Shown here: one piece after another, positions 1 through 45,164 of the stretch | Layout: the number at the start of each line of letters is the position of its first letter | Numbering within the stretch: position 1 is the stretch's first letter | Origin: a virus | DNA length: 45,164 nt | IMG/VR virus record: IMGVR_UViG_3300003465_000014 | Span: 1 to 45,164 of that record | Reading direction: 5' to 3' (one strand) | Notes under the pieces: generated by a model | The model's input: the letters and a program-made list of their open reading frames with translations, nothing else | Database searches by the model: none | Told to the model about the DNA's origin: nothing | Translations under genes and position numbers: made by a program

Positions 1-99
1 CGTGACTGCGGTGAACAGGAGATCGTTGTTCGTGCCTGTGAGTGCCGTCGTGAGCGTGGCCGCCACGGCTGTGAACTGTGTTTCCACCTTCACCTGGAT
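1..99. repeat. Terminal direct repeat copy 1 (circular assembly overlap)
   Basis: Bases 1-99 are identical to 45066-45164 by direct reading. The repeat is bounded exactly by the window ends and lies inside an ORF. Confidence 0.95.
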
Positions 100-447
100 C
101 CACGTCCCGCGCGGCGCAAACTTGCCCAGCGTTGCGTAGCCGGTGACACTCGACGGTAGCGACACCAAGAGTGGCACTTCCAGCACGCGCTTCGTGCGGG
201 CGTTGGCGGTCGGGTTCGCGAGCGCGTAGTCCAGTGCGTCCAGCGCCACGCCATCTACGATCGGCGTAATACGGATTGGGACGGCACGCTCATGGATGAC
301 GGAGACGTAGAGGGAGAAGAACGCGACTTCGCCGCCCTCGCCAGCAATGGCTAACCGATCCGACTGTGCGAGCACCTGATAGTCGCTGGAGTCGTCGAGA
401 TACCCCTCATCAGCCACCAGCAAGTTTGCGCCCGACGCCGGCGCCAT
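1..447 (-). CDS. Hypothetical virion-module protein, N-terminal part of a junction-spanning ORF (266 aa once circularised)
   Basis: Manual translation from ATG at 447 (MAPASGANLLVADEGYLDDSSDYQVLAQSDRLAIAGEGG...) is open to base 1. It is in frame with the ORF called at 45158. It is absent from the ORF track because it has no stop before the window edge. Confidence 0.6.
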   Translation of the reverse strand, partial: MAPASGANLLVADEGYLDDSSDYQVLAQSDRLAIAGEGGEVAFFSLYVSVIHERAVPIRITPIVDGVALDALDYALANPTANARTKRVLEVPLLVSLPSSVTGYATLGKFAPRGTWIQVKVETQFTAVAATLTTALTGTNNDLLFTAVT

Positions 448-469
448 GAATAACCGCGGTTTGCCCACG

Positions 470-949
470 TCAGTCTACCGAGAAAGCAATCCCGGACAGT
501 GAGAGCCAGGTCGCAGAGGACGCGGTGCCCAACACGACATCGCCGTTGGTGGCAACGTCAACGACCTCAATGGCACCGTCGGCGACCACCGCGAACTGAT
601 GCCGCTTGGTCGGCCGGAAGCCCGTGGGCAGCGTGAAGAGCGTGGTTCCTGCGCTCGCCACACCATCCTTAATGGAGCCCCGGAGATGCACGATGCCGTC
701 GGCGGTCTTGGCGTAGCCCGCATTGGCATAATTCGCGGCGTCGTAGTTGACCCACGAGTTGAGGAGCGTCGGTGCAGTCCACGAGAGCGCCGAGCCGCCG
801 GGGAGGCCGGAGATGGAGACGCGCAGTTCAGAACCGTCCAGGCACTTCTCCAGGGTGCCTTGTCCAGCCGACGGCGAGCCAGACGTAACGTGTTTGAGCT
901 TGAGCGCCCCAATCGTCGCATTGTAGATCGTGGTGAGCGTGTCAGGCAT
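470..949 (-). CDS. Tail fibre tip / receptor-binding-like protein (159 aa)
   Basis: ATG at 949 overlaps the upstream stop. The pattern W..PTLLNSWVNY...AGYAKTADGIVHLRGSI...TLFTLPTGFRP...WLSLSGIAFS resembles common phage fibre C-terminal knob domains. Confidence 0.55.
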   Translation of the reverse strand: MPDTLTTIYNATIGALKLKHVTSGSPSAGQGTLEKCLDGSELRVSISGLPGGSALSWTAPTLLNSWVNYDAANYANAGYAKTADGIVHLRGSIKDGVASAGTTLFTLPTGFRPTKRHQFAVVADGAIEVVDVATNGDVVLGTASSATWLSLSGIAFSVD

Positions 950-3015
950 CAGCAGTTCTTCGGGGTCGCGCCAGCCGTCACCACCCAATCGGAGTAATCA
1001 TCCACGGCGAACTGCGTCACCTTGGTGCGCGCGCGACCGCGGACATTCACGAGGGCCGATGGGCAGAGTCCCACGACGCCATCCGCGAGTGTGGCGTCCG
1101 CCCCGGTGGTTGTCGTCGCCCCCCAGTCGTTGAGCGCATTCCGTTCGACCTGCGCCTCGAACACGCGCGTGCCGCTGGCGTCGTACTCGGTCGGCAAGGA
1201 CCACGACACGTCATACTGCTGTACGACGCTATCGGCGACGATGCTGACGGTCTGAGCCGGCGGCAGGGGCCCTACCCAGCGCGATTGCGTGAGGTTCGCG
1301 CCGGTCACCCAGGTGGACGTGAAGCGCATACGGAAGCTCTTGGTCGCTTCGCCTAATGTGTTCACGTCGGCACGCGCACGGCGCAGGGCGAGGTCTTGCG
1401 TGACAGTGAGCGCGACCCACGCGCCGCCGCCTGTGCTGTCGTATTCAACAACGTAGGTCACATGTGGGTGATCGCTCCCTGGACACGTCGAGTCGAACAG
1501 GAAGTCCATGTACTCCTGAGTCCCAGACGTGCGGAGCCATCCGCCAGCCGCGATGGCGGGGAAGGTGCCGCCGAGGACCGGCGTGACGAATGTGGTATCG
1601 ACGTTCGCCTGTCGCGCCGCCGCCGGCCACAGCGCTGGGTCGCTGGACACATAACTCGCTTTGGTCAGTCCGTTCAGCTTCACCCGCACGGCCACCGTGT
1701 GACGCATGCCTTGGAGCCGGCCCGTTGCGGCAATCGCAGCCGTTGCACCAGTGACGGCCACTGTACCATACAGCGCCCACGTGCCCGTGGACTCCGGCTT
1801 GATCCAGAGTTCCATGATTTCGCCGCCGAACAACGTGCCGAGAATGTTGGCGGTGACGGTGAAACCCGTTGGGGTAATGGACCCAACGCTCGCGATCTCG
1901 CTATAGGCGTCTGGCATCACGAGCGACCCTTCATACAGGATCCCGGCCGCACGCATCGCGCTTGTAAACTCGCGATAGCTCCAGCGTGGCTGCTCGTCGC
2001 GGAGGTGCAGCACATAGGCCCACTTCCCGAACACGAACAACACGTCTTTCCGATCGGGCAGGTAGCACGCGAATCCATTGGCCAGGTCAGGGTCGGCAGC
2101 GTCGCTATCCGGGTCTGGGCCAGCCAAATCGAGCGGCAGCGACAAGTCCACCGAGCGCCCGCCGTCCGTTAGGCGCGGACCTTCCAGGCTCCAGAAGTAA
2201 TTGACGCCGCCGACAGTCACCGAGAGCAGTGCGCCCGCCTGTCCATACAGCTCATCGAGCGGGAGGATACCGAAGTTGAGTGGAGACGTGCCAACGATGC
2301 GGTACGATTCTGACTCTTTGCGGATCACAAGCGCGTCGCCCGCCGTCGCCAACTCGACCACTTGGTCACCGCGCTGGCCGGCGAGGAACCAATGTTCCGG
2401 CTCGAAGTCGTCCGGGATACCAGGCTTGGAGATGCGGACGATTTCCGGTCGGTCCTCGTCGGAGTCGGTGCCATAGCCGGAGCCCACGATGTACTTGAGC
2501 CAGCGCTTGACCTTGCGGAACTTGATGTCGTTCGCCGAGCCGTCGCGGTCCAGGTCACCCGTCAGTGACGCGATCGTGCCAGCCGCCAGGTCGTAGACCT
2601 TCGTGACCTGTCGGCGCCCTATGATCTGTTCGTCGTGCGCGATGATGAGTTTGTCGTTGGAGTCCGCCGCGCTCACCCGTGGAATGGCGTCCGTGGATGC
2701 AAGGCTCCATAACTCGCCGATGTAGGTGGCCGAGTCACCTGCGCCCGTGACCTGCCAGAGCCGCACCTTGTACGTGCTGGAACTGTAGGCGATGAGCGCG
2801 CCGACACCGCTGGAGCGGATCGTGAAGATGCCAAGGATGTGTGTCTCGCCCGCCAGCGACAACTGACGCTGCAGCCCCTTCCGCATCTCTATCTTGCCGG
2901 GCAGGAGATGCACATTGCGGAGGTCCGAGCAGTTGGTCGCCTGGACAACCATGGAACCGCTCACGCGATCCAGCCCTGAACCAAACGGGATCGGCACCTT
3001 CGGACGGACACCCAC
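949..3015 (-). CDS. Large tail structural protein (688 aa), possible tail tubular/nozzle-like
   Basis: GTG start 2 nt after the upstream stop. Called from size, position in the tail module and beta-rich sequence. No enzymatic motifs seen. Confidence 0.45.
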   Translation of the reverse strand: MGVRPKVPIPFGSGLDRVSGSMVVQATNCSDLRNVHLLPGKIEMRKGLQRQLSLAGETHILGIFTIRSSGVGALIAYSSSTYKVRLWQVTGAGDSATYIGELWSLASTDAIPRVSAADSNDKLIIAHDEQIIGRRQVTKVYDLAAGTIASLTGDLDRDGSANDIKFRKVKRWLKYIVGSGYGTDSDEDRPEIVRISKPGIPDDFEPEHWFLAGQRGDQVVELATAGDALVIRKESESYRIVGTSPLNFGILPLDELYGQAGALLSVTVGGVNYFWSLEGPRLTDGGRSVDLSLPLDLAGPDPDSDAADPDLANGFACYLPDRKDVLFVFGKWAYVLHLRDEQPRWSYREFTSAMRAAGILYEGSLVMPDAYSEIASVGSITPTGFTVTANILGTLFGGEIMELWIKPESTGTWALYGTVAVTGATAAIAATGRLQGMRHTVAVRVKLNGLTKASYVSSDPALWPAAARQANVDTTFVTPVLGGTFPAIAAGGWLRTSGTQEYMDFLFDSTCPGSDHPHVTYVVEYDSTGGGAWVALTVTQDLALRRARADVNTLGEATKSFRMRFTSTWVTGANLTQSRWVGPLPPAQTVSIVADSVVQQYDVSWSLPTEYDASGTRVFEAQVERNALNDWGATTTTGADATLADGVVGLCPSALVNVRGRARTKVTQFAVDDYSDWVVTAGATPKNC

Positions 3016-3017
3016 GG

Positions 3018-3884
3018 CTATGGGCCCTCCAGTACCGGCACGATGCCGGCCGTCACACTACCATCGAAGCCAGCGAGACTCCCTTCATTGGTCGCCGTAG
3101 CGTTGGTGAAGGGATACCAGAGGTCCGGCGTCACCACGTTGGCATCCAACGCCTCAGCTTGTACCTGCGCCTGAGAGAGGGCCGTGGCGAGCCAGACCCG
3201 CACGTCGTTGACATTGCCACCGAAAGCGTTGTAGGCACCGACGGTCCCGCCAACGATGGCGTTCACTCCGGTGCTGGCGGCTGAGAGCGCGGATGGCACC
3301 GTATTCGAGAAGGACAGCGTCTCGGCAGCGTCGGCCGAATACCCCCCGCCAGAGCGCACGGACAGGTACATCTTGACACGATTGGCGTTGCTGCTCTGCG
3401 CGCCATCAAAGACGACCGTCAGTTTGTACCGTGTGCCCGCAACGAGCGTCGTGCTCCCCGCGCATGTTACTTGCTGGTTCGTCGCGCCATTCCGAAGAAT
3501 GACAATCGGCTTGTTCGCCGTATTGAGTCCGAGATAGAACTGGTCGCGATTGTCGCCACCAACCGTGTCGTTGTAGCGCGCAAAGAGCGCTTGAAAGGCA
3601 CCAGTGAGGGTGACCGTGAACCAGACCGTGACGGTGAGCTTTGTGGCGTTGTTCAGCGCAGTGAGGTCCCCCAACGTGATCTTTTCGCTGGTACTGCCAG
3701 GAAACTGGTAGGCGTCATAGGTCGGCCCGGGCGGCGTGCCGCATTCGGTCCATGTGCTTGCCGGCGGAGTGACGTAGGCCGCAAAGGTAGAGGCTGGCGG
3801 CGTGACACAGGCCGCGAACGTGCTGGCAGGCCGCACGGGCGTCTCGGTGAACACGCTCGTGATCGCGTCGCGCCAGCCGCCCAT
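3018..3884 (-). CDS. LamG/concanavalin-A-like lectin domain tail protein (288 aa)
   Basis: LamG-like pattern: TVWFTVT...ALFARYND...YKLTVVFDG...VKMYLS...AFGGNVNDVRVWLATALSQAQV. N-terminal tandem VTPPASTFAA repeats. Confidence 0.55.
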   Translation of the reverse strand: MGGWRDAITSVFTETPVRPASTFAACVTPPASTFAAYVTPPASTWTECGTPPGPTYDAYQFPGSTSEKITLGDLTALNNATKLTVTVWFTVTLTGAFQALFARYNDTVGGDNRDQFYLGLNTANKPIVILRNGATNQQVTCAGSTTLVAGTRYKLTVVFDGAQSSNANRVKMYLSVRSGGGYSADAAETLSFSNTVPSALSAASTGVNAIVGGTVGAYNAFGGNVNDVRVWLATALSQAQVQAEALDANVVTPDLWYPFTNATATNEGSLAGFDGSVTAGIVPVLEGP

Positions 3885-3887
3885 TGG

Positions 3888-4577
3888 TTACCCGTCCAGT
3901 CGGCTATGGACGTGCGGCGCGAGGAAGCGCGACGTGAGCGGCGTATAGGTGCCGACGTGCGCCTGGAAATCCGCCAGCAGGTCCTTCTCTTCGGCGTCGA
4001 ACGATCCGAGCGCCAGTGCGCGCTTCTCCTGCGGTGTCGCGCTCGCCTTATTCGTGAGCCACTTCGCCAGGTCCAGCTCTAGCAGCGTGTCCCACGGCGC
4101 CTCAAGCTCAGCGGCCTTCGCGGCATCGCCGTCACCCCATAGCGCCGGGAGTTTCGCGTAAAAGATTTTGATGGACGTGACGAGGTTCAGGTCAGTGCCG
4201 ACGCTAATCAGAACGCGATCACGCAAATAGGCGCGGGGCGCATATTCCGCATTCTGGTCCTCAGGACGCACGAGGTTGATCTTGTCGCCGGCTGCGTAGG
4301 CGCTCGTGCCAGGGTCCAGTACTTCAATGCGCTGTACCAGCGCGGGCGTCGGCACGGGGTCCGCGAAGTCGTTGAGGTCTGCGTTGCCGCTCGACAGGTT
4401 CGCCGTGGCGCATGTCCCGAATCGCTCGGGGTTGATCTGCGCTGCCTTCTCGTAGAGTTGGCGCTGGCGGTAGCCGATCCGGCGGTACATGGGGCCGCGG
4501 GCGGTCGGGTAGTCAACCCCGAACTCGGCGAGCCGCCCAAGGGCGCGGTCTACGAGTTGGTCGCCGGTCTGGCCCAT
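3888..4577 (-). CDS. Hypothetical structural protein, paralog set member (229 aa)
   Basis: Shares INPERFGT / RIE / IKIFYAKLPAL...LLELDLAKWL motifs with the two upstream ORFs. Confidence 0.6.
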   Translation of the reverse strand: MGQTGDQLVDRALGRLAEFGVDYPTARGPMYRRIGYRQRQLYEKAAQINPERFGTCATANLSSGNADLNDFADPVPTPALVQRIEVLDPGTSAYAAGDKINLVRPEDQNAEYAPRAYLRDRVLISVGTDLNLVTSIKIFYAKLPALWGDGDAAKAAELEAPWDTLLELDLAKWLTNKASATPQEKRALALGSFDAEEKDLLADFQAHVGTYTPLTSRFLAPHVHSRLDG

Positions 4578-4580
4578 CGC

Positions 4581-5318
4581 TTACGCGGCCTCGGGAAGCC
4601 CGCTGCCTGCCAAGATCGAGACAAGCGGGATGCGCGTCTGTGTGTTAAAGCGCTGCATATGGCCGTATTGGCGCCGCTCGCCTACGTCCTCGTGCTCCAA
4701 GAACGCGATGAAGAGCTTGGCCCAGTCGTTCCGCTGTTCCTTGAGCGCCGGCAACTCGTCGCCGCGCTTGTCCTTGATCGCCAAGTAGATCGCGACTTCG
4801 AGCACCAAGAGCTCGTTGTATGCCTCGATCCACTGGGCGTCGAGGGCCGTGTCGATCGTCGCGGGGATCGCGGGCCGCTTCGAGTACCAGAAGGTGAGCG
4901 TGCCGTCCTGCGGACTCTTCGGCTCCGTCGTCGCGCTGGCGCTGGCGGGGTAGTACTTCTGCCCGTAGCGATAGACCGCCTGCTTGCCGGGTTCCGCGCT
5001 CCGTTGGTCATAGGGCACACGGACGATCTCTGTGCCAGCGGTGACGTTCGCCGGCGGGCTCGCCGATGCCGCTTCGATGCGGAAAATGCTTTCGGCGTCC
5101 TCCGGCCGCACCCAGCCACCGCTCGCAAACGCAACGTTGGCCGTCGTGGCAAAGAACGTGGGATTGACGCGGGCACCGAGCGCATACAGCCCACGGAGGG
5201 CTCGGCCTACGAGTTGGAGCAGTTCGGCCGACTCGCTCGCGATGGTGCCGGGGACGTTGAGCTTGCTCTTCCCGTAGGCCCACGTAATCAGGTTCGTCGG
5301 CGTGACGGTAACAGGCAT
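4581..5318 (-). CDS. Hypothetical structural protein, paralog set member (245 aa)
   Basis: VNPTFFATTA / RIE / LTFWYSKRPAI...LLVLEVAIYL motifs parallel those of 3888..4577. Confidence 0.6.
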   Translation of the reverse strand: MPVTVTPTNLITWAYGKSKLNVPGTIASESAELLQLVGRALRGLYALGARVNPTFFATTANVAFASGGWVRPEDAESIFRIEAASASPPANVTAGTEIVRVPYDQRSAEPGKQAVYRYGQKYYPASASATTEPKSPQDGTLTFWYSKRPAIPATIDTALDAQWIEAYNELLVLEVAIYLAIKDKRGDELPALKEQRNDWAKLFIAFLEHEDVGERRQYGHMQRFNTQTRIPLVSILAGSGLPEAA

Positions 5319-6445
5319 TAGAACACGTCCTCACGGAAGGTGCTGACGCGGGCACGTTTCGAGAGCCGGAGCGTCGAGAGGTAGGTCGCCTCGGCCTGGA
5401 CGGCCTCGGCCTTCTTCATGGCGACATCAATGACAATCCCGCGGGCGGCGGCATGTTCGGCCGCAACGGCCGCGCCATACGCCACGAGGCACGGCCGCGC
5501 GGCGTCAGGGACGAGGAAGTAGTCTGTGAGGGCCGCGAACGCCGGCGCGTTCGGCGTATAGCGGAGTTCGACCGATTCCACGTCGGTCCAGTCGGTTTCG
5601 TCGCCACACAGGAACAGCGTTTCGCCCATCAGGTACACGGCCGGCCACCACAGGGGAGCGTGGCGCCGGCCGTAGCTGGTGATACAAAGCGCATCTCGCT
5701 CGCCGTCCGCATAGCGCACGGTCCCACCGATGACCGCTTTCAGCGCCGGCAGCGCTGCGCCGCGGTCCACCCAGAGCGTAAGCGGCTTGGTATAGTCGAT
5801 GTAGGCTACGCCGCTCGCATCGAGCCGCACGAGATAGCCGCGCCGCTCGGTCTCGCTCGGCAGGCCCGTAACGACAACCCGCTCACCGTCGGCCTCCAGT
5901 GTCTCGGCGACTACGCGCATCCGTGAGTCGTCAGTCGGTAGCGTCGTCCAGGCGGCGTGCGTCCATGTGTCAGCGGTGTTTGCAGTGACTTTCCGCTGCT
6001 GGCCGTACCCCGGCCCTTGGACGATTTCGAGGATCTTCCCGACATCGGCGTTGGTGCCGCGCCCCGCGCCCGTCGAGGTCGTCGTGGTGGATGTGGCTGC
6101 GGTCACAGAGCGCTCGGCGACGGCGACTACGGCGCTCGCGTCGAGGTTCACGAGCCGGCCGGCCTCGGCGCGGTCGGGCGAGAGCGCACTACCGCTCACG
6201 GTCCCGGGGACGCCACCCAGCGTGCCAACGCCGGCGACATCGGGGGCGTTGGCGTCGTCGAACGCGAGCGCGAGCGCGATCTGCTGTGCGCAGTACGTCT
6301 TGTCGCGCTCGACTGCGCGGCCGATCAGCTCGTTCTGTTTGTTGGACAGGAACGCCGCGAGCACCTTGCTCGGCACGCGGGATTCATCGAACGCTGGATG
6401 GAGAAATCGGACATCGTTGATGATGTCCGATAATTGGAGCGACAC
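5318..6445 (-). CDS. Hypothetical structural protein, paralog set member with insertion (375 aa)
   Basis: The C-terminal VELRYTPNAPAF...LVAYGAAVAA motif matches the pattern of the two downstream ORFs. 1-nt stop/start overlap. Confidence 0.6.
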   Translation of the reverse strand: MSLQLSDIINDVRFLHPAFDESRVPSKVLAAFLSNKQNELIGRAVERDKTYCAQQIALALAFDDANAPDVAGVGTLGGVPGTVSGSALSPDRAEAGRLVNLDASAVVAVAERSVTAATSTTTTSTGAGRGTNADVGKILEIVQGPGYGQQRKVTANTADTWTHAAWTTLPTDDSRMRVVAETLEADGERVVVTGLPSETERRGYLVRLDASGVAYIDYTKPLTLWVDRGAALPALKAVIGGTVRYADGERDALCITSYGRRHAPLWWPAVYLMGETLFLCGDETDWTDVESVELRYTPNAPAFAALTDYFLVPDAARPCLVAYGAAVAAEHAAARGIVIDVAMKKAEAVQAEATYLSTLRLSKRARVSTFREDVF

Positions 6446-6454
6446 GGCGACCCG

Positions 6455-6916
6455 TTACTCCTTGGGGACCGGCGGCGGTGCCACGCCTGCGGCTTCGAGC
6501 GCGGCCTGGAGCACCGCCTTGGAGGCGTTCGGCGCGACCTTCACCTTTTTGGCCTTTGCGAGCTCCTTCATGCCGCTCTTGCTGACATGCGCCCAGGGGT
6601 CTGCAGGCTCCGTCGCTTCCGTTACTCCACCGAGCGGTGGAGTAACGGCCCCAGTAGGCGCCGCCGGAACCGCCGGAGCTGTCTTGTCGCGGAGATTGTA
6701 GTTCGGGTCGATGAGCGCGGGGCCGACGATCAACTGCTCAACGCCCGTTCCGACCACCCGGTTCTTCTGTACCGCAGCAGCGCGCTCAGCCAGCGGCGCC
6801 CCGATCAGCGATGGTCCGCACGGGCCAGCCAGTGCGAGCACCTGGTCGTCAGTGAGTTTCGCGACGGCGGCAGCAGTCAGGAAGCCAGAGTCGTCGCGGT
6901 CGGTCGATGTGGTCAT
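6455..6916 (-). CDS. Hypothetical head-associated protein with SAP/Rho-N-like C-terminus (153 aa)
   Basis: ATG 6916 forms an ATGA overlap with the upstream stop. C-terminal MKELAKAKKVKVAPNASKAVLQAALEAAGV. Confidence 0.5.
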   Translation of the reverse strand: MTTSTDRDDSGFLTAAAVAKLTDDQVLALAGPCGPSLIGAPLAERAAAVQKNRVVGTGVEQLIVGPALIDPNYNLRDKTAPAVPAAPTGAVTPPLGGVTEATEPADPWAHVSKSGMKELAKAKKVKVAPNASKAVLQAALEAAGVAPPPVPKE

Positions 6917-7494
6917 TGGATCACTCGTTGGATGGTGTAGCCGCTGCGCGCGACGTGGTGGTCCGGGTGATCGTGCCGCGTCACGGAGTGGGAGAGCGTG
7001 AAGGCGTAGCGCCACGCATCGCGCGCACGCGCGGGGTCCGTCAGGTCCGCCCGGGCCGCTAGCCGGTCCTTGTCCTGTGCGGCCTCCAGTTCGCGGAATA
7101 GTTCGGCGTCGCTCGTGTGCCGGAGCTTCCAGAGCATCCGGCGGAAGTCCTCGACTACGGCGCCCTCGAAGCCGGCGACCTTGGGGTGCTCACGATACTC
7201 GGCCATCGGGCGGAACCCTTGGAGCGCCAGGAGCGCGAACTGCACGCGACCCACCAATCGGCGGCTGGGCCGGAGATGTGGCGGGGCCGTGTGGATGGCG
7301 TGCAGCGCACGCGCCATGATGGACTCGGCTTGCGCGATGGCGTCGGCGTGCCAGCGCACACGGCCCAGGATCCAGCGGCCGGCACCGAGATACAGCAACT
7401 CGGCGGTTTCATCGATCTCCCGCAGTCGCCGGATCACGTCGGGGGACGCGACCCGGCTCTGGGGGAACTGCACCTTCGACTCCAGGGACAGCAT
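6913..7494 (-). CDS. Hypothetical protein (193 aa)
   Basis: ORF in the operon frame chain, with overlapping stop/start at both ends. Confidence 0.5.
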   Translation of the reverse strand: MLSLESKVQFPQSRVASPDVIRRLREIDETAELLYLGAGRWILGRVRWHADAIAQAESIMARALHAIHTAPPHLRPSRRLVGRVQFALLALQGFRPMAEYREHPKVAGFEGAVVEDFRRMLWKLRHTSDAELFRELEAAQDKDRLAARADLTDPARARDAWRYAFTLSHSVTRHDHPDHHVARSGYTIQRVIQ

Positions 7495-7898
7495 TACGCC
7501 GGCCCCAGGTCCTGCTCCAGTGGGAAGGGCCGGATCTCGATGACGACGAACCCGTTGGCCAGTACACCTGAGCCGTCGGTCGTGAGTTCGACCGTCAGGG
7601 CCTCCGTACTGGACCCGCGGACATCGGCCTTGGTAGTGGACAACGTTTGTGCGTCCTCGGTCGCCGCGGTAAACGTCCCCGCCGCGACGGCCTCGCGCGT
7701 TGCGTTCTTGACCTTGAACGACACGGTGCCCGCCTTGGTGCGGCAGAACGACCGCACGCGCGTCACCTGATACGCGAAGCCCACGACGAGCGAAAAAATC
7801 ACCGCATCGGTCAACGACAGCGCGGTGATGACGGGGATGACGAGGAACTTCTTCGCCGTCGCCGCGTCCTTGTGAATGTTCTTGTCTCTTACAGCCAT
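7494..7898 (-). CDS. Hypothetical head protein (134 aa), possible decoration/accessory
   Basis: Strong SD (AAGGAG, 8-nt spacing) upstream of ATG 7898. First gene after the capsid gene. Confidence 0.6.
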   Translation of the reverse strand: MAVRDKNIHKDAATAKKFLVIPVITALSLTDAVIFSLVVGFAYQVTRVRSFCRTKAGTVSFKVKNATREAVAAGTFTAATEDAQTLSTTKADVRGSSTEALTVELTTDGSGVLANGFVVIEIRPFPLEQDLGPA

Positions 7899-8028
7899 CT
7901 CAGGATCTCCTTAGCGAGTTTTGGTGGCCGGCCTTCGGAGGGCCGGGTGGCAGAACGGGCGCCCGAGAAGATCCCGGACGCCCGCGCTGGGGTTGGTCAC
8001 GCTGACGTGCTGTGGATCAGGGAATCGG

Positions 8029-9540
8029 TTACGCCGCTGCCAACCCAGTGATCTTGGCGTTCGCACCCGGATTGCCGGACCCCAGGTTCTCCTCCTCGAT
8101 GTAGACCGCGAAGAAGGCGTCCTTGCGGCCCGTCGAGTTGACCACGCGGTTCCACACCGAGCCATCGGTGTCGTCCCACCGGCCCGTGCCGATCTTGTAC
8201 CGCTGGATCGAACTCGGGTCGATGAGATACGCGCGGGAACTTGGCACCTTGCGTGCGGCGCGCACCTTGGCCGTGCGGTCGCCCAGGATCATCTTGAGCG
8301 TCGCCTTCCCGCCCTGGTACGTCCCCGCGGGGTCGTTGATGATGCGATCGTTCTTGAGGTTCTTCCAGAACGAGCGCTGGCCCGAGCGGTTGACGAGGAT
8401 GATCGACGGGCGCCCACCGATGCGCTCGAACGCCTGCGCGTCGGCGTAGTCCATGATGTCCTCCGAGAGCTCGGAATTCCACGAACCCGCCGTGGAGTCG
8501 ATGATCTGCGCCTTGAGCTCGGGGTATGTGGTCCGCGAAAGACCCTGGAACGTGGCGACGTTGGTGCCGTCGTCGATGATGCCTTCCAGCCCCATCATCT
8601 CACGGGTGGAGTACCCATACACGTTCGCGTCGCCGAGGAACACGTAGTCGTTGTCGGCGCCCGAGGTCGGCACGGCGTCGATATCGATTTCGTTGTTGGC
8701 GTAGTCCACCGACGTGACGACCGCGGCACCGGTACGCGGCGAGGAACCGTTAGCATTCGGGCTCCAGCGGAGCGAGTCGTCCCGAAGCAGCAGGTTGACC
8801 GCGCCTTCGAGGCCCGCGATGCCATAGGCGGAGTCGATGGCGGTGTCCGTGGTCGCCGGGGAGGCGTCATTGATGCGGCAGACGATGCCGGTGCCGGTGC
8901 CGATCGCCATGCGGTCCTTGTGGAACGCAAGACGCTGGGCCTTCCGCGGCAGGGCTTCGTCGGCCCACGTCGCAAACGCGGCCGGCCCCTTCTTCACGCG
9001 CCGAAGCGTGCGGCCCGACAGTTCCACGGTGGCCGTGAGCTGCTTGATGCCCAGCGTGGACTGCTTGACCGTCGGCGTGGTCGGCGTGTAGAGGTAGTCG
9101 TCCTCGTCCATGGCGCCGACGCCACCGCCGGAGGAGAACGTGTGCATCATCGTGATGTTCTTGCCGTCCGGGCCTTCCGTGATCTCGAAGCCTTCGGCTT
9201 TCTCGATCAGGTCCAGGACCTCGGTCTCCTTCTCGACGTTGTTCTCGAACGCCCTGGTATAGACGTTCTTGAGCATATCGTTGAGGCCCACAAAGTCAGA
9301 GCCGGACGACTTGGTGCCCGTGGTCGCCATCGCGAGTGTGACGCCAGGGTCGCCGAAGGCATGGAACGCGGCGACTTGAAGCGCCACGAGCAGGAGCACG
9401 GGCAGGATGGCGAGCGCGAACACGCCCACCACGGCGAGGAGCGACGGCCGCTGCGTGGCCGAATACAGCGTTGCGCTGTTCGACAGCAAAGCGGCGCCTT
9501 CGCCCTTCACCTTGCGGATCAGGACGGAAAAGCGATTCAT
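8029..9540 (-). CDS. Major capsid protein, HK97-fold-like (503 aa as called; 433 aa if started at ATG 9330)
   Basis: Follows the scaffold-like gene, with typical size. Capsid-like sequence from MATTGTKSSGSDFVGLNDMLKNVY. The 70-aa N-terminal extension keeps high GC3 in frame. Confidence 0.7.
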   Translation of the reverse strand: MNRFSVLIRKVKGEGAALLSNSATLYSATQRPSLLAVVGVFALAILPVLLLVALQVAAFHAFGDPGVTLAMATTGTKSSGSDFVGLNDMLKNVYTRAFENNVEKETEVLDLIEKAEGFEITEGPDGKNITMMHTFSSGGGVGAMDEDDYLYTPTTPTVKQSTLGIKQLTATVELSGRTLRRVKKGPAAFATWADEALPRKAQRLAFHKDRMAIGTGTGIVCRINDASPATTDTAIDSAYGIAGLEGAVNLLLRDDSLRWSPNANGSSPRTGAAVVTSVDYANNEIDIDAVPTSGADNDYVFLGDANVYGYSTREMMGLEGIIDDGTNVATFQGLSRTTYPELKAQIIDSTAGSWNSELSEDIMDYADAQAFERIGGRPSIILVNRSGQRSFWKNLKNDRIINDPAGTYQGGKATLKMILGDRTAKVRAARKVPSSRAYLIDPSSIQRYKIGTGRWDDTDGSVWNRVVNSTGRKDAFFAVYIEEENLGSGNPGANAKITGLAAA

Positions 9541-9575
9541 GGTCGTTGTAGGAGCGGGGGTGTGCTACGAGGCCG

Positions 9576-10916
9576 CTACCAAGTGGCTCCTGCCTTTTGG
9601 CGGATCAGCTTGGAAGCGGTGCGGATGTCCGCGTCGGCGGGGATGACCGGGGCCTGCACGGTGGCGGCGCCGACTCCCGCGGGCGGGATGGCGGCGGCGG
9701 CTCGGCGGCTGGCCTGTGCACGACGAACGCGGTCCTGCGCGGCCCGTGCTTCCTCTGTCGTCGGGCCGGCGGCACGCTGGGCCACGGCGCGGGCGCGGTC
9801 AGAGACCGGGCGAGCGGGCGGGGCGGACGGCGTGGCGCTGCCGTTCGATGGGACGGCGGGTGCGCTGGGTGCTACGGTGCTGCTCTCTGGCGTCGGCTGC
9901 TGGCTTCCGTTGAAGCCGTACAGGCGAAGCCGATGTTCGACTAACCTGGGTGCGGTCTCGGGGCTGACTCGGTCCCCGCGGCGTGCGGCCTGGATCAGAT
10001 CAAACTCAACGTCCGCCATGAACTGGCGGACCGTGGCGTCGTCGGCGGTCTCAGGCACGAGGGCATGGACGGACCCCATGATCTCGCGCGCGTAGGCGAG
10101 TTTCTGGGACTCGACATGCGCGCGGTCGCTGGCCTCGCGCATCCGGTCGCGGAGCACAACGCGGTTCCGCTCGCGCTCCTCGCCGTTCTCGTACCACTTC
10201 TCGATCTCGGGTCGAAGTGTCTCGAAGTGCTCCAGGATGAGCCCCCGCGCGACTTCCAGTTGGCCCTCGGTCGGGATCTTGCCCAACAGGAACCCCGTAG
10301 GGTCCATGTCGATTGCACGCTCGAACTCCTCGATCTCCGCCTGCCGGGCTTCGAGCTTTGCGCTCCGAGCGATGTACTCGTTGCGCCGGAGTCCATCCTT
10401 GGCGAGCCGCTGCAGCCGTTCGGCGACCTCGGGATCGGTGACATCGATTTCGATGGGCTGCTCGCCGCGCTCCTGGAATCCAGGGAGCGTGATGACCTTG
10501 GCCTCAGCTTCTGCCGCAGGTGCACCGTCGGTAGCAGCGGCCGGCTCGCCCTTGACCCAGCCTTCGGGAGCGGCGCCCTCGACGAACTTCCCAGCCCTGT
10601 CCTTCCAGCGCTCGGCGGTTTCGTCCCATACGGCGCCATCCTCGCGTGTAATGGGATCGACCGGCGGCGCTTCCTCAGCGCCATCGGTCGCCGTCGTGGC
10701 GTCGCCGGCGGGCGGTTCGAAGCTGAGGTCAGCGGCGTCCGTCGCGACGTCCTGCGCCTTCTCTACATCGTCAGGCCCTTTGAGCGAGCGGCCCATCTGC
10801 TCGGGCGTGAGCGAGGCGAGGAACGCCTTGCTCGCGGCGCCAACAGTTGAGTGTTCGGCGGGGACCGGCGTGCCTTCGGCGCCGGCCGTGGGAACGGTCG
10901 TGTTCGGAGCGGTCAT
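9576..10916 (-). CDS. Scaffolding-like protein (446 aa)
   Basis: Lies between the portal and capsid genes. Acidic, Ala/Glu-rich, helical low-complexity sequence. AAGGAA upstream of the ATG. Confidence 0.55.
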   Translation of the reverse strand: MTAPNTTVPTAGAEGTPVPAEHSTVGAASKAFLASLTPEQMGRSLKGPDDVEKAQDVATDAADLSFEPPAGDATTATDGAEEAPPVDPITREDGAVWDETAERWKDRAGKFVEGAAPEGWVKGEPAAATDGAPAAEAEAKVITLPGFQERGEQPIEIDVTDPEVAERLQRLAKDGLRRNEYIARSAKLEARQAEIEEFERAIDMDPTGFLLGKIPTEGQLEVARGLILEHFETLRPEIEKWYENGEERERNRVVLRDRMREASDRAHVESQKLAYAREIMGSVHALVPETADDATVRQFMADVEFDLIQAARRGDRVSPETAPRLVEHRLRLYGFNGSQQPTPESSTVAPSAPAVPSNGSATPSAPPARPVSDRARAVAQRAAGPTTEEARAAQDRVRRAQASRRAAAAIPPAGVGAATVQAPVIPADADIRTASKLIRQKAGATW

Positions 10917-10928
10917 TGTTGGGGTTCC

Positions 10929-13217
10929 TTACGCCGCGAGGCTGTCTTGGCTCGGGGCTTCGGGGTTTCCGGGCTCGATGGCCGGCCCGGTCTCGGCGGC
11001 GGACGCCGCCATGGCGCCTTGGGTGGCGCCTGCGAGTTGCGCCTGTGCGGCCATCATCGGGGCCTGACGCGCCATCATGGCCAACTGTTGGACTTGGCGA
11101 GCTGCAAGCAGGAATTGCCGGTGGTTCTCGAACTCCGCCTGGACGGTCACCGGCAGCGTTAAGTACTCCGGCGACGCCATGAACGTCTCGGTGACTTCGA
11201 GGTGCACGGCGATGTTGTAGACTTCGAGGATCGGAATGGCCGCGGCAGGCTCACCGCGCACCAAGCGCCCTAAGTTCTGCTCCGCCATCACGCGATGGAC
11301 ACCACCGGGCCGCGTCGCGCGCGTCAGATCGGGGTAGTTAAACAGCTCCAGCAACGTCGCAACGGCCTTGGGCTTCTCCATCGGGTTGGCCGGATCTCCG
11401 AATGCCCCGAGCGCGAACAACTCCTTGACGCGCTGGCGACGGCGCTCCTTGGATTCGGCAGCGGCCGACTCCACGATCGGCTTCACGTTCACCCGCCCCT
11501 CGAACATCTCGGGCAGGACGGTAACCGTGCGGACCACGTTATCCGCGCCCGCATAGGTAATCATCTTCTCGGCGGTCCAGATTGCCGGGAGAATGGCCAG
11601 CACGTCCTCGGCGATCTCCGCGTTGAAGCGCACGAGGTTTTGCGTGAGCGGCGTAAGTGGGCGGTCGGCGTTGTAACGCAGTTCTTCCACGAGGTCGCCA
11701 GACGCACTCGCGGTCGGGGTCTCGCTGGAGTTCCCCATGAGCGCGCCGATCGTGAACAGCTGCTGGATCACATCCGCTTTGTGCTTCCACACATCGGGCG
11801 AGAGGGTCGGCGGCGCGAGCCAGAACGCCGGCGCGCCTCCACCGAGGACACCCCCGTACTCGATGTGGAGACCCGGCCGCGCGACGAACTCGTCCTCGTC
11901 GATGCCCACCGACTCGTGATAGAACAGGATCGGGTTCGTACAGAGGTTTGTGTGTTCCGCGATCTGCGCTTCGACCCGGTTCAGGCGCTTCTGGAGCGGT
12001 ACGAGTCGCTCCAGCATCGTGGTGTGAAACGGTCGTCCGGGGATGTCGATGAATCCGAATCGCCGGATCGGACCAGCGGCGCGACAGCGGAACGGCCGGA
12101 GCGAATCCCAGAGCACGCGCCCGCCCTCGGTCTTGGCGCTCGGCGCCACGACCAGGAGGCGCCCGCCGGCGATGTCGGCCGCTTCATTCTCGTCCGTGTG
12201 ACCGGGACACGGCCGCTCCCACATCTCGTAAACGGTGACGAACCCTTCCATCCCGCGCGCGGCTGGGTTGGTATCGCCAGCGATCGACGGATTCTGTGCC
12301 GCACCGAAATACCCGGAGCCGAAGAGCAAACGCTCCAAGTAGCCCGGGCCGACTTCGTCCTCTGCATCCGGGAAGGCATCGGCTTCGACTTGGACGCCAT
12401 AGCGCTGCTCGATGTCAGCGGGCGTCAGGAACGCGCGACGGATGACCCAGCGCTTATCGTTCCACGGGATGTGCTGGCCCCACTCGGCCCGGATCTCCAG
12501 CGGGCACAAGATGTTGACCTTGGGCGAGCCCTCGCGGTCCCGGTACGGGTCGCCCGTGATGTCGTAGCCGTAGTCCCCGGTCTCGGGATCTGGGACGAGT
12601 TGCGCGAGCGGGTTACCGGTCACGTCAAAGGGGACGGCTTCGACGGGCCGTTCGACGAGCGTGCCGTCATCGCGCGCCAGGGAGAGCACCGCCGGCGCGA
12701 TCAATTCGCGCGGTGGGCCGCTGGTGAACTCTGGGAAGGTGTAGGAATGGCACTCGCCGGCCACGAGCGCCCAGCCCACGGCGCGGACGTTCTTGGCGTC
12801 CATCTCCATCTCGCCGAAGAGCGTTTTCCAGACCGGCTCCATGACTTCGGCGAGTATCGCGTCGAAGCGGTCGCTCGTGGATGGCATGAAGCCGATGGCG
12901 GGCGCGTTCTCGGTTGCCTTAGAGAGCGTTACGAGGAACCAGTAGCCCAGGTAGTCCATGACCGGACGCATGCGGTACTTGCGCTCCTCGTCGGTCATAT
13001 AGCGGAGCACGTCCACGTAGCGGCCTAAGAGGTCCGACCACTGGTCCCACTGCCGACCGGAGAGCATGCGGACATGCTCTTCGACCGTCTTGGCGAATTG
13101 TAGGTACGCGGCGTCCTGCGAACGCCAGCGCTTCATCACGAGTTCGATGCGCTCGCCGTCCCTCGCGTCTGGTTGGTCCGGCGTCGGGCGCAGCGGAATG
13201 AACTCCACGGCGCTCAT
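10929..13217 (-). CDS. Portal protein (762 aa)
   Basis: Size, position immediately upstream of scaffold and capsid, and N-terminal LSGRQWDQW motif typical of portal N-termini. Confidence 0.7.
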   Translation of the reverse strand: MSAVEFIPLRPTPDQPDARDGERIELVMKRWRSQDAAYLQFAKTVEEHVRMLSGRQWDQWSDLLGRYVDVLRYMTDEERKYRMRPVMDYLGYWFLVTLSKATENAPAIGFMPSTSDRFDAILAEVMEPVWKTLFGEMEMDAKNVRAVGWALVAGECHSYTFPEFTSGPPRELIAPAVLSLARDDGTLVERPVEAVPFDVTGNPLAQLVPDPETGDYGYDITGDPYRDREGSPKVNILCPLEIRAEWGQHIPWNDKRWVIRRAFLTPADIEQRYGVQVEADAFPDAEDEVGPGYLERLLFGSGYFGAAQNPSIAGDTNPAARGMEGFVTVYEMWERPCPGHTDENEAADIAGGRLLVVAPSAKTEGGRVLWDSLRPFRCRAAGPIRRFGFIDIPGRPFHTTMLERLVPLQKRLNRVEAQIAEHTNLCTNPILFYHESVGIDEDEFVARPGLHIEYGGVLGGGAPAFWLAPPTLSPDVWKHKADVIQQLFTIGALMGNSSETPTASASGDLVEELRYNADRPLTPLTQNLVRFNAEIAEDVLAILPAIWTAEKMITYAGADNVVRTVTVLPEMFEGRVNVKPIVESAAAESKERRRQRVKELFALGAFGDPANPMEKPKAVATLLELFNYPDLTRATRPGGVHRVMAEQNLGRLVRGEPAAAIPILEVYNIAVHLEVTETFMASPEYLTLPVTVQAEFENHRQFLLAARQVQQLAMMARQAPMMAAQAQLAGATQGAMAASAAETGPAIEPGNPEAPSQDSLAA

Positions 13218-13750
13218 CGCATCCCACTCATGCGCGGCATCGTGCGCGACCTCATCATGCGCGGCGGGTTCCGTGGATCGTCGGCACGGAGTTCACGACG
13301 GCGCAACGGATCGCTGTCGCGATAGTAGGCGCCATCCCATCCAGCGGCCAGGTCGCGCGGATATGGGCCGCGGTGGAACTCGTCGCCCTCTTGGCTCGCA
13401 CGGTATCGGGCCTCGTGCCATGCCCGCGTCGCCCATTCCTCCAGCGGCTCCGCGTTCCGCGCTTCCATGCCGGTCATGTCGGCCATGTCATAGCGGTCCA
13501 TCGGGCGACCCATCGACATCATGCCTTGGCTCTGGGCGCGACCGCTGGACATGCGTTCCATACCGCGCATGCCCTTCATGCCGCCCATTCTTGCCATCGA
13601 CTGCATCGTGCGGGTGCCGTCGGGCCGCTGGATGACCATAGCGAGGATACGACCGCTCCCGAAGGGCATGTTGCGAGCGGTGTTCTTCGCGGGCTGACGT
13701 GAGCGGCTTCCGCTCATCCCGCTCATCCCGCCCATGCTCATGCCGTTCAT
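13214..13750 (-). CDS. Methionine-rich protein (178 aa, 26 Met)
   Basis: MGGMSGMSG / MGGMKGMRGMERM / GMMSMGRPM / DMADMTGM / RMMRSRTMPRMSGMR motifs. ATGA overlaps at both ends. GC3 consistent with coding. Confidence 0.65.
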   Translation of the reverse strand: MNGMSMGGMSGMSGSRSRQPAKNTARNMPFGSGRILAMVIQRPDGTRTMQSMARMGGMKGMRGMERMSSGRAQSQGMMSMGRPMDRYDMADMTGMEARNAEPLEEWATRAWHEARYRASQEGDEFHRGPYPRDLAAGWDGAYYRDSDPLRRRELRADDPRNPPRMMRSRTMPRMSGMR

Positions 13751-15687
13751 GGGGTCCGTGACTGTACGCGAGGGAGTCGGGCGCGGAGTGAGTCGATCTG
13801 CCGCTGCTGCTGCTGCACCGTAGCGATGAGCACCGCCAGCACCGCCCGGTCGTTCACGTTGATTGGATCGCCCTTCGAGATGCTGAGCGACGCATCGTCC
13901 TGCCCCGCGTAGAACGCAAGGTCGCGGTTGACCTTCGCCGCCTCCTCAGCAATCAGCCCGAACTCGCGGCGCTCGTTGTAGAAACCGAGCTTGTACCGGT
14001 AGTGCTTGGGGCTGAGCGCCATGAGCGTGCGAGTGGCAACCTGCGGAGAGAGCGTCGTGATGTTGGTCTTGATCTTCGCCGTCGAGGAGCCGCACGTCGC
14101 GCCCTGCGTTACGCTGCTATCAGTTTTCCAGCACAGGGATACGTCACCTGCACCAGTCGCGGCGGCCGTTCTAACCTTGATGACGCCTCCGGCACGCAAG
14201 TACAAATTCTTCCCTGACTCCGCGTATATGGAGAGAGCGTTATCGGTTGACCCGGTAAAAGCCCCATGCACGCCAACATAACCAGAGGCTGTACCGTCCC
14301 TTGACATACGCACCCATCCACCGCCACCTGACGAGGAGCCGCCATTAAGATAGAGAAGGCCGGAATTGGCGTTGGCGCCTCCCGCACCAATGTTCACCTG
14401 CCCTAAAAACGTCGCGCTTGAATCCGCGCCGAGCACCAGCGTGTTTTTCGCAGCACCAGCACTCGTGGTGGTTTGCAACGTCATCGTGCGCGAGTTCCCG
14501 GTGCCCGCTTGAATTGTCATGTTGCCTGCGCCGCCTTGCAGGAGCGTGTTTGCCCCACCAGCAATATAAAGCGACTTGAAACCGCCCGTTGTGACGCCAA
14601 TCGTATCAGCGTTATTTCGATTAAAGAATCCTGTATTGTTATCGTTCACCCACGTCACCGACGGTTGCGATTCGCCACCCGTAGGATTTAGCTGTAACTG
14701 ACCGACGTTGCTGCTATGTGACAAGACAACAACGTTGATGGGTGTTCCCGTAATTCCGGTGGCGTAGAGCGTAGTCGTTTGGCTGGCACCAATAGGAGCA
14801 ATGGCGATGCTACCGTTCCCTTCGAGCTTCGGCCCTGCAAGCATGCGCCACGTCCACACGCCCGCATTGCTAAATCCGAGCGTGTCCACGCCGAAGCGGT
14901 AGAGGCCAGTCCCACGCGAGTTGAGCAGGCTGATGCTCGGCGCTGCCGCCGTGCCGTCACCCGCCCAGAACCGCGTCGCCTTGACCGAGTCGAACGTCAC
15001 CGCGCGCACGGTGTCGGTCACGGTCGCGCCGCCGCCGCCGGCAGGACAGCCCGTACAACTCGTGACGATGATGTTCGCGAACCGCGCGCCGTTGAGCGCG
15101 ATCAGCGAGTCGAGCATGCTGGCACGGCCACGGACCCGGAGGATGCCCTTCACGCGCACCGAGTCGAGCGAGTCGCCGCGCGCCAGCGTGCGCTTCAACT
15201 CACCGATCGACTGTGCGCGGGTGCGTGACGCGGAGTCCGACACCAGCACGAGCGCCGAGTCGTTGACGCCCGTGGTCGCGGTGGCACGCGGAAGCTGGCG
15301 GATGTTCTGCGCTTCAACGGTCGCTACGAAGAACGATGCGAACGCCCTCCCGAGGCGTTTCCACGTCCAGGGGCGCGGTGGAACCGGTGGCTGCGTCTCC
15401 CGCACCGCCCGATGGAGCGCACCGTCGATGTATCCGCGCCAGTAGGTCTGACGGGCCGTTGGCAGCGTGTGAAGAGGTTGCAGCGAGTCAGGGGACTCCC
15501 GCACCAGCGTGTCACCCTTTGCCGTGACCTGCGCGACCGTAGCGCCGACGCTAACAAAGTTCAGCGTGGAACGCTGCGACAGGAAAAGCCCGCTGTTGAG
15601 CGGGGAGTCAAACCTGACGGTCTGCGCGAGCGCCGGGGTGGCGCACGACGCCAGCAGTAGTGTCAGGTACGCAAGAATGCGTTTCAT
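13747..15687 (-). CDS. Fibre/spike-like protein with N-terminal lipoprotein-type signal and C-terminal S74 intramolecular chaperone domain (646 aa)
   Basis: ATG 15687 has GAGGA 7 nt upstream. N-terminus MKRILAYLTLLLASC (lipobox LASC). Fibre motif AAPSISLLNSRGTGLYRFGVDTLGFSNAG. Gly/Asn/Thr-rich repeats. Confidence 0.7.
   Translation of the reverse strand: MKRILAYLTLLLASCATPALAQTVRFDSPLNSGLFLSQRSTLNFVSVGATVAQVTAKGDTLVRESPDSLQPLHTLPTARQTYWRGYIDGALHRAVRETQPPVPPRPWTWKRLGRAFASFFVATVEAQNIRQLPRATATTGVNDSALVLVSDSASRTRAQSIGELKRTLARGDSLDSVRVKGILRVRGRASMLDSLIALNGARFANIIVTSCTGCPAGGGGATVTDTVRAVTFDSVKATRFWAGDGTAAAPSISLLNSRGTGLYRFGVDTLGFSNAGVWTWRMLAGPKLEGNGSIAIAPIGASQTTTLYATGITGTPINVVVLSHSSNVGQLQLNPTGGESQPSVTWVNDNNTGFFNRNNADTIGVTTGGFKSLYIAGGANTLLQGGAGNMTIQAGTGNSRTMTLQTTTSAGAAKNTLVLGADSSATFLGQVNIGAGGANANSGLLYLNGGSSSGGGGWVRMSRDGTASGYVGVHGAFTGSTDNALSIYAESGKNLYLRAGGVIKVRTAAATGAGDVSLCWKTDSSVTQGATCGSSTAKIKTNITTLSPQVATRTLMALSPKHYRYKLGFYNERREFGLIAEEAAKVNRDLAFYAGQDDASLSISKGDPINVNDRAVLAVLIATVQQQQRQIDSLRARLPRVQSRTP
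13750..14088 (-). other. Peptidase S74-like intramolecular chaperone auto-processing domain
   Basis: SSTAKIKTNITTLSP...LSPKHYRYK...EFGLIAEEAAKV...VNDRAVLAVLIATVQQQQRQIDSL matches the canonical S74 fibre C-terminal pattern. Confidence 0.65.
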
Positions 15688-15689
15688 GG

Positions 15690-15905
15690 TCAGGTCCTCA
15701 AGAGACCAGAATACGCGGGCACGGCCTTCGTGCCGACGTTCACGTAGATGTTTTCGTTCGTCGTGTCGTAGTACAGCTCGCCCGTGTCTACGACGCCGAC
15801 GCCGGTGACGCCATCCGTGGGCGCACCAGCGCCCTGGAGCTTGTAAAGCGTCGCCGCACCGCCAGGAGCCGGGGCGCCCGCAGACCATCCGAGTCCGATA
15901 GACAT
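15690..15905 (-). CDS. Hypothetical small protein (71 aa)
   Basis: ORF placed tightly between the neighbouring genes. Confidence 0.5.
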   Translation of the reverse strand: MSIGLGWSAGAPAPGGAATLYKLQGAGAPTDGVTGVGVVDTGELYYDTTNENIYVNVGTKAVPAYSGLLRT

Positions 15906-15915
15906 TCGCGCGCCC

Positions 15916-16182
15916 TCAGTACAGAGCCACGATGTTCGTGGCCGTGGTACCGGTCGCTTTCACGCGCTTGCAGCGAATCCCCATCATCGAGCCCGCGGGG
16001 ACGCCGACGAACGTGACATCGGTGTCGTCCTGTCCGGTCACGGTCACGTCGCCCGCGCCGCCGATGTAGAGCCCGCGGGCGAGCGTGGGGAACAGGTTGG
16101 TGTCGTGGGGCGTGACGGCGAAGCCGCCGATCGCGCCCTCGATGGACGTGGAGATGGGTTTGCGACTGGTAGCAATAGCCAT
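15916..16182 (-). CDS. Spike-base-like protein (88 aa), resembles the RcGTA Rcc01079 family (from memory)
   Basis: FAVTPHDTNLFPTLARGLYIGGAGDVTVT...VTFVGVPAGSMMGIRCKRVKATGTTATNIVALY pattern. Confidence 0.45.
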   Translation of the reverse strand: MAIATSRKPISTSIEGAIGGFAVTPHDTNLFPTLARGLYIGGAGDVTVTGQDDTDVTFVGVPAGSMMGIRCKRVKATGTTATNIVALY

Positions 16183-16194
16183 GGCAGGGAAGGG

Positions 16195-16488
16195 CTAGGC
16201 GGCGTGGACAGCGGTAAGCAGGCCGCGCGCACCGCCGCGCAACGAGCGGCGATTGGCGTGACTGCGGCGCGCTTCGGACCGGAGTTGTGCTCGCGCGTAG
16301 CCCCACGCGGGATCAGAACCGGGGGGCGTCGCAGACTCGAAGAGCTTGTCCCAGTTGATCCCGGCGTAGAAGAGACAGCGCGCGCCGTCGCGGATCAGGA
16401 ACGAGAGCAGGAGAGAGGCGGCAGCCACACGCGCTAACTCTTCGCGCTCAACCTCGGCCAGATACTCCGTGCGACCTACGTCCCGCAC
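16195..16488 (-). CDS. Hypothetical protein (97 aa from GTG 16488; track ORF extends to TTG 16551)
   Basis: GC3 becomes coding-like only after about codon 22 of the track ORF. Start uncertain. Confidence 0.4.
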   Translation of the reverse strand: MRDVGRTEYLAEVEREELARVAAASLLLSFLIRDGARCLFYAGINWDKLFESATPPGSDPAWGYARAQLRSEARRSHANRRSLRGGARGLLTAVHAA

Positions 16489-16563
16489 GGAGACACTAAC
16501 GCACGGTAATGTCAATGGCGGGAAGTATTGCGATTTGCCAGAATCCCGCAATTGACGCTGCGT
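16489..16563 (-). promoter_or_regulatory. Lower-GC gap downstream of the LuxR-type gene, with a TTGACA hexamer and a 6-bp inverted repeat
   Basis: Minus-strand TTGACA (plus 16510-16515). ATTGCG (16527-16532) and CGCAAT (16547-16552) are separated by 14 nt. Confidence 0.25.
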
Positions 16564-16794
16564 CTAGCCGCTGCGGCATTCCTCCGATCGGACGAACATT
16601 AGAACCCGCCACCGTGGTGGCAGGCCGATGGGCTCCTCCAACTTGCCGGCCATGGACCGCACATGTGCGCGGATCGTGCGCGGCGAGCATTGAAGCTCAT
16701 GGGCGATTTCGAGGTAGGATAAGCCGCGCCGAATGCCGTCCGCGACGCGGCGCTCTTGGTCGGTGAAGCTCGGTGACTGCTGCGTCGTAGCCAC
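16564..16794 (-). CDS. LuxR/GerE-type HTH transcriptional regulator (76 aa, HTH only)
   Basis: FTDQERRVADGIRRGLSYLEIAHELQCSPRTIRAHVRSMAGKL is a canonical GerE-type HTH. Confidence 0.75.
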   Translation of the reverse strand: MATTQQSPSFTDQERRVADGIRRGLSYLEIAHELQCSPRTIRAHVRSMAGKLEEPIGLPPRWRVLMFVRSEECRSG

Positions 16795-17123
16795 TAGGTG
16801 GGTTGTTGGGCGTGGGCGTCCTCGTACAGCCGCTCGGCCTCGGCGCGGGCAATATGCGCTTCGACCCCAGGGTTCCGGCGCTGGATGTCCGCGATGGCGC
16901 GCTCGATGAACGCCTTGCGGAGAACTGAGTTCTCGGCGCGGCGGACGGCCGCGTGCTCGGGCTCCTCGGGCGGCTTGACCTTGGCCTGGTGGGGCAACTC
17001 GAAGCCGCGGCGTTTCATGCTCACGACGTCGCGCACGAGCCGGTCATACGCGGTTTGCAGCCGGTCGCGCTGGGCGCGCACGTCGTCCAGTTCCCGGCGC
17101 GTGACCCACGGCCAGAGGATCAT
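16794..17123 (-). CDS. Hypothetical protein (109 aa)
   Basis: ATG 17123 forms an ATGA overlap with the upstream stop. The longer track ORF is an Arg/Pro-rich extension. Confidence 0.5.
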   Translation of the reverse strand: MILWPWVTRRELDDVRAQRDRLQTAYDRLVRDVVSMKRRGFELPHQAKVKPPEEPEHAAVRRAENSVLRKAFIERAIADIQRRNPGVEAHIARAEAERLYEDAHAQQPT

Positions 17124-17440
17124 GGCTTCCACGCTGGGTGATTGGGGTCGAACCGCTGGCCTTGGACACGCCATGCGTACCACCAGTCGCGCAGTCGCCG
17201 AACGATTGAGCGTCGCTTGGCTCGCTGGCGGGCGAGCTCCAACTGGACGCGGGTGTCGATCACTTGCCGGAGCTGCTGGCCGTGCGCCATCGCGCCCGTC
17301 GTGCGCGTCCCGAGCAGGCCCGCTAGCGTGCCCTCGACCACCGCAGCGGCGATCAGCTCGGCCTCGCGGCGCGTCACTGGGTCGTCCATGCCCTCGGAGC
17401 GATAGGCGCCGTTCTGGCCGGCGGGCAGGCGGTTTTTCAT
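17120..17440 (-). CDS. Hypothetical protein (106 aa)
   Basis: ATGA overlaps at both ends. Confidence 0.5.
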   Translation of the reverse strand: MKNRLPAGQNGAYRSEGMDDPVTRREAELIAAAVVEGTLAGLLGTRTTGAMAHGQQLRQVIDTRVQLELARQRAKRRSIVRRLRDWWYAWRVQGQRFDPNHPAWKP

Positions 17441-17760
17441 CCGCGCCCTCCTGTGCGGGCAGGTCCGAACAGACCGGGGTCGCCGGCACCCACTACAGCG
17501 TCGAGACGTTGGACCTCGCTGTTGAGCATCCGGCGGAACTCTGAGCGAAAGCGCACGGCGATGAGCGCTTGGATGTCGGTGGGCATTACGAGCTGTTCGA
17601 GCTTCTTACAGAACCGATTGTAAAGGCGTTCTTCCAGCGCCTCGATGACTGCGCGATGGCGCATAACCGTGCGATCCACCGCGCGCTGCACAAGCCGGCG
17701 CGGCGTAGCCCGCTTCCGCAGCGTAGCCCGCTTCTTGGTGACGCGACGCTTTGGCTTCAT
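17437..17760 (-). CDS. Hypothetical basic protein (107 aa)
   Basis: ORF in the operon chain. Confidence 0.5.
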   Translation of the reverse strand: MKPKRRVTKKRATLRKRATPRRLVQRAVDRTVMRHRAVIEALEERLYNRFCKKLEQLVMPTDIQALIAVRFRSEFRRMLNSEVQRLDAVVGAGDPGLFGPARTGGRG

Positions 17761-17763
17761 GGC

Positions 17764-18012
17764 TTACATGCCTCCCATACCGGCATGCCCACCCTTCATC
17801 GGCTTCGGCGACTTCATCGGCGTGGCCCTGGATGCTGGCATCATGCCCGTCTGCTTCGACTTCTTGACGTGCCGGCGCACGACTGGCCGCTTCTTCTTCG
17901 GGCCGTAGCTCGCGGCGATGGCCCTGGCCTGCGCCGGATTCGTGACGCGCTGGCCGCTACTCGACTTGAGCGTTCCCGCCTTGAACTTCCGCATGATCTC
18001 CTCCGCTGGCAT
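17764..18012 (-). CDS. Small basic protein, DUF6496-like (82 aa)
   Basis: ATG 18012 lies directly after the TerL stop. The MRKFKAGTLKSSSGQRVTNPAQARAIAAS motif resembles the DUF6496 family (from memory). Confidence 0.5.
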   Translation of the reverse strand: MPAEEIMRKFKAGTLKSSSGQRVTNPAQARAIAASYGPKKKRPVVRRHVKKSKQTGMMPASRATPMKSPKPMKGGHAGMGGM

Positions 18013-18013
18013 G

Positions 18014-19837
18014 TCAGTACCCTCCGCTGTAATCGGTGATCTTTCCCATGCGCCGTTGCTTCCGCTCTTTGAGCGACCGGGACCGGCGCGCGTCCTCCTG
18101 CAACACGTGTGGTTCGAACACACTCTCGATCTCGGGTTCAGGCTCTTTCCCCGGCCGGAGCCACGACATGATGCCGTAGCGGTCCGCAGCACACATGTCG
18201 GCACCGTCCGCCGTGTGGTCATCGGGGTCCTGGCCCTGCGCCTTGCCTTCGACCGGAACCGGATAGCTCCAGTGCTCAACCTCCCACAGGAGCCGAGAGC
18301 CCTCCATCGGCTCGCCAGCCGAGGCGGCGTTGTGCCCGAGTTGCCACATCAGAAACTCGTCGGTCGGGCGCCGGATCGCTGGCCCCGTGGGGTCCTGCGG
18401 GTTGGGCCAGTCCTGGACAGCGAGGACGGCAGTCATCGCGTGCGCGACCCCGCGGCGGTAGGTCAAGGCGTTCCGGTCCAGCAAGTCGTTGATCCGATCC
18501 ACGCTCACCTTGCGGATCTTGTTCTCCTGCGCGACGGGTACGACGCGCGCCCGACTCTTGATGCGCTTGAGCGCGCGGTTCAGCTCCACGATGTCCTGTG
18601 CGTTCGCGGCGTCGCCCCAGATGCGGAGTGATGGCGCCCCATAGTGCTTGGCCAGCGCGTCGATCGCCCGGGCATGGGTATCGTGGTTCTGCGCCGGCCC
18701 TCGCTGTTGAAAGTACTCGGCGACCTGGTGCACACGGCCGGCGGCATCCGAGGCGCGGATCACGAACGCGAACCGCCATGCGCCAAAGTCCAGCCCACCG
18801 AATACCGAGCCGAGGGCGACGATGGCCCGGGCTTCGTCGTCGGTCAGGTCCTCCAGGTGGCGGCGTGCATCGAACTTGAGTGCGCGAGACTCGGCGGCGT
18901 GCGCGACCTCGTGCTGAGCCTCTTTCAAGAACGCCGACGGCCCCCAGTCCTCCATCTGCCGCTGGCAGGTTTCGAGGTTCTGGCCGGCCCATGTCGCCGT
19001 CCCGCCAACGATGACCGCGCGGCGGGTATTCGTGCGCGGATCGTGCTGCCACTCCCACTCTAGTCCCTCGACGGCCGGGTGTGGCCCGCTCACATGCCGG
19101 CGCGAGAGGAAGTCCGCGCGACCGTCCACGAGGCGCGAGAACACGCCATCGGGGATGATGAGGTTCTGAATCGCGAGGATGGCGCAGTCCTCGGAACCTG
19201 CCGGCAGGATGCTCGTGGTGATAACCGCGATCTTCTTGGCCGTGGTCGCCGGTGAGTCAAGCTTGCCGTCAATGTCGTCCAGGATGATGAGGTCAGGCCG
19301 GTCCTCATCCACCTTCGCCCCGCGCGTCGCGGTGTCCAGCCCCATGGCGTCCACCGTGTAGCCGCCGGCCGTCATGATGCGCTCGCGACGCCAGCCTCGG
19401 GAGTTGCCAAACTTGCCGACGCGCCGGTCCGCGTGCTGCGGGTAATGCCGCTGCATCGCGTCAGATTCCAGCATCGCGGCGACATTCGAGACGGACGTAT
19501 CTGCCTGGTCCTGCGTCTCGCGGACATAGAGCGCATACTTGCGGCGGTCGCGCACGCCGAGCGCCGTGGTCAGGAGTTCGGCCGACGTGGACTTGGCGCC
19601 CCCGCGGCACCAGACAGCAACGAACGCGACATCTGGCCGCTGGCCGCGCTCGATGCGCCATGCCCACTCCCAGAGCTCTTCGTGGCGCGGCGCGAAGGGA
19701 TACTTGAGATACGACGGGAAGAGCATGCGGGCCCAGGCTTCCCATGCCTCGGGCGCAGCGATCCCGAGGCGTGGGCGGTGCTCGACGCCGTTGGCAGCGA
19801 GCGCCCGAGACCAGAGGGCGGCGGGACTGCTGCTCAT
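18014..19837 (-). CDS. terL: Terminase large subunit (607 aa)
   Basis: Walker A-like VWCRGGAKST and Walker B-like DLIILDDID. ATG 19837 forms an ATGA overlap with the preceding 60-aa ORF. The 713-aa track ORF has an Arg/Pro-rich spurious extension. Confidence 0.85.
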   Translation of the reverse strand: MSSSPAALWSRALAANGVEHRPRLGIAAPEAWEAWARMLFPSYLKYPFAPRHEELWEWAWRIERGQRPDVAFVAVWCRGGAKSTSAELLTTALGVRDRRKYALYVRETQDQADTSVSNVAAMLESDAMQRHYPQHADRRVGKFGNSRGWRRERIMTAGGYTVDAMGLDTATRGAKVDEDRPDLIILDDIDGKLDSPATTAKKIAVITTSILPAGSEDCAILAIQNLIIPDGVFSRLVDGRADFLSRRHVSGPHPAVEGLEWEWQHDPRTNTRRAVIVGGTATWAGQNLETCQRQMEDWGPSAFLKEAQHEVAHAAESRALKFDARRHLEDLTDDEARAIVALGSVFGGLDFGAWRFAFVIRASDAAGRVHQVAEYFQQRGPAQNHDTHARAIDALAKHYGAPSLRIWGDAANAQDIVELNRALKRIKSRARVVPVAQENKIRKVSVDRINDLLDRNALTYRRGVAHAMTAVLAVQDWPNPQDPTGPAIRRPTDEFLMWQLGHNAASAGEPMEGSRLLWEVEHWSYPVPVEGKAQGQDPDDHTADGADMCAADRYGIMSWLRPGKEPEPEIESVFEPHVLQEDARRSRSLKERKQRRMGKITDYSGGY

Positions 19838-20016
19838 TTCCGGCGGCGCAGGGTGCGGACCAAGCGCCGAAGCTCGCGGAGCGCCACGACGATGCGCGCG
19901 AGCTCGGCGAGCGTGATGTCCGGCGACATCGAGCCGGCGACCATCGCGCGGTCGAGCTGGTACGCGGCGGCGCTGGCGTAGGCCGCGACCGTTGATCGCT
20001 TGGCGGTGCGGGTCAT
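19834..20016 (-). CDS. Hypothetical 60-aa protein, translationally coupled between the lipoprotein and TerL
   Basis: ATGA overlaps at both ends. MTRTAKRSTVAAYASAAAYQLDRAMVAGSMSPDITLAELARIVVALRELRRLV. Confidence 0.5.
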   Translation of the reverse strand: MTRTAKRSTVAAYASAAAYQLDRAMVAGSMSPDITLAELARIVVALRELRRLVRTLRRRK

Positions 20017-20387
20017 CGTGGTGCGCCTCGGGTGTAGGTGAAGGTCCCTTCGCCCCATGCGACGGTGAGCCCATTGGCGGTGAGCGCGCCAGTGTAGGGC
20101 TGATAGCGCGCGGCTGGTGCGAAGTCGAGCGAGTCGCCACGCCGCGAGAACGCACCGCGCACGGAGTCCACGACGGTCTGCGAGCCCCACTGCATGACCG
20201 TCGCGTCGATGTACGTGGAGTCGGGGTACAGCGCGAGCGTACCCGAGACGAACCGCGTGCCCATGCCGCCAGCCTGAGTTGGAACCGCGCGCCCGTCGAT
20301 CGCGCGGAGATGATAAGTGCCGAAGCGCGACAACGGCGTCACGTCGGCGCACGCGACGGCGAACAACAGCGCCAGCACGAGCCTCAT
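20013..20387 (-). CDS. Putative lipoprotein (124 aa)
   Basis: N-terminus MRLVLALLFAVAC (signal peptide plus Cys). The beta-rich mature part has no other motif. ATGA overlaps with TerS and with the next ORF. Confidence 0.6.
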   Translation of the reverse strand: MRLVLALLFAVACADVTPLSRFGTYHLRAIDGRAVPTQAGGMGTRFVSGTLALYPDSTYIDATVMQWGSQTVVDSVRGAFSRRGDSLDFAPAARYQPYTGALTANGLTVAWGEGTFTYTRGAPR

Positions 20388-20755
20388 GACCAGACCTCTC
20401 CGAGCGCCGTGAAAATCTCCTCGCGCGTCCAGAGTTCCTTCCGCGCGAGCACTTCCACCTGCCGCTTGAGCCGGTTGAGCAGGTCCATGTCGTCCTCCTT
20501 GAGCCCGAACGTCGCCATGAGCATCAGCGCTTGGAGCCGATCCCGCGGCGGCGCCTCTGGGTCATCGGCGATGGACTCGGCGATGTGGATGCGGTTGAAG
20601 AAACTCTCACGGAGCGCGGCGCGAATGAGGGCCGGTGGACGCCCACTGCCTCCCGCGTTCGTGCCCCCATGCCTCAGCGCGCCCCCATGCGGCTGTGGCA
20701 CCAGCGTTCCCGTGCTTATCGCCGTGGATTGGGACTTCGCGCGCCTCTTGCTCAC
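20384..20755 (-). CDS. terS: Terminase small subunit candidate (123 aa)
   Basis: Position upstream of TerL. Basic N-terminus with a PHGGALRHGGTNAGGSGRPP glycine/arginine DNA-binding-like motif common in small terminases. Confidence 0.5.
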   Translation of the reverse strand: MSKRRAKSQSTAISTGTLVPQPHGGALRHGGTNAGGSGRPPALIRAALRESFFNRIHIAESIADDPEAPPRDRLQALMLMATFGLKEDDMDLLNRLKRQVEVLARKELWTREEIFTALGEVWS

Positions 20756-21006
20756 CAGCGGCTCCGGTCATAGGACACGTCCACGACGCGCGGTTCTTCG
20801 GTCCTGTCGATCAAGTGCTGGATCACGGACTCCCAGTACATGGCGCCGGGGTCTGTGCGATTCTTGAACTGGCCCCAATAGGCCCATGCGTCGGCCTCGG
20901 CCGCGCGACGAACGCCGGCACTGCGCCGCATGAGTTCGGACGCAACCTCAGCGGGCGGCGTAGGCCCGCGCTGCTTGAGCCATTGATCGAGCGGGATGTC
21001 AGCCAT
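20752..21006 (-). CDS. Hypothetical protein (84 aa)
   Basis: ORF in the operon chain, with ATGA overlap downstream. Confidence 0.5.
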   Translation of the reverse strand: MADIPLDQWLKQRGPTPPAEVASELMRRSAGVRRAAEADAWAYWGQFKNRTDPGAMYWESVIQHLIDRTEEPRVVDVSYDRSRW

Positions 21007-21211
21007 GCGAACGGTCAGGTCTCCAGGGGCCGGGGATAGGGAGTGATAGCGCCTCGTTGAGGATCGCGCTGATGGACGTGCCGTGCGGCGCTTGGTCTGA
21101 GGCGTCGCGCAGGAGTCGGCGCGTGCGGCCGATGAATGCGCGGAGCTCAGCGTTTTCGAGTTGGTAGCGTTCGCGCACGGCGTCCAGGCGGTCGTCGGTG
21201 GTATTGATCAT
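20999..21211 (-). CDS. Hypothetical protein (70 aa)
   Basis: ORF in the operon chain. Confidence 0.45.
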   Translation of the reverse strand: MINTTDDRLDAVRERYQLENAELRAFIGRTRRLLRDASDQAPHGTSISAILNEALSLPIPGPWRPDRSHG

Positions 21212-21780
21212 CGGTCGCCTCGCGGGAGGGAGCGGTCGCGTGCGACGGAGCGCACGAGATCCACGACCTGCTGCTGGGTTTTCTCGCCGGAGGGGAGGGC
21301 CTTGCCTTTCGGCGCGATCGCTGCCTCATAGGCTCGCCGGAACTTGGCTTGCAGTTTCGGCCAGTCCTCCTCGGTGCAGAGCGTGATCTCTTTCAGGCCA
21401 CCAACCGCCCGAATTGCCGCCCAGGTCGGCGCGTCCCACGCCGTGCTTATCGCAGCAGGGAGGAAGCGGTATCCGCCGTGCTGGAACAGAGCATCGTTGA
21501 CGATGCGGAGGGCGCCTTCCGAGCGCTGTTGCGGGCTTACGCCGGCCTTTTCGAGGATGAGCGCAGGCGGGGGCCAGAACTTCTCGCTGCCGATGGTGCG
21601 CGTCACGGCATCCACGAACTGCTCGTCGGTGAGGTGTGGTGACAGCAGGCTGTGGTACATCAGGGACACGGGACCGTCGATCTCGCGACCGAATGCGCCT
21701 GCGAGCTGGCCCATGCCGGTTATAAATACGGCGTCACTGATCATTGGCTGCTCGCTGTTGTTGAAGCGCACGGAGCGCAT
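21208..21780 (-). CDS. Replication-associated protein, possible helicase-loader-like (about 190 aa, start uncertain)
   Basis: Follows the initiator-like gene. LLSPHLTDEQFVDAVTRTIGSEKFWPPPALILEKAG is reminiscent of the G39P-type loader family (weak, from memory). Confidence 0.35.
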   Translation of the reverse strand: MRSVRFNNSEQPMISDAVFITGMGQLAGAFGREIDGPVSLMYHSLLSPHLTDEQFVDAVTRTIGSEKFWPPPALILEKAGVSPQQRSEGALRIVNDALFQHGGYRFLPAAISTAWDAPTWAAIRAVGGLKEITLCTEEDWPKLQAKFRRAYEAAIAPKGKALPSGEKTQQQVVDLVRSVARDRSLPRGDR

Positions 21781-22567
21781 TGTCGGCGCTTCGTTGTCCA
21801 ACGCCTCCGCGACGGTGTGTGGGAGCGGGAACGGTTTCAGCGGTGGGTTGCATGGCGCGCCGGACACATGCGCGGAAGTGCTGGGCGTTCCAACGGCCGG
21901 CGCTCATGCCATTGGTGACGTAATCGCTGAGCGCGATGTCCAGTTGCTCGGGCGTGCAGCAGTGCGCTGGTCCACGGTCTCCTGCGAGCAGAGCTTCCAG
22001 CTCAGCGACGATGCCGGTCTTACTGCCTGCGACTTTCAGCACTGCCGACAGGGCGTTCCGGCCCGCGCTGGTCGTGAGGCGTGTGGCGATCTTGGGTTCG
22101 TTGATCGGCTGCCACGCGACGCCAGCCGACTGATCGATCGGCGGCGCGGCGTTTTCTGCCGCGCCCCCCTCTGTCTCTCTCTCTACTCTGTCTCTGTCTC
22201 TACTCTTCTCTGTCTCTGTAGTAGCATCTTGCAAGCGCAGCGCTAGCACGCTGCTAGCATCGTGTCCGTCTGAGACCAGAAAGCCAGCACGGATAAGGAC
22301 TTGGATACTACTACGCACGTTTTGCGTCGGACGGCGCAAGCGCCACGCTAGCGCGTCGCTATCAAAGGCCATGCAGCCGTCATCGGACTCGCTAGCGATA
22401 AGCCAAAGGTCGGTCAGCAAGCTCTTCGCGGCGTCATCCAGCCCTTGGTATTCGCGGTTGTCGAGCAGCTTCCTGTGCAGCTTGATCCAGGGCGGGTTCC
22501 GGTGCTTGTAGTGCTGGAACTCGCTCCAGTTGCGGACGCGCAGGGTACCAGATGGGGCTCCGCTCAT
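21734..22567 (-). CDS. Replication initiator/organiser-like protein (277 aa)
   Basis: ATG 22567 forms an ATGA overlap. N-terminal NWSEFQHYKHRNPPWIKLHRKLLDNREY...LWLIASES winged-helix-like motif common in prophage replication proteins. A charged linker is encoded by internal DNA repeats. Confidence 0.5.
   Translation of the reverse strand: MSGAPSGTLRVRNWSEFQHYKHRNPPWIKLHRKLLDNREYQGLDDAAKSLLTDLWLIASESDDGCMAFDSDALAWRLRRPTQNVRSSIQVLIRAGFLVSDGHDASSVLALRLQDATTETEKSRDRDRVERETEGGAAENAAPPIDQSAGVAWQPINEPKIATRLTTSAGRNALSAVLKVAGSKTGIVAELEALLAGDRGPAHCCTPEQLDIALSDYVTNGMSAGRWNAQHFRACVRRAMQPTAETVPAPTHRRGGVGQRSADNALRALQQQRAANDQ
22170..22217. repeat. Four copies of TCTGTCTCT (iteron-like) inside the initiator gene
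   Basis: Copies at 22170-22178, 22187-22195, 22193-22201 and 22209-22217, followed by a lower-GC stretch with four GCTAGC palindromes (22242-22396). Confidence 0.6.
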
Positions 22568-22893
22568 GGGGCAACGTAGACCTGGTGGAGGTTGGCGTGG
22601 CTGCGGGCGACGGCAGAACGGCGGAATGCGCCTGGCACCGGCCGGAGCCCCGCGGCGCGCGGCACGCGCGCGAGCCACGAGAGGCGTCGGCCGCGCTCCT
22701 CGCCGGTCAGGAGCCCGCGGTTTTCGGCCGCGATTCGGATGTCTGAGACGGTGACGCCGTGCGCGCCGGCCCGCTCGGCGAGCTCGCGCGCGATCGGCAC
22801 GAGCCGCTCGATCTGGCGCTCGGGGTCAGGCTCGCCAGCTGCAGCGAAGAGCGGCAGATCCTCGACGCCACGACGGTAGGTCAGTGGATCCAT
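22564..22893 (-). CDS. Hypothetical protein (109 aa)
   Basis: ORF in the operon chain. Confidence 0.5.
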   Translation of the reverse strand: MDPLTYRRGVEDLPLFAAAGEPDPERQIERLVPIARELAERAGAHGVTVSDIRIAAENRGLLTGEERGRRLSWLARVPRAAGLRPVPGAFRRSAVARSHANLHQVYVAP

Positions 22894-23357
22894 CAGCCGC
22901 CTCCCTCAACCGCACGACGCACCAGCGCCCGCGTCACGAGGTCCACCGTGGCGTCCGTGCAGAGCTGCGCCGGCGTGGTGTAGAGCACGCGCCAGCCGAG
23001 CACGGCGGCGGCGTTCAGCTTCTCGTGCGTCTTGAGGATCCCGGCGCCACGTGCATGCCGGCCGCGCACGAAAACCCCGCCATCGCACTCCAAGGCAAGC
23101 CCGCCGGTCCCATCCACGTCTGGCCACGCGAAGTCGAAGCGCCAGTTCCGCTCCGGTGTGAACTGGTACTCAAGCGCTGGCAGGGGAAGCCGGACGGCGT
23201 GGCAGAGCATCTTGAACTGGCGGGCCCGCGCCTTGGCCTGTTCCAGGGCGACCCGCGCCTGCGCACTACCAGCCTTCGCGGCCTCGCTCTTGGTGAGCTT
23301 GGCTCGCACGGGAGCCGGCAACTGGCTGGCGGGAATCGCGACGGTGGCGGGCGTCAT
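22893..23357 (-). CDS. PD-(D/E)XK nuclease, Vsr/DUF559-like (154 aa)
   Basis: EYQFTPERNWRFDFAWPD...GLALECDGGVFVRGRHARGAG...KLNAAAVLGWRVLYTT matches the Vsr-like endonuclease core pattern. Confidence 0.6.
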   Translation of the reverse strand: MTPATVAIPASQLPAPVRAKLTKSEAAKAGSAQARVALEQAKARARQFKMLCHAVRLPLPALEYQFTPERNWRFDFAWPDVDGTGGLALECDGGVFVRGRHARGAGILKTHEKLNAAAVLGWRVLYTTPAQLCTDATVDLVTRALVRRAVEGGG

Positions 23358-23560
23358 CCGCGCCCCCGCAGCTCAGGCACAATCCAGCGCGACGGGCAGC
23401 GACATTCCTGGATCAGGAGATCAAGGGCGTCCTGCCGCTCCGCTCGGCGGCGATGATGCTCCTGGACCAAGTGCGCGACCGAGACGAGGCAGGCGAGCCC
23501 AATGATGAGCGCGGTCCACGCGCCCAGCGCCATCAGCATCAGTTCCACAAAGCGCGGCAT
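23354..23560 (-). CDS. Small membrane protein (68 aa)
   Basis: One hydrophobic helix (LMLMALGAWTALIIGLACLVSVA). First ORF after the long non-coding region. Confidence 0.5.
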   Translation of the reverse strand: MPRFVELMLMALGAWTALIIGLACLVSVAHLVQEHHRRRAERQDALDLLIQECRCPSRWIVPELRGRG

Positions 23561-23785
23561 CGCGGGCTCCGTGGTGAGTGGTGGGGCAGTTCGGAGCCGA
23601 GGGCGGTCGATGGCGACGGAGCCGGTGAACTCCGGCCGAGGTCAGCGCCAGCAAGGGGTGGCTCGCCTCGCGCCCTTACGACGGCAGTGGACCCCCGGGG
23701 AGCATCCGCAAACGACTCACGGGCAGGCCGCGCGCGGGAGGTGTTGCCGCCGCTCTCGAACTGCGGGAGGGAAGTAGCGTGTACG

Positions 23786-24040
23786 TGTTCACGCGAATGT
23801 TCACGTTTGGCACGGTCACGGTGGGAGGCTACTACTATAGATGTGCTGCGGTCATGGCGTGCGCCCAAAGTGGCTGAGACGCCACGATTTTGACCGCAAA
23901 CGCGGGTTAGGGCAGTCGTCTGGAAAGCGTCGTTCCTAAGCGTGTTCACGCGTGGGTACGTTTCGGTACGTCTTTCAGTACCAATACGTTGCGTAAGTGC
24001 CGTGAACACAACGCCGTTCATGTTCACGGTTTTGTTCACG
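23786..24040. promoter_or_regulatory. Cluster of six TGTTCACG boxes (five direct, one inverted) in the non-coding region 5' of the tRNA
   Basis: Boxes at 23786-23793, 23798-23805, 23943-23950, 24001-24008 (inverted), 24021-24028 and 24033-24040. Two extended repeats: CGTGTTCACGCG x2 and TGTTCACGTTTGG x2. Confidence 0.7.
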
Positions 24041-24061
24041 TTTGGGACATTTCGAGGTACG

Positions 24062-24148
24062 GGAGCGGTGGCTGAGTGGCTGAAGGTGCTGCCCTGGAAA
24101 GGCAGTGTACGGGCAACCGTACCGTGGGTTCGAATCCCACCCGCTCCG
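24062..24148 (+). tRNA. tRNA-Ser (anticodon GGA), class II with long variable arm
   Basis: Acceptor GGAGCGG/CCGCTCC. Anticodon stem CTGCC/GGCAG with loop CTGGAAA. Variable arm GTACGG-GCAA-CCGTAC. T arm GTGGG-TTCGAAT-CCCAC. Discriminator G. No encoded CCA. Confidence 0.9.
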
Positions 24149-24152
24149 TGAT

Positions 24153-24485
24153 TCACGGGCCTCCCTCGGGCTGGCTCGGCAGTTCGGATAGCAAGAGGGC
24201 GTCGATCATGGCGCGTTGGCGCTCATGTAGTTCCTCTGCCAGCCCGAGTTCCATGCGTCTCACGGCAATCCACGCGGCCGTCCCGAGTATGATGATCTCC
24301 TGCTCCTCTGGGCCCAGCACATTCGACACTTGGACGATTTGCTCCATCGCCCGGTTCAGCATGGTGTGAAGTTCCTCGGTTCTCACCATGCTGCGATGCT
24401 GCCTAGCCAAGTAGTGTGCTTGGTGGACAAGTTCTCTGAATGCACTCACGGGCATCTCCTTCTGTGGTGTCGCCTTCTCAGACAT
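24153..24485 (-). CDS. Hypothetical protein (110 aa)
   Basis: ORF. Its stop is 5 nt from the tRNA 3' end. Confidence 0.5.
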   Translation of the reverse strand: MSEKATPQKEMPVSAFRELVHQAHYLARQHRSMVRTEELHTMLNRAMEQIVQVSNVLGPEEQEIIILGTAAWIAVRRMELGLAEELHERQRAMIDALLLSELPSQPEGGP

Positions 24486-24648
24486 GGGGCTCCGACATCC
24501 GGGCGGACGGCATCCTCGGTCGAGGGTCGCCCCTCACTTCTTCCGGCCAGTTCCCGCCCTGCGGACAGTACCGCAGGCTGCGCCGGAGTCGGAACCCTAT
24601 GGCCCACTACACACCTTCCCGGCTCCATCACGCTCTGTGCACCTTTTT

Positions 24649-25266
24649 TCACAAGCCCGCCCTCCGATACCGTTCACGGCGACGTGCGTTTATCTGGTCG
24701 CGGTGCCGTAGCGCAGACTGTCGGCTGGCCGCACAACTACACGTCCGGCACTGGCGGCGCAGCTTCCCGTTCTTCCGCCGGCACCACATCGTATTCTCGG
24801 GCGTGAACTCGTGGCCGCGCTTGCAGTGCGTTTTCTCGGCGTTCATGCGCGGGTAGCCCTTCGCCACACCCGGGGCGTTCATCCGGCGCTTCCGGCAGGC
24901 GTCCACCATGTTGTCGTGCTGCGTCCCGAGAAACAGGTGATCGGGGTTCACGCACAAGCGCGTGTCACAGTGGTGGTTGACCTGGAGCCCGTCAGGAATC
25001 GGCCCGCGGTGCAGCTCCCAGGACCAGCGATGCGCCCCGATGATGCGTGGCCTCACGCCACGGCCACCGCCCAGCTTGATCGTCCCGTAGCCGTTCGAGC
25101 GCGTACTGCCGAGCCACAGCCAGCATCCGCTGTTCGGCTCGGGCACGTAGTGGCAGTCGGACGGCCGGCGCGGCGCACTCCACTTCCTGCCCTTCGTGGA
25201 GAACGCGGGGCGGACGATCCGCGGGCTCGCAATCGCTTCTCGAGCTTCCTGGTCGAGTCGGCTCAT
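24649..25266 (-). CDS. HNH homing-type endonuclease (205 aa)
   Basis: GCWLWLGSTRSNGYGTIK...AHRWSWELHRGPIPDGLQVNHHCDTRLCVNPDHLFLGTQHDNMVD is a canonical HNH_3 pattern. Confidence 0.85.
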   Translation of the reverse strand: MSRLDQEAREAIASPRIVRPAFSTKGRKWSAPRRPSDCHYVPEPNSGCWLWLGSTRSNGYGTIKLGGGRGVRPRIIGAHRWSWELHRGPIPDGLQVNHHCDTRLCVNPDHLFLGTQHDNMVDACRKRRMNAPGVAKGYPRMNAEKTHCKRGHEFTPENTMWCRRKNGKLRRQCRTCSCAASRQSALRHRDQINARRRERYRRAGL

Positions 25267-25763
25267 TTCGGCCCCACTGAGGGCGGAAGGTCCGACAGCG
25301 TGTGGCGAGAGTCGGCGAACTCAGTACGGACGGCCATCAGCAGGCAGCCGAGCGTGTTCCGCCCGACGCCGTTCACCTGCCCCCAGAAGCGGTTGACCTC
25401 GTTGTCCACCGTCGCGCTCTCGATCAGCTCCGCGTCACCAGTGGACAGCAGTAGGTCGCGCAGGTCGTCGTGTTGTCCGAACTTCGCCCGCAGTACATCG
25501 TGCATCCGGCCGACCTTCGACTGTGACCAACCCGGCGCGATGTCGTAGCTGTAGAGTCCATGCGCGGCCATCGCCAGCAAGCCCGGCGACGGTGCCGCCA
25601 TGAGCCAGTCGCGCACCGATGCTCGCCGCGGCTTGCCGAACTGGTAGGCATGCTCGGCGGTCGGGAACTCGCGGCCCTCGAACTGAATCGGTCGGCGAAA
25701 CAGGTTGCTGAATGCCCCGTAGGGCCGCTCGTTCGCCCGGTAGAACCGGATGGCCTCAGCCAT
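25263..25763 (-). CDS. NADAR (YbiA/DUF1768) domain protein (166 aa)
   Basis: FYRANERPYGAFSNLFRRPIQFEGREFPTAEHAYQFGK plus FWGQVNGVGRNTLGCLLM. ATG 25763 overlaps the upstream gene by 8 nt. Confidence 0.75.
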   Translation of the reverse strand: MAEAIRFYRANERPYGAFSNLFRRPIQFEGREFPTAEHAYQFGKPRRASVRDWLMAAPSPGLLAMAAHGLYSYDIAPGWSQSKVGRMHDVLRAKFGQHDDLRDLLLSTGDAELIESATVDNEVNRFWGQVNGVGRNTLGCLLMAVRTEFADSRHTLSDLPPSVGPK

Positions 25764-26304
25764 TCTTGCCGCCCTCCGGCTCGGGACGACGCGCGGCGGC
25801 ATCAAGCAGCGAATCAAGCCCGCAGAGGCAGGTGCGCTCGGACACGATACTCTTGGGGCACAGTCCATCGTGCTCGCCGAACTTTTCCAGGGCGTCGTAG
25901 AGCGCCTTACACGTGAGGGCCAGTGCTTCCGGCTCGCCATCAATGCCATTCTCAATGACCCACTCGATCTGGTGACGCGAATAAAAACGCTCAGGAGCCG
26001 CCACATCGTTGTGCCACGCATCCTGACACGACGCGTCCAATCCGCCACACGATGGGCACGATGCCACGGTGGGCGACGGCGGCAGTCCGCGCTGAAGTAC
26101 AACTCCCCTCACCTTCGCTGGATCAAAGCCCATACGGCGTAGCGTGGCGTCCTCGTCGGTGTTCGACGGCGATTTGACCGGAAACGGCTTCGCCTTGCGT
26201 ACTGCCCACGTCGGCGGGGCCTGTATCTGCGTACTGCATGTGGCGCAGCGGCCTGATAGCGCATCAACGGCGACGGGGTCATCACCACAGTTGGGGCATT
26301 TCAT
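25756..26304 (-). CDS. Cys-rich zinc-ribbon protein (182 aa)
   Basis: MKCPNCGD...CATC and CPSCGG...C motifs. Confidence 0.55.
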   Translation of the reverse strand: MKCPNCGDDPVAVDALSGRCATCSTQIQAPPTWAVRKAKPFPVKSPSNTDEDATLRRMGFDPAKVRGVVLQRGLPPSPTVASCPSCGGLDASCQDAWHNDVAAPERFYSRHQIEWVIENGIDGEPEALALTCKALYDALEKFGEHDGLCPKSIVSERTCLCGLDSLLDAAARRPEPEGGKNG

Positions 26305-26307
26305 CGT

Positions 26308-26634
26308 TCATTCTCCCTTCGAGTAAGGGTCCGCTCCCCAGTCATCGGATTCCTGCTCCCAGAACGGCATCGCATCCATGTGTGCGTTGAAGCAGACCAC
26401 TACGTCGCGCTCGGTCAGCAGGCCGTGGCGGATGATGCGCGGGCTTCGAGTATTCGCGGTCATGTTGTGCAGCCGCATCGTGCGTCCGTTCGTGCTGGTC
26501 GCGAGCAGCGCTCCCCCGATCCTATTCCAGCCCGCTGCCATCGCGGACAGGAGTAGGAAATCCTCTCGCCCACTGATAGGGTCGGGTATCGGCTCGCCAT
26601 ATTCGGGGCCGAATGTGTCTTTAAGAAACGCCAT
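26308..26634 (-). CDS. Hypothetical protein (108 aa)
   Basis: ATG 26634. The longer track ORF start is less likely. Confidence 0.45.
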   Translation of the reverse strand: MAFLKDTFGPEYGEPIPDPISGREDFLLLSAMAAGWNRIGGALLATSTNGRTMRLHNMTANTRSPRIIRHGLLTERDVVVCFNAHMDAMPFWEQESDDWGADPYSKGE

Positions 26635-26911
26635 TCTCGCCTCCGTGTCCGGGCGCTCGCGCGGCCTCAACACCGTTCGCAGCGAGCAGGTTGACGATCC
26701 GACCGAGCACATCGCCGTTCGGGGCGCGGAACTCGGCCGTCCCCGGTGGCAGCGTGTGATCGACGTGCAGCACGATCTTAGGCAGGAGATTCCCGGCCAC
26801 CGACGTGATGTGGAGCATGGCGTCCAGAATCCGAATCGCGCCCTCTCGGTCGTTCCACTCGCAGCAGCGCCGCGCCGCCTCCAATTGTTCGCGCAAGCCG
26901 ACTGTTTTCAT
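26621..26911 (-). CDS. Hypothetical protein (96 aa)
   Basis: GGAGGA 6 nt upstream of ATG 26911. Confidence 0.6.
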   Translation of the reverse strand: MKTVGLREQLEAARRCCEWNDREGAIRILDAMLHITSVAGNLLPKIVLHVDHTLPPGTAEFRAPNGDVLGRIVNLLAANGVEAARAPGHGGENGVS

Positions 26912-26938
26912 TTCTCGTCCTCCACTCTCGGCACACGC

Positions 26939-27307
26939 TCACCGAGCCGCGTCCCTGAGTCGGCCTCGGGATACTGCTGGCGGTACAGCTCCGACGCGCG
27001 AGCGTGTAGGTCGCCGACGAGCGCGATAACTTCCGCCCATCGGATGTCCTTCACGTCGTGGCTGCTCTCCCGCTGAGGGCGCAGGCTGAATGAGCGGCGC
27101 GCGAGAGTCGCGGGCGTAGCGACGGAACCGCGCGCACGGGCACGTGAGCGACCCGAAGCACGAGCCCCTTCCAGACGATCCCCGGTGTTGCGCGCGGGTG
27201 TGGCCGCACCGCCCGGGTTTGCCTGGCGTGATGCTCACGTCGGTGTAGCACGTGTCCACATGTGACCCCTGCGCGGCACGGCGGTACATGCGGTCAGCCA
27301 TGCTCAC
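26939..27307 (-). CDS. Cys-rich hypothetical protein. The 3' third is probably read in another frame, the one ending at 26908.
   Basis: High GC3 in the first ~70 codons, then it falls. The alternative frame has good GC3, reads ...HDVKDIRWAEVIALVGDLHARASELYRQQYPEADSG..., and ends in an ATGA overlap with the next gene. Confidence 0.35.
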   Translation of the reverse strand: MSMADRMYRRAAQGSHVDTCYTDVSITPGKPGRCGHTRAQHRGSSGRGSCFGSLTCPCARFRRYARDSRAPLIQPAPSAGEQPRREGHPMGGSYRARRRPTRSRVGAVPPAVSRGRLRDAAR

Positions 27308-27539
27308 CTCCGTCCGCAGGCGTCGGGAGCACCGTCCCTGAGTTGATTGGCGTTACGTCATCGGCACCGACGCGCGGACGTTTGAAGTAGTAGACCTGCC
27401 GATACTCGGTGTACCCCTTCCGCTCGTTCTCCCATGTCTGACGCAGTACGGTCACCAGCTCCCAGCCTTGGTTCCCGAGGTCGTCAAGATTGCCGACCTC
27501 GTCGTCGTCGAGGATGAGGTACTTCCAGCGCGGCGTCAT
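27294..27539 (-). CDS. DUF4177-like protein (81 aa)
   Basis: WKYLILDDDEVGNLDDLGNQGWELVTVL pattern. ATGA overlap at 27536-27539. Confidence 0.55.
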   Translation of the reverse strand: MTPRWKYLILDDDEVGNLDDLGNQGWELVTVLRQTWENERKGYTEYRQVYYFKRPRVGADDVTPINSGTVLPTPADGGEHG

Positions 27540-27763
27540 TCGGAACCGTCCTGACGCCCGCTGCGCGTCGTCCCTGAGTCGCCGGACTCCACGTACCTGC
27601 ACGCGCGGTCGAAGCCCTCGCAGAACGCAGCCCAGAGCGACCCTTCCGTGTGCTCCGGCACGGTCGCCCAGCGCTTCGTGTTCTCGTACTCGTCGCCAGC
27701 CTTATAGGCTTCCCACGCCTTCCATAGCGGCGAGGTCTTGTCCACAGGGGTCTGAACGCTCAT
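27536..27763 (-). CDS. Hypothetical protein (75 aa)
   Basis: ATGA overlaps at both ends. Confidence 0.5.
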   Translation of the reverse strand: MSVQTPVDKTSPLWKAWEAYKAGDEYENTKRWATVPEHTEGSLWAAFCEGFDRACRYVESGDSGTTRSGRQDGSE

Positions 27764-28599
27764 GCTGCCCTCTCAGGGTTGTGTAGCGCGTAGGTGCGCC
27801 ATGCGCGGCTGACGGCACCGCTGCCGGGGAAGATGTCCGCGAACTCGTCGCCACCGTTCACGCCCAGGAACTCGAACAGCCAGAAGCAGAACGCCTCCGG
27901 CTTCGCCCCTGACGTGCCCCGTTTGGTCGTGATGCTGGCGCTCACGTAGTCGCGCACCGTGGGAGCCTTCCGACCGCCGCGCTCAGATGCCGAGCGTCCA
28001 CCCCAGAAGATCACCGGCTCCCAGCAATAGGCCGGGTTCACGCCGGGCTTGAACGACGCAAACGGCTTCACCCACGCGGCCACGCGCACGTCGCGCGGAC
28101 ACAGCGGCAGAATGTCGTACAGTGACGGGACTGAGAGCGACAGCGCCCACGCCTCTGGGAACTCGTCGCACAGGCGGCGGATCAGCGCGGCGTGAGCTGG
28201 CAGCGTATCCCACTCGCTGGCCTCAGCGTGCTGATGGCCGTAGTGCTTCGAGCCCTGCCCCAGATAGGGCGGGTCAGCGTAGGCGAATCTCACTCGGCTC
28301 TCTCCCGACGCCCGCCGTATCATGCGGACAGGTCGCTCCAGCCGCTTCTTCAGCCGTTCGATCTCGGTGCGCGCCCGCCAGAGTGCGCCCACCGTGACGG
28401 CGATGCTCACGCCGCAGTGCTCGGGTTCCTCGGCCAGCATCGGAAAGCCGCGCCCGCGAATCAGCGCCATGGCAATCATGGCCGCATGCCTAGATGAAGG
28501 ATCAGTGTTCGTCGGAAACCGACGCGCACGGTTCATGGCCCGCAGCACGCGCCGGGGTTCCCATCTATCCCGTATCCGTCTCCGCTGCTTCGCGTTCAT
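27760..28599 (-). CDS. DNA methyltransferase, DPPY-motif (N6-adenine/N4-cytosine type, motif IV before motif I)
   Basis: FAYADPPYLG (motif IV) and C-terminal DIFPGSGAVSRA (motif I-like FxGxG). Confidence 0.7.
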   Translation of the reverse strand: MNAKQRRRIRDRWEPRRVLRAMNRARRFPTNTDPSSRHAAMIAMALIRGRGFPMLAEEPEHCGVSIAVTVGALWRARTEIERLKKRLERPVRMIRRASGESRVRFAYADPPYLGQGSKHYGHQHAEASEWDTLPAHAALIRRLCDEFPEAWALSLSVPSLYDILPLCPRDVRVAAWVKPFASFKPGVNPAYCWEPVIFWGGRSASERGGRKAPTVRDYVSASITTKRGTSGAKPEAFCFWLFEFLGVNGGDEFADIFPGSGAVSRAWRTYALHNPERAA

Positions 28600-28982
28600 A
28601 CCTCGCCGCCTCCGGACTGACGACGACGTGACAGCGTTCCAGAGTCGATCAACTCTGCGATTCCCTTCTCCGCTGCACGGCGCATGGTGGTCACGGCGAT
28701 GTCTAGGTCATCGGTACGGATCGTGGAGTCGCCGATGTATTCTTGGTCGCATTGCCTTGCCCATGCGACGGCATGCTCAAGTCTCGAGAGAACCGATTCG
28801 CCCACACCCTTGCGCAGCGGGTTGGCGTGGAAAGCGAGCCAGCGGTCTGCCCAGCGTTCACGCTCGTTGCTGTTCGCCCCTTTCGGTGGATTCGGAAACG
28901 CACAGGCATTCGCGTGGCTCACCGCGCCGGTGCGGTCGCGTTGGAAGCGCCGGACCAGCGAATAGGACGTAACGGTCATCAT
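28596..28982 (-). CDS. Hypothetical protein (128 aa)
   Basis: ATG 28982 forms an ATGA overlap. The 307-aa track ORF is an Arg-rich extension overlapping the upstream gene. Confidence 0.5.
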   Translation of the reverse strand: MMTVTSYSLVRRFQRDRTGAVSHANACAFPNPPKGANSNERERWADRWLAFHANPLRKGVGESVLSRLEHAVAWARQCDQEYIGDSTIRTDDLDIAVTTMRRAAEKGIAELIDSGTLSRRRQSGGGEV

Positions 28983-30013
28983 CGGCCCTCCTGCTGTCCG
29001 GCCCATATCCCGTTTTCGTTGCGCTGTCCCGCTGGTGTGATGCCGAAGAGGGCCTTCGTCCGCTCCCACACGTCGCGGTCGATCTGCACGACGACGTACT
29101 TGAGGCGGATGTCGTCTAACTCCACGCCAGACGTAGCCACGTCGCGCAACATCTCGTTGCGTTCGTCCCGCGTGTCCGGCGTCGGGGACGGCGCGGAGCG
29201 GGCGGCAAACGATTCGAGGATACGACGCATCGTCCGGCGATTCTCGGCCACCACCGCGTCCGGGAATACCGAGGTGTCCCCGACGCCACCGCCTTGCGTG
29301 AACCACGCCGCGAGCGCCCGGTCTACGTCCTCGTCTGTCACGTCCTGCGGCGGGAGGGAGGCGGGGACGGGGACGTGGAAGGCGCAGCGCAAGATGCTGG
29401 GCGGTGGCGCAAACGGTCGGCGCTCCTGCTCCTCTTTCGCTTCTGCCTCGGCCGCATCCAGTGTGACGTGCGGACGGGCGTGAATGGCGGTGCCGTCGCC
29501 ATCCAGCACGAAATAGCAAACCGCCTCCTCACTCAGCGCTCCGGCGCGAGCGGCGGGCCTAGGCGATGCCTCGCCGGGGGCCCATGCCAGCTCCAGTGCC
29601 TTCGCCTCGATCTCGGCCGGCGTCGAGTCCGCGTTGGCAAAGTCCAGCAGCCTATCCTGCAGCGTTGGCGCTTCGGCGCACGCTGGGCAGGAGTACACAC
29701 CCGGCTTCCCGTCGTCGTGGTGCTCGCGCGAGAACGCGAAGCCACAGACCGGGCAACGCCAGCAGGGCAGCAATTCGCCATCACCCGGCGCCCCGGCGGC
29801 GGCGGACGCGAGGGCGCGAAGACGCGATAGGTCGTTGATGGCAACCTCGGTACGCCCAGTGGTCAGCCCATGCGGATGCTCTATAGCGTGCTGGATGCGC
29901 TGCATTAGCACCGTGCCTCCGTCCGCGTCCCGCGCTCCCGCTCCCGGTGGGCGCGACGGGGCGTCCAACCTTCCGCCCTCGCACCAGCAGTTCGGGTCAT
30001 TGCATGTCATCAT
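28979..30013 (-). CDS. Hypothetical protein with internal zinc ribbon (344 aa)
   Basis: CWRCPVCGF...YSCPACAE motif. ATGA overlaps. Confidence 0.55.
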   Translation of the reverse strand: MMTCNDPNCWCEGGRLDAPSRPPGAGARDADGGTVLMQRIQHAIEHPHGLTTGRTEVAINDLSRLRALASAAAGAPGDGELLPCWRCPVCGFAFSREHHDDGKPGVYSCPACAEAPTLQDRLLDFANADSTPAEIEAKALELAWAPGEASPRPAARAGALSEEAVCYFVLDGDGTAIHARPHVTLDAAEAEAKEEQERRPFAPPPSILRCAFHVPVPASLPPQDVTDEDVDRALAAWFTQGGGVGDTSVFPDAVVAENRRTMRRILESFAARSAPSPTPDTRDERNEMLRDVATSGVELDDIRLKYVVVQIDRDVWERTKALFGITPAGQRNENGIWAGQQEGR

Positions 30014-30288
30014 TCGTTCTCTCCACTGAGGGCCGACGCCGCCTCAAGGGTGGCTTTCTTGTTCAGCTCCTCTATCGCGTAGTCTGGGACCGTATGGCCT
30101 GCCGCCCGGTGCTGCTCTAGGTGGACGATCATCTCTGCCGCCGTTTTGCAGCGAAACGACTCGACGCCCATCAGGTTCTCGGGGCGGTCGCTCGGGCACA
30201 GCAAGCACGCGCAGCACTCGATCTGATCGTCCGTGTTCTCGAACACGTAGACATCCGAACCGTCCCACCAGAATCGGCAGTATCTCAT
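30010..30288 (-). CDS. Hypothetical Cys-containing protein (92 aa)
   Basis: ORF in the operon chain. Confidence 0.5.
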   Translation of the reverse strand: MRYCRFWWDGSDVYVFENTDDQIECCACLLCPSDRPENLMGVESFRCKTAAEMIVHLEQHRAAGHTVPDYAIEELNKKATLEAASALSGENE

Positions 30289-30710
30289 TTCTCTTGCGAC
30301 GCCTCCACGACGTGTGCTCGGTTCACGCGGCGATGTCCTTCAGTCAGCACCGGCAACAGGCCCAGCTTCTCCCGCGCCCATCCGATGTCGAACTGGTTTT
30401 CCAGCGCCTTCGTGATGTCCTCGGGATACCGCGCGCCGTCGGGAAAGACCTTCTGGAATCGGCGATACTCCTCGGGACACGCGCCGTTCGCACGCAGGTG
30501 CGCCGCCGTGACCGTGAGTGATCCGCCCGACGGGGTAGAGCGCTCCAGGTCGGAGCCGTCGCCGTCGCCGTAGCCGTAGCCGGAGCCGTAGCCGTAGCCG
30601 GAGCCGTAGCCGTCGCCGGAGCCGTAGCCGTAGCCGGAGCCGTAGCCGAAGAACACGCCGCGGTGTGCGGTCGTGACGAGAACGGGACGCTCCTTCGCCT
30701 TCGTTGCCAT
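30285..30710 (-). CDS. Gly/Tyr-repeat protein (141 aa)
   Basis: ATG 30710 is preceded by a purine-rich GAGAGAGAA. GYGSGYGYGSGDGYGSGYGYGSGYGYGDGDGS linker, then a globular C-terminal domain (LRANGACPEEYRRFQKVFPDG). Confidence 0.6.
   Translation of the reverse strand: MATKAKERPVLVTTAHRGVFFGYGSGYGYGSGDGYGSGYGYGSGYGYGDGDGSDLERSTPSGGSLTVTAAHLRANGACPEEYRRFQKVFPDGARYPEDITKALENQFDIGWAREKLGLLPVLTEGHRRVNRAHVVEASQEK
30551..30650. repeat. Tandem ~18-bp repeats (GGAGCCGTAGCCGTAGCC-like) encoding the Gly/Tyr linker
   Basis: About five imperfect units, read directly. Confidence 0.8.
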
Positions 30711-30801
30711 TGCTGTTCTCTCTCTCAGGTAAGTGGTTGTCCTGCCGATACATCTTCGTGTGGAGCGTTGCGAAGCTGCTCTACTGTCGCGCGAGAGCGC
30801 A

Positions 30802-32223
30802 TTAGTCGCCGTCCTCCCCAAGCACCTTCGCCCGCAGTGGACGCGCTTCGAGCTGGCCGGCACGGTTCTCGCCCTCCTGATACACATCGAGTGCGATTTT
30901 CGAGTTAGTCCAGCCGCCCAACGCTTGGATGCCGCTCGGCGACAGCTTCTCAATGACGGCCTGGTCAAGGGTAATGCGGCGCTGGCCGTAACTGCCGCGA
31001 CCGGGCTGGTGCTCGATGCCAGCGCGTGCTTCCGCCGTCCGCCAGTTCTTCCTCAACCATGAGCCGGTGCAGTGCTGCCCGAAGTTCATATAGCTGCCAG
31101 CCCGAATCGTGCGCTCTTTGCCGCGCAGAAACCCAACGCGGCCCGTAAACCATCCGGTCGGAAAGAGCTGATAATCGGCGATGGCCTTTCGCTGCCATTC
31201 AGCCTCCACTCCAGCTAAGTAGCCGTCGCCAGCCATCGCTCCTTCGACTGCCCACCGCTGGCCGCGGGTCAACGCTACGAACGCACCACCCTTTTTACCG
31301 GCGCCATGGACCATCAGGCTGCCATAATCGGTGATGTCCTCTCGGGTCTTCGGATGACGGAGCGGTTCAGCCGCCCAATCGATTGGCGGCAGGTCACGGC
31401 CACGCGCGTCGATAAAGTCCGACCGCTTTGTGCGGAGCACCTGACCCGGACGCAGGCCCACGGCCAGCCGCATGAGCAGGCGGAGCCGCGGGTCGAAGTC
31501 GGCGGCGGCCAGGATCTTTTGGAACTCCTCGACGGTGTAACGCGGCCGATGCGGCTGCGGGGGGCGGTCGATCTTGGTTACGCCGCGCCAATGCTTTTCG
31601 ATCTCATCCTTCCATTTGTCGGGCCACGGTGCTGCATCGCGCGGTATCAGCTTGTTCTGCCGGAGCCAACGCACGGTCGTAATGACCCGCGACACGGTGA
31701 TCTCGGTCGAGCGCGCACCACGGCAACCATTGGCGAGCAGCTCTTCCAGCCGACGACGGAGTAGCAAGACCCAGTGACGCTCCTCGATGTCAGACCAAGA
31801 CGTGTCCGCTCCCCACACGGCGACGGCGTAGCGCAGCGCACGCACGAGTTCGCGCCGGAAGGCGTTATCGAGCGGATACAGCCCGTCGGGCGCGGTAATC
31901 AGCGCCTCGGCCCCACCGACCGTTAGACGCTCGCGCTCGGTGGCTACCTGTGCGGGCGCCTTGCCGGCCAGCTCCAGCGACTTCTGCTGTGCCGCGGCGA
32001 TCGCGAACGATTCGCACTCGGCGGTGATCTTGCCCTTGCTGTCGGTCTCTACCTTCCGACGTAGCGACAGCTTCGCCCAGTTCGGCGGCGTCTGCGTGTG
32101 ATCGCGCCAGCGCAGCATGAGCGCCCCGCCACGGAAGGCGTCTGAATAGGCGACTACGCGCGTCCGGCCGGAGCCAGTCGCGTAAGTCCATCCGGACGCA
32201 TCCTGACGCTTCGCGCGGGGCAT
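30802..32223 (-). CDS. int: Tyrosine integrase (473 aa)
   Basis: ATG 32223. GLRPGQVLRTKRSDF (Arg I), HGAGKKGG, SYGQRRITLD (HxxR-like with Y for H) and LGGWTNSKIALDVYQ (catalytic Tyr region). Confidence 0.7.
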   Translation of the reverse strand: MPRAKRQDASGWTYATGSGRTRVVAYSDAFRGGALMLRWRDHTQTPPNWAKLSLRRKVETDSKGKITAECESFAIAAAQQKSLELAGKAPAQVATERERLTVGGAEALITAPDGLYPLDNAFRRELVRALRYAVAVWGADTSWSDIEERHWVLLLRRRLEELLANGCRGARSTEITVSRVITTVRWLRQNKLIPRDAAPWPDKWKDEIEKHWRGVTKIDRPPQPHRPRYTVEEFQKILAAADFDPRLRLLMRLAVGLRPGQVLRTKRSDFIDARGRDLPPIDWAAEPLRHPKTREDITDYGSLMVHGAGKKGGAFVALTRGQRWAVEGAMAGDGYLAGVEAEWQRKAIADYQLFPTGWFTGRVGFLRGKERTIRAGSYMNFGQHCTGSWLRKNWRTAEARAGIEHQPGRGSYGQRRITLDQAVIEKLSPSGIQALGGWTNSKIALDVYQEGENRAGQLEARPLRAKVLGEDGD

Positions 32224-32230
32224 GGAATTG

Positions 32231-32569
32231 CTAGGACGCCTGCTTGAGCTGGCCGCGACGCTCGACGCGCACCGCGTCACGCGGGATGCGCCAGTCGTCG
32301 TTCATATCCTTGACCGCGCCCTCCAATTCCTTGTTCCGGCAGAGCCGGCGGACGGTGGCCTCCGGCATGTTGCGATGGAGCGCGAAGTCGGACACGGAGA
32401 GGAATGCCGTCTCGCGTTCGAGGTCAGCCAGCCGCTCGCGGAGCTCGGCCGCGCAGGACTGGAGCGCCGTGGCGACGGGATCGCTCGGCGCGCGCTTTAC
32501 GCGCTGCTCGGCCTCCTGTTCCCACGACGCAGCGACTTTCTCAGCCGCGACGATAAAAAGATTCTTCAC
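32231..32569 (-). CDS. Excisionase-family HTH protein (112 aa from GTG 32569; track ORF to 32620)
   Basis: LSVSDFALHRNMPEATVRRLCRNKELEGAVKDMNDDWRIPRDAV resembles the MerR/Xis-type HTH. Directly upstream of int. GTGA overlap with the upstream stop. Confidence 0.55.
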   Translation of the reverse strand: MKNLFIVAAEKVAASWEQEAEQRVKRAPSDPVATALQSCAAELRERLADLERETAFLSVSDFALHRNMPEATVRRLCRNKELEGAVKDMNDDWRIPRDAVRVERRGQLKQAS

Positions 32570-32814
32570 GCGGTCCTCCGATTGGCCTTGGGCTGCTGTT
32601 CGCGCCGCATGTCCTTCCAAGCGTTCATGACACTCTTGACCACTTCATGGAGCGAGTCGTTCGGCGTGAACACGCAGGTCACACAGACGCCGGTGTCGGC
32701 CAGCTCACGGTCGGTGTAGAACGCGTCGGGGCTCTCAAGGGCGGCGTCTGCCTCCCGGCGGACACCTTCCTCCATCAGCGGCGCGCAGCGTGCGGGAACG
32801 ACGCGGAGCAGCAT
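32566..32814 (-). CDS. Hypothetical protein (82 aa)
   Basis: ORF in the operon chain. Confidence 0.45.
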   Translation of the reverse strand: MLLRVVPARCAPLMEEGVRREADAALESPDAFYTDRELADTGVCVTCVFTPNDSLHEVVKSVMNAWKDMRREQQPKANRRTA

Positions 32815-33152
32815 CAGTCGGCCACCCCGACAGCCTCTCGCTTCCGGCCGATGGCGTTCCCGTACTTGAGCAGCGCTGACACGACGGGGCCGAGAAATAT
32901 CTCATACGCAAGGTTGCTGCTATTGGCAGCGATCAGCCGTTCCAAGCATTCGGCGCCCCTTAACATTCCACCCGGATCAACGCGATGCTCAGGTGCCGTC
33001 ATTTCGTGAACGATGAGGATCTTGTCTGTGACGCTCGGGCGCGCGTCCACCACGAGCCGGTGCGCCTGCGTCCAGATCGCGATGTGCAGGTTGTGCAGCG
33101 CCCGCTCCTTGGGCGGCAGCGGATCGCTCGGCACGTCGTAGATGTCTTTCAC
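32814..33152 (-). CDS. Hypothetical protein (112 aa)
   Basis: ORF in the operon chain. Confidence 0.5.
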   Translation of the reverse strand: MKDIYDVPSDPLPPKERALHNLHIAIWTQAHRLVVDARPSVTDKILIVHEMTAPEHRVDPGGMLRGAECLERLIAANSSNLAYEIFLGPVVSALLKYGNAIGRKREAVGVAD

Positions 33153-33799
33153 GCGACGACCCTCAGCGTGGGGGCCTGAAAATCGGGAAACAGGCCGTAC
33201 TGCTTTTGCAGTTTCAGCTTGAGCTCACCGATGTAATCGCTGAATTGGAGCACCGCTGCGGCTAGCTTTTCGATGAACTCTTCGTCGCGGTACTGGCGCA
33301 CCAGTGCGGGTGGCAATACAGGATGCCACGACAGCGTATCCACCCACGCCCGCTCGCAAATCCAGAGTTGGCCCTGCACTTGCGCCTTGTACCCAATGCC
33401 ATCGGCATCCAGGAGATAGCCGACGTGTGTTCCCGCGGCTGGCACCTTGATCTCCAACAGGCCATCCGTGCCGACAAACCGATCCGGCGAGCAGCCTGCG
33501 CGCCGATCGTCGCGAAGGACGAATCCCACGGGCAGGGTATCGGTTTCCTTCTGGAGTTCGTACCACGAGACCGCGCGCTGTTCGAGCAGGCTACCGCGGA
33601 GCATGAAGCCCGACGTGGCATTGTCTAGTGGCTCGCCGAGTAACGCCTCGGCGATGAGCTGGTGCGCGTAGCCGTCTGCCTGACTACTGAGCTTGAGCGT
33701 TTTCTCGGTGATGATCTTGTGAAAGCAGGAGGCCGTGGGGATCGCAATCCGTGATTGCGCCCATTCCGTTGTTCCCTGCTGCACGTCGAGGACGATCAT
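33149..33799 (-). CDS. YqaJ-type recombination exonuclease (216 aa)
   Basis: QQGTTEWAQSRIAIPTASCFHKI..., ...GSLLEQRAVSWYE... and CSPDRFVGTDGLLEIKVP motifs. ATGA overlap with Erf. Confidence 0.8.
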   Translation of the reverse strand: MIVLDVQQGTTEWAQSRIAIPTASCFHKIITEKTLKLSSQADGYAHQLIAEALLGEPLDNATSGFMLRGSLLEQRAVSWYELQKETDTLPVGFVLRDDRRAGCSPDRFVGTDGLLEIKVPAAGTHVGYLLDADGIGYKAQVQGQLWICERAWVDTLSWHPVLPPALVRQYRDEEFIEKLAAAVLQFSDYIGELKLKLQKQYGLFPDFQAPTLRVVA

Positions 33800-34587
33800 G
33801 GTTGCGCCTTCCGGTTCTTCTTCGCTTTGAGCGCGTTTTTCGCTTCCTGGAAGCGCGTGGCGGGGAGGTCGCCGAGCTTCGGCACGGCGAGGAACCGGAG
33901 GAACCGCGCCCGGTCGGCACCGATCTCCTCCATCAGGTCCTCCAACTCCGTGAGCTGGTCGTCGCTGATAGGCGTCGGATCGACCTCGCGCGCTACGCCG
34001 TCCGAATCTTCCTCGGTCGTGTTGAGCCCGAGTACGGACTCCAGTGTCTTGCGCTGGGCGAACGAGAGCGCCGCGCCCATCTTCTGCTGGGGGCTCATGG
34101 CGCTTGGGTTGTCCACCGGCAGCGTGAAGGGCGCGCTCTCTGAGTGGCCGTTGACGTGGCGCAGCGTGCAGATACACGTCAGCATGGCACCGTCCACGCT
34201 GCTTGCCCACCCGTAAGAGAAGCCGTGCTTGATGAGCAGCGGCTTCACGATGCGAGCGATCTCCTCCAGTGGTGCATACTGGTATGAATAGGAGCCACCG
34301 CTTCGAGTAGCGATCTGCGCCGTCTTGTTTTTGCCGATGGCCGGACATTCTGCCTGGAAGGCCGTGAGTGCGCGGTTAAACTCCAGCGCCGCTTCGCGCT
34401 TCGTAACGCGCTCGTGGAGGTCTACCAGCTTCTCCAGTGCCTCGAAACCTGTGCCCTTCTCGATCGCGAGTTGCAGGAGTTGCTGGATAGACCCAACGCC
34501 ACCTTCAGCCATCGACTGCACGCCGTTCCCACCGCGCTCGTCGCGCAGGGCCGGGACGCCGGTTTGGACTTCGGCGGCGGCGCTCAT
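33796..34587 (-). CDS. ERF-family single-strand annealing protein (263 aa)
   Basis: FNRALTAFQAECPAIGKNKTA...YSYQYAPLEEIARIVKPLLIKHGFSY matches the ERF pattern. Confidence 0.75.
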   Translation of the reverse strand: MSAAAEVQTGVPALRDERGGNGVQSMAEGGVGSIQQLLQLAIEKGTGFEALEKLVDLHERVTKREAALEFNRALTAFQAECPAIGKNKTAQIATRSGGSYSYQYAPLEEIARIVKPLLIKHGFSYGWASSVDGAMLTCICTLRHVNGHSESAPFTLPVDNPSAMSPQQKMGAALSFAQRKTLESVLGLNTTEEDSDGVAREVDPTPISDDQLTELEDLMEEIGADRARFLRFLAVPKLGDLPATRFQEAKNALKAKKNRKAQP

Positions 34588-34769
34588 CTATCCCTCGCCT
34601 CATCATGCGCGTGATCGGCTCGGAACGCGGCGCGGTCTGCTTGGTAGTTCTCCTCACATTCCACGTCGCAGAACACAGTATCGTCGCGATTGGATACCGT
34701 GTGCTTGCCTTCCGGGTCTACGATCTTGCCGCAGTGGTCGCAGCGGTAATCACTGTTTGCGTAGCTCAT
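34584..34769 (-). CDS. Small zinc-ribbon protein (61 aa)
   Basis: ATG 34769 with GAGGGAG 5 nt upstream. CDHCGK...CDVEC. Confidence 0.55.
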   Translation of the reverse strand: MSYANSDYRCDHCGKIVDPEGKHTVSNRDDTVFCDVECEENYQADRAAFRADHAHDEARDR

Positions 34770-34783
34770 CCTTGCTCCCTCAT

Positions 34784-34867
34784 TCAGTCCTGCCACCAGT
34801 AGGCGATTTCTTTTCCCAGCCACCACACCAACACCGCCAGTAGCACCAACTGGAGCGCGAGCCTCAT
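34784..34867 (-). CDS. Possible 27-aa hydrophobic peptide
   Basis: MRLALQLVLLAVLVWWLGKEIAYWWQD with GAGGG 4 nt upstream. Below the ORF-track size cutoff. Confidence 0.3.
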   Translation of the reverse strand: MRLALQLVLLAVLVWWLGKEIAYWWQD

Positions 34868-34896
34868 GCAGCCCTCAGCCGGAACGATCGTCGCTC

Positions 34897-35685
34897 TTAC
34901 GCCACCTTGAACCTGGGCCTCGCGCAGGCGCGCGCGGGATGAACCACCGGGTACTCGTCCCACGTGCGTCCGTCCAGCAGCCGGCCGCCAGACTTGTAGG
35001 TCCGTCCGCCCCACTGCTTCCAGAAGAACGCGACCCCTTCGCGACGGCAGCGGTCGCGCAAACCGCGAGCCCATGCCGGATCGCACGCGCGGTGACGTGG
35101 CCCACTCTCGCCACCGCCGATCACCCAGTCGATGCCGCTCAGATCCAGATCGTCGAGCGGACCGAGCAGCGGCTCAGCCGAAATGAAGCGCACGGTAGCC
35201 TGCTGGATTCCGCGCAACGCATTCGCACGGCGAGCGACTTCCATGTTCTCGATGGATGTTCCCAGCCAGATGTTCGGACTCCATGGCAGTTCGTCGGCCA
35301 ACCGCAGCGCGCGCTCCGGACGCTTGGTGAGCACCTGGAACTGATGCCAGTGCGCCTCGTGCATCACCTCGAACACGCGCCGGATCTGCTCAAGGCTGAA
35401 GTGCGCATGAAAGACGTCCGACATGCTGTTCACGAAGATTCGCATGGGGGTCTTCCAGCGCAGCGGCTGGTCGAGCCGCTCCTCCCAGAAACGAGGCGCG
35501 AAGGGGTCAGCGCGACCAGCGGCGGTGTCTTTCACCGGCGGGCGCGACAAGTACGTATCACGCACTTTGGTGTGTGCCAGCAGCAGTGCGTAGCAGTTGT
35601 CACAGCCGGCGGAGATCTGCGTGCAACCCGTCATCGGGTTCCACGTCGCGTTGGTCCACTCGATACCGGTCTTGGTGGAGCTCAT
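34897..35685 (-). CDS. Phage Gp37/Gp68 family protein (DUF5131) (262 aa)
   Basis: TGIEWTNATWNPMTGCTQISAGCDNCYA is the signature N-terminus of this family. Confidence 0.8.
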   Translation of the reverse strand: MSSTKTGIEWTNATWNPMTGCTQISAGCDNCYALLLAHTKVRDTYLSRPPVKDTAAGRADPFAPRFWEERLDQPLRWKTPMRIFVNSMSDVFHAHFSLEQIRRVFEVMHEAHWHQFQVLTKRPERALRLADELPWSPNIWLGTSIENMEVARRANALRGIQQATVRFISAEPLLGPLDDLDLSGIDWVIGGGESGPRHRACDPAWARGLRDRCRREGVAFFWKQWGGRTYKSGGRLLDGRTWDEYPVVHPARACARPRFKVA

Positions 35686-35828
35686 GGGTTGGTAATCAGG
35701 CTGGCCGTTGGCAAGATTCGGTATTTATTCGGGAAACGCAATATGCTGCTAAATTGATGAGTACCAAGTCGTTGCACTTGGCAACGTAAGATCCACCACC
35801 GCCTGACTCAAATCCGGCGCCCCAACCT

Positions 35829-36044
35829 TCACGCCGCCCTTGTCGGGAGATGCAGTGCGATAAAGGCGTCGATCTTCGCGAGCAGACGCCGGCTCTCACG
35901 GTGTCCGCGCAAGACGAGATAGAGATGGTTCTCGCTGATGTCGTTGTCCTTTGCCCACCGCTGGGCCGATGTGCGCGCGAGCGCGAGCGCTGCCCGGAAA
36001 CGCGCCTTGCGATCAGCTCTTTCCCGTCGTACCGTCCGGTTCAT
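35829..36044 (-). CDS. Cro/Ner-like small HTH regulator (71 aa)
   Basis: Divergent from the CI-like gene. SAQRWAKDNDISENHLYLVLRGHRES HTH-like segment. Confidence 0.5.
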   Translation of the reverse strand: MNRTVRRERADRKARFRAALALARTSAQRWAKDNDISENHLYLVLRGHRESRRLLAKIDAFIALHLPTRAA

Positions 36045-36076
36045 TCCTCACCCGTTAGTCTGTCCTGCGGGATGGG

Positions 36077-36104
36077 AAGATACAGCAAGAATTGGTGCGC
36101 GCAA
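36077..36104 (-). promoter_or_regulatory. Candidate leftward early promoter TTGCGC-N16-TATCTT
   Basis: On the minus strand: -35 at plus 36099-36104 and -10 at plus 36077-36082, about 30 nt upstream of the cro-like ATG. Overlaps the TGCGCGCA palindrome. Confidence 0.3.
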
Positions 36105-36143
36105 GAGTTTTTTTCGTGTTCTCTCCCTTTTTAGCGTAATCCA

Positions 36144-36521
36144 TTGGCAGCCAAAGACTTCGGGCCTCGTCTGTCACGAGCACTGTTCCTTTACCAGTCC
36201 CGGATCGGCCGGCGGGTGGGGTACGCCGAGGTAGGGAAGGCGGTCGCTCACGCCGAGCGACGGCCACGGCCCTATAGCGTCAATGCCGTATCGAGCTGGG
36301 TGAACGGCGAGTCTGAGCCGGGGATAGAAGCCATGCGCGCGCTCGCATCCGTGCTCGGCGTAAGTGTTGGCTGGCTTGCGTTTGGCGAAGGCGGCTCACC
36401 CGTTGGTGACACGGGGCACATCTCGCCAAACGCCGAACACCCGCCGCTCCCGCGCGCGCCCATCAAGCCAATCACTACGACCGAACGGTCAGCAGGACAA
36501 CGAAAGAAAAAGCGGCGTTAG
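36144..36521 (+). CDS. CI-like XRE-family repressor (125 aa, TTG start)
   Basis: VGYAEVGKAV...YSVNAVSSWVNGESEPGIEAMRALASVLGVSVGWLAFGEG is a classic XRE HTH. One of the few plus-strand genes, divergent from the cro-like gene. Confidence 0.7.
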   Translation: MAAKDFGPRLSRALFLYQSRIGRRVGYAEVGKAVAHAERRPRPYSVNAVSSWVNGESEPGIEAMRALASVLGVSVGWLAFGEGGSPVGDTGHISPNAEHPPLPRAPIKPITTTERSAGQRKKKRR

Positions 36522-36796
36522 ACGAGAAAGAGCGCTGGCCGAGAGGACGGCAACCGTACACCGCGGTCCGTTAGCCATACCTCAAGACGCTGATAGGCAC
36601 CAATCCCGCATTCCGTCCGGCACTCGCCGTTATCGTCGTAGGCGATGAGGCACACTTCACCGCGAACGGTGCCTCCGGTGTGGTAGATCCCAGGTGCGGG
36701 AGGACTTGTCTGTGCGCTCTCTCGTCTCACGGGCAGCATCGCTCGGTAAACGTGTGGATGAGAAAGTACGATACAGACGTTTCCGCGCAAGGACAC
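36518..36796 (-). CDS. Hypothetical accessory ORF (92 aa, GTG start), convergent with the repressor
   Basis: Lower GC3 than the genome bulk. Lies after the palindrome that ends the late operon. Confidence 0.35.
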   Translation of the reverse strand: MSLRGNVCIVLSHPHVYRAMLPVRRESAQTSPPAPGIYHTGGTVRGEVCLIAYDDNGECRTECGIGAYQRLEVWLTDRGVRLPSSRPALFLV

Positions 36797-36798
36797 AC

Positions 36799-36832
36799 AT
36801 TGCCCATGTAGTAACGTTACCTAATGGGCAAT
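36799..36832. terminator. 34-bp near-perfect palindrome: candidate late-operon terminator or operator
   Basis: ATTGCCCAT-GTA-GTAACGTTAC-CTA-ATGGGCAAT, with 9-bp perfect arms and an inner 10-bp palindrome. No U-tract. Confidence 0.3.
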
Positions 36833-36857
36833 CACCACCCGGGACCGCCGTAACTGG

Positions 36858-37034
36858 CTAGTTGCCGGTGCCGTTCTTCGAGATCGCGTCGCGGAGCCCG
36901 AACACGCCGAGCAGGATGCCCCCGGCTTGGACGATCACCTCCGGTGTCACGGCCGGCGCCGTGAGGACCACGCTGGCCGCGGTGAAGATGCCGCCCCAGA
37001 CGGTTTTCGATTTGAGCAGTTTCTTGAAATTCAT
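36858..37034 (-). CDS. Holin-like small membrane protein (58 aa)
   Basis: Manual translation: MNFKKLLKSKTVWGGIFTAASVVLTAPAVTPEVIVQAGGILLGVFGLRDAISKNGTGN. Two hydrophobic segments. ATGA overlap with the amidase stop. Below the ORF-track cutoff. Confidence 0.55.
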   Translation of the reverse strand: MNFKKLLKSKTVWGGIFTAASVVLTAPAVTPEVIVQAGGILLGVFGLRDAISKNGTGN

Positions 37035-37579
37035 AGAGCCCTCGACTCGGTAGGTGTGGGAACTTCGGTTTGCAGCGTGCGGATTAATGCCTTCAAGCGG
37101 TCCATATCGAACAATGGGCCAGGGTCGTGCTTTACCTCAGCCTCGGGATGGCCCTTGGCACGCCACGCTTCTCGGATCACGGCGTGCGTCGTGAGACGGT
37201 CGAGCGTGATGGCGGGGTAGAGCTCCATCCAGCCCGCGACGACAGCCGCGCCGCTCACATATTGCGCGTCCACATACAGCTCTTTCCCATCGTTGCGGTT
37301 GGCGAACGCGAGGCCGAGCGAGAACTGGTTGACGTTATCGCGGCCGTCGAATGTTGAGACGCCGGCGTGCCACGCACGGCGGGATGGCTCCACGAACCGA
37401 TAGACCGTACCATCGCGGTCCACGAGGGAATGATACGAGACCTTGCTTTGGGGCGAGCGAATCCAACTGATTGACGCTTGTGCGTCGGCGGCAGCGTCGG
37501 CGTGAATGACCACCGTATCCACCCGCACGCCCTTGGGCCGGACGCCGTAGTTCGGCGAGGCGATGGCCACAACTCTCAT
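37031..37579 (-). CDS. N-acetylmuramoyl-L-alanine amidase endolysin (Amidase_2/AmpD-like, 182 aa)
   Basis: VVIHADA...VSYHSLVDRDGTVYRFVEPSRRAWHAGVS...FSLGLAFAN...THAVI...KHDPGPLFD. Confidence 0.85.
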   Translation of the reverse strand: MRVVAIASPNYGVRPKGVRVDTVVIHADAAADAQASISWIRSPQSKVSYHSLVDRDGTVYRFVEPSRRAWHAGVSTFDGRDNVNQFSLGLAFANRNDGKELYVDAQYVSGAAVVAGWMELYPAITLDRLTTHAVIREAWRAKGHPEAEVKHDPGPLFDMDRLKALIRTLQTEVPTPTESRAL

Positions 37580-37950
37580 GTGCGCCTGTCGTATCCGTGC
37601 ATGCGGTCTTGGGCGAGGCGATCGCGCTCCCGCTCTTCGAGCCCTTCGACCTTCTGCCGAATCTGGCGCACATCGCTGCGGAGTCCGTTCTCGCCGTCGG
37701 GGCCTACTACAAAGGCTCGGACTTCTGCGATGTCGGCCCGGACCTCAGTGAAGCTCTGATTCATCACTTGTGTGAGATTGGCGAATCGCCGATCATCGTT
37801 GCTCGTGCGATGCTTGCCCTTGTAGTGGGCGGTCACGGCGGCAGCGATGGACGTAGTGACCGTTCCAAAGCACGCTGCCAGCGTGATCCACAGTTCTTTG
37901 TCGGTATGTATGGTCGGTATGGTTGCCGCCGCAGCCTGCAAGAGAAGCAT
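37576..37950 (-). CDS. Membrane-anchored coiled-coil protein in the lysis cassette (124 aa)
   Basis: One TM segment (LWITLAACFGTVTTSIAAAVTA), then a helical region. ATGA overlap with the amidase. Confidence 0.5.
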   Translation of the reverse strand: MLLLQAAAATIPTIHTDKELWITLAACFGTVTTSIAAAVTAHYKGKHRTSNDDRRFANLTQVMNQSFTEVRADIAEVRAFVVGPDGENGLRSDVRQIRQKVEGLEERERDRLAQDRMHGYDRRT

Positions 37951-37962
37951 GGGGGTTCAGCG

Positions 37963-39891
37963 TTATGGGGAGGGGGGAGCAGAAGCCGTGGCGCGACGAC
38001 GTAGAACCGTCTGCCGAACCTGTTCTTCCTTGCTGGCCTTGTATCGGGCGTTCGCGTCCGCGCGGAGCTTGGTGACGACACGATCAATCGCGTTGGTGCG
38101 CTCTTCATCGGTCGCCGCGCGGTATTCCTCGCTCGCCATTAACTGGCCCAACACCTGCTCGACCTGTGGGCCGATCTCGTTCACGAGCGTGCGGTATTCC
38201 TCATTCGTGCGCTTCAGGGGGACGCCGAGCATCCGTACCGTGCGGCCCGGTTTCCCGATAGTCGTCTTGAGCCGGGCGAGTTCGTCCAGCACGGGCGTTT
38301 CCCGCGCTCTACGGAGAGAGGCGGGAGACGCGATATCCCCGATGCGTTCCAGCGCTGTGCGCTGTGGCAGTTCGCCGAGGGAGCCCTGCGCCCGCGGCGT
38401 AGTAGCCCGTGCACCGAGCCGTGACGCGATGCGCTCGGTGAGCGTGACGGGTGCACGGCGGTAAGGGTTTGCCGCACTTGCCACCCGGCCGACGATCGCC
38501 GGCGTTGGGATCTGACTCGCGATGAGCGACGTGAGTTTCCGCTCGGGTTCTGTGATAGCGTCGAGCACTCGCCGAACGCCCATGAGGTACGTCTGCTCTG
38601 TGAGAAAGCGCCCGGTCTCGCCTGCACCCTTGAGCGCGATCTCGCCCGCCGTGGCGTCTGGTTCTTCAGCGTGTTGCGCGATGGCCGCGCCCATGAAAAG
38701 CGCACCAGTCCAGGGCGCGAGAAAGCGACCGTCTACCCAATAGTCGCCGACGCGGAGTGAATAGGGCTGCATCCCGCGCGCTTCCCAATCGCCACGTTCC
38801 TGCGGGTTCGTCGGATAGGCACCCGTGATTTTTTTGTCCTTTGCCAACTTGTAGCCGAGCGCCATCAACGTTGCGCCGACACCCTGAACGGCGACACGGC
38901 GGGCGAGTGCTTGGGGGCTCTCAGCCGTCAGGAAGCTCAGGAAGCCAATGGGCGACATGTTCGCGGTCTTGGCCGCGATCGAGGACGGCACGCCCGTGAA
39001 CGGCAGTGTCATTTCCGCGAAATAGCTGCCGACCCTCCCAGAAAGTTGCGTCGCACGTTGCTTCTGCTGTGCGAGGGCCGATGCCGTGGGCTCTACCTTC
39101 GTGTCAGCCATCCGCTTGAAGGACTGCTTGAGGGCAGACGCTCCCTTCGCGAGCATCCCACGGTCCTTGAATGTCGCCCACATCGCGTCATCAGACGCCC
39201 GGGCGATCATTTCGTCGGTCGGGTTCTCGAAGTAACGCGCAGCGCGGGCTGCTAATTCCGCGCCTTTCGCCCCTTCCTTCATCGCCATCAGCTTTGCTTG
39301 GGCGTAGAGCGAACTATTGAGCGAGAGGAAGAAATACGGCCGGTCGGCTGCCTCTTGGACGGCGTAGGCGCCGTCCACCATCGCCTGAAGGGTCCTGTTT
39401 TTGTACTTCACGCGGTCGTATTCCAGCGCGTTGGCGACCTGCTCGGCGTCGAGTCGCGTGGAGAGCTCGTCCACAAACGTGCGGAGCGCACCGCCAAACT
39501 GGCCCTTCCGCATCTGTCGAAGCGCGAGGCCCGCGGCTTCACGCATCGGCTTGGTGCCGCGCCCAAGCCCGCGCACCATCGCGCCAATGCCCGACGCATC
39601 AAGGCTGGACGTGAGCGTGCGGAGTTCGGTCGGCGATACCTTGAAGCCCGTGCGCGCCGATTTCCCAATGGCGTTCAGGTAGTCGAATGCCACGGCCACC
39701 GGCTTTACGGCGAGTTCGTTGATGGCGTTCCATGCCGCGTTGCCGCCTGCTGCCTTGAGGAACGTCGAGGGGGCAGTAAGGAAGCCCGCCTTGAGCGCTG
39801 TGGTCGTTTTCTCGACGGCTGTGGCCTCGCGGAGTTCGGCGACGTAACGCGAGAGTTTTGCCTTGGCAAGCGCACAGGTCATCGGGGGCAT
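37963..39891 (-). CDS. Large internal-virion/ejection-like protein (642 aa)
   Basis: Position, size and helical Ala-rich composition with hydrophobic central segments. No enzymatic motif recognised. Confidence 0.45.
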   Translation of the reverse strand: MPPMTCALAKAKLSRYVAELREATAVEKTTTALKAGFLTAPSTFLKAAGGNAAWNAINELAVKPVAVAFDYLNAIGKSARTGFKVSPTELRTLTSSLDASGIGAMVRGLGRGTKPMREAAGLALRQMRKGQFGGALRTFVDELSTRLDAEQVANALEYDRVKYKNRTLQAMVDGAYAVQEAADRPYFFLSLNSSLYAQAKLMAMKEGAKGAELAARAARYFENPTDEMIARASDDAMWATFKDRGMLAKGASALKQSFKRMADTKVEPTASALAQQKQRATQLSGRVGSYFAEMTLPFTGVPSSIAAKTANMSPIGFLSFLTAESPQALARRVAVQGVGATLMALGYKLAKDKKITGAYPTNPQERGDWEARGMQPYSLRVGDYWVDGRFLAPWTGALFMGAAIAQHAEEPDATAGEIALKGAGETGRFLTEQTYLMGVRRVLDAITEPERKLTSLIASQIPTPAIVGRVASAANPYRRAPVTLTERIASRLGARATTPRAQGSLGELPQRTALERIGDIASPASLRRARETPVLDELARLKTTIGKPGRTVRMLGVPLKRTNEEYRTLVNEIGPQVEQVLGQLMASEEYRAATDEERTNAIDRVVTKLRADANARYKASKEEQVRQTVLRRRATASAPPSP

Positions 39892-39893
39892 AG

Positions 39894-42428
39894 TCAGGCG
39901 CCTCCACAGGCGAGGGTGGCTTCCTTGGCCAGCCGGCGAATCTCTAGCATCACGGCGTCAGGCATCGGGCGGTCGCCCAAGAGTTGCTTTCCGCGAATCA
40001 ACCAGACGTCTGGGTCCAACGTCTGCCGAGCCATCTGGCGCAAGCCGCCGAGCGTGCGGCCGGCCTCCGCAGACTCGCGCACGATCGTGGCGAGTGCTTC
40101 GTCCGTCGCTTTCTGCGCGGCGCCCATAGTCCGCATCGCGGCCTCGATCTCGGCCGGCGACAAGTCTCCAGAGTTGATCGCGCGGGCGGCAGACTCGATG
40201 ACGGCCGTGTTCTCCTGAACAACTTCCTTCAACGCCACAATCTGGTAGCCCTTAAGGTTCGTCAGCTTTTCGCGGTCGATCTGGAGCGGGTCAGCGATAA
40301 GCTCCTTGGCGAACTGCTCGCCAAGTTTCCGCTGTTCAAGGAACGAGACGCTGCCTTTCTCCAGTTGGCCAGCCGCGCGCAGTTCGTCCGTCCGCTGTTG
40401 GATACGCGACATGACTTCAGGGCGCTCGCCCCAGGTACGCCAGTTGATGAACGGGCGTGCGGCGCTCACCTTGCGCGCCTGTTTCGCCGCTTGGAGCGCG
40501 GCGTCGGCCTCGGTAAACGTCGCGCCATGCGTGCCGGTCAATGAGACGGTCGTGGCATTCTTCTCGGCGCCAAACCTCCGTTCACCGAACAGCTGCTCTG
40601 CGCGAGCGCGCACGGACTCGGCAACGCTTTCGGGCGCGAGCACCACGAACTCGTCGCCGCCGCGGCGGAACACCCGCTCGCCGACGCCATGTTCCTGTGC
40701 GGCCTGCCGGACCGCCGCCGCCACGTCCTTGATCGCTTGGTCACCAGCCTCTTGCCCGATGCGCTTGTTGATCTGTCCGAAGTTGTCAGCGTCGAATACG
40801 ACAATGCGCGTCCCGGGGTCTGCCGCAGCGGCCGGGAGCGCGCGATCTAGTGCGGCTCGGTTCGCAACGCCCGTAAGTGCATCGGTCTCGGCCGCGCGCT
40901 GCGCGACGTTCCGAGCTTCGCGCTCCTGTTGGATCTGGTCCGTCAACTCCTTGACACGACGCTCCAGGTTCTCGGGGAGGGGAATCGTCTCGGGTTCTGT
41001 GGCTTCGCCCGCGCGCATGGCGAGCGGTCGGCCCTCCTCGATCGCGGCAGCGGTCGCACGGTCGGCAAAGACTGGAGGCGCATCGGCCCCGCGTGCACCG
41101 ACCGCTGCCGCTGATGGAATGCGCGACTCTTGCCCGCCCATCGTGAAGCCTTCTGGGAATCGCTCAGTCGTTCCAGGCTGCGGCGTGTGCGGCGTTTCCG
41201 GCCCCAATTCTTCGTCCAGTATGCGCTTCAACTCACTGAGCACTGGGCTGGATTCGATCGTCTCAGGAGTGACGGGCGCCGGTTCGGCTGGCATCTCACC
41301 CTTGGGCCGACGCCGGATGCCGCGTGCCGCAGTCTCAGCCTGCCGCTCTACCACGTCCGCCGGTCGCTCGATGCCCTCCAGGGGCTTCGTGCGCGCAGCG
41401 GCCTTCCGGTCGAAGGCTTCCCCGAGCCGGGCCGCGAAGTCGGACGTCGCCTGCGCCTCTGGCGTCAGGGGTTCTGGTGGCAGTCGAGCGCCGCGAGGCT
41501 GGGCGGTCCCGGCTTCAATGGCCCCACGCTCTAATTCCTGCGCGAACGCCATGCGTTCCGCAGCCTCACGGGCACCCGTACTTGCGGCAGGCGTTACTGC
41601 CGGTGCTCGGCGAGCAGCACGGAATGGGGCGGAAACGGCCCGTGGCGCCGCTGCGAACCCAGCGCCAAGGGTTGCACCCACAGCAGGATCCTCAGGGCTG
41701 TATGCGGCTCCTACAGCCGCGCCGGCCGCGATTTGGGCGGGCAGCCGAGCAGTGGCCAGTGGCAGGGTGATGACGTTGGCAAGTGTCTGGAGTGCTGCCT
41801 CGGCGCGCTCTCGCGGCTCGACGGGGGCCACGTAGCCGTGGTCGGGAGGTAGCCCTCCAACCTTCGCCCCGTAGAATGTTGGGGGCGTGCTCGCCCGCCG
41901 CTGGGCATCTTCTTCACTGAACGGGGCTGTGAGTCGCGAGTATGACTCGATCGGCGCCGTCACGATGTCCTTCGCCATGCCCTTGAGGGTCGCGCCAGGC
42001 CGCTCCCGCAGTTCGGTCGCGAACCCGCCCAGCGCGTCCGCCAGCCGGCGGAAGTAGCCCGGTCGCTCCGGCTTCGTAACGACCGCGCCGGACTCCAGCA
42101 GCATCGGCGCCCCGCTTTCGAGCATCCGGCGCCGACCCGTGCTGTCTGCCGCCGTGAAGGCGCTCTCGCGCACGGCCTCATACGGCTCGGCCGTCGAAAT
42201 CGGGCGGTCGCCCGCGACTTCGCGCTCCAGCGGCGACGGGGCGCGCGACGGACGGATGGTCGCCAACGCCGAACGGTCAGGGACGCCCGCCGGGAGTTCG
42301 ACGCTTGCCCGCTCATCAGCGGCGAGGTCGGCGAAGGGGTTAGGACGCTGCGCGCGTTCTTGTTCCGCTAGATCGGCGAACGGGTTCCGCCGTTGCCGCT
42401 CAGGCTGTACCGTAATAGGGGCGGTCAT
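39894..42428 (-). CDS. Large ejection-module protein carrying a GGDEF (diguanylate cyclase-type) domain (844 aa)
   Basis: GGDEF-domain motifs at residues ~515-653. N-terminal tandem NPFADLA motifs. Disordered, Ala/Pro-rich N-terminal half and helical C-terminal domain. Confidence 0.75.
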   Translation of the reverse strand: MTAPITVQPERQRRNPFADLAEQERAQRPNPFADLAADERASVELPAGVPDRSALATIRPSRAPSPLEREVAGDRPISTAEPYEAVRESAFTAADSTGRRRMLESGAPMLLESGAVVTKPERPGYFRRLADALGGFATELRERPGATLKGMAKDIVTAPIESYSRLTAPFSEEDAQRRASTPPTFYGAKVGGLPPDHGYVAPVEPRERAEAALQTLANVITLPLATARLPAQIAAGAAVGAAYSPEDPAVGATLGAGFAAAPRAVSAPFRAARRAPAVTPAASTGAREAAERMAFAQELERGAIEAGTAQPRGARLPPEPLTPEAQATSDFAARLGEAFDRKAAARTKPLEGIERPADVVERQAETAARGIRRRPKGEMPAEPAPVTPETIESSPVLSELKRILDEELGPETPHTPQPGTTERFPEGFTMGGQESRIPSAAAVGARGADAPPVFADRATAAAIEEGRPLAMRAGEATEPETIPLPENLERRVKELTDQIQQEREARNVAQRAAETDALTGVANRAALDRALPAAAADPGTRIVVFDADNFGQINKRIGQEAGDQAIKDVAAAVRQAAQEHGVGERVFRRGGDEFVVLAPESVAESVRARAEQLFGERRFGAEKNATTVSLTGTHGATFTEADAALQAAKQARKVSAARPFINWRTWGERPEVMSRIQQRTDELRAAGQLEKGSVSFLEQRKLGEQFAKELIADPLQIDREKLTNLKGYQIVALKEVVQENTAVIESAARAINSGDLSPAEIEAAMRTMGAAQKATDEALATIVRESAEAGRTLGGLRQMARQTLDPDVWLIRGKQLLGDRPMPDAVMLEIRRLAKEATLACGGA
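40470..40886 (-). other. GGDEF domain (GGDEF motif at 40647-40661)
   Basis: DALTGVANRAALDRAL; VVFDADNFGQINKRIGQEAGDQAIKDVA; RVFRRGGDEFVVLAPE; VSLTGTHG...FTEADAALQAAKQARK. Preceded by the coiled coil LERRVKELTDQIQQEREARNVAQRAAE. Confidence 0.8.
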
Positions 42429-42446
42429 CTGTCAAGCGGAGGGCGA

Positions 42447-42713
42447 ATGACGGCACTGCGGCGGTTATTGGTGGGCTTGGCTATCGCTTCTGCAGCGGTG
42501 GCTTTCTGGGCGTTCGTTTGGCCGACTCCTTGGGTATATCGGCAACTCGCTGGCAGTGGGACGCTGGTGCGCGTACATCGCATCACTGACCGCACACAGA
42601 TGCTCGGAGAGACAGGATGGCGTGGTCTGAGGGCGAATCCGTTCAGCGATCTCGTTGTGGAGGAGCAGAAGGCGAACGATTCTGGCCAAGCTGCCGCTCT
42701 ACCTCGGCGATAG
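42447..42713 (+). CDS. Opposite-strand small membrane protein (88 aa), moron candidate
   Basis: GGAGGG 3 nt upstream of ATG 42447. TM segment LLVGLAIASAAVAFWAFVW. Fills the 214-bp gap between two minus-strand genes. Locally lower GC/GC3. Its 3' end overlaps the 444-aa gene by about 70 nt. Confidence 0.45.
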   Translation: MTALRRLLVGLAIASAAVAFWAFVWPTPWVYRQLAGSGTLVRVHRITDRTQMLGETGWRGLRANPFSDLVVEEQKANDSGQAAALPRR

Positions 42714-43977
42714 TCACGGCACTTACCCCAGAAGCGCGCAGTTCGTCGAGTGTGCCCTCACCCTTCTGTATCCGCTCCACAGCGCGCTGGACGATTGTCG
42801 GTGTTTGGCGCCCGCCACCCAACACAGTGTCCACTTCCCGCGTCGCCTGCTCATGTGCCTTGTCGAGCGGCATGCCCGGCTTGGTCAGTCCAGTCCCAGG
42901 GTCGCGGGCCGGTCTGACGAGTTCCTGAACTCTGCGCCAGACGGCGGCTTGCCGGCGATCCTCGTCCCGTTGATCCTCTCGCGCTTCAGGATTGGCGCGC
43001 CGGAAGGGCTTCTTGTCCGGTCCCGTGACTGGATGCGTTGCGCCCGTGCGCGGATTCACGCGGTACAGATAGCCCTGATCGTCGGTTTGGATGGACCATG
43101 ACTCTGACGGCTCACGCGGGAACAGGATGTTGTCCGCAAGCGCTGGGTTCTCGACGGCGGCGCGGGCCTTCTCTGGTGTCATGCCGGCGGCGATATAGGC
43201 CGCGACTTTGCGGTCGCGTTCGCCCGCTTCTTCCTGTTGCCGGAGTTCGGCGGCGAGCTGCGCGCCGGCGACCTGTCGCTCCCATGCACGGGCTTCCTTT
43301 GTGCCCCATGTATCGACGTAGCCCTCGCCTGCAGGACTGTCAGCGTTGACGTAGCGGTCGCGCGGGGACATACGGACCTCACGACCAGGGCCGCGCTGAG
43401 GTGCCGGCCTCGGCGGACCGCCGAACGTTCCGGTCGCTGGATTGAAGGCGCCCGGTGTCGTGTCACTCGTCGGCTCAGTCCGACTCGCGTGGCCAGCCAT
43501 GCCGCCCATGGTATCAGGCCCACCGGCGGTCGGACCTGTAGGCGCCATGCGCGTCGTCGCTGGAGCGCGCCATAGTGGATCTGGGTCGGGTCGCCGCGGC
43601 GACGTGCCGCGGAGGTTCGCCCCGAGGTTCCGCGCGAAAGAGTCCTCAGCGAGCGGTGACACCGGCGGCTGCGGCCGTGCCGCGGGTGGCCGTGTGAGCT
43701 CGCCCGCGAGCGCTGTTCCTGGCGCCCCGATCTCGGGGAAAAAGACCGTCGGCTCTTTGGGCTGCGGGCCAGTGCGGTAGCCGGAGAGCGCCAAGTCGGC
43801 CGCGTCGCGTCGGGCCTGCCGATCGCGGTCCTCCATCGCCATGCGCCGGTCCTCGGCGCGCTCGCGCTCCATGTTGGCTTGCCGGCGTCGATCACGGTAC
43901 ATCTCCAACGCATCAGCCACATACGCCGTAATTGGCGTGCCGTACTCGGGCAACACTTGAGGCGAGTAACGGCTCAT
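42643..43977 (-). CDS. Disordered Pro/Arg-rich internal-virion-like protein (444 aa)
   Basis: Composition and position. ATGA overlap with the upstream gene. Confidence 0.5.
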   Translation of the reverse strand: MSRYSPQVLPEYGTPITAYVADALEMYRDRRRQANMERERAEDRRMAMEDRDRQARRDAADLALSGYRTGPQPKEPTVFFPEIGAPGTALAGELTRPPAARPQPPVSPLAEDSFARNLGANLRGTSPRRPDPDPLWRAPATTRMAPTGPTAGGPDTMGGMAGHASRTEPTSDTTPGAFNPATGTFGGPPRPAPQRGPGREVRMSPRDRYVNADSPAGEGYVDTWGTKEARAWERQVAGAQLAAELRQQEEAGERDRKVAAYIAAGMTPEKARAAVENPALADNILFPREPSESWSIQTDDQGYLYRVNPRTGATHPVTGPDKKPFRRANPEAREDQRDEDRRQAAVWRRVQELVRPARDPGTGLTKPGMPLDKAHEQATREVDTVLGGGRQTPTIVQRAVERIQKGEGTLDELRASGVSAVTIAEVERQLGQNRSPSAPPQRDR

Positions 43978-44522
43978 CGCATACCCCCTGTTCTTGGGGT
44001 TAATGCACCGGCGAGGCGGACGCCGCTCCCGATGAGGTCTGCCTTGTACCGCCGCCGCGCATTCCGCTCGGCGGTCTCGCGGTCCAGTTGGCCAGCCACG
44101 AGGTCCTGATAGTCCTGCGTCCGGTTCAGGCCGTACTGGCCCAAGTACTCGTTCTGTCGCTGGCGCATGCCCGTGGTCTCAAGCGCGGCGCGGTTGATAT
44201 CCGCTAAGTACGAGCGACTCAGTTCATTCGCGATGTAACCGCGGTCCTGGTCGTAGAAGCCCGTGTCCATCCGACCGGAACCCACGGCCCCGTAGGCATT
44301 GTCTCTGAGTGCGTAAGAGAGTTGCTTCCCGAAGTCTGAGAACGCGCCCGCTGAGTACTCCTTGAACGCCGCGCCAGGATCGAAGGCCGCATCCCGCTCA
44401 AGGAATCGGTCCTCGATCTGCGGTGCGATCTGGCCCGCCCGATCCATGGCGCCCGTGTACGCTTGGGACGCGGCCGACGGGCCGGGGCGCGAGCCGCGAA
44501 ACAGCCTACTGAGCCATGACAC
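43974..44522 (-). CDS. Hypothetical virion-module protein (182 aa)
   Basis: ORF in the operon chain. Confidence 0.5.
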   Translation of the reverse strand: MSWLSRLFRGSRPGPSAASQAYTGAMDRAGQIAPQIEDRFLERDAAFDPGAAFKEYSAGAFSDFGKQLSYALRDNAYGAVGSGRMDTGFYDQDRGYIANELSRSYLADINRAALETTGMRQRQNEYLGQYGLNRTQDYQDLVAGQLDRETAERNARRRYKADLIGSGVRLAGALTPRTGGMR

Positions 44523-44529
44523 TGTGTGC

Positions 44530-44715
44530 CTACCCTATGGTGTAGGTGATGAACGCGATATAGACGCCCGAGTAGGCCACGAACTGGATCGGCGGCTCGC
44601 CAACGGCGACCCGTTCGGACCCGGAACTCGAACGCAGGAACGTGTCAATGCTGGTCTTGAGGGTGGCGATGTCCGCCTCCTCAATAATCTCCACGCGGAT
44701 CTGGGAGAGCTTCAC
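44530..44715 (-). CDS. Hypothetical small protein (61 aa)
   Basis: ATGA overlap with the upstream ORF. Confidence 0.45.
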   Translation of the reverse strand: MKLSQIRVEIIEEADIATLKTSIDTFLRSSSGSERVAVGEPPIQFVAYSGVYIAFITYTIG

Positions 44716-45164
44716 TTGTTGCTCCCCGTGGTCATACTCTCCAGGACGACCTCGTACTCGACTTCGACGCCTTCGACGGCGACGTAATCGGCACCGACGC
44801 CGCCTGTGAGTGGCGTGGCGGGCATCGCCGTGACAACGCCTGTTCCGTCGTTCCCCGGCGCGTTGGCCGCCGTCACACGCGCCGCCGCGTCAGCGTTCGC
44901 TGCGATCGCAGCGCTCACCTGTGCGGCCGTGGATGTAATGACGCTGGCACCGTCGGTAGCGAGATTCACCGTGATCGCGTTGTCGGACACGCTGACCGAG
45001 AGTGACGCGCTGGGCGTCCCAGGGTCCACGTAACGGATGGTGATGTCGTTCCCACGCGGCCCTTTCGTGACTGCGGTGAACAGGAGATCGTTGTTCGTGC
45101 CTGTGAGTGCCGTCGTGAGCGTGGCCGCCACGGCTGTGAACTGTGTTTCCACCTTCACCTGGAT
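44712..45164 (-). CDS. C-terminal part of the junction-spanning ORF
   Basis: The track ORF 44712..45158 starts at an internal GTG. The frame stays open to 45164 and continues from 100..447 in the circular molecule. ATGA overlap with the next gene at 44712-44715. Confidence 0.6.
   Translation of the reverse strand: MQVKVETQFTAVAATLTTALTGTNNDLLFTAVTKGPRGNDITIRYVDPGTPSASLSVSVSDNAITVNLATDGASVITSTAAQVSAAIAANADAAARVTAANAPGNDGTGVVTAMPATPLTGGVGADYVAVEGVEVEYEVVLESMTTGSNK
45066..45164. repeat. Terminal direct repeat copy 2 (circular assembly overlap)
   Basis: Identical to bases 1-99. Confidence 0.95.

Follow-up and report, generated by a model that had tools for sequence, protein, structure and literature searches.

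The 844-aa open reading frame (ORF) at positions 39894–42428 of the podovirus genome studied here contains a real and complete GGDEF domain that is under purifying selection and looks functional, with diguanylate cyclase activity predicted. The favoured explanation, held with moderate confidence, is that a split gp16-like ejection protein has a swappable slot occupied by a stalk-GGDEF cyclase, which would be packaged, injected and active in making c-di-GMP early in infection. Virion delivery of a GGDEF domain is not new in principle, as it was predicted computationally in 2017: Iyer, Burroughs, Anand, de Souza and Aravind (PMC5512222) described GGDEF as an occasional domain of polyvalent proteins, for which they predicted injection along with the phage DNA, with WP_004096050.1 from an Acetonema longum prophage as an example. 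The literature searched yielded no experimentally characterised virion-delivered or polyvalent GGDEF protein; a preliminary description of this sequence likewise knew of none that had been characterised.

Genome context and organization of the late region

The window, 45,164 nucleotides in length, is a podovirus genome of about 45 kb known here from a metagenomic contig, and the phage has no cultured host. The phage is probably temperate; it has a P22-like portal and carries a possible integrase, ERF/YqaJ recombination genes and a gene for a NADAR-domain protein. Neither a receptor for c-di-GMP nor a phosphodiesterase turned up among the phage genes, which counts against the favoured explanation. 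The 844-aa gene was verified on the minus strand and lies between the structural genes and the lysis cassette, within a late structural/lysis operon containing the following elements:

37031–37950, minus strand: lysis cassette, downstream, with a 124-aa protein with one transmembrane (TM) segment and an Amidase_2 endolysin (domain and TM calls)
37963–39891, minus strand: 642-aa helical protein (phrog_6651, tblastn, family HMM, BFVD fold matches, junction sequence)
39894–42428, minus strand: 844-aa putative polyvalent-type ejection protein with GGDEF cargo, candidate N-terminal "half" of a split gp16-like protein (ORF, homologues with and without GGDEF, family search)
42643–43977, minus strand: 444-aa Pro/Arg-rich protein, upstream (syntenic in related contigs)

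This layout agrees with the preliminary description, which had placed the gene between the 444-aa and 642-aa neighbours and the trio between the tail genes and the lysis cassette. Three related contigs (L001–L003) keep the order of a protein of about 300–444 aa, the carrier and a protein of about 612–643 aa, and two of the three share the same series of small downstream genes, unannotated there. No homology was found for the 444-aa protein, a candidate further ejection or internal protein. The start codon of the 642-aa gene lies 2 nt past the 844-aa stop codon, and a GGAGG falls within the last part of the upstream gene; from this junction the two genes are probably translationally coupled.

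Architecture of the 844-aa protein and its GGDEF domain

The 844-aa protein is organized into an N-terminal family region, a stalk helix, the GGDEF domain and a C-terminal anchor module, as follows:

40989–42428, minus strand: N-terminal family region, residues 1–480 (alignment A1; dN/dS 0.23–0.28)
42324–42386, minus strand: tandem NPFADL motif, residues 15–20 and 30–35 (kept in P0002, P0004 and P0006)
41643–41774, minus strand: Gly/Ala-rich, mildly hydrophobic conserved segment, residues 219–262, containing GAAYSPEDPAVGATLGAG (invariant columns G240–L254)
40893–40979, minus strand: stalk helix before the cyclase domain, residues 484–512 (model helix 6–33; best structural match the DgcB coiled coil plus GGDEF)
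40464–40892, minus strand: GGDEF domain, residues 513–655 (Pfam, PDB sequence matches, fold, dN/dS about 0.09–0.12)
40647–40661, minus strand: GGDEF signature, residues 590–594, with R588 just before it (motif reading; upstream RxxD I-site absent)
39897–40451, minus strand: conserved C-terminal anchor module, residues 660–844, which defines the carrier family (alignment, family search)

Residues 1–480 are mostly low-complexity and Ala/Pro-rich, with conserved islands. The only hydrophobic peak of the protein falls in the 219–262 segment, a candidate membrane-active or glycine-zipper-like element judging by its composition, and a Pfam Gly-zipper match is present in carrier-family member P0127. 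GGDEF is the one effector domain recognisable by Pfam.

Residues 513–646 match PF00990 with E = 8.2e-18 and 65.1 bits, against a curated cut-off of 23.8 bits, and 43 solved diguanylate cyclases in the PDB are matched by sequence (best E = 2.7e-11). The AlphaFold model of residues 481–661 has a pLDDT of 95; its top 50 Foldseek matches in the PDB are GGDEF enzymes throughout (TM 0.5–0.72), the best being the DgcB coiled-coil+GGDEF structure 6ttr (E = 4e-10, TM 0.68–0.72), and it superposes on the coiled-coil diguanylate cyclases DgcB, WspR and PleD. The profile match and the superposition bear out the domain assignment of the preliminary description, and the stalk it had placed before the domain corresponds to a predicted helix of 28 residues at about residues 486–513. 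The dN/dS of the domain (0.09–0.12) is at the level of the core module of the family, with higher values (0.23–0.28) in the N-terminal region. It is on these profile, PDB and fold matches, together with the low dN/dS and the catalytic-type residues kept in 17 relatives, that the domain looks functional.

Active-site and regulatory residues

The motifs quoted in the preliminary description are all present at their positions, with ETDALTGVANRAALDRAL at residues 514–531, VVFDADNFGQINKRIGQEAGDQAIKDVA at 543–570, RVFRRGGDEFVVLAPE at 585–600 (including GGDEF at 590–594), VSLTGTHG at 628–635 and FTEADAALQAAKQARK at 638–653. Its reading that every hallmark is retained applies to the GGDEF signature, the guanine-contacting Asn and Asp and the metal-binding Asp; it goes slightly too far at the position of PleD K332, occupied by G551, and the canonical DxDxFK...ND...GH reads DADNFG...NK...GQ, with ND replaced by NK and GH by GQ.

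The equivalents of PleD D327, N335, D344, R366, GG(D/E)EF and K442 show no or almost no variation among 17 close relatives. Specifically, the metal-binding Asp (PleD D327) is D546, which is invariant in the 17 relatives together with GGDEF 590–594, while the guanine-contacting N335 and D344 correspond to N554 and D563, with spacing identical to that in PleD and invariance across the subfamily. The phosphate-binding residues of the last helix (PleD K442 and R446) are represented by the nearly invariant K649 plus R652/K653. The guanine-contacting Asn and Asp have described roles in GTP specificity (PMC7288161), and their presence here predicts GTP specificity with c-di-GMP as the product.

The Lys at PleD K332 is a proposed transition-state stabiliser (PMC12943098). 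Almost all members of the subfamily have Gly at this position, and its presence co-varies with a Lys or Arg at the PleD D336 position; the 844-aa protein accordingly has a Lys four residues past G551, whereas relatives that keep Lys at 332 carry Asp at 336. This exchange of a Gly/Lys for a Lys/Asp pair among relatives suggests compensation rather than decay. From this co-variation, the Lys at +4 may compensate for the missing K332, and the backbone contact to phosphate at G551 would remain. The subfamily offers a natural experiment on whether a cyclase can do without the K332 Lys or carry it elsewhere.

As the preliminary description had noted, no RxxD I-site is visible just upstream of GGDEF; residues 581–584, at −9 to −6 from the motif, read G-V-G-E, and the subfamily consensus has no RxxD either. 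The domain is minimal, about 145 residues, with loops shorter than those of known stalk-GGDEF cyclases. In its fold, N-terminal helical stalk, Mg, guanine and phosphate ligands and GGDEF motif it corresponds to DgcB (6ttr) and PleD of C. crescentus and to WspR, SadC and SiaD of P. aeruginosa, and by analogy with these the expected chemistry is the conversion of 2 GTP to c-di-GMP through an antiparallel domain pair. Unlike these cyclases, it has neither a sensory domain nor an RxxD I-site, carries Gly at the K332 position and Lys at the D336 position, and is embedded in a phage structural-module protein. The compact, I-site-free subfamily may serve as a small, feedback-free cyclase.

Some carrier homologues read SGDEF, GGDEM or GGDEL in the signature, and these variants, like the K332 to Gly replacement, count against the favoured explanation. 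Together with the ND to NK and GH to GQ changes, they would suit a catalytically dead or weak domain whose part in the ejection complex is to bind GTP, to dimerise or to give structure, for example by sensing arrival in a GTP-containing cytoplasm and driving a conformational step in DNA delivery; degenerate GGDEF domains are known as GTP sensors (PMC7288161). We regard this alternative as improbable, given that the metal Asp, the guanine Asn and Asp, the pre-motif Arg, the D-E of GGDEF and the phosphate Lys are invariant or nearly so, that the co-variation described above suggests compensation, that dN/dS is about 0.1, and that the same subtype stands alone with nothing else to regulate.

Stand-alone relatives of the GGDEF domain

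The closest relatives of the domain are small stand-alone proteins with 45–68% identity, and the subtype recurs as stand-alone proteins of 170–280 aa. Three of the four genomic contexts examined for them are mobile elements, namely a phage early region near an integrase, an SLT-gene contig with an adjacent 2H phosphoesterase gene and a plasmid-like element, a setting that fits a role early in invasion. More distant are the minimal, sensor-free and biochemically uncharacterised phage GGDEF proteins of the Yuavirus type (Pseudomonas phage PaSz-4 gp58) and of Bordetella Vojvodinavirus LK3/FP1, which share about 35% identity with the 844-aa domain (E about 0.1). These proteins have 150–160 aa and are encoded in early or accessory regions, outside virion proteins; the PaSz-4 protein lies beside an antirestriction gene and has SGDEF with the canonical K...ND arrangement.

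A delivered enzyme could also act in counter-defence, with c-di-GMP or another (cyclic) nucleotide jamming, decoying or pre-empting CBASS, type III CRISPR, Thoeris, Pycsar or Panoptes-type immunity rather than reprogramming motility or biofilm formation. The same possibility was proposed for polyvalent-protein GGDEF domains by Iyer et al. 2017 (PMC5512222), and it is in keeping with the 2H phosphoesterase gene adjoining stand-alone relative L008, the 2H domain within the carrier family and the NADAR-domain protein of the phage. The guanine-contacting Asn and Asp, however, predict c-di-GMP and not a cGAMP-type product as made by Hypr GGDEFs, where Ser stands in place of PleD D344 (PMC7288161), and no link between the GGDEF domain and any defence system was found in the data examined, so that we consider a counter-defence role very unlikely.

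A carrier family with an anchor module and swappable cargo

With a search profile built without GGDEF, the last 185 residues of the 844-aa protein mark out a family comprising at least 304 protein clusters. This anchor module, which is not in Pfam, is C-terminal in 123 of 144 clusters. Upstream of it, the variable middle of the family holds GGDEF or, alternatively, ART-PolyVal, Zeta toxin, ddrB-ParB, LPD3 or 2H domains, and GNAT domains are found there as well. P0109 combines Zeta toxin with ART-PolyVal, and P0133 combines RelA_SpoT (below the Pfam cut-off) with ddrB-ParB and ART-PolyVal. The GGDEF subtype of the 844-aa protein occurs in about 10 carrier clusters, usually directly before the anchor module. 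In 19 clusters, one polypeptide continues from the anchor module into a sequence homologous to the 642-aa protein over its full length (E = 1e-18 to 5e-44).

By these sequence relationships, the carrier belongs to a polyvalent, gp16-like family. Like polyvalent proteins, the 844-aa protein is large and late-expressed by gene position, lies in a virion-gene context and has a swappable effector slot. It differs from them in its single recognisable effector, compared with two or three in homologous carriers, in its two-gene split, and in an anchor that is a non-Pfam module adjacent or fused to a gp16-like protein rather than a MuF, portal or MPTase domain. The polyvalent signature domains ART-PolyVal, ddrB-ParB and LPD3 are present in family members and not in the 844-aa protein itself.

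The position of the gene in the late structural/lysis operon would also allow the cyclase to act in the GTP-rich cytoplasm of the producing cell, raising c-di-GMP late or leakily in lysogens, with virion incorporation incidental or absent. Reduced motility or greater aggregation could then let progeny emerge among susceptible neighbours, or the cyclase could bring about lysogenic conversion; a GGDEF domain with no I-site would be active once dimerised, and biofilm over-production is reported for lysogens of GGDEF-encoding Bordetella siphophages (PMC8471281). The same slot, however, is occupied elsewhere in the carrier family by toxins and ARTs of the kind usual in injected polyvalent proteins, the stand-alone versions of the subtype lie in early or accessory rather than late regions, and a late cytoplasmic role leaves the fusion to a gp16-like module unexplained, which together make this alternative unlikely.

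The 642-aa partner and its relation to gp16-position proteins

The 642-aa protein is related to the C-terminal half (about 550 residues) of gp16-position internal virion proteins of Autographiviridae by tblastn, HMM and BFVD comparisons. The 642 family HMM matches residues 645–1191 of the 1268-residue "internal virion protein D" of Desulfovibrio phage ProddE (E = 3.5e-36), a label that, as in the other intermediate proteins, is a positional annotation. The family also matches Roseobacter phage CRP-114 (E = 2.9e-18), and the protein is related to cyanopodovirus and pelagiphage internal virion proteins. Its model matches BFVD entries with E down to 1.5e-23 and TM up to 0.75, in the C-terminal modules of phage proteins named internal virion protein, ART-PolyVal, LPD3 and MuF-C.

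Family HMMs detected no similarity to T7 gp14, gp15 or gp16 themselves, and PDB sequence and fold searches gave no match between the carrier parts and solved structures; this unlikeness counts against the favoured explanation. No direct hhalign match joins the 844-aa protein to gp16-position proteins, gene fusion being the sole link, and Pfam identified no SLT or lysozyme domain in the 844-aa or 642-aa protein. The preliminary description had likened the locus to T7 gp14–16; the relationship of the 642-aa partner to gp16-position proteins upholds the ejection-module part of that comparison, and the lack of similarity to T7 gp14–16 and the P22-like portal do not fit the rest. The structural part of its proposal, an enzymatically plausible GGDEF domain within an ejection-module protein, is supported by the gp16-position homology of the 642-aa protein, the 19 fused clusters and the exchange of cargo with polyvalent effectors. 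Jointly with the whole cargo and delivery explanation, and evenly poised, stands the reading of the 844-aa and 642-aa proteins as one split, gp16-like polyvalent ejection protein.

Alternatively, the 844-aa protein could be an assembly, lysis-timing or regulatory protein and no component of the virion: its N-terminal half is largely low-complexity, and no sequence or fold link was found from it to an experimentally verified virion protein. With the anchor module fused to the gp16-like module in 19 clusters, the probable translational coupling to the 642-aa gene, and phrog_6651, tblastn and BFVD tying that partner to internal virion proteins, there is little likelihood that this is the case.

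Proposed delivery and comparison with known ejection systems

In the favoured explanation, the 844-aa protein would be a late product that enters the capsid together with the 642-aa protein and leaves it again on ejection, passing into the cell along with the leading DNA. It would refold on the cytoplasmic side, where its stalk helices, jointly with the oligomeric ejection complex, would pair two GTP-loaded GGDEF domains, which would convert host GTP to c-di-GMP, free of feedback inhibition, before phage gene expression. The early rise would push the host toward the sessile state that goes with high c-di-GMP, in which motility declines, pili become fewer and surface polysaccharide or cell-cycle state changes; the phage could gain from this, or competitors could be kept out. 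The few copies delivered per virion make the size of any such rise uncertain, which counts against this explanation.

Like T7 gp16, the arrangement places enzymatic cargo N-terminal to a helical channel-type part, encoded near the end of the structural module. It differs in the absence of the lytic transglycosylase found at the N-terminus of T7 gp16, and the phage differs from T7-like phages in its P22-like portal, possible integrase and ERF/YqaJ recombination genes. The T7 gp16 cargo acts in the periplasm, and a GGDEF cargo needs cytoplasmic GTP. Since the T7 transglycosylase is N-terminal and periplasmic in action, the N-terminal half of the present system might by analogy stay outside the cytoplasm, which also counts against the favoured explanation.

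T4 Alt, the N4 virion RNA polymerase and P22 gp7/gp20/gp16 are packaged and injected phage proteins. The 844-aa protein would resemble T4 Alt ADP-ribosyltransferase, N4 virion RNA polymerase and P22 gp7/gp20/gp16 (PMC5512222) as a pre-made protein co-delivered with the genome and acting at time zero, and would differ in its predicted second-messenger synthesis; no homology to any of them was found. The P22-like portal and the gene trio after the tail genes resemble the P22 E-protein arrangement.

A stronger version, tentative and on the doubtful side, is that the lysine-swap, I-site-free, mobile-element GGDEF subfamily is a weaponised constitutive cyclase that phages deliver pre-made on a gp16-like ejection protein and that decides the outcome of infection within minutes. 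Through the action of a few injected molecules, c-di-GMP would rise or a non-canonical product would be formed before transcription, with superinfection exclusion through loss of pili or flagella, a lysis–lysogeny choice or evasion of nucleotide-based immunity as the result; this would be the first second-messenger synthase shown as a virion-borne effector.

If the protein is packaged and active, as the favoured explanation holds, the phage would alter a global second messenger at entry with a carried enzyme rather than an expressed gene. Signalling nucleotides would join the few fields in which injected phage enzymes are proven (T4 Alt, N4 vRNAP, T7 gp16 transglycosylase), and c-di-GMP biology, including motility, pili, biofilm, cell cycle and phage receptors, would gain a direct tie to the entry of phages. 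Together with its gp16-like partner, the anchor module marks a large family of putative cargo-carrying ejection proteins and offers a handle for mining injected effectors.

A GGDEF domain with the fold of diguanylate cyclases

The 844-residue protein, referred to below as the carrier, is encoded by the ORF at 39894–42428 on the minus strand, and the presence of a GGDEF domain in it is confirmed far beyond chance. The features of this locus are as follows:

39894–42428, minus strand: carrier, 844 residues, GGDEF domain at residues 513–655
42324–42386, within the carrier gene: NPFADL(A) tandem motif, residues 15–35
40764–40778, minus strand: segment with carrier residues 551 and 555
39889–39908, minus strand: junction of the carrier and partner genes
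37963–39891, minus strand: partner protein, 642 residues

All GGDEF motifs quoted in the preliminary description are found, at residues 514–653, and the profile check that it proposed returns a PF00990 match over residues 513–646 (E = 8.2e-18; bit score 65, gathering threshold 23.8). Seven PHROG families containing a GGDEF domain also match the carrier, as do 43 solved diguanylate cyclases by sequence (best E = 2.7e-11). The AlphaFold model of residues 481–661, built with 17 relatives, has a mean pLDDT of 95 and consists of a 28-residue N-terminal helix followed by a five-strand GGDEF core. Superposition on PleD and WspR had been suggested as a further check; in Foldseek, 50 of the 50 top PDB matches are GGDEF enzymes, the best being the coiled-coil and GGDEF fragment of C. 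crescentus DgcB (E = 4e-10, TM 0.68–0.72), followed by SadC, WspR, SiaD and PleD.

Active-site architecture and selection

The catalytic residues were assigned by reference to the diguanylate cyclase PleD, with numbering and residue roles taken from PMC7288161 and PMC12943098.

Table. Active-site positions of PleD and their counterparts in the carrier
Metal ligand: PleD D327; carrier D546
Guanine contacts: PleD N335 and D344; carrier N554 and D563, with identical 9-residue spacing
Arginine two residues ahead of the motif: PleD R366; carrier R588
Active-site motif, GG(D/E)EF: carrier residues 590–594
Phosphate binding: PleD K442 and R446; carrier K649 and R652/K653

Aligned with the 16 closest relatives, the carrier shows full or nearly full conservation at all of these positions. 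The RxxD I-site is absent, as had been noted, residues 581–584 reading GVGE. The earlier statement that every hallmark motif is present goes too far in one respect, since the lysine of DxDxFK (PleD K332) is replaced by Gly551; ND to NK and GH to GQ are further departures from the canonical pattern. PleD K332 is a proposed transition-state stabiliser whose backbone also touches phosphate (PMC7288161, PMC12943098).

One alternative to catalysis is that the domain serves a non-catalytic, GTP-binding role, for which the missing lysine speaks and against which the constraint on the domain speaks. Residues 551 and 555 occupy the PleD K332 and D336 positions and co-vary: in the clade sequences examined, this pair is either Gly with Lys/Arg or Lys with Asp, never mixed. 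Among the relatives compared (P0009–P0024, P0039, P0051 and P0054), the Gly and Lys/Arg pair characterizes most of the mobile-element GGDEF clade, and the Lys and Asp pair its remainder together with the canonical enzymes. The absence of K332 may thus reflect a lysine that has moved, and not decay. Against the two closest homologues, dN/dS computed over codons is 0.09–0.12 for the GGDEF segment, 0.09–0.14 for the core module of the carrier family and 0.23–0.28 for the N-terminal region, with dS saturated for pairs involving the window and about 0.2 for P0002 versus P0003. These low ratios indicate purifying selection on the GGDEF domain as strong as that on the rest of the conserved protein.

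With regard to the product, the Asn and Asp that contact the base point to GTP use rather than to the cGAMP output of Hypr GGDEFs (PMC7288161). A product acting as a counter-defence nucleotide is a competing explanation against which these same two residues count.

The carrier family and its split C-terminal partner

Homologues P0002 (849 aa) and P0003 (982 aa) contain the GGDEF domain, and homologues P0004–P0007 (597–904 aa) lack it but retain the N-terminal region together with the final ~185 residues, indicating that the cyclase occupies a variable middle slot. A carrier profile made without the GGDEF segment and searched against 1.84 billion representatives (E <= 1e-3) recovers 304 clusters. 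The conserved unit is the C-terminal module of ~185 residues (residues 660–844 of the carrier, here the anchor module), which forms the very C-terminus in 123 of 144 proteins and is followed by further sequence in the other 21, amounting to ~560–700 residues in 19 of these. In 19 clusters, this extension is homologous to the 642-residue protein over that protein's full length (E = 1e-18 to 5e-44); the two genes of the window are therefore the split form of one protein that elsewhere reaches 3,634 aa. The order of a ~300–444-aa protein, the carrier and a ~612–643-aa protein is kept in three related contigs, two of which also have a matching series of small genes downstream, without annotation there. 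Neither the anchor module nor the 642-like module has a Pfam model, and together they could mark injected effectors for mining.

At the junction, the carrier stop codon and the partner ATG lie 2 nt apart, and a GGAGG within the 3' end of the carrier gene precedes that ATG by 9 nt. Translation of the partner is probably coupled to that of the carrier. A programmed −1 frameshift joining the two proteins (the partner frame being −1 relative to that of the carrier) was considered and judged unnecessary, because the GGAGG and the short stop–start gap fit translational coupling.

The NPFADL(A) tandem motif near the carrier N-terminus is kept in P0002, P0004 and P0006, with or without GGDEF, and may direct the protein to the capsid interior as a packaging or targeting signal.

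Cargo domains and the origin of the cyclase

A Pfam scan of 108 carrier-family members identifies GGDEF (4), ART-PolyVal (3), ddrB-ParB (2), Zeta toxin (2), LPD3, 2'-5' RNA ligase/2H and GNAT domains. A local HMM places a phage-type GGDEF in about ten carrier clusters (P0001, P0002, P0003, P0039, P0043, P0051, P0052, P0054 and two fragments), mostly directly before the anchor. Giant relatives of 1,500–3,634 aa (P0109, P0127, P0133, P0088 and P0165) carry Zeta toxin, ART-PolyVal, ddrB-ParB, sub-threshold RelA_SpoT and Gly-zipper segments ahead of the anchor, three of them arranged as follows:

P0109: Zeta toxin, ART-PolyVal, anchor
P0133: RelA_SpoT (under Pfam's cut-off), ddrB-ParB, ART-PolyVal, anchor
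P0088: ddrB-ParB, anchor

Domains such as ART-PolyVal and ddrB-ParB are signatures of polyvalent proteins, which are interpreted as being injected alongside the DNA when infection is just beginning (Iyer et al. 2017, PMC5512222). By the content of its family, the carrier appears to belong with these proteins and would work like them. GGDEF has already been catalogued as an occasional polyvalent-protein domain, an Acetonema prophage protein being one example (Iyer et al. 2017, PMC5512222); no paper on an experimentally characterised virion-delivered diguanylate cyclase was found, within incomplete literature coverage. The GGDEF domain of the carrier is a real and well-supported feature, of a kind already known and experimentally unexplored. 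The present analysis adds a defined, un-annotated anchor module with its gp16-like partner and split-gene arrangement, the repeated occurrence of GGDEF among carriers, and a distinctive GGDEF subtype, common to the carrier and stand-alone mobile-element proteins, that lacks the I-site and bears the proposed lysine swap.

The closest relatives of the cyclase are stand-alone stalk-GGDEF proteins of 170–280 aa, several of them fragments, at 45–68% identity. Three of the four stand-alone contexts examined are mobile elements: the early region of a phage, close to an integrase (contig L006), a contig carrying an SLT-domain gene, on which the GGDEF adjoins a 2H phosphoesterase gene (L008), and an element resembling a plasmid, with Mob_Pre and ParA (L016). 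The fourth and most distant one is chromosomal. In the cultured phages of Yuavirus and Vojvodinavirus, GGDEFs are likewise small early or accessory proteins, only distantly similar to the window domain. Whether expressed from an early gene or carried in the virion, the enzyme would be in the cell early. A further GGDEF hit, in a 632-aa ORF of a 91-kb 'Bacteriophage sp.' record, was dropped, the record being without annotation and uninformative on virion proteins.

Links to ejection proteins and proposed delivery

The 642-residue partner matches PHROG 6651, annotated 'internal virion protein', and by tblastn the C-terminal third of Autographiviridae proteins at the gp16 position, in Desulfovibrio phage ProddE, Roseobacter CRP phages and the cyanopodoviruses NATL2A-133 and P-GSP1. 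The 642-family HMM spans residues 645–1191 of the 1268 in ProddE IVP-D, the internal virion protein at that position (E = 3.5e-36). Among structural searches of this family, only the viral predicted-structure library is informative: the AlphaFold model of the partner (pLDDT 82) resembles the last ~650 residues of numerous large phage proteins (E as low as 1.5e-23, TM as high as 0.75), annotated as Internal virion protein (Pelagibacter and Synechococcus podoviruses), PolyVal ADP-ribosyltransferase, ART-PolyVal-like, LPD3-containing, MuF-C-containing and Nuclease. Foldseek against the PDB gives nothing below E = 0.37, and a PDB sequence search with the 642-family profiles gives nothing.

That the carrier is not itself a virion component is a rival reading; the fusion of anchor modules to homologues of this partner speaks against it, and the following comparisons of the carrier family itself speak for it. 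Alignment of the carrier family by hhalign with ProddE IVP-C, ProddE IVP-D and Roseobacter phage CRP-114 IVP-D returns nothing, and the anchor-module HMM returns nothing significant against the ProddE and CRP-114 internal virion proteins and T7 gp14–16, its best match (CRP-114 residues 509–626, E ~ 0.09) being positionally suggestive only. Similarity of the 642-aa/anchor family to T7 gp14–16 is not detectable, so the link to experimentally studied ejection proteins runs via positional orthologues.

The best-supported reading is an inferred delivery route in which the carrier would be synthesized late and packaged with its partner inside the internal/ejection complex, ejected along with the DNA, and refolded at the cytoplasmic side, where the stalk and oligomer would pair the GGDEF domains for feedback-free synthesis of c-di-GMP from host GTP. 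At turnover rates of ~0.1–1 per second, a few enzyme dimers would raise c-di-GMP in a bacterial cell by tens to hundreds of nM each minute. This is within the range of c-di-GMP receptors, so that, to an order of magnitude, a handful of delivered molecules could matter. The analysis shows the domain, its fold, its conservation and selection, the family architecture and the fusion; packaging, ejection, activity, product and the consequence for the host are predicted. A Pfam scan of ~65 ORFs detects no PilZ, EAL or HD-GYP domain (c-di-GMP receptors or phosphodiesterases).

Genome organization and additional features

The first 99 bases (1–99) recur exactly at 45066–45164, indicating a closed genome of 45,065 bp (a closed circle or terminally redundant, with 45,065 unique bases), and a minus-strand structural gene ending at 44712 spans the junction. 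The minus strand holds nearly all genes, in the following order:

Large terminase, fibre with Peptidase_S74 chaperone, P22-like portal, major capsid protein, several structural proteins
Across the junction: 148-aa structural protein, then 182-aa, 444-aa, 844-aa and 642-aa proteins
Then: single-TM 124-aa protein, Amidase_2 endolysin
Next: divergent HTH regulators, DUF5131, YqaJ exonuclease, possible integrase, NADAR protein, HNH endonuclease, replication protein

An ERF-family match is also present, from an ORF not pinpointed. Genome scans recognize no tape measure, sheath or tube protein; combined with the P22-like portal, this points towards a temperate podovirus. Action of the cyclase in the producer cell or lysogen would be an alternative to delivery.

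GenBank phages give no match to the carrier (tblastn) or to 15 kb of the sequence (megablast), and they include no close or named relative. The only host clue, a hint, is a relative of the carrier–partner pair in a 183-kb Gemmatimonadaceae MAG contig (CBHWDN010000007.1; L010 8768–12435), with a cargo-less 603-aa carrier and a 618-aa partner, which suggests related prophages in Gemmatimonadota.

Additional features of the genome are as follows:

42429–42642: 214-bp non-coding gap between the 444-aa and 844-aa genes, unusual for a tightly packed operon
13747–15888, minus strand: 713-aa fibre/spike-like protein whose C-terminal domain is a Peptidase_S74 intramolecular chaperone
24062–24148, plus strand: complete tRNA-Ser (anticodon GGA)
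24649–25266: HNH endonuclease
25263–26102, minus strand: 279-aa protein with a C-terminal NADAR domain (Pfam E = 7e-23), adjoining the HNH endonuclease

A promoter and terminator scan of 36.5–45.2 kb yields fewer sites than shuffled controls, and no such site is detected in the 214-bp gap. The fibre/spike-like gene lies between the terminase and portal genes, upstream of the portal, an atypical site for a podovirus receptor-binding protein. The tRNA-Ser, on the strand opposite almost all genes, could be a phage tRNA or be connected with an integration site. NADAR domains are tied to reversal of ADP-ribosylation, and the gene at 25263–26102 may therefore be counter-defence.
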